Shown here piece after piece: positions 1 to 64,000 of a DNA stretch of 64,000 nucleotides. The DNA comes from Alphaproteobacteria bacterium (GTDB lineage Bacteria; Pseudomonadota; Alphaproteobacteria; MPNO01). The stretch is taken from contig CBDFLJ010000002.1 in assembly GCA_965248835.1 (NCBI GenBank), positions 288,001-352,000 on the forward strand, written 5' to 3'. The translations under genes and the position numbers were made by a program. The notes under the pieces were generated by a model that was not told where the DNA came from, searched no databases, and saw only the letters and a list, made by a program, of their open reading frames with translations. Positions within the stretch are counted from its first letter, which is position 1; every line of letters begins with the position of its first letter.

Positions 1-79
1 GAGTCTGCCATCCGACGGCCTTTCGGATCAGGCCTTTCGGAGTCACAATGGCGGGTGAAACATCCGTGTGAGGCAAGCG

Positions 80-904
80 ATGCCCAAGATCCTGACCGAG
101 GCCCAGATCGATCAGTTCTGGAACGAGGGCTATGTCTTCCCGCTCGATTGCTGGACGCCTGCCCAGGCGGCCGACGCACGCGCGAAGCTGGAGGCCTACG
201 AGCGGACGCTCGACGATGACATCCACAAGCACCTGCGGGTTAAGGTGCATCTGAGCTTCATGTGGCTATGGGATCTGGCCCACAACCCCAAGATCCTCGA
301 CGCCGTGGAGGACCTGATCGGTCCCGACATCCTGCTTTACCTGTCGACCCTGTGGTTCAAGGACGCCCATGACGGTCGTTTCGTCTCCTGGCACCAGGAT
401 TCGGCCTATTATGGGCTCGACCCGCACGACGTGATCACGCTGTGGTTCGCGTTCACCGACTCCAATGCCGGCAACGGCTGCGTCCAGATCATCCCCGGCA
501 GCCACAAGGAGCCGGACTATCAGCACGTCGAGACGTATGCCGCGAAAAACCTGCTGGCGCGCGGCCAGTCGATCAAGGACATCGATGAATCGAAGGCCGT
601 CAAGCTCGAGCTCAATGCCGGCCAATTCTCGATGCATCACGAGCGTCTGATCCACGGCTCGGAGCCCAACGATTCCGACGATCGCCGGCTCGGCATGTCC
701 TTCACCTACCTGCCCACCCGGGTGCGCTGCAACCTGCCCGACCGTACGGCGGTCCTGGTGCGCGGCAAGGACGAGTACGGTCACTGGAAGTACGACCCGG
801 CACCCCGCCACGACCTTGACCCGGTGTGCATGGAGGTCATGCGCTATTGGATCCAGGGCTACGCCGATCCGACCGTCGCCCAGGAGGCGGCCCGAGCGGG
901 ATGA
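80..904 (+). CDS. Phytanoyl-CoA dioxygenase (PhyH) family Fe(II)/2-oxoglutarate oxygenase
   Basis: SWHQDSAYY (HxD), NGCVQIIPGSH and distal RLIHGSEPN-x-RR motifs; ATG at 80 chosen over GTG at 68. Confidence 0.85.
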   Translation: MPKILTEAQIDQFWNEGYVFPLDCWTPAQAADARAKLEAYERTLDDDIHKHLRVKVHLSFMWLWDLAHNPKILDAVEDLIGPDILLYLSTLWFKDAHDGRFVSWHQDSAYYGLDPHDVITLWFAFTDSNAGNGCVQIIPGSHKEPDYQHVETYAAKNLLARGQSIKDIDESKAVKLELNAGQFSMHHERLIHGSEPNDSDDRRLGMSFTYLPTRVRCNLPDRTAVLVRGKDEYGHWKYDPAPRHDLDPVCMEVMRYWIQGYADPTVAQEAARAG

Positions 905-935
905 GCCCACCCGGGCGGCGTGTCCGGAATATACG

Positions 936-1388
936 CTAAGGCAGCCCGTCCAGATCGGCGAGCACCTGGTCGGGGTGGTCGGCCGGCTTCACGCTGTCAT
1001 AGGCGCGTGCGACCTTGCGGTCGGGGCCGATCAGCACTGATTTGCGCGGCGCGCGCGCGGCATCGGACTCCGCAACCCCGTAGGCGACCGTCGCCCAATG
1101 GTCCTGATCGCTCAGCAGGTCATAGGGGAAGCTGAACTTCTCCCGGAACTTGCGGTTGGTTTCGGGCGTGTCGTAGCTGACGCCGAGGATGACGGTGTCG
1201 CGCTTGGCAAAATCCTGGATTCGATCACGGAACCCCTGGCCTTCGCTGGTTCACCCCGGTGTGTCGGCCTTGGGGTACCACCATAGCAGGACATATCTGC
1301 CGGCAAAATCATCGAGCGAGACCGTGGCACCGTCCTGGTTGGTCAGCGAAAAGGCCGGTGCGTCGCTGCCGGCTTCGATCAAGGACAT
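936..1388 (-). CDS. bcp: BCP/PrxQ-type peroxiredoxin with in-frame UGA at the peroxidatic position (probable selenoprotein)
   Basis: Hand translation MSLIEAGSDAPAFSLTNQDGATVSLDDFAGRYVLLWWYPKADTPG*TSEGQGFRD...ILGVSYD...FPYDLLSD...PRKSVLIGPD...DGLP; AAAGGAGG RBS; TGA at 1253-1251 (codon 46); the rest of the frame is open to TAG at 938-936. Absent from the ORF track. Confidence 0.9.
1217..1235 (-). promoter_or_regulatory. Candidate bacterial SECIS hairpin
   Basis: Minus strand GGGUUC-CGUGAUC-GAAUCC, a 6-bp stem with a GU-containing loop starting about 15 nt after the UGA. Confidence 0.6.
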
Positions 1389-1607
1389 CGAACCTCCTTT
1401 GCATCATTGCCGCGGGGGGTGCGGCGGGGGCCGCGCAGCTTAGCCCAAATTCACCGACCCGCCACCTGATCGCCAGCTTGTCGCCAGCCTGGAATGGACG
1501 ACCGGACCGCGATAGGATCGCCCGGCAGCGGGACCGCCGGCTGCGTTCCGGCAAGCTCTTGATGCGCAAGAGTTATCGCCCCACCGACCAAGACCTCCAG
1601 GGATTTG

Positions 1608-2519
1608 ATGCCAGCCCTCGACCCACCTCCGCCGGTCGATCGAATCGACCTGAACATGCGCGACGGCGCGCCGATCGCGGTGCTGCGCTACGGCAACGCC
1701 GCCGGTCCGCGGCTGGTGCTGAGCCACGGCAACGGGTTCTCCACGGACGGCTACTACCCGTTCTGGCGGCTCGCGTTGGCGCGCTATGATGTCGTGCTGT
1801 TCGATATCCGCAATCACGGCCGCAACCTGCCGGCCGCCGGGCGCGATCACGACTACAAGGCGCTCATCGCCGATTTCGAGGAGATCCATCGCGCGGTCGC
1901 CGCGCGCTGGGGCGCCAAGACGACCATCGGGATCTTTCATTCGATGTCGGCCCTGACCGCGCTGCGCTCGGCGGTGAGCGGAACCTGGCATTGGGACGCG
2001 CTGGTGCTGTTCGACCCGCCGGTCATGCCGCCGCCCGGCCATCGCGCGTTCGACGCGATGGACCGGGAGGGCCGCCAGATCTCGGAGATCGCGGCCGGTC
2101 GGGCCGAGCGGTTCGCCGATCCGGCCGACCTGGCCAGGCTCTACGCCCGCCGGTTCCCGGCCTGGGTGCCGGGCGCGGCCGAACTGGTCGCCCGGGCGGT
2201 CCTGCGCCGTGACGAGGCTGCCGGAGACTGGCTGCTGGCCTGCCCGAGGGCGCTGGAGTCGAAGATGTATCTGGCCAACCGGACGTTGGACATGTGGCCG
2301 CGGGCCGGCGATCTCGCGCGGCCCGCCATCCTGATCTGCGCCGACCCGGAGGCCGATGGCGCCGAGGCGGTGGCGATGTCCTGCGCCGCGCTGCACCAGG
2401 ACGGCGGCATGCGCTATGCGACCATCCCGGGCACCGGCCATTTCCTCCAACTCGAACGTCCGGAGGAATGCTACCGCATCATCCGCAGTTTCCTGGTCGA
2501 GACGGGTCTCGAGACGTGA
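1608..2519 (+). CDS. Alpha/beta hydrolase
   Basis: SHGNGF oxyanion loop, DIRNHG, GIFHSMSA elbow, GTGHFLQLE catalytic His. Confidence 0.85.
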   Translation: MPALDPPPPVDRIDLNMRDGAPIAVLRYGNAAGPRLVLSHGNGFSTDGYYPFWRLALARYDVVLFDIRNHGRNLPAAGRDHDYKALIADFEEIHRAVAARWGAKTTIGIFHSMSALTALRSAVSGTWHWDALVLFDPPVMPPPGHRAFDAMDREGRQISEIAAGRAERFADPADLARLYARRFPAWVPGAAELVARAVLRRDEAAGDWLLACPRALESKMYLANRTLDMWPRAGDLARPAILICADPEADGAEAVAMSCAALHQDGGMRYATIPGTGHFLQLERPEECYRIIRSFLVETGLET

Positions 2520-3442
2520 CCGCCGCGCGGGTCTTTACCGTCCCCGCGCCGCGCCAGCGCCACGATGCGGTCATGGAGGACGGCGCGGTCATCACCTTGC
2601 GGCGCCACGGCAACCCGGACGGGCCGCGGCTGATGCTCGCCCACGGCAACGGGTTCGCAATCGATGCCTATTACCCGTTCTGGCGCCTCCTTGCGGGCGG
2701 CTGGGATCTGGTGATCTACGACCAGCGGAACCACGGCTGGAACCCGCTCCATGACGCCGCCCGGCACGACCTGAAGCGCTTCGTCGCAGACCTCGACCGG
2801 CTGCGCACGGTCGTCGACGACCGGTTCGGCGCCAAGCCGACCGTCGGGGTCTTCCATTCGATCTCCGCGATCACCGCGATCTGGCACGCGCTGGACTGCG
2901 GCTGGCGGTGGAACGGTCTGGCGCTGTTCGATCCGCCGCTGATCCCGAGCCCCGGACATCCCCTGCACGAGGACGCAAGAGGGTTCGAACTCGGCCTGGC
3001 CCAATGGGCGGCGAGCCGTCCGGACCGGTTCGTCGATGTCGCGAGCCTCGCCGCGCGGTTCGCGGCATCCAGGAGCCTGTCCGGCTGGGTGAGGGGCGCT
3101 CACGAGCTGATGGCGCGCGCGATCACCCGCGAGGACCCGGCGACGGGCGAGCGTGTGCTGTGCTGCCCGCGCGAGGGCGAATCCCGGGTCTATGCGACCA
3201 ATGCCGGGCTCGATCTGTGCCCGCGCCTGGGCGGACTCGCCGGCCCGGTCATGCTGATCGGCAGCGACCCCGAGGCGCCCCGCGCCCTGGCTCCGGGCCG
3301 GGTCAACCGCGCGATGCATGCCGAGCACGGGCTCGACTGGACGCCGATCGCCGGTACCTCGCACATGCTCCAGGTCGAACGCCCAGAGGCGTGCGCGGAT
3401 GCGCTGAAGGCCTTCCTCGAGCGGCTGGGCCTCGGCCGCTGA
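2516..3442 (+). CDS. Alpha/beta hydrolase (tandem paralog)
   Basis: GTG overlaps the upstream TGA (GTGA); AHGNGF, DQRNHG, GVFHSISA, GTSHMLQVE. Confidence 0.85.
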   Translation: MTAARVFTVPAPRQRHDAVMEDGAVITLRRHGNPDGPRLMLAHGNGFAIDAYYPFWRLLAGGWDLVIYDQRNHGWNPLHDAARHDLKRFVADLDRLRTVVDDRFGAKPTVGVFHSISAITAIWHALDCGWRWNGLALFDPPLIPSPGHPLHEDARGFELGLAQWAASRPDRFVDVASLAARFAASRSLSGWVRGAHELMARAITREDPATGERVLCCPREGESRVYATNAGLDLCPRLGGLAGPVMLIGSDPEAPRALAPGRVNRAMHAEHGLDWTPIAGTSHMLQVERPEACADALKAFLERLGLGR

Positions 3443-3502
3443 TCGCCTCGTCCTCGACCGGAAGTGCCCGTTGCGACAGGTCCGAGGCGGGCCGCGGCCG
3501 CG

Positions 3503-4045
3503 TCAGGACGCGCGCTGTGGTCCCATCCGGTTGATCGCGCCGGTCTCCACGTTGAAGGCGATCCGGCCAATCTCGTCGAGGTTGGTGCCGGTGACCCGGA
3601 TGAACCGCGCGTTCTCGGGGTAGTCGATCGAATGGATCTTGCCGTCGGCGTAGATGCCGGCCTTGCCGGGGGTAAGGCGGTAGGACGTTTCGGGACGGAC
3701 CTCGCCCCTGCCGGGATCGGTTCCGTCGTCGATACGCTCCCACTCGATCATGTCGGTGTAGCCCGCCGCCTGGCCGTAAATCGCCCAGGACGCTCCGTGA
3801 TCGTGCGGCGGCGATGTGCGGGCCTGGGCATTGATATGTGCCAGCACCTGAAAGCCGAGCTCGGGATCGTCGTAGAGGACGTGGACGCCGCGCTCGGTGT
3901 CGGGGCCGCAATAAGCCTCGATGAAGGCGGGCTCGGACAGCAGCCGTTCGAGGTCGTGCCGAACCCGATCGCGCCCGTCCGGACCCGGATCGGCCTTGAG
4001 ATGATTTTGGCTATCGGTGCAGAACTGTTCCAGCGTGTAGGCCAT
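3503..4045 (-). CDS. Cupin, cysteine/thiol dioxygenase-like protein
   Basis: SPPHDHGASWAIYG...IHSI cupin metal motif; start at MAYTLEQFC. Confidence 0.7.
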   Translation of the reverse strand: MAYTLEQFCTDSQNHLKADPGPDGRDRVRHDLERLLSEPAFIEAYCGPDTERGVHVLYDDPELGFQVLAHINAQARTSPPHDHGASWAIYGQAAGYTDMIEWERIDDGTDPGRGEVRPETSYRLTPGKAGIYADGKIHSIDYPENARFIRVTGTNLDEIGRIAFNVETGAINRMGPQRAS

Positions 4046-4140
4046 GTCGAATTTCCTGTGACCTGGAATTGGGTGGCACTGATATCTTTGCACAGCCATC
4101 CCGGCTGCGCCACTGCCGCCGACCCTGCCGAGGCGTCGCC

Positions 4141-5399
4141 ATGACCCGAGCCAAGCCCCGCGCGATCGTCGCCTGGTGCCTCTACGACTGGGCGAACTCG
4201 GGCTTTCCGACGGTCATTGTCACGTTTGTGTTCTCGGCCTATTTCGCGCGCGCCGTCGCGGCCGATATGACATCGGGGACTGCGCTGTGGGGCTACGCGC
4301 TGGCAGTCTCGGGTATCCTGATCGCAATTGCGAGCCCTGCCTTCGGAGCAATCGCCGATCAGGCCGGGCGCCGCAAGCCCTGGCTGGCTGGGTTCTCGGC
4401 GATCACTATCGGTGCAAGCGCGCTGTTGTGGTTTGCCGGTCCCGATCCCGCCTTCATCGTCTGGGCGCTGACGTGCTTCGTTCTGGCCAACGCGGCCTTC
4501 GAGATCGCCGGTGTGTTCTACAACGCCATGCTGGCCGATATCGCGCCGCCGGACCGGATCGGGCGGGTGTCGGGCTGGGGCTGGGGGCTGGGCTATGCCG
4601 GCGGGCTGGTCTGCCTGGCTGCCGTCCTGGTCCTGTTCGTCCAGGCCGAACGGCCGCTCTTCGGGCTCGACAAGGACGCCGCCGAGCACGTCCGGGTGGT
4701 CGGGCCGATGGTCGCGCTGTGGTTCGCGGTCTTCGCGCTGCCGCTGTTCCTCCTGACGCCGGATCGCCCGGCCAAGCCGATCGGCCTCGCACGCGCCGCG
4801 CGCCAGGGAATTCGGACGCTGATCGAGACGTTGCGGGCGGTGCGCGCGCACCGCAACATCGCCCGTTTCCTCGCCGCCCGGCTGTTCTACGTCGATGGCA
4901 TGAACACGATGTTCGCCTTCGGCGGCATCTATGCCGCGGGCACCTTCGGCATGTCGATCGAGGAGATCATCCAGTTCGGCATCGCGCTCAACGTCACCGC
5001 CGGGCTGGGGGCGGCAGCCTTCGCCTGGATCGACGACCTGATCGGGCCCAAGCGCACCATACAGATCGCCTTGATCGGGCTGATGGCGCTGGGGGTCCCG
5101 TTGCTCCTGGTGGAGTCCAAGACCGCGTTCTGGATCCTCGCCCTGCCGCTGGGGATCTTCATGGGCCCGGCGCAGGCGGCCAGCCGATCGATGATGGCGC
5201 ACCTGGCCCCGGCCGAGCTCCGGACCGAAATGTTCGGCCTGTTCGCCTTCTCCGGCAAGATCACAGCCTTTCTCGGCCCCGCTGTGCTCGCCTGGGTGAC
5301 GCTCGCCCTGGAGTCCCAGCGTGCCGGCATGGCGAGTATCATCGTCTTCCTCGCCGGCGGTTTCATCATCCTGTGGGGGGTGCGCCCGCCGACCCGCGC

Positions 5400-5406
<7 letters not shown>
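4141..5406 (+). CDS. MFS transporter (UMF1/Atg22 family)
   Basis: [36 protein letters not shown]; about 12 hydrophobic segments. Confidence 0.88.
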
Positions 5407-6992
<1,586 letters not shown>

Positions 6993-7099
6993 GGTCGATC
7001 CCTCACGATTGCGACGTCATAAAAGCTCCGATCTGCCGTCATGTGACGGTTTCGCCCGCACGGCGGTCCTGGCGCAAGTTCCGAACACGCCCGACCGGT

Positions 7100-8059
7100 T
7101 CAATCGAACGGGTAGACGCCGGGTTCGGGGACTGCATTGTCCTCGATCCCGTCGATCGCGGCGTGGGCCAGAGCAAGCCTCGCCTCGATCGCGCTGCCGG
7201 CGATGTGCGGCGTGGCGATGAAGTTCGCCAGGCCGAAAAGGGTCGGCTCGAACCTCGGCTCGACCGCGAAGACATCGAAGGCCGCGCCCGCGATCCGGCC
7301 CGACTCGAGCCCGGCCAGGAGAGCAGCCTCATCGACAATGCCGCCGCGTGCGGTGTTGATCAGCAGCACGCCCGGCCGCAGCCGTTCCACGACCGAGCGC
7401 TCGTAGAGCCCCTTGGTGGTGGAATTGAGCGGCAGATGGAGGCTCAGGATCTCCGCCTCCCGCCACAGGGTTGAGGGGTCGACCTGGGTGAGGTTGTTGC
7501 GCCGCAAATAGGAGCCCAGATCCACCCTGTCGCAGACCAGGACCCGGGCGCCGAAGGGCTGCAGCAGCGATACCAGCTCTTGGCCGATATTGCCGCAGCC
7601 ATGGATGCCGACGGTGCGGCCCTGCAGCAGCCGGCCGGTCCGCTGGCTCGGCCAGTCGCCGCCGCGCAGCGCGATGTTGTAGGCATTCGTGCCGCGCAAC
7701 AGGTCGATCATCAACCCGAGCGTCAGCTCGGCGACCGAGCGCTTGTTGACGCCGGCCCGCCAGCCCAGCCGGATTCCGTGGCGGGCCAGCACATCCGGCT
7801 CGATATGATCGACGCCCACCGAGCAGCAGCTTATCACCCGAAGGTCCGGCAGGCGCCCCACCACCTCCTCGGAGAAGCGCTCCAGCCCGATCACCGCGGC
7901 CTCGGCGTCGGCGACGAAATCCACCAGCCGATCCGCGTCCTCGAAGACGATCTCATCGTCGTTGAAACGGATCTCGGCGTCGGGGTAGCGCGCGATCAGC
8001 GACCGGCGCGCTTCGGCCAGCTTCGGCAGCGACCGGTTGGTGACCGCGATCCTGCGCAT
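7100..8059 (-). CDS. D-isomer-specific 2-hydroxyacid dehydrogenase (phosphoglycerate dehydrogenase-like)
   Basis: GIHGCGNIG, LHLPL, INTARGGIVDE, DVFAVEP, TPHIAG; start at MRRIAVTN. Confidence 0.88.
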   Translation of the reverse strand: MRRIAVTNRSLPKLAEARRSLIARYPDAEIRFNDDEIVFEDADRLVDFVADAEAAVIGLERFSEEVVGRLPDLRVISCCSVGVDHIEPDVLARHGIRLGWRAGVNKRSVAELTLGLMIDLLRGTNAYNIALRGGDWPSQRTGRLLQGRTVGIHGCGNIGQELVSLLQPFGARVLVCDRVDLGSYLRRNNLTQVDPSTLWREAEILSLHLPLNSTTKGLYERSVVERLRPGVLLINTARGGIVDEAALLAGLESGRIAGAAFDVFAVEPRFEPTLFGLANFIATPHIAGSAIEARLALAHAAIDGIEDNAVPEPGVYPFD

Positions 8060-8093
8060 GATTCCGTCGGGGTTGTGGGCGTCTGGCGCCGCT

Positions 8094-8594
8094 CTAGACG
8101 GGCTGCCCGCGCGCGTCAAGCAGACGTTCGGCAAACTCGCGCACCGCACCCTCGCCGCCGCGTCGCGCAGTGACGATCCGGGCGGCGGCCCGTACCGCGG
8201 GCACCGCGTCCCGGACTGCGGCAGGCAGCGCCACGCGGGCCAGGACCGGCAGGTCATTGAGGTCATCGCCCATGTGGGAGACGGCATCGAGTCCGATGCC
8301 GAGCCCGCCGCACAGTTCTTCAAGCGCTGCCAACTTATCCGCCACGCCGGTCAGGCAGTGGCCAACGCCCAGATCCCCGGCCCGCCGGTCAATCGCCGCA
8401 GTCTTGCTGCCGGAGATGAAAGCGACCGCGATCCCGGCGCCCATCAGCATCTTGATGCCGACCCCGTCGCGGACGTGAAAGGCCCGGAGCTGGCCGCCGT
8501 CCTCGCCGTAGTAGAGCCGTCCGTCGGTCATCACGCCGTCGCAATCGAGGCTCACCAGACGGATCGAGCGGGCGATGGCGCGCAGATCCTCCAT
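8094..8594 (-). CDS. kdsC: KDO 8-phosphate phosphatase (HAD family)
   Basis: LDCDGVMTDG, FHVRDGVGI, MGDDLND, GGEGAVRE. Confidence 0.9.
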   Translation of the reverse strand: MEDLRAIARSIRLVSLDCDGVMTDGRLYYGEDGGQLRAFHVRDGVGIKMLMGAGIAVAFISGSKTAAIDRRAGDLGVGHCLTGVADKLAALEELCGGLGIGLDAVSHMGDDLNDLPVLARVALPAAVRDAVPAVRAAARIVTARRGGEGAVREFAERLLDARGQPV

Positions 8595-8598
8595 CGCT

Positions 8599-9348
8599 TC
8601 AGCCGGCCGCGCCCGCAGCCAGCGCCGCCTCGACCCGGGCGATGTCTTCGAGGACATCCACCCCGATCGAGCCCGGCGGGACGGGAATGCAGGCGATCCG
8701 CTCGCCGTGCTCGAGCACCCGGATCAGCTCGACGCTCTCGGCCCGCTCGACCGGCCCGCGCTCCCACGCCTGGAAGCGGGCCAACGCCGCGGCGGTGAAG
8801 GCGAAGATCCCGACATGGATCGGATGCGGCGCGGATGCGGCATGCTCGACCGGGACGGCCAGGCGGGTGAACGCCATCACGCAGCCGTCGAGGCTCGGCA
8901 CCAGATGCACCACAGACCGCGCGCGTTGCTGCTCGGGCGTTGAATCCTCGAGGTAGCAGGTCGAAACGCCGATACCGTCGCTCCTGACCCGCTCGAGCGC
9001 CCGGACGACCTTGTCTATGCTCGCCGGATCGATCAGAGGCTCATCGCCCTGCACGTTGACATAGATGCCGGCCTTGCGTCGGCTCGCGACCTCACCCAGT
9101 CGATCGGTGCCGGTCGCGTGCGTGTTCGCGGTCATCTCGAAATCGATGCCGTGATCGCGGCAGACCGCTGCGATCCGCTCGTCGTCGGTTGCAACGATCG
9201 CCCTGTCGACGCGCTCGGCTTTCTCGGCCCGGCGCCAGACCCGGACGACCATCGGGACGCCGGCGATCGGCGTCAGCGGCTTGCCCGGGAACCGGGTCGA
9301 GGCGTAGCGCGCGGGAATGACGGCGAGGACCGGGATCGGTTCGGGCAC
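8599..9348 (-). CDS. kdsB: CMP-KDO synthetase (cytidylyltransferase)
   Basis: VIPARYASTRFPGKPL, ATDDERI, TGTDR, VNVQGDEPL. Confidence 0.9.
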   Translation of the reverse strand: MPEPIPVLAVIPARYASTRFPGKPLTPIAGVPMVVRVWRRAEKAERVDRAIVATDDERIAAVCRDHGIDFEMTANTHATGTDRLGEVASRRKAGIYVNVQGDEPLIDPASIDKVVRALERVRSDGIGVSTCYLEDSTPEQQRARSVVHLVPSLDGCVMAFTRLAVPVEHAASAPHPIHVGIFAFTAAALARFQAWERGPVERAESVELIRVLEHGERIACIPVPPGSIGVDVLEDIARVEAALAAGAAG

Positions 9349-9436
9349 GGGCAGGTCTCTCCAGGCGGCGCGATCCTAGATGATCGTCCATCGCCGGTAT
9401 AGATTGCCCGCAATCGTCGAACGGGAGCCGCCCAAA

Positions 9437-10168
9437 GTGAGCCGGACCGCAACCAGGCCGGTCGAGACCGTGGTCTTCGACCTCGACGGCACGCTGGTCC
9501 ACAGCCTGCCGGACATCCATGTCGCGGTGAACGCCGCCCTGGTCGAGGCGGGGCGGCGGACCCTTGTGGAGTCGGAAACGCGCACGATGATCGGATGCGG
9601 TGCGCGTGCGCTGATCGCCGATGCGCTCGATGCGACCGGCCGCGCCGGCACCGAGCCGGAGGTCGATGCCTGCTTCGCCCGGTTCATTGCGGCCTACGAG
9701 GCGAGCCCGGCCGCCTACAGCCGGCCCTATGACGGCGTGCTCGCCTGCCTTGAGGGCTTTGCGGCGCGCGGCCTGAACCTTGCGGTCTGCACCAACAAGC
9801 CCGAAGTGCTGACCCATCGGATTCTCGCCAGGCTCGGCCTTGCCCGGTTCTTCGCCGGCGTGGTTGCCGGCGACACGCTGGCGGCCAGGAAACCCGATGC
9901 GGCGCCGGTCTTCGAGGCTGTGGCGCGCGCCGGCGGACGGGCCGAGTCCGCGGTCCTGGTCGGTGACAGTGCAACCGACGAGGCTGCGGCGAGAGCCGCG
10001 GGCCTGCCGTTCATCGCGGTCAGTTTCGGCTACAGTCGGGTGCCTGCGGCAAGCCTCGGCGCCGATGTCCTGATCGACCGGTTCGACGCGCTGCCTGCCG
10101 CGATCGACCGGCTCGCCGGTTTCGCTCGCCCACTCGCTGCCGAGGACGTTCGGAGTTTCGATGCCTGA
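9437..10168 (+). CDS. gph: Phosphoglycolate phosphatase (HAD)
   Basis: FDLDGTLVHS, VCTNKP, GDTLAARKPD, VGDS; start uncertain. Confidence 0.85.
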   Translation: MSRTATRPVETVVFDLDGTLVHSLPDIHVAVNAALVEAGRRTLVESETRTMIGCGARALIADALDATGRAGTEPEVDACFARFIAAYEASPAAYSRPYDGVLACLEGFAARGLNLAVCTNKPEVLTHRILARLGLARFFAGVVAGDTLAARKPDAAPVFEAVARAGGRAESAVLVGDSATDEAAARAAGLPFIAVSFGYSRVPAASLGADVLIDRFDALPAAIDRLAGFARPLAAEDVRSFDA

Positions 10169-11444
10169 CACTCCCAAGATCGCGGTCATAGGACTCGGCT
10201 ATGTCGGCCTGCCGTTGGCTGTCGCGCTTGCGCAGCACTATCCGGTTTGCGGATTCGACATTGATGCCGGCCGGATTGCCGAGTTGCAAAAATGCAAGGA
10301 CCGGACGAACGAGGTCGACCCGCCGGCGCTGCGCCGGAGCACCGCGCGGTTCACCGCGGCCGCCGAAGACCTAAGGGGCCACGATGTCTATATCGTCACC
10401 GTCCCGACCCCGGTGGATGCGCACAAGGCCCCGGACCTGAGCGCGGTGCGCGCGGCCAGCCGCATGGTCGGCAAGGCGATCTCCAAGGGAGCGATCGTGG
10501 TCTTCGAGAGCACCGTCTATCCGGGGGTGACCGAGGACATCTGCGGCCCCGAGATCGAGGCCGCCTCAGGCCTGACATGCGGCAGGGATTTCTACCTTGG
10601 CTACTCGCCCGAACGCATCAATCCGGGCGACAGGGAACACACCGTCGATCGCATTACCAAGGTGGTGGCCGGCCAGAACGACCATGTCACCAGGGTCCTG
10701 TCGGAAATCTACGCCAGCATGACCACCGGCGGCGTGTTCCTAGCCCCCGACATCCGCACCGCCGAGGCGGCCAAGGTGATCGAGAACGCTCAGCGCGACA
10801 TCAACATCGCCTTCATCAACGAGGTCGCGACGATCTTCCAGAAGATGGGGATCTCGATGCACGACGTGCTGGAGGCGGCTGGGACCAAGTGGAACTTCCT
10901 CGACTTTTCCCCGGGGCTGGTCGGCGGGCACTGCATCGGGGTCGATCCGTTCTATCTGGCCCACGCGGCGGTCTCGATCGGGCACCACCCGGAGATCATC
11001 CTGGCCGGCCGGCGGATCAACGACTCGATGGGCGGCTACGTGGCCGAATGCATCGCCCGCGAGCTGGCCCGGACCGGCCGGGGCGCGGGCGCCCGGGTCC
11101 TGGTGCTAGGGCTCACGTTCAAGGAGAACGTCCCGGACCTGCGCAACTCGCGGGTGATCGACATCATCTCGGCGCTGCGCGAGCGCGGCTTCGTCGTCGA
11201 TGTTCACGACGCCCATGCCGATGCCGGCGAGGCCGAGGCCCATTACGGCGTGCGGCTCAAGGCGCGCCTCGACCGGGGTGACCTCTATGACTGCGTGATC
11301 GGCGCGGTCGCGCACGAGGCCTATGCAAAATTCACCCCGGAGACCTTCCAGGACCTGCTCGGGCCGGACGGCGTGGTCGCCGACATCAAGGGCATGTGGC
11401 GCAAGATCAAGCTGCCCGACAGCTACCGCCGCTGGCAGCTTTAG
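10161..11444 (+). CDS. UDP-N-acetylhexosamine dehydrogenase (TviB/WbpO-like nucleotide sugar dehydrogenase)
   Basis: GLGYVGLP, ESTVYPG, YSPERINPGD, AKVIENAQRD, GGHCIGVDP, FKENVPDLRNS. Confidence 0.92.
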   Translation: MPDTPKIAVIGLGYVGLPLAVALAQHYPVCGFDIDAGRIAELQKCKDRTNEVDPPALRRSTARFTAAAEDLRGHDVYIVTVPTPVDAHKAPDLSAVRAASRMVGKAISKGAIVVFESTVYPGVTEDICGPEIEAASGLTCGRDFYLGYSPERINPGDREHTVDRITKVVAGQNDHVTRVLSEIYASMTTGGVFLAPDIRTAEAAKVIENAQRDINIAFINEVATIFQKMGISMHDVLEAAGTKWNFLDFSPGLVGGHCIGVDPFYLAHAAVSIGHHPEIILAGRRINDSMGGYVAECIARELARTGRGAGARVLVLGLTFKENVPDLRNSRVIDIISALRERGFVVDVHDAHADAGEAEAHYGVRLKARLDRGDLYDCVIGAVAHEAYAKFTPETFQDLLGPDGVVADIKGMWRKIKLPDSYRRWQL

Positions 11445-11461
11445 CGCATGTTCCAATCCCC

Positions 11462-11992
11462 TCAGGGGTGGATGTCGATCGGGGTGCCGTCCTCGACCAG
11501 CGCCCAGATCTCGTCGATCTCGCGGTTGGTGACCGCGATACAGCCCTGTGTCCAGTCCAGATCGGGATGGCCGAGGTCGCCGGCCGACCACTTCTTCGGC
11601 AGTCCGTGGATCATGATCCTGCCGCCCGGCGGCACGCCCATGAAACGCGCGCGGGCGCGGTCCGACCGGTTCGGATAGGAGATGTGGATCGCCTTGTAGA
11701 AGGCGCTGTCGTCGATCCGGTGATCGAGCGTGTAAGACCCTTCCGGCGTGCGCGCGTCGCCCGACTTGGTCTTGTGGCCCTTGGGATAGCGGCCGAGCGC
11801 GACCCGATAGATCTTGAGAACCCGGTCGTCGTGCAGCAGAACCAGCCGCCGCTGGGACTTGAGCACCACGACCCGGTCGGCCTTGAACGGTGGAAGCGCC
11901 GCGACTTCGCTGGAGGTTGCGCGCGCCGGCGCGGCCGCCCCAAGCACGCCGAGACCGAGACCACACCAAACCACAACCGCTAAAATACGCAC
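11462..11992 (-). CDS. L,D-transpeptidase family (YkuD) protein
   Basis: Signal peptide; GDARTPEG, IMIHG and WTQGCIAV catalytic His/Cys. Confidence 0.88.
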   Translation of the reverse strand: MRILAVVVWCGLGLGVLGAAAPARATSSEVAALPPFKADRVVVLKSQRRLVLLHDDRVLKIYRVALGRYPKGHKTKSGDARTPEGSYTLDHRIDDSAFYKAIHISYPNRSDRARARFMGVPPGGRIMIHGLPKKWSAGDLGHPDLDWTQGCIAVTNREIDEIWALVEDGTPIDIHP

Positions 11993-12088
11993 GAAGCCCC
12001 CATCCCGGCCAATTGGCGTTGGAATCCAATACTATCCAAAATCCGCTTCGAGGTTAACCGTCGGCGTGGCGCCGCGGATCGGGTGCGC

Positions 12089-12883
12089 TCAGACCGCGAT
12101 CGGCGCCGGAATATGGGCATGCGCCTCATAGCCCTCCACCACGATGTCCTCGTAGGTGAAGGCGAACAGATCCGTGACCGCGGGGTCCAACATCAGCCGG
12201 GGCAGGCGGTTCGGCGTCCGGGCGAGCTGTTCGTCCGCCTGGTCGAGGTGGTTTCGATACAGATGCGCATCCCCGAGCGTGTGGATGAACTCGCCGGGGC
12301 CAAGACCGGTGACGTGCGCGACCAGATGGGTCAAGAGCGCATAGCTCGCGATGTTGAAAGGCACACCGAGGAACACGTCGGCGCTGCGCTGGTAGAGCTG
12401 GCACGACAACTTGCCGCCGGCGATGTGGAACTGGAACAGGCAATGGCACGGCGGCAGCGCCATGGCCGGCAGGTCGGCAACGTTCCAGGCGCTGACGATC
12501 AGGCGCCGCGAGGTCGGGTTGGTGCGGATCTCCTCCACCAGCCGGGCCATCTGGTCGATCGCAGCGCCGTCGTGGCCCGGCCAGGAGCGCCACTGGCGGC
12601 CATAGATCGGGCCGAGCCCGCCGGTCTCATCGGCCCATTCATCCCAGATTCTCACCCCGTTCCGGTTCAGATAGGCGACATTCGTGTCGCCGGCCAGGAA
12701 CCACAGAAGCTCATGGACGATCGAGCGCAGATGAAGCCGCTTGGTGGTCACCAGCGGGAAGCCATCGGCCAGATCGAACCGCATCTGGTAGCCGAACACG
12801 CTGATCGTGCCCACCCCGGTCCGGTCGTTGCGAACAACGCCGTTGTCCCGGACATGGCGCATCAGGTCGAGATATTGCCGCAC
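12089..12883 (-). CDS. thyA: Thymidylate synthase
   Basis: GTG start (MRQYLDLM); [32 protein letters not shown]. Confidence 0.98.
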
Positions 12884-12951
12884 CGTTCCGGCCGTTTGTT
12901 TTCCTGCTCGAGCGAACTTCAAATTAGGACCGAATCGTCCTATATTATCAA

Positions 12952-13256
12952 TGCCGGGTGACCGGCTATGGCGATAAACGGCTTGTGTAATAAGCGTAGC
13001 GGACCCGGGGGCAGTACCCGGCGCCTCCACCAAAGCCCGGTTCGCGCCGCCGATACGGGAAATCCCGTGCCAGCGGCGCCCCGATATTGGGGGCGAAACA
13101 GGATCGACGCGCGTGTAAAGGCTTGCTTTTCGCTCGGCATGGTACCGCCGTTATCGGGCCAATCTGACAGATGCCAACGACAACGATTTGGCACTCGCTG
13201 CCTAGTTTTTCTAGGTAAGCGCGGCCCGGGGGGCGCCGGGCAACAGAAGCCCCCCA
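12952..13256 (+). ncRNA. ssrA: Permuted two-piece tmRNA
   Basis: 3' acceptor end ...CGCCTCCACCA ending at 13032 precedes the 5' end GGGGGCG at 13089 (7-bp stem with G3.U70); tag ORF ANDNDLALAA* at 13173-13205; outer ends approximate. Confidence 0.93.
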
Positions 13257-13293
13257 ATTTCCGGGTCGTCGGAGGATGAAACGAAGCTGAGTG

Positions 13294-13815
13294 ATGTCCA
13301 CGACCGGCGACTCTCTGATCCCCTATCAGGAAATGATGGAACGCGCGCTGCGCAGCCTGGTGCGCGAGGCCCTCGACCTCGTGGGCACGGAAGGCCTGCC
13401 CGGCAACCACCATTTCTACATCTCCTTTCGCACCCAGGCGGACGGCGTGGACATGCCCGCGCATCTGCAGGCGCGATACCCCGACGAGATGACCATCGTG
13501 CTGCAACACCAGTTCTGGGGCCTCGAGACCGATGACGCCGGGTTCTCGGTCACCCTGTCCTTCGGCGGGCGCTCGGAGCGCCTGAGGATCCCGTTCGAGG
13601 CGCTGAACGCCTTCATGGACCCGGCGGTCAATTTCGGCCTGCAGTTCCACCGCCTCGAGGCGGGGGCGGAGGCCGGGGACGGCGCAGCCCAGCATATGCC
13701 GGCCACGCCCGACAACGAGACCGAGGCGGGCCCGAGCGCCGTGGCCCCGGAGACCGGTGGCAAGGACGAGGCGTCCGCCACGGTGGTCACGCTCGACACG
13801 TTCCGCAAGAAATAG
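13294..13815 (+). CDS. sspB: ClpXP adaptor SspB, alphaproteobacterial type
   Basis: LPGNHHFYISF, YPDEMTIVLQHQF, C-terminal VVTLDTFRKK; adjacent to ssrA. Confidence 0.93.
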   Translation: MSTTGDSLIPYQEMMERALRSLVREALDLVGTEGLPGNHHFYISFRTQADGVDMPAHLQARYPDEMTIVLQHQFWGLETDDAGFSVTLSFGGRSERLRIPFEALNAFMDPAVNFGLQFHRLEAGAEAGDGAAQHMPATPDNETEAGPSAVAPETGGKDEASATVVTLDTFRKK

Positions 13816-13839
13816 GGTCACGCGAACCGGGGGCCTGCG

Positions 13840-15450
<1,611 letters not shown>

Positions 15451-15513
15451 GTCGGCCGCGCTGGAGCGGCGATCGGTTGAGCCTGGTGCGCCGGCGGCGC
15501 AGAATATCCGCCC

Positions 15514-16041
15514 ATGGCACGGTCATCCTATATCCTGCCGGACGTCCTGGAGCCTGGCATGGTCACCGTTTTTTGCGGCAGCGCAGCCGGTGCGGTCTCC
15601 GCACGGCTCGGCCTGCCCTATGCCGGGCCGGGCAACAAGTTCTGGCCGATTCTGGCCGAGACCGGGCTGACGCCGCGTCTGTTTGCGCCGCACGAGTTCC
15701 GCGCGCTGCCGGCGTTGGGGCTCGGCCTGACCGACGTCAACAAGACCGAGTCCGGCTCCGATGCCAGCCTGTCGGGCCGCGGTGACGACCCCGAGGCGCT
15801 GCGCGCCAAGATAGAGGCCTTTCGGCCGGCAATTCTCGCTTTTACCGCCAAACGGCCCGCCCGGGTCTTCCTCGAGGCGGTCTTCGGGGTCAGGACGATC
15901 GGCTACGGCGTCCAGGATTGCAGCCTCGGTGACACCGAGATCCACGTCCTGCCCTCGCCGTCGGGCCTTGCGGTCCGTTGGTGGGAGCCGGCGATATGGC
16001 ATCGCCTCGCCGAACGCCACAGATCCCTCGGCGCCCGATGA
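15514..16041 (+). CDS. mug: Mismatch-specific uracil DNA glycosylase (Mug/TDG family)
   Basis: LPDVLEPG, YAGPGNKFW, LPSPSGLA. Confidence 0.82.
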   Translation: MARSSYILPDVLEPGMVTVFCGSAAGAVSARLGLPYAGPGNKFWPILAETGLTPRLFAPHEFRALPALGLGLTDVNKTESGSDASLSGRGDDPEALRAKIEAFRPAILAFTAKRPARVFLEAVFGVRTIGYGVQDCSLGDTEIHVLPSPSGLAVRWWEPAIWHRLAERHRSLGAR

Positions 16042-17051
16042 CCAGGATCTGCATCTTCGGCGCCGGTGCCATCGGCTCGCTGATCGGCGGGCGCTTGGCG
16101 GTCGGCGGTGCCGACGTCAGCCTGATCGCCCGCGGTGCCCAGCTCGCGGCGATCGCGCGCGGCGGCCTCACCGTCGCGTACCGGGAGGAGACGGTTCATG
16201 TCAGCCCACCCGTCCATGCCGATCCTTCGGATCTAGGCCCGCAGGACTATGTGATCCTCACCGTCAAGGCGCCGTCGCTGGGCGAGGCGGCGGCGGCCCT
16301 GGCCCCGCTTCTGGATGCCGAGACGACCGTGGTCCCGATGCAGAACGGCCTGCCGTGGTGGCATTTCATGCACCGCGACGGGCGGTTCGCCGATCGGCGG
16401 CTGGTCAGCGTCGACCCGGACGGCCGGATCGCCGCGGCGATCGGATTCGAGCGTGTGCTGGGCTGCGTCGTCGGTGCGGCTACCGAACTTATCGCGCCCG
16501 GCCACGTGCGCTGCCTGGGCGGCGGCACGTTGACCCTGGGCGAGCCGGACGGGGCCGACAGTGCGCGTGCGCACCGCCTGGCGCTGGCGCTCGAAGCCGG
16601 CGGTTTCAGTGCGCGGATCAGCGCCGAGATCCGCGGCGACATCTGGGCCAAGCTGCTGGGCAACGTTTCCTTCAGCGTCATCGCCGCCCTGACCGGCGGA
16701 CGGCTCGTCGACCTGGCCGAGGATCCGGCGACCTGCGCGCTTGCCCGCGGGATCATGGCCGAGGCGGCGGACATCGCCGCCGCCCTGGGGATTGCCGTCC
16801 CGGTGTCGGTCGACGACCGGATCCTCACGACGCGCTCGATGGGAAACCACAAGACCTCCATCCTGCAGGATCTCGAGGCAGGCAGGCCGATGGAGGTCGA
16901 CGCCATCGCGGGATCGGTGCTCGAGGCCGCGCGGCTGGCGGGCATCCCGGCGCCGCTGACCCGGACCGCCTACGCGCTTCTTCGACGCCGCGCGATCGAG
17001 GCCGGGCTCTATCCCGACAATCCTGCGCTGGCCGACATCCTGGAGCGCTGA
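16038..17051 (+). CDS. Ketopantoate reductase family protein
   Basis: GAGAIG, MQNGLPWW, IWAKLLGN, KTSILQDLEAGRPMEVD. Confidence 0.88.
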   Translation: MTRICIFGAGAIGSLIGGRLAVGGADVSLIARGAQLAAIARGGLTVAYREETVHVSPPVHADPSDLGPQDYVILTVKAPSLGEAAAALAPLLDAETTVVPMQNGLPWWHFMHRDGRFADRRLVSVDPDGRIAAAIGFERVLGCVVGAATELIAPGHVRCLGGGTLTLGEPDGADSARAHRLALALEAGGFSARISAEIRGDIWAKLLGNVSFSVIAALTGGRLVDLAEDPATCALARGIMAEAADIAAALGIAVPVSVDDRILTTRSMGNHKTSILQDLEAGRPMEVDAIAGSVLEAARLAGIPAPLTRTAYALLRRRAIEAGLYPDNPALADILER

Positions 17052-17128
17052 GCCCGTGACGCCGGGCGGGGCTGGCGAGACCGATGGCCGGTTGCTACAA
17101 CCCGAACCATCTGGTCCCGGAGCTGGCG

Positions 17129-18787
17129 ATGGCGATCGATCCGATCACCGTCCAGGTCTTGCGCAACAAGGTCGCAAGCCTGGTCGAGGAGATGCACTAC
17201 CACTTCTACCGGTCGGGCTACTCGACGATCATCCGCGAGTCCCGCGACTTTAGCTGCGTGATTGTCTCGGCCGACGGCGGTCTGGTGGTCGCCCCGCCGA
17301 TGTTCTTCCACGCCCCGGTCTACAAGCACCTCGTCGGGCGCATTCTGGAGATCTACGGTGCGGGCGGGCTTGCCGACGGCGACATCTTCGTCTGCAACCA
17401 CCCCTACGAGGGCGGTCTGCCGCATGTTTCCGACATGGCCTTCGCCGCGCCGATCTTCTTCGAGGACCGGCTGATCGGGTTCTCCGCCTCGATCGCCCAC
17501 AAGGCCGATATCGGCGGCACCAACCCGGGCAGCACCTCGGCCAACGCCACGGAGATGTATCACGAAGGGCTGCTGATCCCACCGATCCGGATCGCGGTGG
17601 GCGGCGCCTACAAGAACGATGTCGAGCGGCTGATCCTGACCAACAGCCGCCAGCCGGAACTCGTGCGCGGCGACATGCGCGCCCAGATCGCGGCCACGAA
17701 GATGGGCGTGGAGCGGATCAAGGACATCGCGGCGCGGTTCGGCGGCGAGACCGTGGTCGAGGCCTTCTCCGCGATCATGGCCGGTGCGGCGGCCGAGATG
17801 CGCACGGCGATCGCGGCTCTGCCCGACGGGACGGCGTCGGCGGAAGGGTTCATGGACTCCGATGGCGTCGAGCTCGACCGCCCGGTCCGCTTCGCGGTCA
17901 CCATTACCGTTGCGGGCGATACGGTGACGTTCGATTTCAGCGATGCCGGGCGCCAGGCCAAGGGCCCGGTGAACCTGCGCCCGTCCATGGTCGAGGCGTG
18001 CTGCTTCTACTCGCTGATCGGCTGTCTCGGCCCCGGGTTGCAGTTCAACGACGGCATGCGCGAGGTCACCCGTTTCGTCTACGCGCCCCGGACCATCACC
18101 AACGCGAGCCCGCCGGCGCCGGTCTCGAGCTACCAGATGGCGAACCTCAAGCTGGTCGACGTCATCCTCGAGGCGCTGTCCCACTTCAAGCCCGACCGGG
18201 CGGTGGCCAACGCGGCCTCGAGCGGGGCGGTGATGATCCAGTGGCTCGACGGCGGCCGGCCGGGACAGGCCAGCCTGCAATACGAGATCATCGGCTCGGC
18301 CTATGGCGGAGGCGCCGGCCATGACGGCGCCTCCGCCCTGGCGACCCATCTGTCGAACCTCCATATCACCCCGATCGAGATCATCGAATCGGAGTTCCCC
18401 TGCCGCATCAAACGGTTCGAGCTGATGCCCGATTCCGGCGGCGCCGGGGCGTTTCGCGGCGGGCTGGCGCTGCGCCGCGAATACGAGCTCCTGCAGGACG
18501 CGATCGTCATCCGGCGATACGACCGCGCGCGCTTTCCGCCCAGCGGGCTCTCCGGCGGCCGGGACGGCAAGGCCAGCCGGTTCGTCATCCGCTACGGCGA
18601 CCAGGACGCGGAAGAGACCCCGCCCTCGGGCCGGTTCGTGCTCGACGCCGGCCAGCGCTTCCTGCTCGAGACCGCGGCCGGCGGGGGCTACGGCGCGCCG
18701 GCCGAACGGGAACGGGACGCGATCGAGCGCGACATCGCCGAAGGCTATGTCAGCGCGCAGGCGGCCGCGCGCGACTACGGCCGATAG
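17129..18787 (+). CDS. Hydantoinase B/oxoprolinase family subunit
   Basis: YSTIIRESRDFS, NHPYEGGLPHVSD, HKADIGG, EGLLIPP, DSGGAGAFRGG. Confidence 0.92.
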   Translation: MAIDPITVQVLRNKVASLVEEMHYHFYRSGYSTIIRESRDFSCVIVSADGGLVVAPPMFFHAPVYKHLVGRILEIYGAGGLADGDIFVCNHPYEGGLPHVSDMAFAAPIFFEDRLIGFSASIAHKADIGGTNPGSTSANATEMYHEGLLIPPIRIAVGGAYKNDVERLILTNSRQPELVRGDMRAQIAATKMGVERIKDIAARFGGETVVEAFSAIMAGAAAEMRTAIAALPDGTASAEGFMDSDGVELDRPVRFAVTITVAGDTVTFDFSDAGRQAKGPVNLRPSMVEACCFYSLIGCLGPGLQFNDGMREVTRFVYAPRTITNASPPAPVSSYQMANLKLVDVILEALSHFKPDRAVANAASSGAVMIQWLDGGRPGQASLQYEIIGSAYGGGAGHDGASALATHLSNLHITPIEIIESEFPCRIKRFELMPDSGGAGAFRGGLALRREYELLQDAIVIRRYDRARFPPSGLSGGRDGKASRFVIRYGDQDAEETPPSGRFVLDAGQRFLLETAAGGGYGAPAERERDAIERDIAEGYVSAQAAARDYGR

Positions 18788-18817
18788 GCACACTGCGCAT
18801 CAACCGGGGGACATCCA

Positions 18818-19663
18818 ATGGATCGGATCGGCATGATCGGCCCGGGCCGCATGGGCCTGGCGATGATCAGGCACCTGATCGGGGCGGGCTATGCGGTCAC
18901 CGCGACCGACATCAACGCGGACCAGCTCGCCAAGGCCGCGGACGCGGGCGCCACGGCCGCCGGCTCGGTTGCCGAGGTCGCCGCATCGTCCGACTACGCG
19001 ATCGTCGCCGTCGGGTTCGATGCCGAGACCGTCGCGGTGACCACGGGCGAGGACGGGCTGGTCGGTACCATGGCGCCGGGCTCGTGCATCGCGGTCTGCT
19101 CGACATCCTCGCCGGAGACCGTGCGCACGATCGCCGAGGCGGCCGCCGCCAGGGGGATCGACGTGCTTGATGCGCCGATCTGCCGCGGCCGCTGGTCGGC
19201 CGATGACGGCACGCTGCTCGCGCTGGTCGGCGGCACCGACGCGGTGGTCGAACGCTCGCGTCCGGTGTTCATGACCTTCTGCTCGGACATCGCCCACCTG
19301 GGCCCGGTCGGGCACGGCCAGTTCGGCAAGGCGATGAACAATTTCCTGATGTGGATTTCCGGCCTCGGGATGATCGAGGCCGGCCGTCTCGCCGAGGCGT
19401 TCGGCGCGGACCTGGTGAAACTGCGTGATGCGCTGCTGATCTCCTCCGCCAAGTCCGCGACCATGGAGGACTGGGACCGGATGACCTTCACCTGGGCGCT
19501 GAAGGACATGCAGATCGTCTCCGATCTCGCCGACAGGCTCGGCCAGTCGATGCCGCTGGCCGGCGGCGTGCGCGAGATGGTCAAGGAGGCGCGCCGCATC
19601 AAGGCAGCCGCCCCACCGGACTGGACCGGCAAGGGCGCGGTGCCGCAAGACCGCAAGCCGTAG
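18818..19663 (+). CDS. Beta-hydroxyacid dehydrogenase (MmsB/GarR family)
   Basis: GPGRMG, LDAPICRG, GQFGKAMNN. Confidence 0.85.
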   Translation: MDRIGMIGPGRMGLAMIRHLIGAGYAVTATDINADQLAKAADAGATAAGSVAEVAASSDYAIVAVGFDAETVAVTTGEDGLVGTMAPGSCIAVCSTSSPETVRTIAEAAAARGIDVLDAPICRGRWSADDGTLLALVGGTDAVVERSRPVFMTFCSDIAHLGPVGHGQFGKAMNNFLMWISGLGMIEAGRLAEAFGADLVKLRDALLISSAKSATMEDWDRMTFTWALKDMQIVSDLADRLGQSMPLAGGVREMVKEARRIKAAAPPDWTGKGAVPQDRKP

Positions 19664-19692
19664 GGCACGCGGCAGGCGATCGGGAGGGGTGG

Positions 19693-20436
19693 ATGGCGAG
19701 ACTTCAGGGCAAGGTGGCGGTCATCACCGGTGCGAGCCGCGGCATCGGCCGGGCGGTGGCCCTGGCCTTCGCGCGCGAGGGTGCGGATGTCGCGATCACC
19801 GGGGTGAGCGATGAGGCGAGCCTGCGCGCGGTCGAGGCCGAGATCGCCGGCCTCGGCGCCGACGTGCTGGCTGCGATGTCCGACGTGAGCGTGCGGGCCG
19901 ACGTCGATGCGCTTGTCGGCCGGGTGCTCGACCGCTGGGGCCGGATCGACATCCTGGTGGCCAACGCGGGGATTCTGCGGCTGGCGTTGATCGGCGACAT
20001 CGCCGAAGAGCAGTGGGACCGCACGATGGCGGTCCACCTCAAGGGCTGCATCAACTGCATCCAGGCGGTGCTGCCGGCGATGCGCGAGGCGGGAAGGGGC
20101 AAGATCATCACCGTCACCGGCCCCGCCGCGCTGCGCGGGTCGTTCGGCGTGGCAGACTATGCCGCCGCCAAGGGCGGGATCATCGCGCTCACCAAGAACG
20201 CCGCCAACGAGCTCCGCAGCGACGGGATCCAGGTCAACTGCATCTCGCCGGTCGCCGACACCAGGATGACCGATGCGCTGGTCGCCTTCCGCGAAGAGCA
20301 TCAGGCCGAACATCTGGGCGCCGCGCCGCGCCGCGCGTTCGTTGCCGCTGAATCCGTCACGCCCGCGTTCGTCTTCTTCGCCTGCGAGGACAGCGACCTC
20401 GCTTCGGGCCAGGTGCTCGCCCTTCACCCGGACTGA
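19693..20436 (+). CDS. SDR family oxidoreductase
   Basis: TGASRGIG, NAGI, YAAAK. Confidence 0.9.
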   Translation: MARLQGKVAVITGASRGIGRAVALAFAREGADVAITGVSDEASLRAVEAEIAGLGADVLAAMSDVSVRADVDALVGRVLDRWGRIDILVANAGILRLALIGDIAEEQWDRTMAVHLKGCINCIQAVLPAMREAGRGKIITVTGPAALRGSFGVADYAAAKGGIIALTKNAANELRSDGIQVNCISPVADTRMTDALVAFREEHQAEHLGAAPRRAFVAAESVTPAFVFFACEDSDLASGQVLALHPD

Positions 20437-20531
20437 GGTGGCTGACCGGACAATTCTTTGTCCCTCAGCGACATTGTGTGGCCGGGCGATTTCGTTCAGC
20501 ATCGCTCATCGACGTGGTAGGGACAGGCGCG

Positions 20532-21554
20532 ATGAGCACATCCAAGCAGACACCCTTCGCCGCACCGGTGGTGGACCAACTGTCCGTCCGGGTCGTGGTC
20601 GATTCCCATTACGAGCGCTTCCTGCCGCGCGAGAGCCACGCGCATGTCAGGATCGAGCATGTCGGCGGCATTCCCGGCCGGCAGATGACCACCCTGGCCG
20701 GGGAATGGGGGCTGGCGCTCCACCTGGACTCCCGGGCATCGGGCGAAACCGCGCAATACCTGCTCGATTTCGGCTACACGCCGGAGATCCTCAACCGCAA
20801 TTTCAGCCTTCTGGACATCGACGCCGGCCGGCTCAACGGGCTGATCCTGAGCCACGGCCATCGCGACCACTATGGCGGGCTCGACGGGTTCGTGGGCCAC
20901 CATCGGACGGCGATGCGCGATGACGTCTCGCTTTATGTCGGTGCGGAGGACGCCTTCGACATCCGCTGGGTGGGGGGCAGGCCGCCGGACAAGCCCGATG
21001 CGAAGCCGGAGTTCGTCTGTTGGGGCGCGCCCGACCGGACGGCGCTGCTGGCGCAGAACGTGGTCCCGGTCTGCTGCCCCGATCCGCAGGCCCTCCAGGG
21101 CGCGTTCACCAGCGGCTATATCGGCCGCGATACCTTCGAGGTGGTGACCGGCGGCTCGATGGTCCAGAAATTCGATCATTTCTCCGATGCCGAGCGCCGC
21201 GGCGAGCTGGTGGCCGACAGTCATCCGGAGGAGCACGCGACCTGCTACATCGTCAAGGGCAAGGGGCTGGTGGTGATTTCATCGTGCGGCCACGCCGGGA
21301 TCATCAACTCGGTCCGGACGGCGATGGCGGTCTCGGGCATCGACAAGCTGCACGCCGTGATCGGTGGGTTCCACCTGACGACATCGAAGCCCGACTATAT
21401 CGAGCACACGGTCGATGCGCTGGAGGCGCTCGATCCCGACGTGGTGATCCCGATGCATTGCACCGGCATCGCGTTCACCGAGGCGATGCGCCGCCGCATG
21501 CCGGACCGTCTGGTCGGCTCCAACCTCGGAAGCCGGTTCACCTTCGGGCTGTGA
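20532..21554 (+). CDS. MBL-fold metallo-hydrolase
   Basis: LSHGHRDHYGG, SCGHAGIIN, GGFHL, PMHCTG. Confidence 0.88.
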   Translation: MSTSKQTPFAAPVVDQLSVRVVVDSHYERFLPRESHAHVRIEHVGGIPGRQMTTLAGEWGLALHLDSRASGETAQYLLDFGYTPEILNRNFSLLDIDAGRLNGLILSHGHRDHYGGLDGFVGHHRTAMRDDVSLYVGAEDAFDIRWVGGRPPDKPDAKPEFVCWGAPDRTALLAQNVVPVCCPDPQALQGAFTSGYIGRDTFEVVTGGSMVQKFDHFSDAERRGELVADSHPEEHATCYIVKGKGLVVISSCGHAGIINSVRTAMAVSGIDKLHAVIGGFHLTTSKPDYIEHTVDALEALDPDVVIPMHCTGIAFTEAMRRRMPDRLVGSNLGSRFTFGL

Positions 21555-21570
21555 TCGCGCCGGACCGTCC

Positions 21571-22344
21571 TCAGCGGCTGGTGGTCAGGCCCACCTCCTC
21601 GTAGCCGCCGCCGGTCTCGTCGGGCCAGTTGGCCGCGGTCCGGAAGGCCGCCCGCCCGCCGATCGCCGCGAACCATGCGCAAACCAGCGGCCTTGCTTCC
21701 TCGGCCCACATGTCCTCTCGTCCCAGCGCCAGCAGGCGCTGGAAGAAAGGCGCAATCGCAATATCGGCCAAGGTAAGGCGCGCGCCCATCAGCCAGGGTC
21801 CGCCCGAGGCCGCGATCATACGCTCCATCTCATCGAGGATACTCTCGATGACGCGGTTGCACTGCTCGATTTCCGCCTCGGTGATCTCGCCCCTGACGCC
21901 GCGGCCGTGGACGTCCCGGAGGAACGCCGTCGGCCTGCGCTCGGCCTGCTTTTTCAGCTCTTTCTCGCCCCAACGGTTCCGGAGCTTGGGCAGGATGTAT
22001 TTGACGAAGGTCGGGAACACGATGGCCGGGAACTTGTCGTCGCACAACCGGATGAACTCGCGCATCCGCGCGCGGGCCATCGGGTCGTCGGGCTTGAGCG
22101 GCGGACCCTCGAACGCCTCGTCGATATACTCGATGATGATCGAGGATTCGCGCACCGGCTCGCCGTCATGAACCAGCGTCGGCACCACGCCGGCGGGGTT
22201 GAGCGCCAGGTATTCCGGCTCCATCTGGTCGAAGCGGAAGATGTCGGTATACCGGCTCTCCCAGGGAACGCCCTTCTCCTCCAGCGCCATCCGCGCCTTC
22301 ACCGAGCACACCGAAGACCAGAAGTGATAAAGTTCGACCGCCAT
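21571..22344 (-). CDS. Glutathione S-transferase family protein
   Basis: SSVCSVK, LNPAGVVPTL, ESSIIIEYID, TLADI. Confidence 0.9.
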   Translation of the reverse strand: MAVELYHFWSSVCSVKARMALEEKGVPWESRYTDIFRFDQMEPEYLALNPAGVVPTLVHDGEPVRESSIIIEYIDEAFEGPPLKPDDPMARARMREFIRLCDDKFPAIVFPTFVKYILPKLRNRWGEKELKKQAERRPTAFLRDVHGRGVRGEITEAEIEQCNRVIESILDEMERMIAASGGPWLMGARLTLADIAIAPFFQRLLALGREDMWAEEARPLVCAWFAAIGGRAAFRTAANWPDETGGGYEEVGLTTSR

Positions 22345-22476
22345 CGCTCGCGCTTCCCCTCGCTTGTGGTTCGAACGCCGACCGGCGGATCATACAGCAG
22401 GGGTGGCGGTAGCGCGTGGAAAAGGTCCGGTGAAGCCGCGACGCCGGACCGGTGAAGGATTGACGGGAGGAAGACC

Positions 22477-23694
22477 ATGAGCATCGCAACGGTCGTCGCG
22501 CCGAGGGTGGATGTCCCGCCCTATGACGAGCTGGTCGCGGGTGCGTGCGCGATGGTCGGGGATGTCGCATCCCGGGCTGCCCAGTGCGAGGCCGACTGCC
22601 GCATCTCCGATGAGATCATCGAGCGGTTCAAGGCGACCACCCTGCACCGGATCATCCAGCCGGCCGCCTATGGCGGGTACGAGATGGGGTTTTCGGCGCT
22701 GCTCGAGACCAGCTTTACCCTCGCCACGGTCTGTGCGTCGACCGCGTGGGTGTGTGGGATCTACATGGCCCATAACTGGCTCGGCGGGCTGTTTCCGAAG
22801 CAGGCCCAGGACGAGGTGTGGGGCGAAGACCCCGATGCGGTCATCTCCGGCTCCTACGCGCCGGTCGGCAAGGCGACCACGGCTACCGGCGGCTACCGGC
22901 TATCGGGGCGGTTTCCGTTTTCCAGCGGGTCGCCGTCGGCCGACTGGAACCTGTGCGGCGTGATGTTGCCGCTGGGACCCGAGGGCAAGCCGATGCCGTG
23001 CTTCGCGCTGGTGCCCAAGGCGGACTACGCGATCGATTGGGCAAGCTGGCGCCCGGTCGGGCTTGCCGGCACGGGGAGCTTCGATGTCGTCGTCGATGAC
23101 GTCTTCGTGCCGGACCACCGGGTGCTGGGCATCCCCGATGCGGCCTGCAGCGCCGCGCCGGGTGCGGATGTCAACACCAACCCGCTCTACCGGATCTCGC
23201 TCCTGACCTCGGTGCCGTTCGCGCTCGCGATGCCTTCCGTCGGCGCCGCTTGCGGCGCGCTGGAGCATTTCATCGAAGAGAACCGGGTGCGCGAGACCCA
23301 TGGCGCGGTGGTCCTCGGCGGAAAGCGGATCGCCGACTTCCAGACCGTCCAGAAACGCATCGGCGAGGCGGCGGTGCGCATCGATGCCGGGCGTGCGCTC
23401 GCCGCGCGCGACGTCGTGGCGGCGGAGGACGAGGCCCGGCGCGAGGGGGCGACCTCGATGGACCGGCGCCTGCGCAACCGGCGCACCCAGTCCTTCATGG
23501 CGCACGAGGCGCAGACCGCAATCAACCTGGTCTTCGATGCCGCCGGCGGCCGCACGCTGCAGCACGACCACCCGATCCAGCGCGCCTGGCGCGATGTCGC
23601 CGCGATCACCCACCACATCAGCCTGAACTTCGATGCGGTGATGTCGATGTACGGCCAGCACAGGTTCGGCCTGACGCTGGAGGGGCAATATTAG
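22477..23694 (+). CDS. Two-component flavin-dependent monooxygenase, oxygenase subunit (acyl-CoA dehydrogenase fold, HsaA-like)
   Basis: QPAAYGG, STAWV, FSSGS, GLAGTGS, PIQRAWRD. Confidence 0.85.
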   Translation: MSIATVVAPRVDVPPYDELVAGACAMVGDVASRAAQCEADCRISDEIIERFKATTLHRIIQPAAYGGYEMGFSALLETSFTLATVCASTAWVCGIYMAHNWLGGLFPKQAQDEVWGEDPDAVISGSYAPVGKATTATGGYRLSGRFPFSSGSPSADWNLCGVMLPLGPEGKPMPCFALVPKADYAIDWASWRPVGLAGTGSFDVVVDDVFVPDHRVLGIPDAACSAAPGADVNTNPLYRISLLTSVPFALAMPSVGAACGALEHFIEENRVRETHGAVVLGGKRIADFQTVQKRIGEAAVRIDAGRALAARDVVAAEDEARREGATSMDRRLRNRRTQSFMAHEAQTAINLVFDAAGGRTLQHDHPIQRAWRDVAAITHHISLNFDAVMSMYGQHRFGLTLEGQY

Positions 23695-23753
23695 AGCGCT
23701 TCGGGCTCGACCTGGATCGGAAAGGAGGCGGCGGCAAGCCGGCTCGATCGGTA

Positions 23754-25490
23754 TCAGCGGCGCCGGCTTGCCGTCGCCGCCTCGTCGATGTCGAACCCGC
23801 CGGGTTCGAGCACCACGCCGTAGATCTCCTCGGCCGCCTGCCTCGAAATGACGCCGTCGCGGACTTCGGCGGCGACGGTCTCGGCCGGGCGGTGGTGCGG
23901 GTCGCCGTAGCCGCCGCCGCCGCCGGCGATCTGGCGGAAGACGGTGCCGGTCGGGATGCCGCGGATGATTTCCTTGGATTTCGGCCGCCGTTCGGTGCCG
24001 TCGGGGTAGCGGAAGACCGCTTCGTTCAGGCAGCCCGGCTGGCCGCCGAACAGGCCGAAGGCGCGTGCGCCGTCCTCGATCCCGTCGCCGAAGGCGACCG
24101 CCATCACGTCGGTGCCGTCGATCCGGAAGACCGTCTCGATGCCGAGACCGCCGCGCCAGCGGCCCGGCCCCGCCGAGTCGGTCAGGTATTCGTGGCGCTC
24201 GAGCAGATGCGGGTTCTGGATTTCGAACATCTCGTAATCCTGGGCTAGGATTCCCCCGGCGCAGTTGATCAGCCCGATATGGTCATAGCCGTCGGCCATC
24301 CAGGTCGCGCCGGAACCGCCCTTGAGCGCGAGGAACAGGATATCGACGTATGGCTTGCCGTGGCGAGGGTCGGCCCCGGTGACCGCGAAACCCAGGAATC
24401 GGTTCCAGCCGGCGGTCACCATCTTCGGCACCGCGGCCGCAAAGGCGCGCATGATCGCATCCGATGTCGGGCCGGTGATCGAGTTGCCGAAGGTCGTGGC
24501 CGCCGGGAAAGCGGCGTTGAGGAACGAGCCTTCCGGGTTGATGATCCTCACCCGGCGCTGGATGCCGGCATTGTGCGGCACCTCGGGGTCGATCAGCATC
24601 AGGAAGCTCAGCATGACCGCCGATGCGGTGGCCGCGAAGGGTGCGTTGACGAAGCCCGGCGTCTGGCCGGACGACCCGGTGAAGTCGAAGGTGACCGTGC
24701 CCCCCTCGACCGTGACCTCGAGCGCGATCCGCATCTGCGATCCCTCGCTCACGCCGTCATAGTAGACTGTGCTCTCGCCGGTGTAGCATCCGTCGGGGAT
24801 CGCCTCGATCTCGGCGGCGACCAGGCGCTCGGTGCTGTCGAACAGATATTCCTTGTGGGCGCGGAAGGACTCCAGCCCGTAGCGGTCGATGAGCGCGATC
24901 ACGCCGCGCTCGCCGACCACCGTGCCGCCGATCTGCGCCTTGATGTCGTCTTCGACGATGCGGTAACGGATGTTGGCGAAGATCATCCGCCACACGTCCG
25001 CGCGCAGCGTGCCGCGGTCATAGACCTTGAGCGGCGGGATTCGCAGCGCCTCCTGCCAGACTTCGCGGGCATCGGGATTGTAGCCGCCGGCGACCGCGCC
25101 GCCGATGTCGGCCTGGTGGCCCTTGCAGGCCGCCCAGGCGACCAGCGTGCCGTCTGTGAAGACCGGCCGGAAGACGGCGACATCGTTGTTCTGGTTGCCG
25201 CCGGAGAAAACGTCGTTGTGCAGGAATACGTCGCCCGGATGGATGTCCGCGGCGAACGCCTCGATGATCCGCTTGCACACTGGCTGGAGCGCGAAGGCGA
25301 GAACCGGGATGTATTCGGTCTGCTCGAGCATGTCGCCGTTCTCGTCATAGAGCCCGGTGACGAAGTCGCGCGCCTCGTTCAAGATCGGCGAGCGCGTGGT
25401 GCGCAGCAGCGTCAGCCCCATTTCTTCGGTGATCGACTTCAGCCGATGGCCGATGACCGAGGCCGTGATCGGATCGACGCTCACGCTCAT
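23754..25490 (-). CDS. Hydantoinase B/oxoprolinase family subunit
   Basis: RSPILNEARDF, HQADIGG, EALRIPP, DSAGPGRWRGG, GGGGYGDP. Confidence 0.92.
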   Translation of the reverse strand: MSVSVDPITASVIGHRLKSITEEMGLTLLRTTRSPILNEARDFVTGLYDENGDMLEQTEYIPVLAFALQPVCKRIIEAFAADIHPGDVFLHNDVFSGGNQNNDVAVFRPVFTDGTLVAWAACKGHQADIGGAVAGGYNPDAREVWQEALRIPPLKVYDRGTLRADVWRMIFANIRYRIVEDDIKAQIGGTVVGERGVIALIDRYGLESFRAHKEYLFDSTERLVAAEIEAIPDGCYTGESTVYYDGVSEGSQMRIALEVTVEGGTVTFDFTGSSGQTPGFVNAPFAATASAVMLSFLMLIDPEVPHNAGIQRRVRIINPEGSFLNAAFPAATTFGNSITGPTSDAIMRAFAAAVPKMVTAGWNRFLGFAVTGADPRHGKPYVDILFLALKGGSGATWMADGYDHIGLINCAGGILAQDYEMFEIQNPHLLERHEYLTDSAGPGRWRGGLGIETVFRIDGTDVMAVAFGDGIEDGARAFGLFGGQPGCLNEAVFRYPDGTERRPKSKEIIRGIPTGTVFRQIAGGGGGYGDPHHRPAETVAAEVRDGVISRQAAEEIYGVVLEPGGFDIDEAATASRRR

Positions 25491-27580
25491 CGGCCGCCGC
25501 CTCCGGTGAGGATCAGCGTGCCGAGGCCATCGACGGCGAGGTCGAAGCGAGCGGGCAGGAACGTCGTGGTCACCGCGGTCTCGATGATCGCGGGCCCGGC
25601 GATCTCGAACCCCGGCGCGAGCGCCTCGCCGTCGAAGACCGCGACCTCGGCAAAGGCCTCGGCATCGGGCAGGTAGACCGGACGGCTTCCCTTGCGGGGG
25701 GCTTCACCGGTGGGTGTCGGGCTCGCGAGCCGGGGCTTGTCGGTGATGCCATGGGCGGTCAGGCGGATGTTGACCAGTTCGACATCCGTGTCCGTATCGC
25801 CCAGGTGATAGCCGAAAAGCCGGTCGTGGGCGGCGTGGAAACGCTCGGCGATCCCGGCTACGTCGAGATCGAGCAGGGCATGCCGGTCGATCCCCTCCAC
25901 CCGGACCTCGTGGTACTGCCCGACATAGCGCAGGTCGAGCGCGTGGACGAGGCGCCGGCGCTTCGGCGGAATGCCGTCGGCCGCCAGCGTCCGGGCGGCC
26001 TCGTCTTCCATTTCCTCGACTAGCAAGGCAAGCCGCCCGGCCTCCAACGCCGCGGGTGAAAAAATTGCCGCGCAGGACCGCACATAGTCGTGGCGCAGAT
26101 CGGTCCGCAGCATGCCTGCTGCGCACAGGATCGACGCCTCGCGCGGCACCAGCACCCGTTCGATGCCGAGCTCGCGGGCGATCATCGCCGCGTGGATCGC
26201 GCCCGCCCCGCCGGCGCAAACCAGCGGGAAGCCGCGCGGGTCGCGGCCGCGCTCGACCGAGACCTCGCGGATGGCCGAGGCCATGGTGACGTTCATCACC
26301 CGGTACATCCCGGCGGCCGCCGCGACGACGTCGAGGCCGAGCGGGGCGGCGATGTGCGCGCCGATCGCCGCCTCGGCCGCATCCGTATCGAGCCTCAAAC
26401 GCCCGCCGGCGAAGTAGTCCGCCGACAGATAGCCCAGGACCAGATTGGCGTCGCTGCATGTCGGCCGCGTCCCGCCCAGGCCGTAGCAGGCGGGTCCCGG
26501 CTTGGCGCCGGCGCTGTCCGGGCCCATGCGCAGCAGACCGCCGCCGTCGATCCAACCGATCGAGCCGCCGCCGGCGCCGATCGTCTTGATGTCCATGCTG
26601 GGCAGTGCCATCGCGAACCGGTTGACCGAGGCCGTGGTGGTGACCGCCGGCGTACCGCCCTGTACCAGCGAGGCCTCGAAGCTGGTGCCGCCCATGTCGA
26701 TGGTGATGAAGCTGTCCTCGCCATGGGGGGCGAGGTAGGCCTGGCTCGCCGCCGGGGCTGCCGCCGGGCCGGACAGCAGGGTCAGCGCCGCGCGAGCCGA
26801 CGCGGTCTCGGGCGCGGTGACGCCGCCATTGGACTGCATGACCAGGAGCGCGCCCGCGAAGCCCGCCGCGGCCAGCCGCCCGGTGAGCCGGTCTAGATAG
26901 CGCGCGAGGATCGGGCCGACCGCGGCACTGAGCACCGTCGTTGCGGTGCGCTCGTAATAGCGGATCTGTGGGATGATCTCGCTGGAGACCGCGATATAGG
27001 CCTCGGGCATCAGCGCCCGAAGCCTCTCTGCGGCCAGCCGCTCATGGGCGCCGTCGGCGTGGGCGTGCATAAAACAGATCGCCACCGCTTCGACGCCGTG
27101 GGCCTTGAAGGCTTCGACCGCCGCGTCGACATCGCCGAGTTCCGGCGGGGCGATCTCGCGGCCTGCATAGTCCAGCCGGCCGCGTACCGGCAGGCGCAGG
27201 TGGCGCGGCACGACGGGCACGGGCGCGGCGTACTTGTTGTCGTAGAGCCGCTCGCGGATGCCGCGGCGCATCGCCAGCGCATCGCGGAAGCCGGCGGTGG
27301 CCAGGAGCCCGGTCCGCGCCGTCCGTCCGGTGAGGACGGCGTTGGTCGTCACCGTCGTGCCGTGGACGATGCGCTCCACCGCGGCGACGAATTCCGGCAG
27401 CGCCGAGCCGGACAAAGCGGCGAGCTCGCCGAGCCCGGCCATGACGGCCTCGGACGGATCCTCGGGGCTCGACAGCACCTTGTGAATCCGGCTTGCCCCG
27501 TCCTCGTCCATCACCAGGAAGTCGGTGAAGGTGCCGCCGACATCGATGCCGATGCGGTAGCGAGCGGGAGACTTATTCAT
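25487..27580 (-). CDS. Hydantoinase A/oxoprolinase family ATPase subunit
   Basis: GIDVGGTFTD, HGTTVTTNA, SGPAA, DMGGTS, GAGGGSI, LRYVGQYHE. Confidence 0.93.
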   Translation of the reverse strand: MNKSPARYRIGIDVGGTFTDFLVMDEDGASRIHKVLSSPEDPSEAVMAGLGELAALSGSALPEFVAAVERIVHGTTVTTNAVLTGRTARTGLLATAGFRDALAMRRGIRERLYDNKYAAPVPVVPRHLRLPVRGRLDYAGREIAPPELGDVDAAVEAFKAHGVEAVAICFMHAHADGAHERLAAERLRALMPEAYIAVSSEIIPQIRYYERTATTVLSAAVGPILARYLDRLTGRLAAAGFAGALLVMQSNGGVTAPETASARAALTLLSGPAAAPAASQAYLAPHGEDSFITIDMGGTSFEASLVQGGTPAVTTTASVNRFAMALPSMDIKTIGAGGGSIGWIDGGGLLRMGPDSAGAKPGPACYGLGGTRPTCSDANLVLGYLSADYFAGGRLRLDTDAAEAAIGAHIAAPLGLDVVAAAAGMYRVMNVTMASAIREVSVERGRDPRGFPLVCAGGAGAIHAAMIARELGIERVLVPREASILCAAGMLRTDLRHDYVRSCAAIFSPAALEAGRLALLVEEMEDEAARTLAADGIPPKRRRLVHALDLRYVGQYHEVRVEGIDRHALLDLDVAGIAERFHAAHDRLFGYHLGDTDTDVELVNIRLTAHGITDKPRLASPTPTGEAPRKGSRPVYLPDAEAFAEVAVFDGEALAPGFEIAGPAIIETAVTTTFLPARFDLAVDGLGTLILTGGGGR

Positions 27581-28010
27581 AATATATTGTTTTTACGTTA
27601 TTTTTTTCGTGTTCGGATGTGCGTGCAATGGAAACCCGTCAACCGACCGTAAGCGTGTCGCAAGCGGATTCATTATAACGCCGGCGCATCCAGTCGCGCC
27701 CTTGTCGCAGCATTACACCGGCACCCGCCTTGCCCGGCCCCACCGCGCCACGCTCCGAAACAGCCGTTCCATCCCCCGAAAACACTCCATCGTATAGGCC
27801 GATCCGCGTCCTTGCCGCATCGCGGCCCGAACCTCGAACGTAACGGCCCGGCGATGGCCGGTTCCAGTGTAGCCGTCGGCCCGCCATCGGTCACTCGGAC
27901 CGCCGACCCGCCCGCTGGTTGCGGGTTTGAGTGTTTTCCGGGCATCGTGTTGGTAGACGGCAGCACTGTCGGACAAAGTCTTGGCTTTTGCAGATGATGG
28001 AGAAGACACC

Positions 28011-28451
28011 GTGACACGAACGTCCGCGCAGCGGGTGACCCTGATCACGCTCGGGGTTGACGACCTTGAGCGATCCGGCGCGTTCTACAGTGCCCTCGGC
28101 TGGCGGGCGGCGGAAGAATTGCCGGAAGTGATCTTCTTCCGGATGAAAGGCTTCATGCTCGGTCTGTTCGGCAAGGAAGCGCTGGCCCGGGACCAGGGAC
28201 GGTCCGGAGTCAGCCTCGGCGCCGGGGCAATGGCGCTTGCGCGCAACTACCCCTCCGAGTCCGAAGTGGACGCGGCGTTCGCCGCGGCGGTTTCGGCGGG
28301 CGCGACCGTGCTGAAAGTACCCGAGAAGGTCTCCTGGGGCGGTTACTCCGGCTACTACGCCGATCCGGACGGCCACGTCTGGGAGGTCGCGCACAACCCG
28401 TTCTGGCCGCTCGACGAGGACGGGTACCTTGCCGAACCGAACGGCCAATGA
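28011..28451 (+). CDS. VOC/glyoxalase family protein
   Basis: ITLGVDDLERS, WGGYSGYYADPDGHVWEVAHNP. Confidence 0.9.
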   Translation: MTRTSAQRVTLITLGVDDLERSGAFYSALGWRAAEELPEVIFFRMKGFMLGLFGKEALARDQGRSGVSLGAGAMALARNYPSESEVDAAFAAAVSAGATVLKVPEKVSWGGYSGYYADPDGHVWEVAHNPFWPLDEDGYLAEPNGQ

Positions 28452-28757
28452 ACGGGTTGGTCGGCCACGTCGAGCCGATTGCGGTTCCGCACGCCGGGAG
28501 CGAACCATGACCGGCGCCGCAAGCCGGGAAGATCCCGCGGTCACGCACGGGGTCAAGCAAGCGTTCTTTCTCGTCGATCCCGGCTCTCGCGACCTGCTTG
28601 CCGACCCGGACTCCGCCGACCCGGTTCGGGACAGGTAGGACGGCGGGGCGTGTTCGGCCGTTTGCTGTTCGATTGCGGCGCGATTGATGCTATGATAGCC
28701 GTAAGACCGCGTGAGCGCGCAACGCCGAGCAAGATCGGAAGACCGGAGACGCCGAAA

Positions 28758-29825
28758 ATGACCGAAAACGCCATTCTGCCATTCGTGCGCAATGCCTGGT
28801 ACATGGCCGCCTGGGCCGACGAACTCGACGACGGCCCGCTGGCGCGGACCATCATGAACCAGCCCATCGCGCTTTACCGCGACGCGACCGGCAAGGTCGG
28901 TGCGCTCGAGGACCGCTGCTGCCATCGCGGCGCGCCGCTGACCCATGGCACCGTCGTCGCGGACGGCTTGGAGTGCGGCTATCACGGCCTCATCTACGAT
29001 ACCGACGGGAAATGCGTCGTCGTCCCCGGCCAGAAGAACATTCCGCCGGCCGCGCGTATCCGGAGCTTCCCGGTCGTCGAAAAGAACCAGAACGTCTGGA
29101 TCTGGATGGGCGATCCGGCGCTCGCAGATGAGAGCAAGATCGTCGATTACCCCTATCACGACGACGCCAAGAACTGGCCCTACTGCAAGGCCGTGGTGCC
29201 GATCAAGGCGAACTACCTGTTCATGATCGACAATCTGATGGACCTCACCCATCTGGGCTATGTCCATGCCCGGACCATCGGCGGCCAGCCGAATGCCCAT
29301 GTCGGGGCCCAGATGGAGATCAGGCCGACCGAGAACGGCGCCTACTTCATCCGCTGGATGCTGGAGCATGATCCGCCGCCGACCTACAAGAGGGGCGGCG
29401 ATTTCACCGGCAAGGTCGACCGTTGGCAGGAGTTCGAGTACGTCGCCCCGGGTGTCGTGCTCCAGTGGTCGGGCGCTCTCGAGGTCGGCCGCGGCGCCAA
29501 GGAAAGCCGCGAGCAGCCGGGATTCCACCTGCGCCTGCTGCACTGCGCGACGCCGGAGACCGAGAACACGTTCCACTACTTCTGGTCGACCGCGCACGGC
29601 TACCGGCAGGACGATCCTGCGGCGACCCAGGAGATGTATGACGAGATCTATCCGACCTTCATCGAGGACAAGGTCATCATGGAGGCCCAGCAGGAGCGGA
29701 TCGACCTCGACCGGACGCGCCCGCTGGTGGAGATCCACGCCGACGGCGCGCTGGCGCTGGCCCGCATCGCGCTGGGCCGGATGATCGCGGCCGAACAGAC
29801 CCAGGTCAGCCAGGCCGCCGAATAG
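28758..29825 (+). CDS. Rieske non-heme iron oxygenase alpha subunit (VanA-like demethylase family)
   Basis: DRCCHRG...CGYHG Rieske motif; DNLMDLTHLGYVH mononuclear Fe motif. Confidence 0.9.
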   Translation: MTENAILPFVRNAWYMAAWADELDDGPLARTIMNQPIALYRDATGKVGALEDRCCHRGAPLTHGTVVADGLECGYHGLIYDTDGKCVVVPGQKNIPPAARIRSFPVVEKNQNVWIWMGDPALADESKIVDYPYHDDAKNWPYCKAVVPIKANYLFMIDNLMDLTHLGYVHARTIGGQPNAHVGAQMEIRPTENGAYFIRWMLEHDPPPTYKRGGDFTGKVDRWQEFEYVAPGVVLQWSGALEVGRGAKESREQPGFHLRLLHCATPETENTFHYFWSTAHGYRQDDPAATQEMYDEIYPTFIEDKVIMEAQQERIDLDRTRPLVEIHADGALALARIALGRMIAAEQTQVSQAAE

Positions 29826-29831
29826 GGCAGG

Positions 29832-29870
29832 GCCCGACCACCCCCGGCGGCGCGCCGGGGGTGGTCGGGC
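29832..29870. terminator. Perfect 18-bp hairpin between convergent genes
   Basis: GCCCGACCACCCCCGGCG-gcg-CGCCGGGGGTGGTCGGGC; no U-tract, so the terminator role is inferred. Confidence 0.6.
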
Positions 29871-29879
29871 GGCGCTGTC

Positions 29880-30713
29880 TCAGGCGCTCTGCCGGAACTG
29901 CGGGTTGGTGTACTGGGCGTTGTGCGCCAGCATCATCTTGATGAGGCCGGGCAACCGGTCTTCGGTCGGCACCGGGTCGGTGTCCCAATGGCCGTACCGG
30001 TCCTCGCCGCGCACCAGAAGCGCCGGGCGCCGCTCCAGCGTCGACTTGACGTGCGGCGGAATCAGGAAGAACGAGTAGCCGATCCGGATCTTGTCGGAGT
30101 TGTTGGGAAAGGACGCATGCGCGGTGCGCTCCTTGTGGATCGAGAACTGGCCCTGCCCCAGCTCCATGTGGACGGCCTTGGATTCGTCGAGCCCGCGGAT
30201 CGTCTGGCCGCGGCCGAGCAGGTTCTTTTTCTCGCCCGGCGCCTCGCCGGGCGCGTTCTCGTGGGACTCGTCGTGGTCGTAGCCGATTTCGTGGCTGCCC
30301 GGCATCACGCGCAGACAGCCGTTCTGCTTGTTGGCCGGGGTCAGCGCGAGCCAGCAGGTCACCATGTCGTGCGGGTCGCAGCCGAAATACGCCGAGTCCT
30401 GATGCCATGAGACGAACGAGCCGTCGCCCGCGGGCTTGACCCAGAAGCGCGAGCCGAAGGCGAGAATATCGGGTCCGATCAGGTCCTCGGCCGCATCGAG
30501 GATCTTCTCCGTACGCACCAGGTCCCAGGCCTCGGGGAAGCACAGATGCCCCTTGAGCTTGAACACCCCGGGGTTGATCCCCTCACGGGCCTCGAAACTC
30601 TCGACCGCCGCCAAAAGCTCGTCGCAGCGCTCCTTGGGGATCCCGTCGACCGGAAAGAGATAGCCCTCACGATTGAAGGACGCGATCTGTTCCTCGCTCA
30701 GCACCTTAGGCAC
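29880..30713 (-). CDS. PhyH family Fe(II)/2OG dioxygenase (paralog of 80..904)
   Basis: FVSWHQDSAY, NGCLRVMPGSH, RTAHASFPN. Confidence 0.85.
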   Translation of the reverse strand: MPKVLSEEQIASFNREGYLFPVDGIPKERCDELLAAVESFEAREGINPGVFKLKGHLCFPEAWDLVRTEKILDAAEDLIGPDILAFGSRFWVKPAGDGSFVSWHQDSAYFGCDPHDMVTCWLALTPANKQNGCLRVMPGSHEIGYDHDESHENAPGEAPGEKKNLLGRGQTIRGLDESKAVHMELGQGQFSIHKERTAHASFPNNSDKIRIGYSFFLIPPHVKSTLERRPALLVRGEDRYGHWDTDPVPTEDRLPGLIKMMLAHNAQYTNPQFRQSA

Positions 30714-31069
30714 GATGCCCTCCTTGTTCTCTGTCAGCCGCCAGCATTGCCTTTCGCAATGCCGGATAATATCACGGTTGTCGGTCGCCGGTCGACTCGC
30801 GGGAACCGTCGGTGGAGCGCCCTAGGCTCTGGAGCCTAATGGTTAAGCGGAAACACCGTAAGGTCGCCAGGACCGACGTTCGTGGCCACAGGGCGGGATT
30901 GCCGTAGGAGCACCGTCCTTCCGAGTCCAGGCATATGGGGAAGTTTCGAGGTCGGGCGACGCTCAAGATCGGGATCGGTTACCAAGCGATGCGCGACGCT
31001 CCTGAGGTTTGTCATGCGTGCGTGGAAGGCGTGGCACGGCGGGCCATGCCCACCGTGCCAGAATTCGCC

Positions 31070-32191
31070 CTAGATCTTGTCGGGATCGAGCTTACTGAAG
31101 ACCTCGTCCCACAGGGCTTGCGCGAACTTGCCGGGATCGTCGCCGATCCGGGCGTGGATCTTCTCCCACTTGGCGACGTTGGCGAGATGAGTGTCGACGA
31201 TCGCACCGGCCGATTTTACCCCGTCCTTCTCCGCCAGCGTGGGAACGATACCCAGCTCCTTTTTCTTGTACGACTCGAACGCCGGACCCATGGAGCCGTC
31301 CTCGACGGCGATGGTGACGCCCCGCTTCGCCGCCTCCTTGCGCACCAGCACGTCCTCGGCCATGTAGCCCTTGATCGTTGTGTTGGCGATCAGGCTGGGG
31401 GCATGCTTGATCATCGCCATCTTCTCGGGCCCCGACAGGGCCTTCCAGGCGTCGCGGTTGACGACCATGGCCGATGGCGTCGCCTGGATGGCGAAGTTCG
31501 CGTCGAGCACGTGCTTGGTGAGGTCCCACAGCCCGAAGGACTGCAGCCAGCTGATTGGCCCGGCAATGCAATCGAGATTGCCGCGCTGGATCGCCTGGAC
31601 CGCCTTGGTCGGGCTTCCGCCGACCGGAACGGCGCCGACCGACTTCAGGAAGCGGCCGAGCGCGCCGACGACTCGTACCCGCCGCCCCTTCATGTCTGAT
31701 GCCTTGGTGATTGGCGCGCGACATAGCAGATTGAACCGTGTCGATGCATAGTTGGCCAAGAACAGCGCGTTGCTCTTGGCGAAATCGGCCTTACATGCCG
31801 GGCAATCGAGATGATAGGTCTCGGCCACGGCACCGGCCATGACGACGGGCGACACCGACGCGTTGATCAGATCGTAGACCACGTTGGCGGCACGCAGCTC
31901 CTTACGGGTGAAAGCGGGAATGACCGGCCCGCCCGCATCGGCGATGCGATCGCGGATGCCGGCCAGGTTGGCGCGGCCGCCGAACAACTGTCCGCCGGCC
32001 AGGAGCTTCCATTTGAGCGAGCCGCCGGTCTCCATGGTGACCGCCTCAAGGTAGGGCTTGACGCCCTCGGTCAAGACCACGTTCTTCGGGCCGTTCCACG
32101 ATCCGTATATGTATTCGGCCGCCGATGCGGGCTGTCCCGCAAAGGCCATCGCGGTAGCGAAGGGCGCCAAAAGAATCAATCTTCTCGACAT
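31070..32191 (-). CDS. dctP: TRAP transporter substrate-binding protein DctP
   Basis: Signal peptide, TGGSLKWKLLAGGQL, DMKGRRVRV, MVVNRDAWKALS. Confidence 0.85.
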   Translation of the reverse strand: MSRRLILLAPFATAMAFAGQPASAAEYIYGSWNGPKNVVLTEGVKPYLEAVTMETGGSLKWKLLAGGQLFGGRANLAGIRDRIADAGGPVIPAFTRKELRAANVVYDLINASVSPVVMAGAVAETYHLDCPACKADFAKSNALFLANYASTRFNLLCRAPITKASDMKGRRVRVVGALGRFLKSVGAVPVGGSPTKAVQAIQRGNLDCIAGPISWLQSFGLWDLTKHVLDANFAIQATPSAMVVNRDAWKALSGPEKMAMIKHAPSLIANTTIKGYMAEDVLVRKEAAKRGVTIAVEDGSMGPAFESYKKKELGIVPTLAEKDGVKSAGAIVDTHLANVAKWEKIHARIGDDPGKFAQALWDEVFSKLDPDKI

Positions 32192-32418
32192 CTCTCATCC
32201 CCTTCTCGGTTCTCGTTGTCCTATTTTCTTTGGGACCCGCGTCTGCGTCGACACGGCGCGGGGCAATGGGCACGATCCCCCCCAACTATATCGCCGGAGC
32301 CCTGGGTGACCGAGTCCAATCTTTCGTTGTTTCGGTTGAAGCTTGACCTCGCGCCTCAATTGCCGACAGTGGGGCGGGTCCACTTCCGCGCGCCATAACC
32401 GGGACGAGGGAGGGCAGC

Positions 32419-32964
32419 ATGGCGTCGCTCAACCCCGAGGCGCTTCTCAAGAGGCTCGGCGAGGGTCTCGCTGTCGCGGGCGGCGTTGCCCTGGTCCTGA
32501 TGATGTTGCACATCGTCGCCGACGTCGCCACCAAGTACCTGTTCAACGACCCGATCGACGGCACCACCGAAATCGTAGCCGCCTATTACATGGTGGCGGT
32601 CGTGTTCCTGCCGCTGGCCTATGTGACATTCGCCGAAGGCCATTTGATCGTCGAGCTGTTCACCGTGCGGATGACCGGCCGGCCGCTCGCCGCGCTGATC
32701 GGCTGCGCCGGGCTGATAACGCTCGCCTATCTCTTGTTCCTCGTCTACCACACCGGCGTCGAGGCGGTGCTGCGGACCGAGGACGGCGAGGCTTGGGAGA
32801 CCTCGGTCGAGCTCGTGGCGATTTGGCCCAGCCGCTGGTTCCTGACGATCGGCCTTGCCGCCATGGCGCTCTATGTCGCGCTGGCGGTGGTCCGCCACTT
32901 CAGCCGCGGTTCCCGGGAGCCGGGGTCAGCCCGGCTCGAGGTCCGCGCCCACGATATCTATTGA
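32419..32964 (+). CDS. dctQ: TRAP transporter small permease
   Basis: Four TM segments; DVATKYLFNDPIDGTTEI, GHLIVELF. Confidence 0.88.
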   Translation: MASLNPEALLKRLGEGLAVAGGVALVLMMLHIVADVATKYLFNDPIDGTTEIVAAYYMVAVVFLPLAYVTFAEGHLIVELFTVRMTGRPLAALIGCAGLITLAYLLFLVYHTGVEAVLRTEDGEAWETSVELVAIWPSRWFLTIGLAAMALYVALAVVRHFSRGSREPGSARLEVRAHDIY

Positions 32965-33001
32965 GCCTCGGTGGCGTGAACGACCGTTCGGAACCCCTGA
33001 C

Positions 33002-34309
33002 GTGACCAATCTCGAAATCGGATTCGCCGGAATCGGTGCCGTCCTCGCGCTGATCGCGATCCGAGTGCCGATCGGCGTCGCGCTCGGCGGTGTGTCGATC
33101 GTCGGCATTATCCTTATCCGCGGCCCCGGCGTGGCCGCCGGCGTGGTCAAGAACACGCCGTTCGAGTTCGCCGCCAACTGGTCGATCTCGGCCATCCCGA
33201 TGTTCCTGCTGATGGGAGCGTTGGCGCATCATTCGGGAATCAGCTCGTCGCTGTTCCAGGCCGCGCGGCTGTGGCTCGGCAATCTGCCGGGTGGGCTCGC
33301 GGTCGCCAGCAACTTCGCCTGTGCCGGGTTCTCGGCGGCGTCGGGATCGAGCCTGGCGACCGCGGCCGCGATGGGCCGCATCACCATCCCCGAGATGATC
33401 GGCCATGGCTACGACAAGGGGCTGTCGACCGGCGTGGTGGTCGCGGCGGGAACGCTCGGCTCGCTGATCCCGCCCTCCATCCTGATGGTGCTCTACGGCA
33501 TCTTCGCCGAGACGTCGATCGCGCAGCTCCTGGTCGCAGGCGTGCTGCCTGGAATCCTGACGGCCGTCGTGTACGCGGCGATGATTGTCACACGCTGCGG
33601 GCTCAATCCCAAGCTTGCCCCGCCGGTCCGGGAAAAGATTCCGCTCGGCCGCAAGCTCGCGGCGCTCGGCGGCGTGTGGCCGATCCTGGTGCTGATCCTC
33701 GGCATCATCGGCGGTATCTACTCTGGCCTAGTGACGCCGACGGAGGCCGGCGCCTTCGGCGCGTTCCTGTCCTTGGTGATCGCCGCGCTCCAGCGGCGCA
33801 TGAGCTGGGGCCTATTCAAGACCAGCGTCATGGAAGCCCTCATCGGCACGGCGAAGATCTTCTTTATCGCCATCGGCGCGGTGCTGCTCACCCGCTTCCT
33901 CGCGCTCAGCGGCGTTCCATTCTTCATCGGCGAGATGATCGGCGACTGGGCGCTCGACCCGCTGCTGCTGGTACTGGCGACCTCGCTGATCTACCTGCTG
34001 CTCGGCATGTTTCTCGAGCCGCTCGGGCTGATGCTGCTGACCCTGCCCCTGCTGCTGCCGATGTTCGAGGCGCTCAACCTCGACCTCGTGTGGCTCGGCG
34101 TGCTGGTCATCAAGTATCTCGAGATCGGGCTGATGACGCCGCCGGTTGGATTCAACGTTTATATCGTCAAGAGCGTGGTCGGCGACGAGATTCCGCTCGG
34201 CACCATCTTCCGCGGCGTGGTCTGGTTCCTTGCCTGCGAAGTCGTCGTCGTCGCGCTGCTCGTGGCCTTCCCGGAGATATCCCTGTTCCTCCCCCAATTG
34301 ATGAGATGA
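33002..34309 (+). CDS. dctM: TRAP transporter large permease
   Basis: AIPMFLLMG, GTLGSLIPPS, TPTEAGA, TPPVGFNVY. Confidence 0.92.
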   Translation: MTNLEIGFAGIGAVLALIAIRVPIGVALGGVSIVGIILIRGPGVAAGVVKNTPFEFAANWSISAIPMFLLMGALAHHSGISSSLFQAARLWLGNLPGGLAVASNFACAGFSAASGSSLATAAAMGRITIPEMIGHGYDKGLSTGVVVAAGTLGSLIPPSILMVLYGIFAETSIAQLLVAGVLPGILTAVVYAAMIVTRCGLNPKLAPPVREKIPLGRKLAALGGVWPILVLILGIIGGIYSGLVTPTEAGAFGAFLSLVIAALQRRMSWGLFKTSVMEALIGTAKIFFIAIGAVLLTRFLALSGVPFFIGEMIGDWALDPLLLVLATSLIYLLLGMFLEPLGLMLLTLPLLLPMFEALNLDLVWLGVLVIKYLEIGLMTPPVGFNVYIVKSVVGDEIPLGTIFRGVVWFLACEVVVVALLVAFPEISLFLPQLMR

Positions 34310-34314
34310 ACTGG

Positions 34315-34500
34315 TGATCCTCCCCCACTGAATTGGTCGATCCTTAAATTTTGGAACAAGGAGGACCGAGGATGGCGAGGAAGCGTCACAAGCCGGAGGA
34401 GATTGTCGGCAAGCTGCGGCAGGCAGAGGTTCTGCGTGGGCAGGGCATGTCGATGGCGGATGCGATCCGGCAGCTGGGGATCAGCGAGGCCACGTTTTAT
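34315..34500 (+). mobile_element. IS3-family left end with truncated orfA
   Basis: Begins TGATCCTCCCCC; RBS and MARKRHKPEEIVGKLRQAEVL...LGISEATFY HTH, cut at 34500. Confidence 0.8.
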
Positions 34501-34639
34501 CTCTATGGACGGCTCTCCCGTTGCAAGGGATGTTGAGATGAGCGGCTGGGTCAGTTGCAAACATCTATCCGGCATCGCCCGTGTCGGGGTGCCCAAATGG
34601 GGAATCCGCGCGCACCCGCCTCTACAGGTGGTAGGCCTC
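34501..34639 (-). mobile_element. Probable IS110/IS1111-family non-coding end fragment
   Basis: Minus strand ...GCCGGATAGATG...CTTGCAACGGGAGAGCCGTCCATAGAG resembles IS1111-type right ends as recalled; no transposase left. Confidence 0.5.
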
Positions 34640-34640
34640 T

Positions 34641-35277
34641 AGGCTCTGGACCCATAAAAGAGCTTTACGGTTCTGTTTGGATCCGATCCAAGCTTCCAAA
34701 CCGTGGGAGCTTGAGAATGTCGGAGAGCTTTTGGCTGAGCGACGAGCAGTTTGGACGTCTGGCGCCGTTGTTGCCGACGGACACGCGCGGCGTGCCGCGG
34801 GTTGACGACCGGCGGGTGATATCAGGGATCATCCATGTTCTTCGATCGGGCTGAAGGTGGAAGGATGCGCCGGCGGAATACGGCCCGCACAAGACGCTGT
34901 ACAACCGCTTTGTCCGCTGGGCGCGACGGCTGATCGTCGGGGCGGGCCATCGCGGCGACGCACCGATTGGCGGCGCGCCTGATCGGTGCCATGGCGCCCG
35001 GCTTGTGCATCGCTGATGCCGCCTACGACAGCGACGCGCTCCGCGACCTGCTTCTCGACCGGGGCACCATCCCGGTCATCCCCAACAACCCGACCCGCAA
35101 ACGGCATCACCCGTTCGATCGTCAGGCCTACCGCCTGCGCAACGTGATCGAACGTGCCTTCGCCCGACTCAAGGACTGGCGCTGGATCGCCACCCAGTAC
35201 GACAAACTCGCCCTGACCTACACCGCCGCCGTCACCATCGCCGCCATCGTCATTTGCTGGTTATGAGTCTGGAGCCT
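34641..35277 (+). mobile_element. IS5-family (IS427-like) element, internally deleted, pseudo-transposase
   Basis: IRs AGGCTCTGGACCCATA / TATGAGTCTGGAGCCT; WLSDEQF...DDRRVISGI...SG*RWKDAP joined to ADAAYDSD...YRLRNVIERAF...ICWL. Confidence 0.85.
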
Positions 35278-35366
35278 GGGGCAGGGGGAGCACAGGGGGG
35301 TAGGAAAAGCTTGCCGAGGGGGTCAATACCCATAGACTGTCGGACCACAGGAGAAGAGGTGGGACC

Positions 35367-36833
35367 ATGAAACCATCATTGACCAGGGTATCGACGGTCG
35401 CTCTTGCGGCCGCGCTTTGCTTGAGCATCGGCGCTGCGGCTCCCGCGCTCGCCCAGGACGGCGTCGCGCAGCGCGCGATCGACGGTGCCAAGGCGTATGT
35501 CAAGCAGCACAATCTCAAGAACCCGAAGCTCGACATTCTGCTGAATTCGCTCTACCGCAACTCGTTCCCCGATTTCGCGGCCGAGTGGAAGCAGCTGACG
35601 GGTGTCGAGGTGGACTCGGAGCCGCTCGGCTACACCGACATCCCGAGCAAGGTCATGGGTGAGGCGGTCGCCAAGACCGGCGCGTTCGACATGTTCAACG
35701 ACTTTCCCTACACCCAGCCCGACGCGGCGAGCGCCGGCGTCCTGAAGCCGCTCGATGAGTATGCGGCCAAGTACAAGCCGGATTTCTCGGGCATCCCCGA
35801 AGCGTTCATCGCCCAGCAATACTATAACGGCAAGCAGTACAGCTTCGTCCTCGACGGCGACCACATCATCCTGGTGCTGCGCAAGGACATCGTCCAGAAC
35901 CCCATGGCGCGTGCCGAGTTCAAGGCGGCGACCGGCAAGGATCTCGGCTGTCCCGCGACGATGGCCGAGTGGGAGGAGCAGGCCAAGTTCTTCCACACCA
36001 AGGCGGGCCAGACCCGCTGGGGCGTCAAGTTCGACAAGCCGCTCTACGGCGCCATGGGCTACCGGTCGATCAAGTTTTCGCATCGGCATTTCCCGGCCTA
36101 TTTCGGCGGACTCCTGTTCGACCAGAAGATGAACCCGCGGATCAACACCAAGCAGGGCGTCAACGCGATCACCGCTTTCGCCTCGATCGTCCAGTACATG
36201 CCCGAGGACATCCAGGGCTGGGGGACGCCGCAGATCTACCCCTTCTGGGGCAGCGGGCAGGCCTATTCGGTGATGTCGTTCCCGTCGATCTTCGGTTTCG
36301 GCAACGCCAACCCCAAGAGCACGGTCAAGGGCATCCAGAAGCCCTGCGTGATTCCGGCAACGGATGCGGGCGGCAAGCTGGTGCGCCGCGCCGCCGAGGC
36401 GGCGGGGACGAGCTACATGGTCAACACCTATAGCGACCATCCCGAGCTCGCCTATCTGTTCATCCAGTGGCTGACCAGCCCGTCGGTCGGCAACCGGGCG
36501 ATCGCCCACCCCAGGGGCTTCTGGGACCCGTTCCGCAAGCACAACCTGGGCGATGCCGGCATCATCAAGAAGTTCTCCAACGAGTTCCTCGAGACCACGA
36601 TGGAGAACGCCCAGTACACGACCTCGCTGCTCTATATCGAGGGCCATTACGAGTACATGAAGATCCTCGACAACAACCTCGCCGACGTGATGAACAAGAA
36701 CATCTCGCCTGCCGAGGCGGCGAAGAAGATCGAGCGGCGCTGGAACGCCGTGACCGAGGATATCGGCCGCGACGAGCAGATCGAGGCCTGGCTCAAGGGC
36801 GTCGCGACCGGTCTCTATGTCGACCGGTTCTAG
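35367..36833 (+). CDS. Carbohydrate ABC transporter substrate-binding protein
   Basis: Signal peptide; CUT1-type SBP features; first gene of the ABC operon. Confidence 0.85.
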   Translation: MKPSLTRVSTVALAAALCLSIGAAAPALAQDGVAQRAIDGAKAYVKQHNLKNPKLDILLNSLYRNSFPDFAAEWKQLTGVEVDSEPLGYTDIPSKVMGEAVAKTGAFDMFNDFPYTQPDAASAGVLKPLDEYAAKYKPDFSGIPEAFIAQQYYNGKQYSFVLDGDHIILVLRKDIVQNPMARAEFKAATGKDLGCPATMAEWEEQAKFFHTKAGQTRWGVKFDKPLYGAMGYRSIKFSHRHFPAYFGGLLFDQKMNPRINTKQGVNAITAFASIVQYMPEDIQGWGTPQIYPFWGSGQAYSVMSFPSIFGFGNANPKSTVKGIQKPCVIPATDAGGKLVRRAAEAAGTSYMVNTYSDHPELAYLFIQWLTSPSVGNRAIAHPRGFWDPFRKHNLGDAGIIKKFSNEFLETTMENAQYTTSLLYIEGHYEYMKILDNNLADVMNKNISPAEAAKKIERRWNAVTEDIGRDEQIEAWLKGVATGLYVDRF

Positions 36834-36851
36834 CCCGGTCAACGCCCGTCT

Positions 36852-36897
36852 GGGCGCCGGCGTGCCTCCCCGCCCCCGGGGCGGCGCGCCGGCGCCC
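36852..36897 (+). other. GC-rich intergenic stem-loop after the SBP gene
   Basis: GGGCGCCGGCGTGCC...GGCGCGCCGGCGCCC 15-bp stem; typical position for an mRNA-stabilising hairpin. Confidence 0.5.
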
Positions 36898-36908
36898 ATG
36901 ACGCGACC

Positions 36909-37871
36909 TTGAACGCCGCGCTCTCCCCCCGCAGCAACCGACCGTTCGGCAGGCTCGGCGCCTGGCTCGCCCAGGAGCGGGTGTTCCGCTGGATCCCGTT
37001 CGCGCTGGTCGAGGCCACCTTCGTCCTCGTCATCATCATCCCGTTCGTCCTGACCATCTACATCAGCTTCCTGCGCTGGCGCGCCAACCGGCCGTTCGAG
37101 CAGGCCTATCTGTCGGGATTCCGCAATTACGAGCAGGTGCTGACCGACATCGGCTTCTGGGCATCGCTCGGACGCACCTTCTATTTCGCCGGCGCGGCGG
37201 TGGTCTTCGAACTGGTGATCGGCTTCATCCTGGCGATGCTGGTCCACCGCGTCATCCGCGGCCAGCGCTTCTACATCACCCTCTTCCTGGTCCCGATGAT
37301 GATCGTGCCGGTGGTCGCCGGGTACAACTTCTCGATGATCTATCTCGACAGCGGTCCGCTCAACCAGGTGCTCTCGCCGCTGATGCACGTGCTCGGCGTC
37401 GATCCGCGCATCCGCTGGCTCTCGGACCCGACCGCGGCCCAGCTCGCGATCATCTTCGCCGACATCTGGCAATGGACCTCGCTGACCTTCCTGATCTTCC
37501 TCTCGGGCTTCGCCGCGCTCCCGCCCCAGCTCATCAACGCGGCCAGGGTGATGGGGGCGAACCGGCGGCAGATCTTCTTCTGGGTCGAATTGCCGCTGCT
37601 CAGGCCGGTGATCGTGATCGCGGTGGTGATCCGCTCGATGGAGGCGCTCAAGCTGTTCGACCCGGTGGTGCTGCTCACCTTCGGCGGGCCCGGAACCTCG
37701 ACCCAGACCATCGCCTTCTATCTCTGGGAGCAGGTCTGGGAGTTCAACAAGTACAGCTTCGGCGCCGCCGCCTCGGTCCTGCTGCTGATTCTGTTCTCGG
37801 CCCTGATCTTCACCGGCATCTGGCTGATGGTGCGCCAGCGCGCCCAGATCGAGCGCGAGCGGGCAACATGA
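36909..37871 (+). CDS. Carbohydrate ABC transporter permease
   Basis: DIWQWT, EAA-loop INAARVMGA, LPLLRP; TTG start uncertain. Confidence 0.88.
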   Translation: MNAALSPRSNRPFGRLGAWLAQERVFRWIPFALVEATFVLVIIIPFVLTIYISFLRWRANRPFEQAYLSGFRNYEQVLTDIGFWASLGRTFYFAGAAVVFELVIGFILAMLVHRVIRGQRFYITLFLVPMMIVPVVAGYNFSMIYLDSGPLNQVLSPLMHVLGVDPRIRWLSDPTAAQLAIIFADIWQWTSLTFLIFLSGFAALPPQLINAARVMGANRRQIFFWVELPLLRPVIVIAVVIRSMEALKLFDPVVLLTFGGPGTSTQTIAFYLWEQVWEFNKYSFGAAASVLLLILFSALIFTGIWLMVRQRAQIERERAT

Positions 37872-38785
37872 ACGGCCGCCGCCGCGACCGCAGGCCGATC
37901 TACCGCCACGCGGTCCTGATCGCCTGGACGATGATCATCATGTTCCCGATCTACTGGATGTTGCAGACCTCGTTCAAGGACGCCGGCGAATGGGTGACCT
38001 GGCCGCCGCATTGGATCCCGCACGACCCGACGCTCAGGAACTACGAGCAGATCTTCACCTTCGACGTCCAGCAGGCCGGGGTCGCCCGCGACGCCAGCGA
38101 ACAGCCGTTCAGCATCTGGGGCTCGCTGTTCGATTCGATGCTGATCTGCACCATCTCCTCGCTGATCGCGCTGTTCATGGGCACCTTCCTGGCCTATGCG
38201 ATCTCGCGCTTCAACGTCGGCGGCGGCAAGTTCCGCCACATGGTGCTGATGGTCCGCATGATCCCGCCGATCGTGATCGCGATCCCGCTTCTGATGTATT
38301 ACGCGGTGCTGATCCCGTTCTCGACCGAGGCGGTGTTCGGGGTCCGTATCAGCCTGTTCGATACCAGGACAGGCATGAGCATGCTCTACGTGACGATCAC
38401 GCTCCCCTTCGTCATCTGGATGATGCTGAGCTTCATCGACGAGGTGCCCTATACGCTCGAGCACGCCGCACGGATCATGGGGGCGGGGCGGATCTATACG
38501 CTGCGCAAGGTGGTCCTGCCGCTGGTCGCCTCGGGCATGGTGGTGACCTTCCTGTTCGTCTTCATCCTGAACTGGGCGGAGTTCCTGCTCGCACTCACGC
38601 TCACTCACCCGGACGTCTCGACGCTGCCGGTGCTGCTCAACAAGTTCCAGAGCGCCTCCGAAGGACGGCTCTACGGCCCTCAGGCGGCGATCGGCACGGT
38701 GATCACGATCCCGGTGGTGGTGCTCGGCATTCTCATCCAGAAGCATTTGGTCAAGGGCTTCAGCTTCGGCATGATGCGGCGGTGA
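37868..38785 (+). CDS. Carbohydrate ABC transporter permease
   Basis: ATGA overlap with upstream gene; LEHAARIMGA, WAEFLLA, QKHLVKG. Confidence 0.88.
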   Translation: MNGRRRDRRPIYRHAVLIAWTMIIMFPIYWMLQTSFKDAGEWVTWPPHWIPHDPTLRNYEQIFTFDVQQAGVARDASEQPFSIWGSLFDSMLICTISSLIALFMGTFLAYAISRFNVGGGKFRHMVLMVRMIPPIVIAIPLLMYYAVLIPFSTEAVFGVRISLFDTRTGMSMLYVTITLPFVIWMMLSFIDEVPYTLEHAARIMGAGRIYTLRKVVLPLVASGMVVTFLFVFILNWAEFLLALTLTHPDVSTLPVLLNKFQSASEGRLYGPQAAIGTVITIPVVVLGILIQKHLVKGFSFGMMRR

Positions 38786-38799
38786 CGGGGAACCAAATC

Positions 38800-39870
38800 G
38801 TGGCAAACATCGTCCTGAAGGAGCTCGTCAAGCGGTTCGGTGACATCACCGCCGTCAACGGCGTCAACCTGGACATCGAGGACGGGGAGTTCCTGATCCT
38901 GGTCGGGCCGTCGGGCTGCGGGAAGACGACGACGCTCAACATGATCTCCGGCCTGGTCGCCCCCACCAGCGGCGAGATCATGATCGGCGAGCGCAACGTC
39001 ACCCATGTCGAGCCGGGCGAGCGCGGGCTCGGGATGATGTTCCAGGACCTGGCTCTGTTCCCGCATATGACGGTGTTCGAGAACATCGCCTTCGGTCTCA
39101 GGGTCAAGCAGATGCCCGACCGCGAGATCGCCGACCAGGTGCGCAAGGTGGCCGAGTCGTTGCATATCGCGGCGCTGCTCGACAAGCGGCCGGGCGAGTG
39201 CTCGGGCGGCGAGGCGCAGCGGGTGGCGCTGGCTCGGACCATCGTCACCAACCCCTCGGTCTATCTGATGGACGAGCCGCTCTCGAGCCTCGACGCCAAG
39301 CTCAGGGTCGACATGCGGACCGAGCTCAAGGGGCTGCACGAGCGGCTCGGCAACACCTTCGTCTATGTGACCCACGACCAGGCCGAGGCGATGACCATGG
39401 CCGACCGAATCGTGGTGATGAATCTGGGCGAGATCGAGCAGGTCGGCGGCCCGCTCGACATCTACCGCAGGCCGGTCACCCGTTTCGTCGCCGGGTTCTT
39501 CGGCATGCCGACGATGAACTTCCTGGAAGGCGGGATCGAGGCCCGGGACGGGGGGCCGCGTTTCGTGAGCGGGAATCTGAGCGTCGCCCTGTCCGCCGAC
39601 CTGCCCGCCGGGCTCGCCGGAAGGCGGAGCGTCCTCGGCGTCCGCTCCGAGCACGTGACGACCGGCGCGGGCGGCATGTCGGGGACCGTCAGGATCGTCG
39701 AGCCGCTCGGCGACGCGACGCTGGTCTTCTTCGAGTTCGGCGGCGCCGGCCGGCTGGTCGCCAAGACCGACCCCGACCTGACGTTTCGCCCCAACGACCC
39801 GGTGACCTTCGACTTCGATGCCGCGCACTGCCACCTGTTCGATCCCGCCGACGGCGCAAGGCTGAATTAG
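38800..39870 (+). CDS. ABC transporter ATP-binding protein (MalK-like)
   Basis: GPSGCGKT, SGGEAQR, MDEPLSSLD, YVTHDQ, TOBE tail. Confidence 0.93.
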   Translation: MANIVLKELVKRFGDITAVNGVNLDIEDGEFLILVGPSGCGKTTTLNMISGLVAPTSGEIMIGERNVTHVEPGERGLGMMFQDLALFPHMTVFENIAFGLRVKQMPDREIADQVRKVAESLHIAALLDKRPGECSGGEAQRVALARTIVTNPSVYLMDEPLSSLDAKLRVDMRTELKGLHERLGNTFVYVTHDQAEAMTMADRIVVMNLGEIEQVGGPLDIYRRPVTRFVAGFFGMPTMNFLEGGIEARDGGPRFVSGNLSVALSADLPAGLAGRRSVLGVRSEHVTTGAGGMSGTVRIVEPLGDATLVFFEFGGAGRLVAKTDPDLTFRPNDPVTFDFDAAHCHLFDPADGARLN

Positions 39871-39874
39871 GGGA

Positions 39875-40376
39875 GACGGGCCGCGTTGGCACCATGACCC
39901 ACGACGATGAGCGCAACGCAACGACCACGCTATTCGCCGCCCTGAACGTCTTCGACGGCACGGTCATCGGCCGCAATATGCAGCGTCATCGCCACCAGGA
40001 ACTCATCCGCTTCCTCAACACGATCGAGGTCGAGGCGCCGGTCGGTAAAGCCGCTCAAGTCATTCTCGACAATTACGCCGCCCACAAACACCCGAAGGTC
40101 CGGCGCTGGCTCGATCGTCATCCACGCTGGACCTTTCACTTCACGCCGACATCCTGCTCTTGGCTCAACGCCCTGGAAGATTTCTTCGCAAAACACGCCA
40201 AACGCCGCCTCGAACGCGGCGTCTTCCGCTCCGTGGTCGACCTTCAGGCCGCCATCAACCGGTTCGTCGCTGAGCACAACCAAAGCGAGGCCAAGCCATT
40301 CCGTTGGACCGTAGACCTCGACGAAATCATCGCCGGCGTCAAACGCGGGCACCAAACGTTAGATTCCATCCACTAG
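39875..40376 (+). mobile_element. IS630-family transposase 3' remnant
   Basis: GTMTHD...TTTLFAALNV...ILDNYAAHKHP...FTPTSCSWLNALE; ends CCACTAG; 5' half missing. Confidence 0.88.
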
Positions 40377-43373
40377 GTGGCGTCGGGTGACTTCTGGCCT
40401 CTCAGTCCCCGCAGCTACTGGATCAAGCCCTTCGGCAAGTGGCCCTGCGGGGGCTCTCTTCGAGGGCCAAGTCGCCGCACACTACCTGCTCACAATGCTC
40501 GCTGAAGCCGATCCGCGCGGACTGCCGGGCGTGTCTATCGAACGGATCGAGCTGCAGCGCGCAGGTGAAGGGCATCCCCTCGATGACGTCGTCGTCCACG
40601 GCATCACGCGGACAGGCGAGCCAGCAACGCTGGAGGTGCAGGTCAAGCGCACGATCACCTTCTCCCCCGGCGACACGGTGTTCAAGGACGTTGTAGGGCA
40701 ACTCGCACAAGCTTTCCGAACGCTCGATCTCGCCCATCACCGCCATCAGTTCGCCGTCTCGACCGAGCGCACCTCCTTCAAGATCACCGGTCCTTATCAG
40801 GATGTGCTGCGCTGGGCGCGCGAGGTTAGCTCGGCAGCGGTCTTCATCGGGCGGATCAACCGGGAAAAGGTCGGCAATGACAATATGCGCGCCTTTGTGC
40901 AAACAGTGCGTTCTCATCTTCTGGACGCCGGCTGCGCGAACGACGACGAGACCATTTGGCAGGTCCTGCGCCGCTTTCAGATCCTGATCTTCGACTATGA
41001 CGCACCCGGCTCCCAATCGCTCGAACTGGCACTTGAGCGGGCACGGAATCTGCTCGAACCGAGCGATGCGACGCGGGCCAGCGCCTTCTGGAAGGTCCTA
41101 ACCGAGACCGCGATCCGGGCTGCCGCTTCGGGCGGCGACCTCGACCGCGCACAGCTTCTCTCCGAAATCACAAGAATCAACGGCTTCCGGCTGCTCGGCT
41201 CGCCCCGCAATCGGATGCCGCGCGAAACCCTCGACGAAGCCGCCGGCCTCACCGCCGCCGACCTGCGCGGGAGCATCGCCGGGGTGACCTTGGCGCGCTC
41301 AAGCCAGCTCGACGCCGTGCGCGAGGCGCGCGATGAGGGCCGCTATGTCGAAATTCGCGGCGACCCAGGTGTCGGCAAGTCTGGCCTCCTAGGGATGCTC
41401 GTCGACCAGACACTCAACGAAGCACACACGATCGTTTTCACCCCGGAGCGGACGCTTCCCGGAGGCTGGTTGGCTTTCAAATCCGCGCTGCAGATTGAGA
41501 GCGGACCCGAGGCATTTCTCGCAGACCTCGCGAGCGATGGTGGCGCCGTACTCTTCGTCGACAGCCTCGACTTCTTCGACGACGTCGACAAGCGCGCCAC
41601 GGTCGTAGACCTGATTCGAGTGGCCGCCTCGATACCCACGTTCCAAGTGATCGTCACTGCGCGGAGCGACTTTGGCGAGGACGAACCGAATTGGCTGCCT
41701 TCGGAGACCGTCACAAAGCTCGGCCGCGCTCGACCTGTTTTGCTCGAAGAGCTGGGACCCGAGGAGATAGAGGAGCTCAGAGCCGCTGCGCCTTCCTTGA
41801 GCGCCCTGCTCGCCGACGACCATCCCGCCCGTGCGGTCGCCCGCAACCTCTTCCGGCTGGCGCGCCTGCTAGAAGTAAAGGGTTCAACCGATCAACTCCG
41901 GTCGGAAGTGGATCTAATTGAGCGTTGGTGGACGACGGCCGATGGCCCGGACACGGATCGACGCGGACGGGCGCGCCTGCTTGTCGATCTGACAGACGCT
42001 ATTCTTGCGGGCCGCGATCGCTTGGAGGTCCGCGCTACGTCGTCTGCCGTGGATGCCCTGATCACGAGCGGTACTCTCCGCGAGCTCGACCTCGACCGAC
42101 TCGCGTTTCGACATGATGTCCTCCGCGATTGGGGCGTGGCGGCACGCCTGCACGGCGACTTGGATAAGGTCAACCAGCTTCCGCTCAACCGTGCGGCGCC
42201 CGTCTCGCTAGCGCGGGGCGTCGAACTCGGCGCGCGGTTTGCGCTGGAGCGGTCCGAGGATGGCCAGGCTTGGATCGAGTACGTCGACCGGGTTAGTCAC
42301 GACGGGGCCCATGCATCCTGGCGCCGCTGGTCTCTTCTCGCGATCGTTCGCTCGGAACTCGCCTTCACGCTATTGGATCGAGCGTCTGCGGCACTGATGG
42401 AGAATGACGGCGCGCTATTGCGAGAACTGATCCGCACAGCGATTGCGGTCGAGTCTCGACCGCTCGCTGAAACGCTCGCCGAAGTTGGCGTCGAAGCGGG
42501 ATCAATCCCCGCCGGCATCTACGGCCCAACGAATCGCTCTTGGGAGCGTCTAGCGCGCTGGTTGCTCGCGAGGCAAGCCTGTCTGCCGCTGCAAGGGCTT
42601 CCCGACGTTGTCGAGCTATTCCAGAGCCTCTCTGCGTCCATGTTCTTCGCCGATCCAATAATTACGCCGAGAATGGCCATAGCGCTCGCCGACTGGCTCG
42701 ATGAGGTCGAGGACGCTCTGGATCATCGTTTGTCCTCGGCCGATCCGCCGAGGTTCGCGAGCGCGTTCCGGAATCATGATTTGCAGAAGCTGGCTGGCGA
42801 TGTACGGCAGGCGTTTCTCCTTATGGCCGCCCGCGTGCCCGAGCGGGCGCAAAGCTATTTGTGCCGGCTACTCAGGCGGCGAAATCCCGATCACACAATC
42901 CGCGACATCATGAAATTCCGCGGAACACTGGCGCAGGCGGCGCCTGCAGAGCTCGTTGAACTCACGCTGGCAGGGCTGATCCCAAAGGATGACCAGAAGC
43001 ACCGGAGCACGATCCGAAACGAAGCGTTCACACATCTCGACAGTGACTTCCTACCAAGTTCGCCCTCGCAGGGCCCATTTCTCGACTTGCTCAACGTGGC
43101 ACCAGAACATGGCCTCAGCCTCATCCGGCGCCTGGTCGATCACGCGATCGCCGCCCGCAGCGGCGGACGTGAACCGGGCGATGACGGGATCACGCTCCTC
43201 CTTCCGACCGGTCCGCGTGTCTTTCCGTGGTCACACTCCTATCTCTGGTCGCGACAGGCCGGCGGCTGCTACGCGGTTGCATCTGGCCTCTTGGCGCTCG
43301 AAGCATGGGCACATGCCCGGATCGAACGAGGAAATGTTCCAGAGCAGGTCGTAGCCGATCTTCTTGGGCCTGA

Positions 43374-44315
43374 GAGCCCTTCCGGAAAGTTCTTGAATCG
43401 GAAGAATCGTTTGTGATTCTGTGCTGGGCATCCGGTTTACAGGAGGAAGCCCGATGTGGACTGCGGAACACCGCCGCGCGGCGGAGCGTCGCGGACTTCG
43501 CTATCCGAGTGATCTGACCGACGCCGAGTGGGCGCTGATCGCGCCAATGATCCCGCCTGCCAAGCGCGGCGGGCGCAAGCGCTCAGTCGACGTGCGCGAG
43601 GTTCTGAACGGCATCTTCTACGTGCTGTCCACGGGCTGCCAGTGGAATGCACTGCCCAAGGATCTGCCGCCGAAGTCGACGGTGTACGACTATTTCGATC
43701 TATGGGAGTGGGATGGCACGCTGGAGCGGATCCATCATGAACTCTACGTCGCGGTGCGCGATGAGGAAGGACGCGAAGCCAGCCCGTCGGCCGCGGTCAT
43801 CGACAGCCAGAGCGCCAAGGCGGCGCAAAAAGGGGGGCGTCGATCGACGATCAAGGCTTCGATGCGGGCAAGAAGGTCACCGGTCGCAAGCGGCACATCA
43901 TGGTCGACACGCTCGGCCTGATGCTGGGCATCGTGGTGCATTCCGGCGACGTTCAGGATCGCGACGGTGCCCACGAGCTCTTGCGCCGCACCCGGCGACG
44001 GTTCCCATTCATCGAGGTGATCTACGCCGACGGCGGCTATCAGGGACCGAAGATGGCCGCGACTGTCGCCAAGACCGGGGGGTGGCGGCTCGAGATCGTC
44101 AAGCGCAACGACGTGCCCCGCTTCGAGGTGCTGCCAAAGCGTTGGATTGTCGAACGCACCTTCGCCTGGATCAGCCGCAACAGGCGCCTCGCTCGCGACT
44201 TCGAACGTCACGTTCGATCCGTCGTCGCCTTCATCCGACTCGCCATGATCCGCATCATGCTGCGCAGACTCGCCGCAACACACTCACCATAGATTCAAAC
44301 TTTCCGGATCGGCTC
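43374..44315 (+). mobile_element. IS5-family (IS1031-like) element, apparently intact
   Basis: IRs GAGCCCTTCCGGAAAGTT.. / ..AACTTTCCGGATCGGCTC; 3-bp TGA duplication at 43371-43373 and 44316-44318. Confidence 0.93.
43454..44292 (+). CDS. IS5-family transposase joined by a -1 frameshift
   Basis: RYPSDLTDAEW...IDSQSAK, then AAAAAGGGGGG at about 43827-43837, then GFDAGKKVTGRKRH...ADGGY...RWIVERTFAW. Confidence 0.88.
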
Positions 44316-46467
44316 TGAGGGTTCGCCAGCTGCATTCCTCCTCGTTGCAGTCGACGTTCTCCTCTCGCATTGGCCAAAGACCATGACGGCCGCCATCCCT
44401 TTCCTCGGTTCGCCCGAGCTGCTGTCGCTTGATCGAGGCCGCCACATCCATGATGGAATGTCGAGGTTGGACCCGAGCGGATGGTTTGGCCCCGGCCCAA
44501 ACGAACCGACAGGAGTAATTCGACTCGAAGATCTTAGAATGCGGCCGTCGCGCAGCTACCCGTTGGAAACGTTACTTGGACCCTTTGCTCTCAACGAGGC
44601 GGCCGACCACGAAAGACTGCATGCCCTGCTCGCCGCGGCTGCAGCGCGATTGGGGCCTCCTGAATCGGACGATACATTCGCAGAGCCGCGGCTTATGGCA
44701 CGCTACGCCCTTAACCTGACTGACCCTGCAAACTGGTCGTCCGTCGACGGCGGCCGTGCGTACATATCCCCGCCTGAGGAAGCCCGGCACATCGAGGCGC
44801 TCCAAGAAAAGCACGCGGCGCATACCCAGGATGTCCAAATCGACGCAGCGATACAGGGCGTGTTGGAAGACAGCACGCGATCAAGCCACGAGTTCGCGGA
44901 ACAGGCAGTCGCTTATACGCAGCGTCTGTCGACAGTCACGGATTCGCCCGAAGACGTCCTGCGCTCTCGAACCAACGCAATCGTCTCAGCCGCAATGGTA
45001 CTTAGTCGCGACGGCTCCGATAGGTTGCTCGACCAGCACGAAGAATGGGCGCGGAACGTGTTCGCGCCGACATTCGCAACCACCAACCACATCGCCGGTT
45101 CCGGGGGGCCTGACGGCATTCGTTTCAATCCTGTCGCGATCGCCACGCTCGGGCTCATTCACCTTTGGCAGCGACGCGGCCGCGAGGGTGACTGCATCGC
45201 GCTGCTAGAGCTCGCTGGACGAGAAGACTCCTTGGCTGCTCACGGCTTCGGCGGCGGCATCACTGTCCTTCGCGAGATCGACCCGCGGCTTGCGTCTGCC
45301 TTGCTGCGGTGTGCGCTTACCGCCCAAGTCCAGCCGAGTTGGGTTCGCCAGGACACCGAAGAAATCAAGGCAACCAAGCAGGCACAGCACAAGGAGCGGG
45401 TCGCGGGCGCAATTCAAGCCGAGCTGGCCTGGCTGAACAACGTTGGGCCGGAACCGACGTGGCCGATCTTCCCGCCTCCGATGATCTCTGTCCAGCGCGG
45501 CCTGAGGATCGGCGGCAACGATCACGCGGCGCGACGGGCCCCAGCCGTAATGCCAAGCGATCAACTCCATTCTCAGAGGGCCGCCACATGGATTAAACAG
45601 CTAACGCGCGATTCCGGTCCCGACGATTTAGACTGTATCGTGAGCTTTGTTGACGCTTACGCTGATTGGACCGCAGCGGCGAACGGCGCCGGACACCAGC
45701 CGGAGGCCAAGATCGAAGGCCGAATGGGCGAGTGGAACAGCGTTTTCTTTTCGCTTCTAGCCCGCGCCTTCGCGGCCATGACACCCGATCAGGTCGCCAC
45801 CCATGTTGCGCGCTCGGTTGCCGTTCCTGACGAGTCCTTCTTCGATGTCGCAAACGAGCTCGTGCGCATGATCGATCAAGTTCACTTCAATGGGTCCGGT
45901 TTGGACATCGACATGGCGGTCAGGTTGCGCAGCTTGCTGGCAGATCGTTTGGTTCAAACAGCTGGCTGGCGGCGCGAGTGCGATAGCTCGGAGCTCTCGG
46001 TTGAGATGCATATAGGCTCAGCGATTGCTGCGCTATTTTTTAACAATTACAGTCTATTCACAGGATCTTCTTGTGACCTGCTCGCCAAAGGGATCGATCA
46101 AGTTGAGCCCTTCCTGCCTGAACTGAGCAGATTGATCACTGATGGGCCGGTTCCGTTTACCGGGCTCTTGACAATGAGTCTCCTTGAAGTGTCGCCTAGG
46201 TCGGCCCACTTGAGTTTTTTCCTATCGAGTTCAATCACTTGGATCAAACGACAACCGACCAACACGCAGCTGTGGATCGACGTCGGGCTGGGCACTCGCG
46301 TTGCAAAGTGGCTGGAAACAGTCTTTGGGATCGACGCGACGCTCCGTGACCCATCTCATCCGCTGAGATCTCAAATGGAAGACGTTCTCGCTCGTCTAGT
46401 CCAGGCCGGCGTGGCCGACGCTCACAGGGTGGAGGGGCTACTAGTCTAAGGATTGTCTCGCGGTCGG

Positions 46468-46619
46468 TTCCGCTCCGTGGCGACCTTCAGGCCGCCATCA
46501 ACCGATTCGTCGCCGAGTACAACCAAAGCGAGGCCAAGCCATTCCGTTGGACCGCAGACCCCGACAAAATCATCCACGCCGTCAAACGCGGGTACCAGAC
46601 GTTGGATTCGATCCACTAG
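46468..46619 (+). mobile_element. Second IS630 right-end remnant (direct repeat of 40224-40376)
   Basis: About 150 bp, about 90% identical by eye to the first copy; ends CCACTAG. Confidence 0.88.
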
Positions 46620-47626
46620 CTTGCCAGCAGGTCTTTCAAGGCGGTGTCGATAAAGACCGCGTCGGTCGGGCTTCTCCCCGAGCCGGCCCAATGGCCCCAG
46701 ATCGTGGGGATCGGGCGGAACTCGGCATTGGGCATGTGGGCGGCTTCATACTCGCCGTCTTCGGGCGGGAAATACGTATCCGTCCTGCTCGGCATGACGA
46801 TCGCCCGCGCGCAGATCGAGGCGAGCGCGTCCTCGAAGCGGGAACCGTAGAGCGCATTGGCACTGATGTCGGCGTGCTGCCAGGTCCAGATTTGCGACAG
46901 GATGTTGTTGGCATCGAGCGACAGGCACCAGCGCTCCCAATAGCCGGACAGAAACGCTTCGAGCGTGGCGAACCCGAGGTCCTTGTACTTCTCCTCGCGG
47001 TAGAAGCCCTGCGAGGGCGGCCAGGGCGCCCACGCTCGGCCCAGCGCGCGCAGGCCGGCCGTCGGCGGCTCCTCGTAGTCGCCGCTGCGCCATGCCGGAT
47101 CTGCGGTCAGCACGGCCCGCATGCCTTCGAGAAAGGCAGTGTTGTGGATCGATGTCCGCGCCGACCCGCAGATCGGCGCGATGCGTTCGACCATGTCCGG
47201 AAACAGCGCCGCCCAGTGATAGGTCTGGATCGCACCCATCGAATGGCCGAAGGCGAGCGCGACGCTTTCGATGCCGAACAGCTCGGCGACCAGCTTCCGC
47301 TGCATTTGGACATTGTCGTAGATGGTGACGTCAGGGAAGCGCGCCTTGTCCGATGGCGGCGGTGTGTTGCTCGGCGAGGACGACAAACCATTGCCGGTCG
47401 TATTCATGATGATGATGAAATACTTGCCCGGGTCGATCGCCTTGTCCTGGCCGATGAAGTGTTCGCAGTCTTTGTCGCGCGCGCTGAACGGCGTGAAGCA
47501 CAGCACGACGTTGCTCTTGGCCGCGTTGAGCGTGCCATGCGTGGCATAGGCGATCTTCGCGCCCGGCAACGTTCGGCCCGACTGCAGCACGACCGCGCCG
47601 GCTTCGAATATCTGGTGGTCGGTCAT
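46616..47626 (-). CDS. Homoserine O-acetyltransferase-like alpha/beta hydrolase
   Basis: IAYATHGTLN, GNGLSSSPSN, GHSMGA, DTYFPPED, IWGHWAG; start at MTDHQIFE. Confidence 0.85.
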   Translation of the reverse strand: MTDHQIFEAGAVVLQSGRTLPGAKIAYATHGTLNAAKSNVVLCFTPFSARDKDCEHFIGQDKAIDPGKYFIIIMNTTGNGLSSSPSNTPPPSDKARFPDVTIYDNVQMQRKLVAELFGIESVALAFGHSMGAIQTYHWAALFPDMVERIAPICGSARTSIHNTAFLEGMRAVLTADPAWRSGDYEEPPTAGLRALGRAWAPWPPSQGFYREEKYKDLGFATLEAFLSGYWERWCLSLDANNILSQIWTWQHADISANALYGSRFEDALASICARAIVMPSRTDTYFPPEDGEYEAAHMPNAEFRPIPTIWGHWAGSGRSPTDAVFIDTALKDLLAS

Positions 47627-47629
47627 CCT

Positions 47630-48255
47630 ACGATCCTCCAAGCGGACCTCGGCCCGATCGCCGAAGACCTCGTTGACCTGTGCGCGGCATTGTTCGGCGC
47701 GTCGGTACAGCGCCTCCGCCCTGTCCGGCGGACAGCTCAACCCGTCCTCGATCATCTCGCGCAGCTTCGGGCTCATCCGCTCCTTGTGGTTTCGATAGTC
47801 CTCACCCAGCGTGCGGGTCAGCCCGACCTTGAGGATCTCCGTATGGATCTCCAACAGATCGTCATATTGCGCCGGCAATCCGACCTCGTCGACCGCCGCC
47901 CCCAGTTCGGCCAGCCGCGCTGCCGCACCCTCCACCGCATCGATGCTGGATTGCTCCGCATGGAACCACATGGGAGTCCGGCACAACCCGATCCGCGGAC
48001 TGCGGTCGAGCCCGTCAGCCAGCGGCCGCGGCGTCTGGTCGTGGACGACCGCGAAGAAGCTCGCCAGGTCGTCGAAGCTGCGCCCCATATAGCCGAGCGT
48101 GTCGAAGCTCGGCTCCAGCGGCAAAATTACCGTGAGGTCGGTGATGCCGCGCGTCGGTTTGAAGGCACAGATCCCGCGGAACGAGGCCGGACGGATCAGC
48201 GAGCCTGCGGTCTGGTTGCCGAAGGCGATGGGCACCATATGGTCTCGGTGGTCGG
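47630..48255 (-). pseudogene. Amidase-signature fragment lacking both termini
   Basis: AFGNQTAGSLIRPASFRGICAFKPT...SFDTLG; no N-terminal Lys/GGSSSG region and no C-terminus. Confidence 0.7.
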
Positions 48256-48401
48256 CTGCAAGGTTTTTTTGTTCCAACCCGATCCTTCCTCTGCAGCCGT
48301 GGAAAACCCTATTCTTGCCGCACGCGTTCCATGCAACCGCGAGATGCCGCGGCGTTCGAGTCGTCCGTCGAAGACCCTTCTCGCAACCGGGGATGAAAGC
48401 C

Positions 48402-49445
48402 ATGACCCACGCAGAAATCGGCCCGAAACTGGCCCGCGCCGCGGATGTCCTTGCGCGGGACATGATGTGCATATCCAAAGGCGAGAGCGTCCTGATTACG
48501 ACCGACACCGGGACCGACATCGTCGGGGTCCAGGCGGTCCAGGATGCCGCCTACCGGCTGGGCGCGAAGGTCGCCTCGATCGTGCTGGCGCCGCCGCTCC
48601 CGTTTCAGGGCGGCCTGGCGGACGCGTTTCTCCCTGACCACGTCAAGGCGGCGACCGGCGAATGCGATGCCTGGATCGACCTGTGCATGCCGTATCTGGC
48701 CGGCTCGAAGGCCTTCGATCGCGCGATGGAGAAGGGCCGCGCGCGATATTTCCTCGGCGCCGATATCGGGGCCGAGGAAATCGTCCGTCTGATGGGCGGG
48801 GCCGAACTCGACGCAATGTTTGCGCTGGGCGATGCGTTCGGTGCGCTGATGGCGGAGTCTGCCGGCAAGGAATGCCGCATTACCAACGCGGCCGGCACCG
48901 ATGTCGGTTTCACGCTGGCCAAGCCCGAAGGCTTCGCGCTGGCCAAGGCGACCAAGCCCGGCGGCTATTTCGTGCCGGGCACGATCGTGTTCATGCCCGA
49001 ATTGGAGTCGGTCCGCGGCTCGGTGGTCACCAGCAACATGTTCCATGAGTATTACACCGAGCTCGGCGAGCCGATGACGCTCAGGATCGACGGCAAGGTC
49101 CAGGAGGTCATCGGCGGCGGTCCGGAGAACAAGGTCATGCAGCGCGCGCTGGCCCGCGCGGGGAACGGGGATTTCGGCTACGTGGTCCATTTCACCTGCG
49201 GTTTTCATCCCGCTGCGCGCTATACCGGCAAGTGTTTCATCGAGGACCAGCGCGTCGCCGGCTACAACGCTATCGGTCTCGGCTTGCCGTTCTGGGTGCC
49301 CGGCGGAGGCGAGAACCATCCCGACTGCGTGATCTCGATGCAGTCGATGTGGGTCGACGGGCAACAGGTTCTCCAAGACGGCGTGATCATCGCACCCGAG
49401 CACCTCGTGGCGATGTCCAAGGAGCTGCTTCCGATCTACGCATAG
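48402..49445 (+). CDS. M29 aminopeptidase/NicX-fold metalloprotein
   Basis: GESVLITTD, RITNAAGTD, VVHFTCGFHP, GENHPDCV, MWVDGQQVLQDG. Confidence 0.65.
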   Translation: MTHAEIGPKLARAADVLARDMMCISKGESVLITTDTGTDIVGVQAVQDAAYRLGAKVASIVLAPPLPFQGGLADAFLPDHVKAATGECDAWIDLCMPYLAGSKAFDRAMEKGRARYFLGADIGAEEIVRLMGGAELDAMFALGDAFGALMAESAGKECRITNAAGTDVGFTLAKPEGFALAKATKPGGYFVPGTIVFMPELESVRGSVVTSNMFHEYYTELGEPMTLRIDGKVQEVIGGGPENKVMQRALARAGNGDFGYVVHFTCGFHPAARYTGKCFIEDQRVAGYNAIGLGLPFWVPGGGENHPDCVISMQSMWVDGQQVLQDGVIIAPEHLVAMSKELLPIYA

Positions 49446-49519
49446 GCGCGCTCAGCGGTCCAACAGCCGGGCTGCGTTGTCATGCAGCACCTTTCGTAAA
49501 GCGTCCGGTTGGAAGGGGA

Positions 49520-49644
49520 AGGCCTTGAACCTGTCGGAGGTCTGTCTTTCGAGCCTGCCGTTTCTCGGCTGTTCGGTGCTCCTTGTCGTCCTGATCATCT
49601 TGTTTCCCGATATCGCGCTTTACCTGCCCCGAATGGCGCAGTAA
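49520..49644 (+). pseudogene. Orphan C-terminal remnant of a TRAP DctM
   Basis: Frame reads LNLSEVCLSSLPFLGCSVLLVVLIILFPDIALYLPRMAQ*; compare the dctM end FPEISLFLPQLMR*. Confidence 0.6.
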
Positions 49645-49684
49645 CGCCGCGCCCGGTCGCGCCGCGTGACTTCGGAGCGTCCGA

Positions 49685-50134
49685 TCAGACCGCTTGTCCG
49701 TCGTTTTCTTCCCCGGCCCGCGCGGTCGCCGCGTCGGGGAACACGCACTTTATGGCGTGCATGGCAATCTGTTCGTCTTCAAACGACTTGACCCCGGAAA
49801 TGCCCACCGCGCCGACCAGATGGCCGTCGATTATGATCGGCAAGCCGCCCTGCGCGGCCAGGAACGGGAATGTCGCATAGGCCCTGTGAGTGGTTTCGAT
49901 CCAATGTTCCCAGACGCCGCTCGGGCGGCACGTCATCGCGGAGGTGTTGACCTTGGCCAGCGCGATCTCGTCGTTGCCCGGACGCGCGCCGTCCATGCGG
50001 TGGACGGCGATGATGCGTCCGCCGTCGTTGACGATGGCGACCACGACTTCCCAGTTGTTTCGCCGAGCCTTGTCCTCGGCCGCGGCCATGAGCTGCTTGG
50101 CATCGTCCAGAGTGAGCGCAGGCTTGGTGATCAT
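49685..50134 (-). CDS. GlcG/HbpS family heme-binding protein
   Basis: VAIVNDGG, RMDGA, IALAKVNTS, GGLPI, GAVGISG. Confidence 0.88.
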   Translation of the reverse strand: MITKPALTLDDAKQLMAAAEDKARRNNWEVVVAIVNDGGRIIAVHRMDGARPGNDEIALAKVNTSAMTCRPSGVWEHWIETTHRAYATFPFLAAQGGLPIIIDGHLVGAVGISGVKSFEDEQIAMHAIKCVFPDAATARAGEENDGQAV

Positions 50135-50317
50135 TTGCGATTCCCTCCGCGGTTTGCGGTCTTGCGATCCAGGCGATCGGTCTGCTTAGCACACCGATGT
50201 CCGGCAACGAAAAGACCTGGCGGGCGCGACTTGTCCAAAGGGCGGTTTGCAGCCATCCTTGGTCCGTCCGGGGCCGGCGAAGGGCGCGGGTCCTCGGTCG
50301 TGCCGGAGGGAATGGTC

Positions 50318-51151
50318 ATGGCCTACGAGACGATCAGCGTGACGCCGATGTCGCCCAATATCGGCGGCCTCGTCGGCGGTATCGACCTGAACGAACCCCT
50401 TGGCCGGTCGGTCGTTCGGGACCTTCACGAAGCCCTGATGGAGCATCAGGTGCTGTTCTTCCGGGACCAGAAGCTCACCCATGACACCCACAAGGCGTTG
50501 GGCGAGCATTTCGGCAGGCTGCATATCAGCGTTGGCGGCGACGGCACCAACTCCAAACAGCTGAACGACCATCCCGAGGTCCGGGCGCTGCACTTCGACG
50601 AGAACTCGAAGTCGGTGTCCGGCAATGAGATGTGGCACACCGACCAGTCGTGCCTCGAGACGCCGCCGATGGGTAGCATCCTTTATATCCACACCGTCCC
50701 GCCGGCCGGCGGCGGGGACACGGTGTTCGCCAGCATGTATGCGGCATACGAGGCGCTGTCACCCAATATGAAGCGCTATCTCGAGGGCATGACGGCGCTG
50801 CACGACGGCGCGGGCGCCTTCGCCCGGACGGCGACGAACAACCTGCCGGTCACCGAACAGCCGGTCGTCGCCAAGCATCCGGTGACCGGCCGCAAGCTGC
50901 TCTACGTCAATCCCACTTTCACCACCCGCCTTTGCGGGGTGCCGCGGGGCGAGAGCGAGGCGATTCTGTCCTATCTGTGCGATCACTGCGAGCATCCGAA
51001 TTTCCAGGTGCGCTTCCACTGGGAACCCCATTCGGTCGCCTTCTGGGACAACCGGTGCACGCACCACCTGGCGCTCTGGGACTATTACCCCAATGTCCGG
51101 TCGGGCTACCGCATCCAGATCAAAGGCACCGATCCGGTGATCCCAGGCTGA
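50318..51151 (+). CDS. TauD/TfdA family dioxygenase
   Basis: HQVLFFRDQ, WHTDQ, GGDTVFASM, FWDNRCTHH. Confidence 0.9.
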   Translation: MAYETISVTPMSPNIGGLVGGIDLNEPLGRSVVRDLHEALMEHQVLFFRDQKLTHDTHKALGEHFGRLHISVGGDGTNSKQLNDHPEVRALHFDENSKSVSGNEMWHTDQSCLETPPMGSILYIHTVPPAGGGDTVFASMYAAYEALSPNMKRYLEGMTALHDGAGAFARTATNNLPVTEQPVVAKHPVTGRKLLYVNPTFTTRLCGVPRGESEAILSYLCDHCEHPNFQVRFHWEPHSVAFWDNRCTHHLALWDYYPNVRSGYRIQIKGTDPVIPG

Positions 51152-51193
51152 GCGCGCTCGATTTCGGCCACCATCCGTTCGGACATCCCGGCG

Positions 51194-53293
51194 TCAGCCT
51201 TCGATTTGAGAGAAATCCGCGACCGCGCCCATGGTCTCGCGAATCTCGCTCAACAGCCTTAACCGGTTCGCGCGCAGCCCGGCGTCCTTGGAATTGACCG
51301 TGACGCAGTCGAAAAATGCATCGACGGGGCCGCGCAAATCCGCCAGCACTGTCATCGCGTCATCGAAGCGCTCGGCGGCAACCAGCGGCGCGGCCTTCCT
51401 GCGGGCCTCCTCGAGCGCGCCGTGGAGCGCGGCCTCCTCGGGCTCGGCCAGCAGCGCCGCATCCGACGGGCCGGCGAGGGCGGCGCCGTCCTTCTTCTCC
51501 TCGATCGCGACGATGTTGCTCGCGCGCTTGTGCGCGATCAACAGATTGGCACCATCCTCCGCACTCAGGAACCGTTCCAGCGCGGCAACCCGAGCCAGGA
51601 GCCGGACCAGGTCATCCTCCCCGCCAAGCTCGAAGACCGCCGCGATCAGGTCGTGACGCACGCCCTGGGCGCGCAGGTGGACCTTCAGCCTGTCGGCGAA
51701 GAAGCCGAGCAACGCGGCCTCCAGGATCTTGGGCCTGTGGCCACCGTCGCGCTGGGCCTCGAAGTCCGGCACGGTCTCGTTGTAGCCCCAATAAGCCTTG
51801 CGGATGACCTCGCGCAGGCTCAGGCGAATGCCGTTCTCGATCACCAGGCGGATGATGCCGAGCGCGGCGCGGCGCAGCGCGTAAGGATCGCCCGAGCCGG
51901 TCGGGCGTTCGCCGACCGCGAAGAACCCGACCAGCGTATCCAACTTATCGGCCATCGCCAGCGCCACCGACAGCGGCGCCCGCGGGCAGTCATCGCCCGG
52001 ACCCTGGGGCGCGTAATGCTCGGCCACCGCCAGCGCCACCGCCTCGCCCCAGCCGTCATGCCGCGCGTAGTGGCCGCCCATGGTCCCTTGCAGCTCGGGG
52101 AACTCGTAGACCATCTCGGTGGTGAGATCCGCCTTGGCCAGGCGTGCCGCGCTGCGCGCCAGCTCGGCATCGGCGCCCGGCAGGAAAGCCGCGATCTCGC
52201 CGGCCAGCGCCTCGATGCGGGCGACCTTGTGGACAAGCGAGCCGAGCCCTGCGTGGAAGACCATCGGCTGCAAGGCATCGACGCGCGATGCGAGCGAGGA
52301 TTTCCGGTCCTGGTCCCAGAAGAACTTGGCGTCCGACAGCCGGGCACGCAGCACGCGCTCGTTGCCGGCGACGATCCCGGCGCCGCCGTCGGGCGCCTCG
52401 GTGTTGGCGACCACGACGAAGCGCGGCGCGAGCGTGCCATCGGGCGCGAGCACGGAGAAGTATTTCTGGTGGGTGCGCATCGCGGTGGTCAGCACCTCTG
52501 CGGGGACGTCCATGAACGCCTCGTCGATGCGTCCCATCAGCGGCACCGGCCACTCGACCAGCCCGGCCACCTCTTCGAGCAGCCCCTTGTCCTCCTTGAC
52601 GCTCAGCCCCTCGGCGGCGGCGAGCGCGGCTGCCCCATCGGCGATGATCTGCCGCCGCTCGGCCGGATCGAGCACGACATGGGCGGTGCGCAGCGCCTCA
52701 TGGTATTGCGCGAAGGAGGTAACCTCGATCGGGCCGGGATCGAGGAACCTGTGGCCGGTGGTCACCGCGCCCACCGGGACACCGCCCGGAAGATCGAAAG
52801 CCAGCGGCGCGCCGTCGAACACACACAGCCCGCGCTCGAGCGTGCGCACCCAGCGGTCGTGCCCCGCGCCCCAGCGCATCGACTTGGGCCAGGTCAGCGC
52901 CGCGACCGCCGCGGCAAGACGGTCCGGCAGCACTTCGGTGGTCGGCCTGCCGGCGCGCTCGAGGACCGCGAACCAGAAAGTCCCCTTGCCCGCCTTGCGC
53001 TGCTCGCACTGGTCGCGTGTCACGCCGTTGGCGCGCAGAAAGCCCTGGATCGCCTTTTCAGGCGCATCGATACGCGGGCCGCGCTTTTCCTCGCGCACGT
53101 CCGGCTGGCGGTCGGGCAGCCCGTCGACGACCAGCGCCAGCCGCCGCGGGGTGACGTAGGCCACGGGCGGATCAAAGGAAAGCCCGGCCGCGGCGAGCTG
53201 CTCGCCCACCAGCCGCGCCAGCCCGGCTGCCCCGCGCGCCTGCATGCGGGCAGGAATCTCCTCGGAGAACAGCTCCAGGACCAGTTCAGCCAT
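51194..53293 (-). CDS. glyS: Glycine--tRNA ligase beta subunit
   Basis: [36 protein letters not shown]. Confidence 0.97.
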
Positions 53294-54167
53294 TCTCGGG
53301 CGCCGCCCTGCTTTCGAGCCAGGCCTCGCAGCAGCCCTTGGCCAGGGCGCGGACGCGGCCGATATAGGCGGCCCGCTCGGTCACGCTGATTGCGCCCCTG
53401 GCATCGAGGAGATTGAAGACGTGGCTTGCCTTGATGCACTGGTCGTAGGCTGGAAGCGCGAGGTGCCGGCCGAGCAGCGCCCGGCATTCGGCCTCGGCGA
53501 AGCCGAATTGCTGCGACAGAATTTCGGTATCGGCGTGCTCGAAGTTATACGCAGAGAACTCGCGCTCGGCCTGGTGGAAGACCCCGCCATAGGTCACCCC
53601 GGCGCCATTGAAGTCGAGGTCGTAGACGTTCTCCACGCCCTGGATGTACATCGCCAGCCGTTCGAGCCCGTAGGTGAACTCGACCGAGACCGGGTCGCAT
53701 TCGATCCCGCCGACCTGCTGGAAATAGGTGAACTGGGTGATTTCCATGCCGTCGCACCAGACCTCCCAGCCGAGCCCGGCGGCGCCCAGCGTCGGACTCT
53801 CCCAATCGTCCTCGACGAACCGGATGTCGTGACGGGCCGGATCGATCCCGAGCTCCGTCAGACTCGCCAAATAGAGGTCCTGGCTGCGCGGCGGCGAAGG
53901 CTTGAGGATCACCTGGTACTGGTAGTAGTGCTGCAGCCGGTTGGGGTTCTCGCCGTAGCGCCCGTCGGTCGGCCGGCGCGAGGGCTGGACATAGGCTGCG
54001 CGCCACGGCTCGGGGCCGAGCGCCCGGAGCGTGGTGGCGGGGTGGAAGGTGCCGGCGCCGACCTCCATGTCGTAGGGCTGCAGGATCACGCAGCCCTGCC
54101 GCGCCCAATAGGCGTGGAGCTTGAGGATCAGACCCTGGAAGGACGTGTCCGGCGCGTCGCTCGACAT
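53286..54167 (-). CDS. glyQ: Glycine--tRNA ligase alpha subunit
   Basis: [27 protein letters not shown]. Confidence 0.98.
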
Positions 54168-54240
54168 GGCATCACGGAGGGCCGGCTTGCGGCGCGGGCA
54201 ACCTACGCGGCGCCCTGGTCCGGGTCAAGCAAACCGCCGC

Positions 54241-54468
54241 TCAGGCGCACTCATGGGGACCGCCCGCCGGCACGAAGGCGCCGCAGCGCGGACAAGGCTC
54301 GAGATCTTCGCCGGTCCGCTCCGGTGCGGCCTTTCGGGCGCGGGCCAGACGGTCCTTCTCCCTGTCCTTGCGGACCTGCTGGTAGCGCGACAGCCAGCGG
54401 AACCCGTACCAGACGAGCGCGATGATCGCGGCGAGCGCGATCAGCTTTTGCAGGCTGAATCCGAGCAT
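54241..54468 (-). CDS. Small membrane protein with C-terminal CxxC knuckle
   Basis: MLGFSLQKLIALAAIIALVWYGF TM segment; EDLEPCPRCGAFV. Confidence 0.7.
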   Translation of the reverse strand: MLGFSLQKLIALAAIIALVWYGFRWLSRYQQVRKDREKDRLARARKAAPERTGEDLEPCPRCGAFVPAGGPHECA

Positions 54469-54508
54469 GGCTCCGTTGCCCCGAATGGTTGAACCGGCAG
54501 AGATTTCC

Positions 54509-55408
54509 TCATAGGCCGAAGCGCTTCCACATTGCCCATTCGTCGAGCGCGGCGACGACCTCCAGGGCGAGATCACCCGGCCGCACGCCGTTCGTCCCGA
54601 CGCCGATCCGGCGCCGCAGGCTCGATCTCCGGGTGATCGGGCGCACGCGCACATCCTCGCCGAAGCGCTCGCGCAGGATGGTCTGCATATCGCCCAGCCC
54701 GTCGATCAGCCCGAGCCCGACCGCCTGGCCGCCGGTCCAGAACGCGCCCGAGAACAGCACCTCGTCCTCGCCCTTCAGGCGCCGGCCGCGCCGGGCCCGC
54801 ACGTTGGCCTTGAACGACTCGTGCATCTCCGATTGCAGGTCCAACAGGCTCGCGACGTCTTCGGAGACCTCCGGACGGAAGGGGTCGAGCATGCCCTTGC
54901 GCGGACCGGCGGCGTGGATCCGGCGCTCGATGCCGTGGCGCTCGATGAAATCCGCGAAGCCGAACCCCGCCGAGATCACCCCGATCGAGCCGACGATCGA
55001 GTTCTCGTCGGCGAAGATCTCATCGGCCGCGCAGGCCAGCCAGTAGCCGCCCGAGGCCGCGACATCTTCGACGAAAGCGATCACCGGGACGCCGCGCTCC
55101 TCGGCGCGTTGACGGATCCGCCGGGCGATCAGCGCGCTTTGGACCGGCGAGCCGCCGGGGGAGTTGATCGACAACGCCACCGCGGACAGCCGCCGCGGCG
55201 CGAAGGCCCGTTCGATCGAGCGTTCGAGGCCTTCAAGGCTCATCCCTGCGCCGCGGGCAAGCCCCGTCCGGCCGATGACGCCGCTAAGCCGCAGCACCGA
55301 GAGCAGCGCGCCGGGCTGGCGCAGCCGCCGTAAGGGCATCAACCGGCGCCAACCGCGCGGCCGCGCGGTCGTGCCGGGAATGGGCACCGCCTCGCTCATG
55401 GCATTCAT
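54509..55408 (-). CDS. S49 family peptidase (SppA/SohB-like)
   Basis: INSPGGSPVQS, AASGGYWLA, GSIGV; start 55408 or 55399. Confidence 0.9.
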   Translation of the reverse strand: MNAMSEAVPIPGTTARPRGWRRLMPLRRLRQPGALLSVLRLSGVIGRTGLARGAGMSLEGLERSIERAFAPRRLSAVALSINSPGGSPVQSALIARRIRQRAEERGVPVIAFVEDVAASGGYWLACAADEIFADENSIVGSIGVISAGFGFADFIERHGIERRIHAAGPRKGMLDPFRPEVSEDVASLLDLQSEMHESFKANVRARRGRRLKGEDEVLFSGAFWTGGQAVGLGLIDGLGDMQTILRERFGEDVRVRPITRRSSLRRRIGVGTNGVRPGDLALEVVAALDEWAMWKRFGL

Positions 55409-55454
55409 GACACTATAGATAGAAGACGCGGGCCCGATCGCCAAGCCTGCCGCC

Positions 55455-56207
55455 TCACAGCGCAAGCGGGCCGCCGCCGCGCAGGATCGCTTCGGCCTCC
55501 GGCGTGTAGGAGCCGTCCCCGGCGTGCAGCGCCATGCCGCCGAGAAGCCGCAGCGGCGTGGCCACGCCGGTTCGGGCACGGATCAGCACCCGCCTGGCCG
55601 CCCCGGCGCCGGCGCGGGCCCATAGCGGGAAGACCACGATCTCGCCGCCCCGGCCCGACAATGCCGCAAGCACATCGGCCAGCCGGTCGGTCCGGTGGAT
55701 CAGGGTCAGCGTGCCCTTCCGGCGCAGCATCGCGGTCGCGAAGCCGATCCAGGCCGCAAGATCGGCCTCGCCTTCGATCCGCGCGGCCGCGCGGGCTTCG
55801 TTGTCGGGCCTGCCGGTCGTTCCCGTCTCGAAGAACGGCGGGTTCATCATCACGTGGTCGTAGGCGCCGGGAGCCAGGCGCGGCGGCGGTCGGGCGAGAT
55901 CGCCCATCATCACGTCGACCCGCCGCTCCAGCCGGTTGAGCCGGGCATTCTCGCCGGCGAGCCGGACCAGATCGGCCTGGCGCTCCAACCCGACCACGCG
56001 GCAGCCGGGCACCCGTCTGGCCAGGCACAGGGCCGCGGCCCCGACGCCGGCGCCGGGCTCGAGCACGGACTGGCCGTCCTCGGCGGGCACCGCGGCGGCC
56101 AGCAGCACGGTGTCGATCGCGACCCGGAAGCCTTCGCGCGGTTGGCGAACGGTGATCGCACCGCCCAGCAGCCGGTCCTCGGTGACGTCGTCGCGCCGCG
56201 CGCTCAT
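55455..56207 (-). CDS. tRNA1(Val) A37 N6-methyltransferase-like SAM methyltransferase
   Basis: QPREGFRVAIDTVLLA, EPGAGVG, MNPPFF. Confidence 0.85.
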   Translation of the reverse strand: MSARRDDVTEDRLLGGAITVRQPREGFRVAIDTVLLAAAVPAEDGQSVLEPGAGVGAAALCLARRVPGCRVVGLERQADLVRLAGENARLNRLERRVDVMMGDLARPPPRLAPGAYDHVMMNPPFFETGTTGRPDNEARAAARIEGEADLAAWIGFATAMLRRKGTLTLIHRTDRLADVLAALSGRGGEIVVFPLWARAGAGAARRVLIRARTGVATPLRLLGGMALHAGDGSYTPEAEAILRGGGPLAL

Positions 56208-56428
56208 CTGGGGTCGAGCCGCGCGCCCTCGCCCGCATCGGCGAGGATGCGGCGCGCCCGTTCGTGCGCGTCGTCCTCGACCATGACCCGGCGCGGGATG
56301 GCGAACGTGCTGCCCTCGAGCACCGACATGTGCGAATCCAGCACCGTCGGCACGATCCCTTCGGCGCGCAGCAGGGCTTGAACCCAGGACAGGAAGACCA
56401 GGTCGTTGGTCCGCAGCAGCTCCCGCAT
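56204..56428 (-). CDS. DUF2007 family protein
   Basis: MRELLRTND, DSHMSVLEGS, PRRVMV; conserved position next to ispB. Confidence 0.8.
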   Translation of the reverse strand: MRELLRTNDLVFLSWVQALLRAEGIVPTVLDSHMSVLEGSTFAIPRRVMVEDDAHERARRILADAGEGARLDPR

Positions 56429-56550
56429 CGCTCGGCTGTCGGCCTTTCGGGCGGATGGTCGCACGCCGCACCGGCCAGCTTGACGCTGCCGGCGGCGGGA
56501 CTATGTTCCGTCTGGCTGTCTAGCATCTTCCCGCGGGGGAAACAAAGCTT

Positions 56551-57573
56551 GTGAGTGTGGTCGTAGAGCTCGGACGCGGCCCAGGCGCGCGCCGCGGTCC
56601 CAGCCTGGACAGGCTGACGGCGTTGACCTCCGAAGACCTCCAGCGGGTCAACCAGACAATCATCGAGCACATGCAGAGCCCGGTGCTGCTGATCCCGCAG
56701 CTCGCCGGCCATATCGTAGCCTCCGGCGGCAAGCGGCTGCGGCCGATGATCACGCTCGCCTCCGCCCGGCTGTTCGATTACCGCGGCGCGCGGCATATCG
56801 GCCTCGCGGCCTGCGTGGAGTTCATCCACACGGCGACCCTGCTGCATGACGATGTGGTCGATGAGAGCGACCTGCGCCGCGGCGCGGCGACCGCCAACGC
56901 GGTCTGGGGCAACAAGGCCTCCGTCCTGGTCGGCGACTTCCTGTTCAGCCGCTCGTTCGAGCTGATGGTCGCCGACGGATCGCTCGACGTGCTGGCGATC
57001 CTGTCCGAGGCCGCCTCGGTGATTGCCGAGGGCGAAGTGCTGCAGCTCATGACCGCCAACGACACCGAGACCACCGAAGAGGACTACCTGGAGGTGATCC
57101 GCGCCAAGACCGCGAGGCTGTTCGCTGCCGCAGCCGAGATCGGCGCGGTGGTTGCCGACCGCTCGGATGCCGAGCGCGCGGCGCTGCGCACCTTCGGCCA
57201 CAATCTCGGCATGGCCTTCCAGCTCACCGACGACGTGCTGGATTATTCGGCCCGTCAGGCGACGCTGGGCAAGACCGTCGGCGACGACTTCCGAGAGGGC
57301 AAGATAACGCTGCCGATCGTGCTCGCGTTCCGCGCCGCCGACGAGGACACCCGCAAGTTCTGGCGGCGGACGCTGGAGGACCTCGAGCAGAAGAAGGGCG
57401 ACCTCAAACGGGCGATCGCGCTGCTGGAGCGTACCGGCGCCCTGCGCGCAACGCTTGAACAGGCGCGCCACTATGCCGCCCGGGCGCGCCAGGCGCTCGA
57501 TGGCCTGCCTGAAGGCGAGGCCCACGCCGCGCTTTGCGAAAGCCTGGAATTCGCCGTCGAGCGCGCCTATTAG
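56551..57573 (+). CDS. ispB: Polyprenyl (octaprenyl/decaprenyl) diphosphate synthase
   Basis: GGKRLRP, LLHDDVVD, FQLTDDVLD, DFREGKITLP. Confidence 0.93.
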   Translation: MSVVVELGRGPGARRGPSLDRLTALTSEDLQRVNQTIIEHMQSPVLLIPQLAGHIVASGGKRLRPMITLASARLFDYRGARHIGLAACVEFIHTATLLHDDVVDESDLRRGAATANAVWGNKASVLVGDFLFSRSFELMVADGSLDVLAILSEAASVIAEGEVLQLMTANDTETTEEDYLEVIRAKTARLFAAAAEIGAVVADRSDAERAALRTFGHNLGMAFQLTDDVLDYSARQATLGKTVGDDFREGKITLPIVLAFRAADEDTRKFWRRTLEDLEQKKGDLKRAIALLERTGALRATLEQARHYAARARQALDGLPEGEAHAALCESLEFAVERAY

Positions 57574-57729
57574 CGCATGCTCCGGACGCGCTGGTGCGGC
57601 GCGAAGACGGCCCATTCGCCGCGACCTTGGAGATCCGCGCCGCACACCGCCCCGGATCCCGTAAACCCCCATCGCCCGAGGCATTGCGAGCCAATCGCCG
57701 GGGCGCTATAAGACCAGCCCGCACGCGGT

Positions 57730-57806
57730 CGGAGTGTAGCTCAGCCTGGTAGAGCACTGTCTTCGGGAGGCAGGGGCCGGTGGTTCGAATCCACTCACTC
57801 CGACCA
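57730..57806 (+). tRNA. tRNA-Pro (anticodon CGG)
   Basis: CGGAGTG/CACTCCG acceptor stem, anticodon loop TTCGGGA, GGTTCGAATCC, encoded CCA. Confidence 0.96.
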
Positions 57807-57937
57807 GCCCTTTTCCGATCGCCTCAGGGCCAAGCCCAAAGCATGTCTCGAACAAGCCGGACCGGCGCGCATGCCGATTTGCCCGATCGAATCGGCCGGG
57901 TATCCTGGCGTGTGCAACCGAGCGGGAGAATGCGCGC

Positions 57938-59710
57938 GTGAACAGGCAGGCCGTGGATCCGGTGGTCACCGAGATCGTCCGCAACGGTGTGATGGCGGTG
58001 AGCGAGGAGATGAAGACCAACCTGATGCGCACCGCCTACAACATGATCATCTACGAGGCGCTGGACTTCACCGTCGGGCTGTTCACCGCCGACGGCGAGA
58101 CGATTTCGATCGGGCTCGGGCTGCCGATGTTCATCCGCGGCATGGCCGCGACCTTGAAGGCCAAGCTCGCCCATTTCGGCGCGGACGGGATCGAGCCCGG
58201 CGATATCCTGGTCACCAACGACGCCTATGTCACCGGCAGCCACCTCAACCACATCACGCTCAGCCTGCCGATCTACCATGACGGAGAGCTGGTCGGGTTC
58301 GCCTGCTGCATGGCGCATTGGCTGGATATCGGCGGCACGCTGCAGGGCATCACCACAGACATCTATTCGGAAGGGCTCCAGCTTCCGCTGCTCAAGCTGC
58401 AAAAGGCGGGCGTGATCGATCAGGACCTGGTCGATCTCATCGCCATGAACGTGCGCATGCCCGAGCGCGCGCTCGGCGATTTGCGCGCCCAGCTCACCGC
58501 CGTCCGGACCGGCGAACGCGGCTATCTCGGGCTCATCGCGCGCTACGGCAAGGACGCTGTCGCGGCCAGCGTCGCGGCCATCATGGACCAGTCCGAGCAG
58601 GCGGCCCGCGCGCGGACCGCATCGATCCCCGATGGCATCTACGAGGCCGAGGCCTTCATGGACGATGATGGGATCGAAATCGGCAAGCCGGTGCCGATCC
58701 ATGTCCGGGTCGAGGTTGCCGACGAGACCATGACCATCGACCTCACCGACGTGTCCGCTCAGGTCAAGGGCTTCTACAACTCGGGCATCACGACGGCCTA
58801 CGCGTGTGCGCAGGTCGCCTACAAGTGCCTGACCTCGCCGACGGATTATCCGATCAACGACGGCAGCTTCCGCCCGCTCAGCACCGTCATCCCGCCCGGC
58901 CGGATCGTGAGCGCGCAGAAGCCGGCCGCGATGCGGAGCTGGATGAGCTTTCCGATGACCATCGTCGATGCGATCTTCAAGGCGCTGGCGCCCGCAGTGC
59001 CCGAGCGGGTCGCGGCCGGCCACCACGCCGATCTGATGATGGGCCGGATGAACGGCATCGACCCGGCCCGGTCCAAGCTGTTCATCGGCGCGATCGGGCC
59101 GACCGGCGGCGGCTGGGGCGCCAAGCACGACAGCGACGGCGTGAGCGCGACCGTCTGCCTCAACGACGGTGATACCCACAACAGCCCCTCCGAACTGATG
59201 GAGGTCAACTACCCGATCGTCATCGAGCGTCACGGGCTGATCCCCGATTCGGGCGGCGCGGGGCGGCACCGCGGCGGGCTCGGCATCGAATACGTCGTCC
59301 GGGCGCGCTCGCCGCTCAACTTCAACAGCCAGGCCGAGCGCGCCAATTGCGAGCCCTGGGGGCTGCAGGGCGGGCTCGACGGCAGGGGCAACCGCATCGC
59401 ACTCAGGGTGAACGGCGCGCCGGGGCCGGAGTTCACCAACGCCAAGCTGTTCTGGCAGCGGATCGAGGCGGGCGATGCCTTCATCGTCAACTCGGGCGGC
59501 GGCGGCGGCTTCGGTTCGCCGCTCGAGCGGCCGGCCGAGCGGGTCCGCGAAGACGTGCGCCACGGCTATGTAAGCCTCGAGGCGGCGCGCGCGCTCTACG
59601 GCGTGGTCATCGATCCCGAGACATTGGCGCTCGACGAGCGCGCGACCGCGCGTGTCCGCGCAGCGATGGCGACGCTCGCCGCCGCAGACCGAGCGGAGGC
59701 GCGGCCATGA
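57938..59710 (+). CDS. Hydantoinase B/oxoprolinase family subunit
   Basis: RTAYNMIIYEALDF, NDAYVTGSHLN, HWLDIGG, DSGGAGRHRGG. Confidence 0.92.
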   Translation: MNRQAVDPVVTEIVRNGVMAVSEEMKTNLMRTAYNMIIYEALDFTVGLFTADGETISIGLGLPMFIRGMAATLKAKLAHFGADGIEPGDILVTNDAYVTGSHLNHITLSLPIYHDGELVGFACCMAHWLDIGGTLQGITTDIYSEGLQLPLLKLQKAGVIDQDLVDLIAMNVRMPERALGDLRAQLTAVRTGERGYLGLIARYGKDAVAASVAAIMDQSEQAARARTASIPDGIYEAEAFMDDDGIEIGKPVPIHVRVEVADETMTIDLTDVSAQVKGFYNSGITTAYACAQVAYKCLTSPTDYPINDGSFRPLSTVIPPGRIVSAQKPAAMRSWMSFPMTIVDAIFKALAPAVPERVAAGHHADLMMGRMNGIDPARSKLFIGAIGPTGGGWGAKHDSDGVSATVCLNDGDTHNSPSELMEVNYPIVIERHGLIPDSGGAGRHRGGLGIEYVVRARSPLNFNSQAERANCEPWGLQGGLDGRGNRIALRVNGAPGPEFTNAKLFWQRIEAGDAFIVNSGGGGGFGSPLERPAERVREDVRHGYVSLEAARALYGVVIDPETLALDERATARVRAAMATLAAADRAEARP

Positions 59711-60738
59711 AGGCGCTCGTGCTCGAGGCCGCCGGCGCGCGGTTCGCGCTCAGGGAGCTGCCCGATCCGGTTGCCGGACCCGGCGAGGCGGTCGTGCGGG
59801 TGCGCGCCTGCGGGTCCGGGCTCACCATCCAGCACGTCAAGGCGGGCCGCGCTCCGGTGGCGTTCCCGCGCATCATCGGCCACGAGATCACCGGTGAGGT
59901 CGTGGCGCTGGGGCCAGGCGCGACGGGCCTCGCGATCGATGATCCGGTGACCGCCTATTTCTATCTCACCTGCGGCCGTTGCAAATGGTGTCGGATCGAC
60001 CGGGAAACGCTGTGCGAGAACTTCGCGGGTTTCGTCGGCCGCGAGGTCGACGGCGGCTACGCCGAGTATCTCAAGCTTCCCGCCTCCAGCTTTCTCAAAT
60101 TGCCCGAAGCGCTCGACCACCGCAGATTTCCGGCCGAGATCGGAGTGGTTACCGATGCGATTGCCACGCCGCTGAAGGTGCTCCGGCGCGCCCGTATCGC
60201 AGCCGGCGAGACGGTTGCGGTCTTCGGCGCCGGCGGCGGGCTCGGAATCCATATGCTGATGATGCTGCGCTGGGCCCACGCACGGCCGATTGCCGTCGAC
60301 GTCGTCCCCGACAAGTTCACGGCCTGCCGCGAGGCCGGGGCAGACGCGGTGGTCGACGGCGGGCGGAACGACGTGAGCGAAGCGCTGATCGAGCTCACCG
60401 GCGGACGCGGTCTCGATGCCGCGATCGACTTCGTTTCGGCGCGCCAGACTCTGGAGGCGGCGGTCGGCGCGCTCGGCCGGGGCGGCCGGCTGGTCACGCT
60501 CGGCGGCTCCGGCCAGCCGTTCCAGGCACCGGCCGGCGCAATGCTCAACAAGGAGCTCGAGCTTATCGGCAGCCGCTATGCGACCAGGCAGGAGGTCATC
60601 GAAGCGCTCGAAATCGTTGCCCGCGGCGAAGTCTGGCCGATGGTCAGCGAGATCGGCCGCATGGTCGATGCCGAGTCGATCCACGAGAAGCTCGAAGCAG
60701 GGCTGATCACCGGCCGCGCAGCGATGCTGATCGAATGA
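59707..60738 (+). CDS. Zn-binding alcohol dehydrogenase (MDR) family protein
   Basis: ATGA overlap; GHEITG, CGRCKWC-x7-C structural zinc site, GAGGGLG. Confidence 0.88.
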   Translation: MKALVLEAAGARFALRELPDPVAGPGEAVVRVRACGSGLTIQHVKAGRAPVAFPRIIGHEITGEVVALGPGATGLAIDDPVTAYFYLTCGRCKWCRIDRETLCENFAGFVGREVDGGYAEYLKLPASSFLKLPEALDHRRFPAEIGVVTDAIATPLKVLRRARIAAGETVAVFGAGGGLGIHMLMMLRWAHARPIAVDVVPDKFTACREAGADAVVDGGRNDVSEALIELTGGRGLDAAIDFVSARQTLEAAVGALGRGGRLVTLGGSGQPFQAPAGAMLNKELELIGSRYATRQEVIEALEIVARGEVWPMVSEIGRMVDAESIHEKLEAGLITGRAAMLIE

Positions 60739-60769
60739 ACCATCGAATACCCGATCGAGGAGGCAAGTG

Positions 60770-61150
60770 ATGGGATTCCAGGTCGTCGATGTCCCGGGGC
60801 TGCCGAGCCCCGGACAGTTCAGCCATGTGGTCAGGAAGGGCAACATGGTCTTCATCTCCGGCCAGACCGCGCCGGAGGAGGCCAAGGCCGGCAACCTCGA
60901 CCCCTACGACCAGGCGCGCCGCATCTACGGCTATCTGCGCCAGGCGATCACCGCGGCCGGCGGGACGATGGCGGATATCGTCAAGATCAATACCTACGTT
61001 ACGGACGGCAGCCATTTCGACGCGATCCGCGCGCTGCGTCCGGAATATTTCGATCAGCCCTACCCCGCGGCGACCTCGGTCGTCGTCCATGCGCTCGCCC
61101 GCCGAGAGCTGGTGATGGAGATCGAGGCCATCGCCATCCTCGACGATTAG
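60770..61150 (+). CDS. RidA family protein
   Basis: FISGQT, DIVKINTYV, YPAATSV, EIEAIA. Confidence 0.9.
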   Translation: MGFQVVDVPGLPSPGQFSHVVRKGNMVFISGQTAPEEAKAGNLDPYDQARRIYGYLRQAITAAGGTMADIVKINTYVTDGSHFDAIRALRPEYFDQPYPAATSVVVHALARRELVMEIEAIAILDD

Positions 61151-61252
61151 GGCGCGTTCCGAACACGCTGGACAGGACCGCGCGATGTGCCGACAGCATT
61201 CCGCCAGCGCTGCGTTAAGCTGTTGATAATCAATGATATTGGATGCTGAACT

Positions 61253-62257
61253 ATGGTCTCCGACGGTCTGGTCTTCCTGTCTTATGAGGACACGCTGGCC
61301 CTCTTGAGCGCGTCCGAGGCGCTGGATGTCTGCGAGGACGTCTACCGGATGCATGCCAACGGCTCGGTCGACTGGACGAGCCCGCCGAGCTTCCGACTGG
61401 ACGATGACACCTTCCACCACCACTGGCACGTCAAGGGCGCGCTGCTCAACGACATCCCGGTCTCGGGCATCCGGATGTACAGCTATTACGAGGACGACGA
61501 GCGTTCGACGGTCGGCACGCTGGAAGCGACCCGCTATGTCCTTCTCAGCGATCCGCACACCTCGGTGGCGATGGCGATGGTCGACGAGCACTGGACGTAT
61601 GCGATCCGCAGCGCAGCCGCGGCCTGCATCGCTTGCAAGTGGATGGCGAACCCGGACTCGAAAATCCTGGGGCTGGTCGGCGTCGGCACGATGGGAGTGA
61701 CCTCGCTCGAATGCCTGACCTCGATGTTCGACTTCGAGGAGATCCGCTGCACTTCGAGGCGGCCGGAAACACGCCAGGCGTTCGCCGAAAAATGGTCGGC
61801 GGCGCTCGGGATCCCGGTGATCCCGGTCGCGACCCCCGAGGAGACGGTGCGCGGCGCCGACATCGCCGTCGGCGGGACCACCTCGACCGAAATCGTTAGC
61901 CGCGAGCCGTGGCTCAAGCCCGGCTGCACCTTCATCTCGCTTGCCCGGCGCGAACTCGATCCAGCCGGCTGGCCCAGGATGGACAAGGTGGTGGTGGACG
62001 ATTTCGACACCAATATGCTGACACCGGCCTTCCGCCAGACCGTCGCCGACGGCCTGCTGACCCGCGAGACCCTGCACGCCGAGATCGCGGATCTGGTGTC
62101 GGGACGGATCGGCGGGCGCGAACGCGCCGAAGAGCGCATCCTGATCCACACCGTGGGCCTGGTCTCCCAGGACGTCGCGCTATGCCACTTCGTCTATAAG
62201 AAGGCGCTGGAGGCCGGCATGGGCCGGTTTCTGCCGCTGCCGCATCTCAGCCGATGA
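61253..62257 (+). CDS. Ornithine cyclodeaminase/mu-crystallin family protein
   Basis: AIRSAAA, GLVGVGTMG, WLKPG, TVGLVSQD. Confidence 0.85.
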   Translation: MVSDGLVFLSYEDTLALLSASEALDVCEDVYRMHANGSVDWTSPPSFRLDDDTFHHHWHVKGALLNDIPVSGIRMYSYYEDDERSTVGTLEATRYVLLSDPHTSVAMAMVDEHWTYAIRSAAAACIACKWMANPDSKILGLVGVGTMGVTSLECLTSMFDFEEIRCTSRRPETRQAFAEKWSAALGIPVIPVATPEETVRGADIAVGGTTSTEIVSREPWLKPGCTFISLARRELDPAGWPRMDKVVVDDFDTNMLTPAFRQTVADGLLTRETLHAEIADLVSGRIGGRERAEERILIHTVGLVSQDVALCHFVYKKALEAGMGRFLPLPHLSR

Positions 62258-62312
62258 TACGCTGAGCAGGTTTCGGACAGGCTGGACCGGCCCGCTCCGA
62301 TCGGACCATACG

Positions 62313-62843
62313 CTAGACCCGCGCGGCGCGGCGCTCGACCTCCTCGGCGTAGATGTCCTCGTCGATGAAGCCGATCGGGCCGGGCCTGCCGGTGCCGATC
62401 ATGGTCTGCATCAGGACGTCCTCGTCGCTGTCGTTCTGGAAGCCGTGCGGGATGCCGGCCGGGCAGGAGACGACTTCGTAAGGGCCAAGCGTCGTCGAGG
62501 CGCGTCTTCCGTCTTCGTCCTGGAAGAAGACCGTAAGCCTGCCCTTCAGCACGAAAAACGCCTCCTCGACCTCGTGGGTGTGGGCGGAGCCACCCTGGCC
62601 GGGCGGCAGAATCATTATCGACAGCGTGAACCCGCCGGCCGGCAGGGCGTTGGGATCGTCCTTGCCCGACCCGCCGCCGCCGATCATGCGGAACTGCGCG
62701 CGCCGCCTTCCTTCGACCCGGGAATCGGCGAAGGCGTCCCAGTCCGGCTCGAGGTCGTCGAACCGCACCACCCGCCTGCGCGCCAGCTCCTCGATCGGGA
62801 CGTTCCTCAACTCGCGCTGGATCTCGTGTTTGACCCGTTCCAT
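62313..62843 (-). CDS. Cupin domain protein
   Basis: GSAHTHEVEEAFFVLKG...PAGIPHGFQN; start at MERVKHE. Confidence 0.82.
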   Translation of the reverse strand: MERVKHEIQRELRNVPIEELARRRVVRFDDLEPDWDAFADSRVEGRRRAQFRMIGGGGSGKDDPNALPAGGFTLSIMILPPGQGGSAHTHEVEEAFFVLKGRLTVFFQDEDGRRASTTLGPYEVVSCPAGIPHGFQNDSDEDVLMQTMIGTGRPGPIGFIDEDIYAEEVERRAARV

Positions 62844-62978
62844 CGCCCGGCTCCGTGTGTCGCTCACCGGCGCTGATGGTGGCCCAGCCCGCGCGCGCTT
62901 GCAACCGGACAATCCGGTCCTCGCCGCCGGCCCGGTTTGAGGGTAAAATGGAGGCGATCCATTCGAAGGGAGGGAGCG

Positions 62979-64000
62979 ATGCCGGTAGGTGATGCGCGTC
63001 TGAACGCGATGTGGCGTGAGGTCCTGGAGCTTTCCAAGGTCAAGAAGGGCGAGACGGTGGTCATCTTGACCGGGCAGTCGTCGAACCCGCGCTATATCGA
63101 GGCCTCCACGTCGGCCGCCCAGGCGCTGGGCGCGACGGTCTTTCGTATCGACATGCCGCCGGTCAACGAGGACAGGGCGATGGGCAACGACCCGTCCGCC
63201 TATGTCGGGGCGACGCCGCTGGACGGCAACCAGGCGGCGATGGAGGCGATGAAGCGCGCCGACATGGTCGTCGATCTGATGATGCTGCTGCATTCTCCGG
63301 AACAGGAGAAGATCCTGCAGTCGGGCACCCGCATGCTGCTCGCCGTCGAGCCGCCGGAAATCCTCGCCCGCATGATGCCGACGCCCGCCGACAAGCGCCG
63401 GATCAAGGCGGCATCGGCCGAGATCAAGAAGGCCAAGAACATGACGGTCACCTCGCCCTCGGGCACCGACTTCTCGTGCAGGATCGGCTCGTTCCCGGTC
63501 CTGGAAGAGTACGGCTTCGTCGACCAGCCGGGGCGCTGGGACCATTGGCCGAGCGGGTTCCTGGCGACCTGGCCGAACGAGAAGACGGCCAAGGGCACGG
63601 TCGTGCTCGATGCCGGCGACATCATATTCCCGTTCAAATCCTATGTGCAGTCGCCGATCGAGCTTTCGATCGACAAGGGGTTCATCACCCGGATCGACGG
63701 CGGTTTCGAAGCCGAGTACCTGCGCGAATACATGGAATCCTTCCGCGACCCGGACGCTTTCGCGATCTCCCACCTCGGCTGGGGGCTTCAGCCCAAGGCG
63801 CAATGGACGGCGCTTGGCATGTACGACAAGGACGCCTCCATCGGCATGGACGGGCGGTCGTTCTACGGCAACTTCCTGTTCTCGACCGGGCCCAACACCG
63901 AGGCCGGCGGCAAGCGCAACACGCCGTGCCACATCGACATCCCGATGCGCAACTGCTCGGTCTCGCTCGACGGCAAGGCGATGACACGGGACGGCGAGGT
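62979..64000 (+). CDS. nicX: 2,5-dihydroxypyridine 5,6-dioxygenase-like protein (runs off the window end)
   Basis: Not in the ORF track; hand translation MPVGDARL...AMGNDPSAY...MMLLHSPEQ...LLAVEPPE...GRWDHWPSG...SHLGWG...CHIDIPMR matches NicX motifs as recalled. Confidence 0.85.
   Translation, partial: MPVGDARLNAMWREVLELSKVKKGETVVILTGQSSNPRYIEASTSAAQALGATVFRIDMPPVNEDRAMGNDPSAYVGATPLDGNQAAMEAMKRADMVVDLMMLLHSPEQEKILQSGTRMLLAVEPPEILARMMPTPADKRRIKAASAEIKKAKNMTVTSPSGTDFSCRIGSFPVLEEYGFVDQPGRWDHWPSGFLATWPNEKTAKGTVVLDAGDIIFPFKSYVQSPIELSIDKGFITRIDGGFEAEYLREYMESFRDPDAFAISHLGWGLQPKAQWTALGMYDKDASIGMDGRSFYGNFLFSTGPNTEAGGKRNTPCHIDIPMRNCSVSLDGKAMTRDGE

Follow-up and report, generated by a model that had tools for sequence, protein, structure and literature searches.

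The locus at positions 936–1388 on the minus strand raises the question of whether a peroxiredoxin gene with a TGA triplet at its catalytic codon is a broken gene or encodes a selenoprotein. It lies in the window, i.e., the whole stretch of 64,000 nucleotides of DNA that was analyzed. We conclude with high confidence that 936–1388(−) encodes a selenocysteine (Sec)-containing peroxiredoxin (Prx) of the BCP/PrxQ type, which belongs to the known “Prx, TxxU” family. The sequence or a structural model showed the gene, its conserved UGA, signs of translation downstream of it, a conserved RNA hairpin, the machinery for Sec and the protein fold.

Gene layout and active site of the predicted protein

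The gene comprises 150 codons between an ATG at 1386–1388(−) and a TAG at 936–938(−). A Shine–Dalgarno sequence AGGAGG was read from the sequence at 1393–1398(−), 4 nt 5′ of the ATG, and GGAGG was retained in two orthologues of the same genus. The translation gave 150 residues followed by TAG, with a single in-frame TGA, codon 46 (1251–1253(−)), lying within YPKADTPG-U-TSEGQGFRD. A reading made from the sequence alone (hereafter, the sequence-only reading) had described here a complete BCP/PrxQ gene with a strong ribosome-binding site, hidden from the open reading frame (ORF) track by one in-frame TGA. Both points were borne out: the translated product matched the AhpC-TSA family (PF00578, E 7.9e-32, 110.3 bits with a cut-off of 26), and the ORF listing under table 11 contained at this locus only a 45-aa stub (1251–1388(−)).

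The TGA codon, read as selenocysteine U46, occupies the peroxidatic position of the motif P39-x-x-x-T43-x-x-U46, at which distant homologues carry Cys, as the sequence-only reading had proposed for the PxxxTxxC motif; T43-P-G-U46 is thus the TxxU motif of the window protein. The conserved Arg placed by that reading in PRKSVLI was identified as R115, invariant in a 30-sequence alignment, and Pro39, Thr43, Sec46 and Arg115 correspond to the canonical peroxidatic site. Cysteine was absent from the 150-residue translation, again as proposed.

The Redoxin family was also matched (PF08534, E 1.5e-18). Scores with NCBIfam models were 112.8 bits for the BCP-type thioredoxin-dependent thiol peroxidase (NF006960, cut-off 140), 100.1 bits for PrxQ (NF053650, cut-off 260) and 40.4 bits for PrxU (NF040737, cut-off 270), and no NCBIfam model reached its cut-off with the window protein. 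Because the equivalog cut-offs were missed, the protein was filed as BCP/PrxQ-type and not as an equivalog, and for its subfamily we rely on Pfam, on sequence matches in the PDB and on the fold. The AlphaFold2 (AF2) model showed a thioredoxin fold (pLDDT 94.6) with a helix, 46–55, beginning at the Sec residue; both halves of the protein are required for the predicted Prx fold. The top Foldseek matches were BCP/PrxQ proteins (Mycobacterium tuberculosis BcpB, Sulfolobus Bcp1, Xanthomonas PrxQ) and the 1-Cys protein AhpE, with TM scores of 0.87–0.90. Sequence matches in the PDB had E values from 8e-20 to 1e-13, the best one being Bcp1 (3drn, E 7.8e-20).

Among 91 distinct orthologues, 63 had no Cys at all and 28 had one at scattered positions; a resolving Cys at +5 was found in none of the 91. 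The Cys paralogues of relatives carried C-x4-C in 10 of 14 cases. The lack of a resolving Cys points to a 1-Cys-type cycle with reduction by an external thiol, and the earlier suggestion of a 1-Sec peroxiredoxin without a resolving residue is consistent with these data.

Conservation of the UGA codon and the putative SECIS element

Orthologues were searched for in 40 relatives besides the window's own genome; those found had 62–86% identity and exactly one internal TGA. They were present in 32 of these 40 relatives from the window's own order: the same family contributed 19 of its 19 genomes, a second family 7 of 7, and a third 6 of 7. The remaining 8 had only a Cys homologue of ~40% identity or no match. 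In the second search, each species was represented by a single genome; 250 relatives were obtained and the 80 best loci retained, nearly all of them from metagenome-assembled genomes (MAGs) labelled Rhodospirillaceae, Rhodospirillales or Alphaproteobacteria. A first motif pattern matched 88 of the 100 loci obtained, and a relaxed one the remaining 12. The peroxidatic codon was TGA in 100/100 orthologous loci (both searches together, with some duplicates; 91 distinct proteins), and neither TGC nor TGT occurred there in any of the 100. The check for TGA-bearing homologues suggested by the sequence-only reading was thus positive. An even sample of the class contained the orthologue in 4 of 250 genomes, all 4 with TGA.

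At this site, the best 120 database homologues consisted of 75 entries with W (TGA read under code 4), 37 with C and 8 truncated calls starting directly past the site. Among homologues of at least 53% identity, 73 had W, 8 were truncated and 2 had C; the C forms lay nearly all below 53%. Both W and truncation are what gene callers put out when a TGA lies in frame, and mis-calling of the family is therefore systematic. The Cys-type paralogues found in relatives had TGC or TGT in 14/14 cases (13 TGC, 1 TGT), and a Sec/Cys pair is therefore formed by U46 and the Cys of 37/120 database homologues and 14/14 paralogues.

When 600 pairs were sampled at random among 92 distinct orthologous sequences, pN/pS was 0.28 over the 40 codons 5′ of the TGA and 0.33 over codons +1 to +55 after it, with the hairpin left out. 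By this measure, both halves of the gene evolve as coding sequence, and the part downstream of the TGA is, as judged from its constraint, translated; the earlier view of an intact downstream frame agrees with this. TGC or TGT at 1253–1251, which would speak against a Sec codon, was not seen: assembled contigs of four public runs had no variant letter at 1251–1253, although these runs belong to one sample of one study, possibly the source of the assembly, and so are not an independent confirmation of the TGA.

Inside the coding sequence, a putative SECIS element was located at 1207–1246(−), with a lower stem, an internal loop and an upper hairpin. The upper hairpin (1217–1235(−)) consists of a 6-bp stem, GGGUUC/GAAUCC, and a 7-nt apical loop, CGUGAUC (1223–1229). 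The sequence-only reading had noted such a hairpin with a GU-containing loop about 15 nt after the UGA, and the stem does start 15 nt 3′ of it. According to the legend of Fig. 2 in PMC13188914, the bSECIS model has an apical loop of 3–9 nt and an upper stem of 4–16 bp, and that source also gives a G within the first two loop positions, a distance of 16–37 nt from the UGA and a minimum free energy (MFE) of −7.5 kcal/mol or lower. The window hairpin agrees with the model throughout: its loop has 7 nt with G at position 2 followed by U, its stem has 6 bp, the UGA–loop spacing is 21 nt, and the MFE of the 52 nt following the UGA is −14.2 kcal/mol. Folding had been proposed earlier as a check; the folding energy of the window's sequence alone was no better than that of shuffled sequences (z 0.47; 134 of 200 shuffles folded at least as well). 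What supports the hairpin is thus comparison among sequences and not energy. A scan of window positions 1100–1400 against Rfam (E ≤ 10) gave no match.

The comparative support comes from an alignment of the 57 nt from the UGA in 87 distinct sequences. The RNAalifold consensus had a lower stem in columns 10–13/42–45, an upper stem in columns 19–24/32–37 and a 7-nt loop. Paired cells amounted to 95.7%, against 11.6–57.4% when the 3′ partners were slid by 1–3 columns, and the upper stem was paired in 87/87 sequences. G-U was replaced by A-U or G-C in 13/87 sequences; a two-sided change in the upper stem occurred in one sequence only (L091), as a compensatory U-A to C-G exchange that altered two amino acids, and the lower-stem pair 9–46 was unpaired in 31/87. 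As the stem hardly varies, covariation offers only thin support.

We consider the freezing of synonymous positions to be stronger evidence for a SECIS element than covariation. Codons +7 to +11 were synonymously frozen, in contrast to the free codon choice for these amino acids in other parts of the gene. Phe+7 was TTC in 91/91 sequences, whereas other invariant Phe positions used TTC and TTT at ~2:1; Arg+8 was CGT in 92/92, whereas other Arg positions used 5–6 codons; Asp+9 was GAT in 89/92 and Ile+11 was ATC in 91/91. The pS value was 0.25 in codons +6 to +12 and 0.69–0.74 in the flanks. The Cys paralogues of relatives (n = 14) were variable in sequence at the same site, with no common hairpin. 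A second TGA-bearing clade, with 40–49% protein identity, had the same stem and a CGUGAU(C/A) loop in 6/6 genes, with the G-U pair changed to G-C in 3 of the 6. Taken as a comparative result, the hairpin appears to be a convincing SECIS element.

Decoding of UGA in the host and alternative explanations

The genome has a size of 4.89 Mb and consists of two contigs, the window being on contig C2. Genes selA (559 bits) and selB (444 bits) were encoded next to each other on contig C1, and tRNA-Sec (74.7 bits; SeC with anticodon tca according to ARAGORN) was found 2 kb beyond them. The selD gene (309 bits) was encoded elsewhere on C1; its 754-aa product is a fusion of an NADH-dehydrogenase-like domain with SelD, containing a C-G-G-C motif, and corresponds to the Ndh–SelD form described from ocean metagenomes in PMC2398784. 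Thus, the search for selA, selB, selC and selD recommended by the sequence-only reading detected all four genes, above the cut-offs. The assembly is rated as 9.5% contaminated, and the sel genes and the Prx gene are on different contigs; this caveat is mitigated by a single-contig genome of the same genus (G002), which has the orthologue and selA on one chromosome. The selA gene was present in 41/41 genomes of the order sample. This implies that the order as a whole decodes Sec, and co-occurrence within the order therefore cannot discriminate, which is why the class-level sample was used instead: there, selA was found in 33 of 250 genomes (13%) and in all four holders of the orthologue, kin among these not being independent.

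TGA is otherwise an ordinary stop codon in this genome. All three Pfam-supported neighbours end on it, namely PhyH (68–904) and two alpha/beta hydrolases (1605–2519 and 2546–3442), as do 29 of the 47 long frames of the window, and 41 of the 91 orthologues have TGA as their own terminator. These observations exclude a reassigned code.

The mechanism that we propose begins with the hairpin 15 nt past UGA-46, which, as a bacterial SECIS element, would recruit SelB with Sec-tRNA(Sec), so that the UGA would be read as Sec and not as a stop. Sec-tRNA(Sec) would be produced by SelA, with selenophosphate supplied by the Ndh–SelD fusion protein. The product would be a 150-residue thioredoxin-fold enzyme with Sec46 at the N-terminus of helix α2, near Thr43 and Arg115. 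Sec46 would attack a hydroperoxide and pass into selenenic acid (Sec-SeOH); because the protein contains no cysteine, recycling of the oxidized Sec would depend on the thiol of an external partner, such as thioredoxin or glutaredoxin/GSH, in a 1-Cys-type (“1-Sec”) cycle. Selenium insertion and expression are inferred by us, as are, from what is known of the family, peroxidase activity and the reductant.

If the TGA came from a nonsense mutation or from a mistake in sequencing or assembly, or marked a pseudogene, the locus would yield a 45-residue stub or nothing. Table 11 does stop the ORF at codon 46, and two NCBI-annotated relatives (P0081 and P0094) were called as a truncated “redoxin domain-containing protein” of ~103 aa; however, the same TGA stands in every one of the 100 loci, across an order and beyond, the constraint downstream of it (0.33) is close to that upstream (0.28), the contigs of the four runs show no variant letter, and the Prx fold needs the half that a stub would lack. 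Conservation effectively refutes a pseudogene or a sequencing error, and we give this explanation practically no chance. Decoding of the UGA as another residue, whether as Trp in a reassigned code or, through near-cognate suppression, as Cys or Trp, would agree with the W in 75 of the 120 database entries, for which code 4 had evidently been fitted to short contigs. Code 4 is ruled out by the use of TGA as an ordinary terminator in the neighbours, long frames and orthologues, and the peroxidatic residue, Cys in all distant homologues, is not replaceable by Trp. The conserved SECIS-type hairpin, the complete Sec machinery and the occurrence of selA in 4/4 holders from the class sample, against 13% of that sample overall, likewise argue for Sec, and we consider decoding as another residue very improbable.

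An explanation that keeps Sec insertion is that the main role of the protein is that of a redox relay, or of a thiol/selenol oxidoreductase acting on another substrate, possibly in partnership with another selenoprotein of the genome. The absence of a resolving Cys, the missed NCBIfam BCP equivalog cut-off, the loss of the Thr of PxxxTxxU in the sister clade and the presence in the genome of ~12 redox selenoprotein candidates with no function assigned would be compatible with such a role. Against it, Pro39, Thr43, Sec46 and Arg115 are all kept in the window's clade, the fold matches BCP/PrxQ proteins (TM 0.87–0.90), and 1-Cys peroxiredoxins without a resolving Cys, such as AhpE among the top structural matches, are known peroxidases; we judge this role to be very improbable as well and prefer that of a Sec-containing peroxidase.

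Relatives of the enzyme and the selenoproteome of the host

The gene is real and is a member of a selenoprotein family already known from marine bacteria, not new in kind. The Prx (TxxU) family had 12 members in the genomes surveyed in 2006 (Table 1 of PMC1794560) and 91 genes in 78 organisms in 2016 (a table of PMC5029168). From the Sargasso/GOS surveys onward, it has been recognized as a selenoprotein family abundant in marine samples: Table 2 of PMC2398784 lists 253 Sec sequences from 34 GOS samples, which makes it the sixth most abundant family, and of the 4,324 marine selenoprotein genes reported in 2021, 7.1% were Prx (PMC9402790). A table of a 2022 review (PMC9312934) places Prx under COG1225 (Bcp), and the family is also tabulated in PMC13188914. 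The window gene shares with this pfam00578/COG1225 (Bcp) TxxU family the domain, the motif, the peroxidatic Sec and a SECIS element directly downstream; it fits every feature tested and differs in no respect of kind.

Regarding Cys-type BCP/PrxQ proteins (the E. coli BCP type NF006960, Xanthomonas campestris PrxQ, Sulfolobus Bcp1 and M. tuberculosis BcpB), the window protein has the same fold (TM 0.87–0.89) and, in common with them, the P-x-x-x-T-x-x-C frame and the conserved Arg, but it carries Sec in place of the peroxidatic Cys and lacks a resolving Cys at +5. AhpE of M. tuberculosis (1xxu, 4x0x), a small, monomer-sized Prx fold (TM 0.88–0.89) also lacking a resolving Cys, is the mechanistic analogue for the 1-Sec cycle, although it contains Cys instead of Sec, has 26–27% identity and belongs to a different Prx subfamily. 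PrxU of Eubacterium acidaminophilum, reportedly described as a selenocysteine peroxiredoxin by Sohling et al. in 2001, also has Sec at the peroxidatic site but is of a different subfamily, its model having 233 positions against the 150 residues of the window protein.

In the 2006 survey of cultured genomes, Alphaproteobacteria had one selenoprotein family, FdhA (PMC1794560). The statement of the sequence-only reading that Sec use in this class is mostly associated with formate dehydrogenase (FDH) is consistent with that survey but fails for the window's lineage. Its expectation that a Sec-Prx would be unusual in Alphaproteobacteria stands at the level of the class, in view of the 4 holders among 250 genomes, and not for the window's own order, where 32 of 40 relatives have the gene, nor for the family, which has long been known. 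We failed to find an assignment of marine Prx to Alphaproteobacteria in the literature available to us; the term occurs 0 times in the available text of PMC2398784 and PMC9402790. A mechanistic description of bacterial Sec-Prx was likewise not found in that literature, and PMC10298544, in its available part, does not treat these proteins.

In the three genomes of the window's genus (3/3), the Sec-Prx was the only BCP-type homologue at E ≤ 1e-20. Further redox genes of the window's genome were also interrupted by TGA, in each case at the place expected from the motif. W-U-P-x-C was seen in two Prx-like proteins, C-x-x-U in five AhpD-like ones and C-V-A-U in one SelW-like protein; one more protein, with S-Y-T-U-P-P, we take to be deiodinase-like from its motif. 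A pattern search added two more AhpD-like genes. With the Prx gene included, the genome would have ~12 candidate genes for redox selenoproteins. No FDH match in the genome had an internal stop or reached the FdhA cut-off, so no Sec-type formate dehydrogenase was found among them, and GRDB/PrdB (PF07355) had 0 matches in this genome but likewise 0 in control genomes, so that its absence here carries no weight.

CCGUG starting 22–27 nt from the U of the UGA was found in 6 of 10 selenoprotein candidates of other families, three AhpD-like paralogues among these six not being mutually independent; the genome-wide background was 830 of 109,113 TGA triplets (0.76%). The loop of the Prx hairpin thus matches the organism's own SECIS pattern in unrelated genes.

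A wider reading, which we offer tentatively and consider doubtful as a whole, is that this uncultured, mostly marine order keeps its Sec machinery not for FDH but for a redox selenoproteome comprising roughly twelve genes. The selenoproteome would be composed of the Prx, two Prx-like, one deiodinase-like, one SelW-like and about seven AhpD-like proteins, and decoding would proceed via a lineage-typical SECIS element with a CGUG loop 20–24 nt after the UGA. The Sec-Prx would be an obligate 1-Sec enzyme in which the resolving Cys was dropped when Sec was gained, and it may be recycled by another selenoprotein instead of thioredoxin.

The known picture of Sec decoding is unchanged by this gene. 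For annotation, it means that standard pipelines miss the gene, whose orthologues were entered with Trp under code 4 (75/120) or truncated (8/120); a family-specific model would mend the annotations of hundreds of MAGs. The nearly invariant 19-nt SECIS core, common to two paralogous clades, offers a compact natural element for the study of SelB–SECIS specificity, and the protein, being free of cysteine, lends itself as a clean natural example for comparing Sec with Cys in peroxiredoxin chemistry. Textbooks give the impression that formate dehydrogenase is the sole use of Sec in Alphaproteobacteria; this is corrected here, and an uncultured alphaproteobacterial order appears, on the strength of these candidates, to have a rich selenoproteome beyond FDH.

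Genomic context of the peroxiredoxin gene

The peroxiredoxin gene (window positions 936-1388, minus strand) is convergent with the gene of a PhyH-family dioxygenase (68-904, plus strand) and divergent from two alpha/beta-hydrolase genes (Abhydrolase_6; 1605-2519 and 2546-3442, both on the plus strand), which are tandem paralogues. The gene looks monocistronic because it is alone on its strand among these neighbours. In all four public sequencing runs, which derive from one sample and are kept as assembled contigs, contigs ended exactly at the SECIS core (1213-1245), where summed depth rose about fourfold (80 vs. 21 in run X1); in two of the four, a loose end ran into different sequence. This pattern fits the 31-mer being common to several related organisms in the sample.

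Database homologues and a second TGA-bearing clade

Orthologues of the peroxiredoxin are systematically mis-called in databases: Trp stands at the Sec position in 75 of the 120 homologues (P0002-P0121) and a further class of entries, truncated calls, accounts for 8/120. Among the mis-called entries are NCBI proteins that carry the name 'redoxin domain-containing protein' and are 103-104 aa long.

A second peroxiredoxin clade with TGA was found in six relatives (loci L135-L140 from genomes G039, G037, G025, G028, G031, and G034), sharing 40-49% identity with the window protein; this clade was absent from the window's own genome (G000, contigs C1 and C2). Its members have Gly instead of the Thr of PxxxTxxU (F-P-R-A-F-G-x-N-U-T), and the SECIS hairpin of the window gene is retained despite the loss of Thr. 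In the G031 copy (L139), the frame is additionally interrupted by TAG and TAA stop codons, and this copy is possibly a pseudogene.

Sec machinery and selenoprotein candidates of the genome

FdhA is the commonest bacterial selenoprotein. Sec-type FdhA was not found in the whole G000 genome: none of the formate dehydrogenase alpha matches had an internal stop or reached the TIGR01553 cut-off. SelD was encoded at C1:494681-495598(-) within an ORF of 754 aa (fetched locus L010, 1390-3654, minus strand), carrying a fused N-terminal NADH-dehydrogenase-like domain and a C-G-G-C motif in place of Sec. This is the Ndh-SelD fusion described from GOS metagenomes (PMC2398784).

Two peroxiredoxin-like selenoprotein candidates (C1:454940-455308(+) and C1:758331-758714(-), the latter with a hydrophobic, signal-like N-terminus) have an AhpC/TSA domain, a single in-frame TGA within W-U-P-x-C (UxxC), and a hairpin with G-U in its loop 16-20 nt past the UGA. 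Another candidate with an AhpC/TSA-like match, C1:1772426-1772875(+), has its TGA in G-S-Y-T-U-P-P, presumably akin to the deiodinase-like selenoprotein motif; the hairpin loop, CGUGC, starts 20 nt after the UGA. A hairpin also follows the TGA in a SelW-like (Rdx) candidate with C-V-A-U (C1:1326342-1326539(+)) and in up to seven AhpD-like candidates with C-x-x-U (C2:185526, C2:1306197, C2:2091171, C2:2106016, C2:2479778, C1:746915, and C2:280977), the last two identified only by the CCGUG-hairpin pattern. C2:280977 lies about 7 kb ahead of the window start. Across the genome, selenoprotein candidates number about 12 in total.

Follow-up and report, generated by a model that had tools for sequence, protein, structure and literature searches.

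The 64,000-nucleotide stretch of DNA analysed here (the window) carries, on its + strand, two ORFs, 40387..43416 (1009 aa) and 44383..46449 (688 aa), with an insertion sequence (IS) between them: do they belong to a single gene, and what would that gene do? They are the halves of one 1705-residue immune-receptor gene of the Avs (antiviral STAND, NLR-like) kind, interrupted by the IS. Its product is interpreted here, with a probability of about 0.8, as a single-gene, Avs4-like, horizontally acquired abortive-infection receptor with a Cap4 nuclease, the role in defence being putative. The elements of the split gene are the following:

40387..43373, + strand: 5' part of the split gene (codons 1-995 in full and 996 up to its second base); ORF, 79% identity to residues 2-994 of the relative P0002
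43371..43373, either strand: left copy of the TGA target-site duplication
43374..44315, + strand: IS5-family insertion sequence of 942 bp with a two-frame transposase (inverted repeats, domain matches, multicopy)
44316..44318, either strand: right copy of the TGA target-site duplication
44319..46449, + strand: 3' part of the split gene (codon 996 from its third base, followed by 709 codons and the stop); 65% identity to residues 997-1702 of P0002

When the IS and one TGA copy are taken out by script, a frame of 1705 codons is obtained, which opens with GTG, contains the terminal stop only and reads ...DLLGP-E-GSPAAFL... at the junction. Both the repair (removal of 43374-44315 and one TGA) and the junction had been written in this form by a previous interpretation of the DNA letters, here called the sequence-only reading. 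Full-length relatives of about 1700-1715 aa exist: in the alignment with one of them, P0002 (1713 aa, 79% identical), the N half ends at residue 994 and the C half begins at 997, gap-free across the break. An ORF of at least 1650 aa is found in 67 of 80 related loci. Finally, a 5255-nt contig from the public run X1 covers 40387-43369 and then 44315-46449, omitting 945 bases (the IS and one TGA) with no other letter differing; the run comes from the same sample as the best holders, and the IS-free allele is seen in this one contig. The continuous frame, the gap-free relatives, the long ORFs at related loci and the IS-free contig together establish a single gene, in agreement with the sequence-only reading, and in annotation the two "hypothetical" ORFs should become one interrupted gene.

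The interrupting element carries imperfect inverted repeats at its ends (23-nt arms at 43369-43391 and 44298-44320, 87% complementary) and two overlapping frames, matching DUF4096 (E 4.2e-30) and DDE_Tnp_1 (E 3e-19), which join at a slip-like run, CAAAAAGGGGGG, at 43827. The same genome contains 12 or more copies of full length, 99-100% identical; of four copies checked, only two have identical 3-bp flanks. An IS4/IS5-type DDE transposase, inverted repeats, a short target duplication and multiple copies are the features of the IS5 family, and the likeness to its members with a two-frame transposase extends to the 942 bp length, the DUF4096 and DDE_Tnp_1 pair and the 3-bp flanks of TNA type. 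We take the subgroup to be IS427/IS1031-like.

The IS sits in codon 996, within the sensor described below, and breaks the gene in the assembled genome. The mismatch-free, IS-free copy among the reads of the same sample marks the insertion as a very recent one that has not become fixed. The IS-bearing allele is most likely inactive, its first half encoding a nuclease-NTPase chain that lacks 709 residues of the sensor. It is very improbable that this allele still works, either through the 1009-aa nuclease-NTPase alone, possibly deregulated, or through reassembly of the halves: both halves do retain long open frames and start codons, and the break falls between helical repeats of the sensor, but in solved Avs proteins the C-terminal sensor binds the trigger and restrains the nuclease (excerpts of PMC12803255), a deregulated nuclease would be toxic, and a search for promoter-like sites found 0 against 1.0 expected, which is weak evidence. 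With the broken allele taken as inactive, the locus offers a clean natural case in which a costly immune gene has been disabled by an IS and its intact allele lives on in the same population.

The predicted domains of the product are these, with positions in the window:

40444..41196, + strand: Cap4-type PD-(D/E)xK nuclease domain, predicted, about aa 20-270 (fold comparison, conserved residues)
40462-40464, 40582-40587 and 40639-40647, + strand: putative catalytic residues E26, D66/D67 and Q85-V-K87, respectively
41269..42186, + strand: STAND NTPase module, about aa 295-600 (motifs, Foldseek, profile)
41359-41382 and 41551-41571, + strand: Walker A GDPGVGKS (aa 325-332) and Walker B LFVDSLD (aa 389-395)
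41653-41664 and 42106-42117, + strand: VTAR (aa 423-426) and the winged-helix FRHD (aa 574-577)
42187..43373, + strand: first part of the helical sensor, about aa 601-996 (Avs4 alignment, profile)

For the N-terminal domain, a PD-(D/E)XK-type nuclease had been proposed from motifs, and fold comparison specifies it as Cap4-type. The AF2 model of the N half (pLDDT 83.6, pTM 0.72) was compared by VIA-align to six Cap4, LmuA and HamA entries, which score Z 11.6-13.0 (rmsd 4.2-4.9, 190-213 aligned residues, model about 13-280), these scores referring to the 995-residue N-half model and not to the domain folded alone. The best are Cap4 6wan_F (Z 13.0, rmsd 4.6, 206 aligned, model 13-280) and LmuA 9hr5_C (Z 13.0), followed by 9nxx_B (12.4), EcCap4 7yib (12.2), 6vm5 (12.1) and HamA 8zue_A (11.6); Avs3 8dgc_A reaches Z 13.6, over a longer range (model 12-582, Avs3 4-574). 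In a set of 44 N domains, there is no variation at E26, Q57, D66, D67 or Q85, and at least 90% keep K87. The order of strands and helices in the model fits an alpha-beta-beta-beta-alpha-beta core: E26 lies in helix 23-39, D66/D67 just ahead of strand 68-74, and Q85-x-K87 ends strand 79-87, an arrangement that fits the canonical layout by secondary structure rather than by superposition of residues. Sequence models reach less far. The Pfam model PF14130 (Cap4_nuclease, DUF4297) matches neither any of the 44 N domains nor the N half at E<=1, and a profile of the domain searched against PDB sequences found no Cap4 chain. The nearest named ESM-Atlas clusters carry PF14130, with scores of 0.89 and 0.88, a lead only. 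The N domain by itself gives 1417 matches at E<=0.001 and 192 at E<=1e-30 among representatives of 50%-identity clusters. A Cap4-type nuclease fold with a putative catalytic E...DD...QxK motif is supported on the model and its conserved residues.

The next module is a STAND NTPase. All the motifs that had been named beforehand are present, those of the nuclease included (DD at 66-67, QVK at 85-87), and in 48 sequences G325, G328-G333, D392, D395, T424, R426 and H576 are invariant. Walker A, Walker B, the sensor arginine and the histidine of the winged helix are all intact. The top Foldseek matches of the N half are Avs4, Avs3, SAMD9, NLRC4, NLRP and NOD2, the fold matches of the STAND core including Avs4, Avs3, NLRC4, NLRP3 and NOD2; the best solved matches are Avs4, Avs3 and animal NLRs. 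In the family profile, FRHDvLreWa is aligned to ITHDIYEEWA of Avs4.

The rest of the protein, about 1000 residues that had been described as probably helical, is modelled as helical repeats, about 1100 residues at pLDDT 84-87 for the whole sensor; the C half (pLDDT 86.7, pTM 0.76) consists of helices only. Both halves have Avs4 as the first Foldseek match (E 3e-17 for N, 8e-7 for C, the next fold for C being at 3.5e-4). By VIA-align, residues 270-993 of the N-half model correspond to 175-892 of Avs4 8dgf_B (Z 16.4, 522 aligned), and residues 1-709 of the C-half model to 896-1587 of the same chain (Z 16.4, rmsd 7.0, 612 aligned), the second-best match of the C half being at Z 11.2. The family profile also hits Avs4 at the level of sequence (E 1.1e-7), the match falling into three colinear stretches, one of which (864-1049) corresponds to Avs4 759-952. 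The modelled protein is colinear with E. coli Avs4 all the way from its NTPase to its C-terminal residue. A STAND core, a defence-type N-terminal effector and a long C-terminal repeat sensor, the general features of Avs proteins, are all found, and the nuclease-STAND-helical-sensor architecture suggested earlier agrees with structure prediction and fold comparison. The subtype, previously held not assignable, can now be given as an Avs4-like NTPase and sensor with a Cap4-type effector.

The steps that such a protein may follow can be drawn from solved Avs3, Avs4 and Avs7 (accessible parts of PMC12803255, 10.64898/2026.08.25.746987 and PMC11564622). By analogy, the resting monomer would be autoinhibited, and its sensor would bind a conserved phage protein. 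Binding of the trigger would lead to nucleotide exchange and to tetramerisation via the NTPase; within the tetramer, the Cap4 domains would form active dimers and cleave any double-stranded DNA, so that the phage is stopped but the cell is sacrificed.

The likeness of the sensor to that of Avs4 makes the phage portal the most likely trigger, with a chance only just short of even. The same machine could also respond to something else, a non-portal phage protein or several, and the family would then stand on its own rather than as a distant Avs4; this is a serious possibility, if somewhat under even odds. Sequence identity to Avs4 is only about 12%, in the sensor as well, so that the trigger may differ, and Avs4 sequence models reject the protein: the NCBIfam equivalog NF041815 gives 15.5 bits where the cutoff is 1500, and the PADLOC Avs4 model has no match at E<=1 for either half, weak matches occurring in 2 of 5 relatives. 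In published work, moreover, unrelated sensors can respond to one and the same trigger, as Avs11 and Avs4 do to portal (excerpts of PMC12803255), and Avs2 can sense several proteins (excerpts of PMC11564622). Portal, on the other hand, is favoured by the rank of Avs4 as the top sensor match, 5 Z above generic helical repeats, by an alignment of the C half that reaches the last Avs4 residue, and by the profile-level sequence match inside the sensor.

The surroundings of the gene bear on its origin. It is framed by two remnants of another IS family:

39921..40376, + strand: 5'-truncated IS630-family remnant (3' part of the transposase gene; DDE_3, E 2.7e-11)
46468..46619, + strand: another IS630-family remnant of the 3' part, shorter and oriented alike, which shares 91% identity with the upstream one

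The upstream remnant, which shares 86-87% identity with six further copies in the genome (query 22-477/478), stops 10 nt short of the GTG start; the downstream one begins 18 nt past the stop codon. The same-genus genome G002 aligns only to 46617-49536 of the window, synteny starting right after the downstream remnant. GC3 is 0.71 for the N half and 0.66 for the C half, below the 0.77-0.94 range of six neighbouring genes, which bears out the more AT-rich codon usage noticed before. A search of 40 related genomes found the gene in one, and it was not found in any of 21 from the same family (0 of 2 at genus level, 0 of 19 at family level). Its closest relatives belong to other proteobacterial classes; among 185,579 species genomes, relatives were confirmed in 173 of 208 candidate stretches, sporadically, over many phyla. 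Low GC3, the negative search of same-family genomes, closest kin in other classes and IS630 remnants on both sides support horizontal acquisition, as the sequence-only reading had supposed. A search of 50,697 phage records found no homologue, a result that is neutral for the defence reading.

A non-immune role, as a regulator or housekeeping NTPase sharing a common fold, is improbable. It may appeal to the intermingling of defence and non-defence STAND clades (excerpts of PMC12803255) and to the genes near some copies: in the window, the neighbours are an ABC transporter and an amidase/hydrolase, outside any defence island, and the copy on a R. leguminosarum plasmid adjoins transporters. The protein, however, bears a nuclease effector that is conserved and whose catalytic motif is invariant, and it has no DNA-binding output domain, and its sporadic spread across phyla, down to a single one of the 40 related genomes, is also against such a role, as are the mobile-element and defence genes common beside relatives. 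Among the former, serine recombinases, TrwC relaxases and IS91 transposases recur. For the latter, the nearest neighbours (121 ORFs of 41 loci) matched 121 PADLOC families, and 102 ORFs from the 29 following loci that have neighbours (L041-L072) matched 271, against 5 for a control of 99 ORFs taken at arbitrary points of 10 related genomes; the comparison is crude, as families and not genes are counted, many PADLOC models are redundant, the controls differ from the loci in taxon mix and ORFs were taken by a simple longest-ORF rule. With this reservation, homologues do lie among defence genes, the families including Gabija, Septu PtuA, SIR2-HerA, Lamassu LmuA, AbiE, DRT and RM. The homologue on pSymA of S. 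meliloti adjoins a type I RM system, in which an abortive-infection gene is embedded, as well as a pYEATS gene and one of the caspase family.

The best PADLOC match of the protein itself is PDC-M54A (E 4.6e-17, profile positions 15-618 of 1621), also found in 3 of 5 relatives tested (profile length 1621-1657 positions). Since PDC-M54A is the "A" gene of a multi-gene candidate, the protein might be one component of a larger system whose partner is missing at this locus. This is highly unlikely: the match is confined to the first part of the profile, no conserved partner gene emerges from 80 related loci, where the largest neighbour cluster is a tyrosine recombinase (15 of 80), and Avs3 and Avs4 work as single proteins (excerpts of PMC11564622). 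PDC systems are untested predictions made by "guilt by embedding" (10.1101/2024.01.29.577857, in its accessible part).

A single-gene receptor of Avs type remains the preferred interpretation, and the question is then how new it is. "PDC-M54" has no mention in the literature searched, nor was any experiment found there on a member of this Avs4-like family; relatives that bear names are called only "hypothetical protein" or "ATP-binding protein". A 2026 survey, in its accessible part, catalogues 198 STAND clades associated with defence, and this family may be among them. The earlier idea of an undescribed clade holds in part: Avs4 sequence models do reject the protein, but PDC-M54A already covers its first 600 residues. 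The protein is best placed, as an uncharacterised member, within a known Avs class rather than in a system of a new kind.

In bacteria, Avs receptors are the counterparts of the NLRs of animals and plants. To our knowledge, the mapping of their triggers has been confined almost wholly to enterobacterial representatives. The range of Avs4-type sensors now takes in Alpha-, Beta- and Gammaproteobacteria, Acidobacteriota, Nitrospirota and other phyla, and this family provides a distant sensor for studying how recognition of portal, or of another protein, evolves. As sequence-based finders miss it, a gap in defence annotation is exposed. More tentatively, the gene might be the type of a large, mostly environmental Avs4-like clade with a Cap4 nuclease, uncalled by defence finders, whose sensor has diverged far enough from Avs4 to read portals, or another protein, of phages that infect soil and water bacteria; in addition, the intact and IS-broken alleles, coexisting in one sample with no other difference, would show a natural population switching off an abortive-infection gene.

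Among known systems, Cap4 (CBASS), LmuA (Lamassu) and HamA (Hachiman) share with the N-terminal domain a common fold and probably a D...QxK-type motif on the expected strands; their partners, however, are a SAVED domain or an SMC or helicase protein, whereas in this protein a STAND NTPase, fused to the domain, takes that place. PDC-M54A is alike in its nuclease, its NTPase and a similar total length, but only the first 600 or so residues match. SeAvs3 (PDB 8DGC) and SeAvs7 have a Cap4-type nuclease directly N-terminal to the STAND NTPase, as in this protein. From SeAvs3 it differs in the sensor, which here resembles that of Avs4: Avs3 ranks below Avs4 for the N half, and is absent among the C-half matches listed by Foldseek and VIA-align. 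The closest likeness in NTPase and sensor is with EcAvs4 (AVAST type 4; PDB 8DGF, with the portal of phage PhiV-1), a single gene of similar size and colinear in both modules; its effector is of Mrr type (accessible part of 10.64898/2026.08.25.746987), while the effector predicted here is of Cap4 type, about 270 aa long.

The two long open reading frames of the locus, the element between them and the surrounding features are located in the window as follows:

up to 39870, ABC sugar-type transporter operon
39921-40376, upstream remnant of an IS630-family element, ending 10 nt before the GTG start
40387-43416, plus strand, N half of the receptor gene, 1009 aa
43371-43373, TGA, left flanking copy
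43374-44315, insertion element of 942 bp, with terminal inverted repeats (23-nt arms, 87% complementary)
44316-44318, TGA, right flanking copy
44383-46449, plus strand, C half of the receptor gene, 688 aa
46468-46619, downstream IS630-family remnant, in the same orientation as the upstream one, starting 18 nt after the stop
46616-48520, minus strand, amidase/hydrolase gene, a 634-aa ORF

The insertion element carries two overlapping frames, matched in Pfam by DUF4096 (E 4.2e-30) and DDE_Tnp_1 (E 3e-19) and joined at the run CAAAAAGGGGGG. This is the layout of an IS5-family element with a two-frame transposase; its putative subgroup is the one named IS427/IS1031.

Joining position 43373 to 44319 gives 1705 codons, whose sole stop is terminal; the repaired junction reads ...DLLGP-E-GSPAAFL..., exactly as proposed by the sequence-only reading, where the two ORFs had been described as halves of one gene. 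Three lines of evidence, independent of one another, establish that it is a single gene. The N half matches 699 proteins at E<=0.001, among 8000 candidates scored, and the best full-length relatives are 1700–1715 aa long. One of them, P0002 (1713 aa, 79% identity), aligns without gaps, its residues up to 994 falling on the N half and those from 997 on the C half. Finally, a 5255-nt contig (depth 8.4) from the public sequencing run X1 covers 40387-43369 and resumes at 44315-46449: it omits 945 bases, the element plus one TGA, and is otherwise identical. The two halves, folded separately, also fall on adjoining ranges of one solved protein, Avs4, further confirming that they belong together. That one gene has been broken by an insertion sequence is thus practically certain.

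The two junctions have just five letters in common, so a de Bruijn contig that bridges them would require reads from an IS-free molecule. Runs X1 to X4 derive from a single sample, from which the assembly was probably made, so the IS-free copy does not represent a separate strain; its presence shows that intact and broken alleles both occur in that sample, and that the insertion is very recent. In the broken allele the nuclease-NTPase chain stops at residue 996, followed by 13 residues encoded by the element, and this allele is most likely dead. A further run, X5 (share 0.13), covers the insertion element only; none of the runs listed for the locus is of RNA. The host genome (2 contigs, 4.89 Mb) contains a single copy of the receptor gene, whereas the element is present in 12 or more full-length copies, 99–100% identical, plus further fragments; two copies lie head-to-tail, 3 bp apart (C1:129401-130342 and 130346-131287). 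Of four copies whose flanks were checked, two have identical 3-bp flanks (TGA/TGA, TAA/TAA), while the other two have TNA flanks differing in the middle base. The element is in active expansion. Joints of its end to its start, with one letter between, are found in X1, X3 and X4, and may stem from the tandem pair or from circular transposition intermediates.

The database protein of the N half (P0001, 973 aa), from the source's own gene call, begins at M37, 36 residues after the GTG at 40387. Such a start would drop the conserved residues 15-36, and with them half of helix one and E26, which is invariant; the shorter call is therefore probably wrong. A promoter scan of 39800-46800 was uninformative, with no sigma-70-like site (1.0 expected) and four terminator-like ones (5.1 expected).

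The composition of the gene differs from that of its surroundings: GC3 is 0.71 in the N half and 0.66 in the C half, against 0.77–0.94 in six neighbouring genes, in agreement with the AT-richer codon usage noticed earlier. Synteny with the complete genome of the same genus, G002, extends over window positions 46617-49536 and ends exactly at the downstream IS630 remnant; the upstream window sequence has no match in G002 within 27 kb past that end. Both remnants are 3' ends, and they bracket the receptor gene; the arrangement could have arisen by capture, by recombination between IS copies, or by nested insertions with later deletions. The 634-aa ORF, which abuts the downstream remnant, has both an alpha/beta-hydrolase fold and a partial Amidase match (profile positions 141-290 of 445); it could be a fused protein, or a hydrolase to which a truncated amidase has been joined.

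Structures were predicted from 47 homologues, with good confidence for each half (N half: pLDDT 83.6, pTM 0.72; C half: pLDDT 86.7, pTM 0.76). The modelled N-terminal domain, residues ~13-280, resembles the CBASS nuclease Cap4 (6wan_F, Z 13.0, rmsd 4.6, 206 aligned; 7yib, Z 12.2; 6vm5, Z 12.1), Lamassu LmuA (9hr5_C, Z 13.0; 9nxx_B, Z 12.4) and Hachiman HamA (8zue_A, Z 11.6). With the NTPase included, the match is to residues 4-574 of Avs3 (Z 13.6). E26, Q57, D66, D67 and Q85 never vary across 44 N domains from many phyla, and at least 90% of these keep K87. E26 lies in the first helix, D66/D67 just ahead of the second strand, and Q85-x-K87 closes the third: mapped by position on the model, E26...D66/D67...Q85-x-K87 would be the classical PD-(D/E)xK arrangement. 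The nuclease motif originally pointed out at the N-terminus is thus placed in a predicted Cap4-type fold. None of the 44 domains matches Pfam Cap4_nuclease, the hits being scattered chance families, and a profile of the domain, compared to PDB sequences, finds no Cap4 chain and nothing significant (best Cas10/Cmr2, E 0.03). The link to Cap4 therefore rests on fold, on motif and on a lead from ESM-Atlas, where the nearest clusters carry PF14130 with scores of 0.89 and 0.88, below 0.9. A complex prediction with two copies of the domain scored 0.02 against a mark of 0.42, which counts neither way on dimerisation.

Two side observations concern this domain. The PADLOC model PDLC02918, "DUF626_VIII" (474 positions), weakly matches residues 17-209 (window 40387-41000, E 3.6e-4) and 3 of 5 relatives. 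In one relative (L062:10001-10810) Thr replaces the conserved Lys of the QxK motif (IQATR), possibly making it a nuclease-dead variant.

The domain is followed by a STAND NTPase, with these motifs, in residues of the repaired protein:

325-332, Walker A, GDPGVGKS
389-395, Walker B, LFVDSLD
423-426, VTAR
574-577, winged-helix FRHD

The motifs are those already named in the sequence-only reading, and their key residues are invariant in 48 sequences. Foldseek ranks Avs4 first for the NTPase (E 3e-17), then Avs3, SAMD9, NLRC4, NLRPs and NOD2. Residues 270-993 of the N-half model superpose on Avs4 chain 175-892 (Z 16.4, 522 aligned), and residues 1-709 of the C-half model on Avs4 896-1587, up to the end of that protein (Z 16.4, rmsd 7.0, 612 aligned); the next match of the C half is a karyopherin (Z 11.2). 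Foldseek agrees for the C half: Avs4 has E 8e-7 (TM 0.48–0.52 by query length), and the fold ranked second has 3.5e-4. The C-terminus, formerly described as unrecognised and probably helical, is now confidently modelled and matches the Avs4 sensor. The family profile also recognises the sequence of Avs4 (E 1.1e-7), along three colinear stretches: 294-336 with 207-249, 547-765 with 446-670, and 864-1049 with 759-952, the third of which lies within the sensor and spans the insertion site. By predicted fold, the family is Avs4-like across 1400 residues.

Relatives of the receptor are widespread and sparse. Among genomes close to the host, the protein is found in none of 2 from the same genus, none of 19 from the same family and, over all 40 related genomes, in one, where identity is 44%. 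Nearest in sequence are relatives that are metagenomic (79%), from Gallionella (76%) and from Janthinobacterium (72%), followed at 70–71% by Magnetococcales, Hyphomicrobium and Acetobacteraceae. Of 208 candidate stretches in a species-level genome collection, 173 hold a gene for a relative; 80 loci were retained, from Proteobacteria, Acidobacteriota, Nitrospirota, Planctomycetota, Myxococcota, Actinomycetota and others. Searched by itself, the N domain gives 1417 matches at E<=0.001 among 50%-identity representatives. Relatives occur in 17 of 72,556 plasmid records, mostly rhizobial megaplasmids; a search of 50,697 phage records found none. An ORF of at least 1650 aa is present in 67 of the 80 loci. 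The ORF is shorter in the other 13: 6 lie at contig ends, while, away from contig ends, 5 show frame changes (L017, L018, L032, L063, L067) and 2 an in-frame stop (L012, L013). These are not called pseudogenes, many being long-read MAGs, where sequencing error and true decay are indistinguishable.

A conserved partner gene was sought in the 80 loci and none was found. The commonest neighbours are tyrosine recombinases (15 loci), then serine recombinases (6), ABC-type ATPases (6), TrwC relaxases (5) and IS91 transposases (4). On either side of the gene, the two closest ORFs with a length of 150 aa or more were compared to PADLOC at E<=1e-10. In loci L001-L041, 121 neighbour ORFs match 121 PADLOC families, including SIR2 with HerA, LmuA, GajB, AbiEi, type II/III methyltransferases and SoFic; in L041-L072, 102 further ORFs hit 271 families, among them GajA/GajB, PtuA, a type II restriction enzyme and a DRT reverse transcriptase-helicase. 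The same rule, applied at set, arbitrarily chosen positions of ten related genomes, picks 99 ORFs, and these match 5 families. The measure is crude, as it counts families, models are redundant, control taxa differ and 32 neighbour ORFs are left out; the contrast is large nonetheless. Matches to mad3 and mad8, present also in the control set, were discounted. The S. meliloti pSymA homologue adjoins caspase-family and pYEATS genes, IS21 and a type I RM system in which an abortive-infection gene is embedded; a R. leguminosarum plasmid homologue adjoins transporters and IS66. Very large neighbour ORFs (1530–1700 aa), which may be further large defence genes, are found at L020:16955-22051, L027:2834-7855, L047:15179-19837, L050:18361-22949, L062:15171-20180 and L073:5082-9887: the one in L062 is a Mrr_cat_2 and ResIII helicase protein, while the 1699-aa one in L020 has no Pfam match.

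The gene is read, with a probability of about 0.8, as an Avs-type antiphage nuclease receptor. Its mode of action may be sketched by analogy with Avs7, where trigger binding lifts autoinhibition, ATP binding leads to tetramerisation and the Cap4 domains form the active nuclease (PMC12803255). The product of the intact allele would be an autoinhibited monomer; binding of a conserved phage protein by the sensor would cause oligomerisation, DNA cutting and abortion of the infection. Because the sensor resembles that of Avs4, the portal protein is tentatively favoured as trigger. At 12% identity, specificity may have shifted; the unrelated sensors of Avs11 and Avs4 are known to have triggers in common (PMC12803255).

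Assignment to known systems by sequence is less direct. In Pfam, both halves give sub-threshold P-loop matches only (nSTAND3 at 14.8 bits, NPHP3_N, AAA_16), a match to MxiC_C being due to chance. The NCBIfam model of Avs4 scores 15.5 bits, against a cutoff of 1500. The PADLOC candidate PDC-M54A matches residues 17-598 at profile positions 15-618 of 1621 (E 4.6e-17); PADLOC finds no match on the C half. As judged by its defining sequence models, the family lies outside Avs4. No mention of "PDC-M54" was found in the literature searched, and 10.1101/2024.01.29.577857 presents PDC systems as untested predictions. A 2026 survey reports 589 STAND clades, of which 198 are associated with defence, along with 684 sensor clusters (PMC12803255); its tables may well list this family. 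The suggestion of an undescribed clade stands in part: Avs4 models reject the protein, while the partial PDC-M54A match and the possible survey entry speak against it. Nuclease-STAND-repeat receptors being a known kind, this one is rated, on these grounds, a new, uncharacterised member of a kind already described. What makes it moderately interesting is how far the clade reaches beyond model hosts, that current Avs4 models fail to see it, and that intact and broken alleles coexist.

Among known systems, Avs4 is the closest in NTPase and sensor, at 12% identity, while Avs3 and Avs7 have the effector type, Cap4, in common with the receptor. The source 10.64898/2026.08.25.746987 labels the Avs3 structure 8DGC as SeAvs3-Cap4-terminase and the Avs4 structure 8DGF as EcAvs4-Mrr-portal, and describes effector exchange among Avs families as already known. 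These labels, along with the fold matches, sharpen the Avs-type nuclease-STAND-repeat architecture first proposed: the receptor would combine an Avs4-like NTPase and sensor with an effector of the Avs3/Avs7 type.
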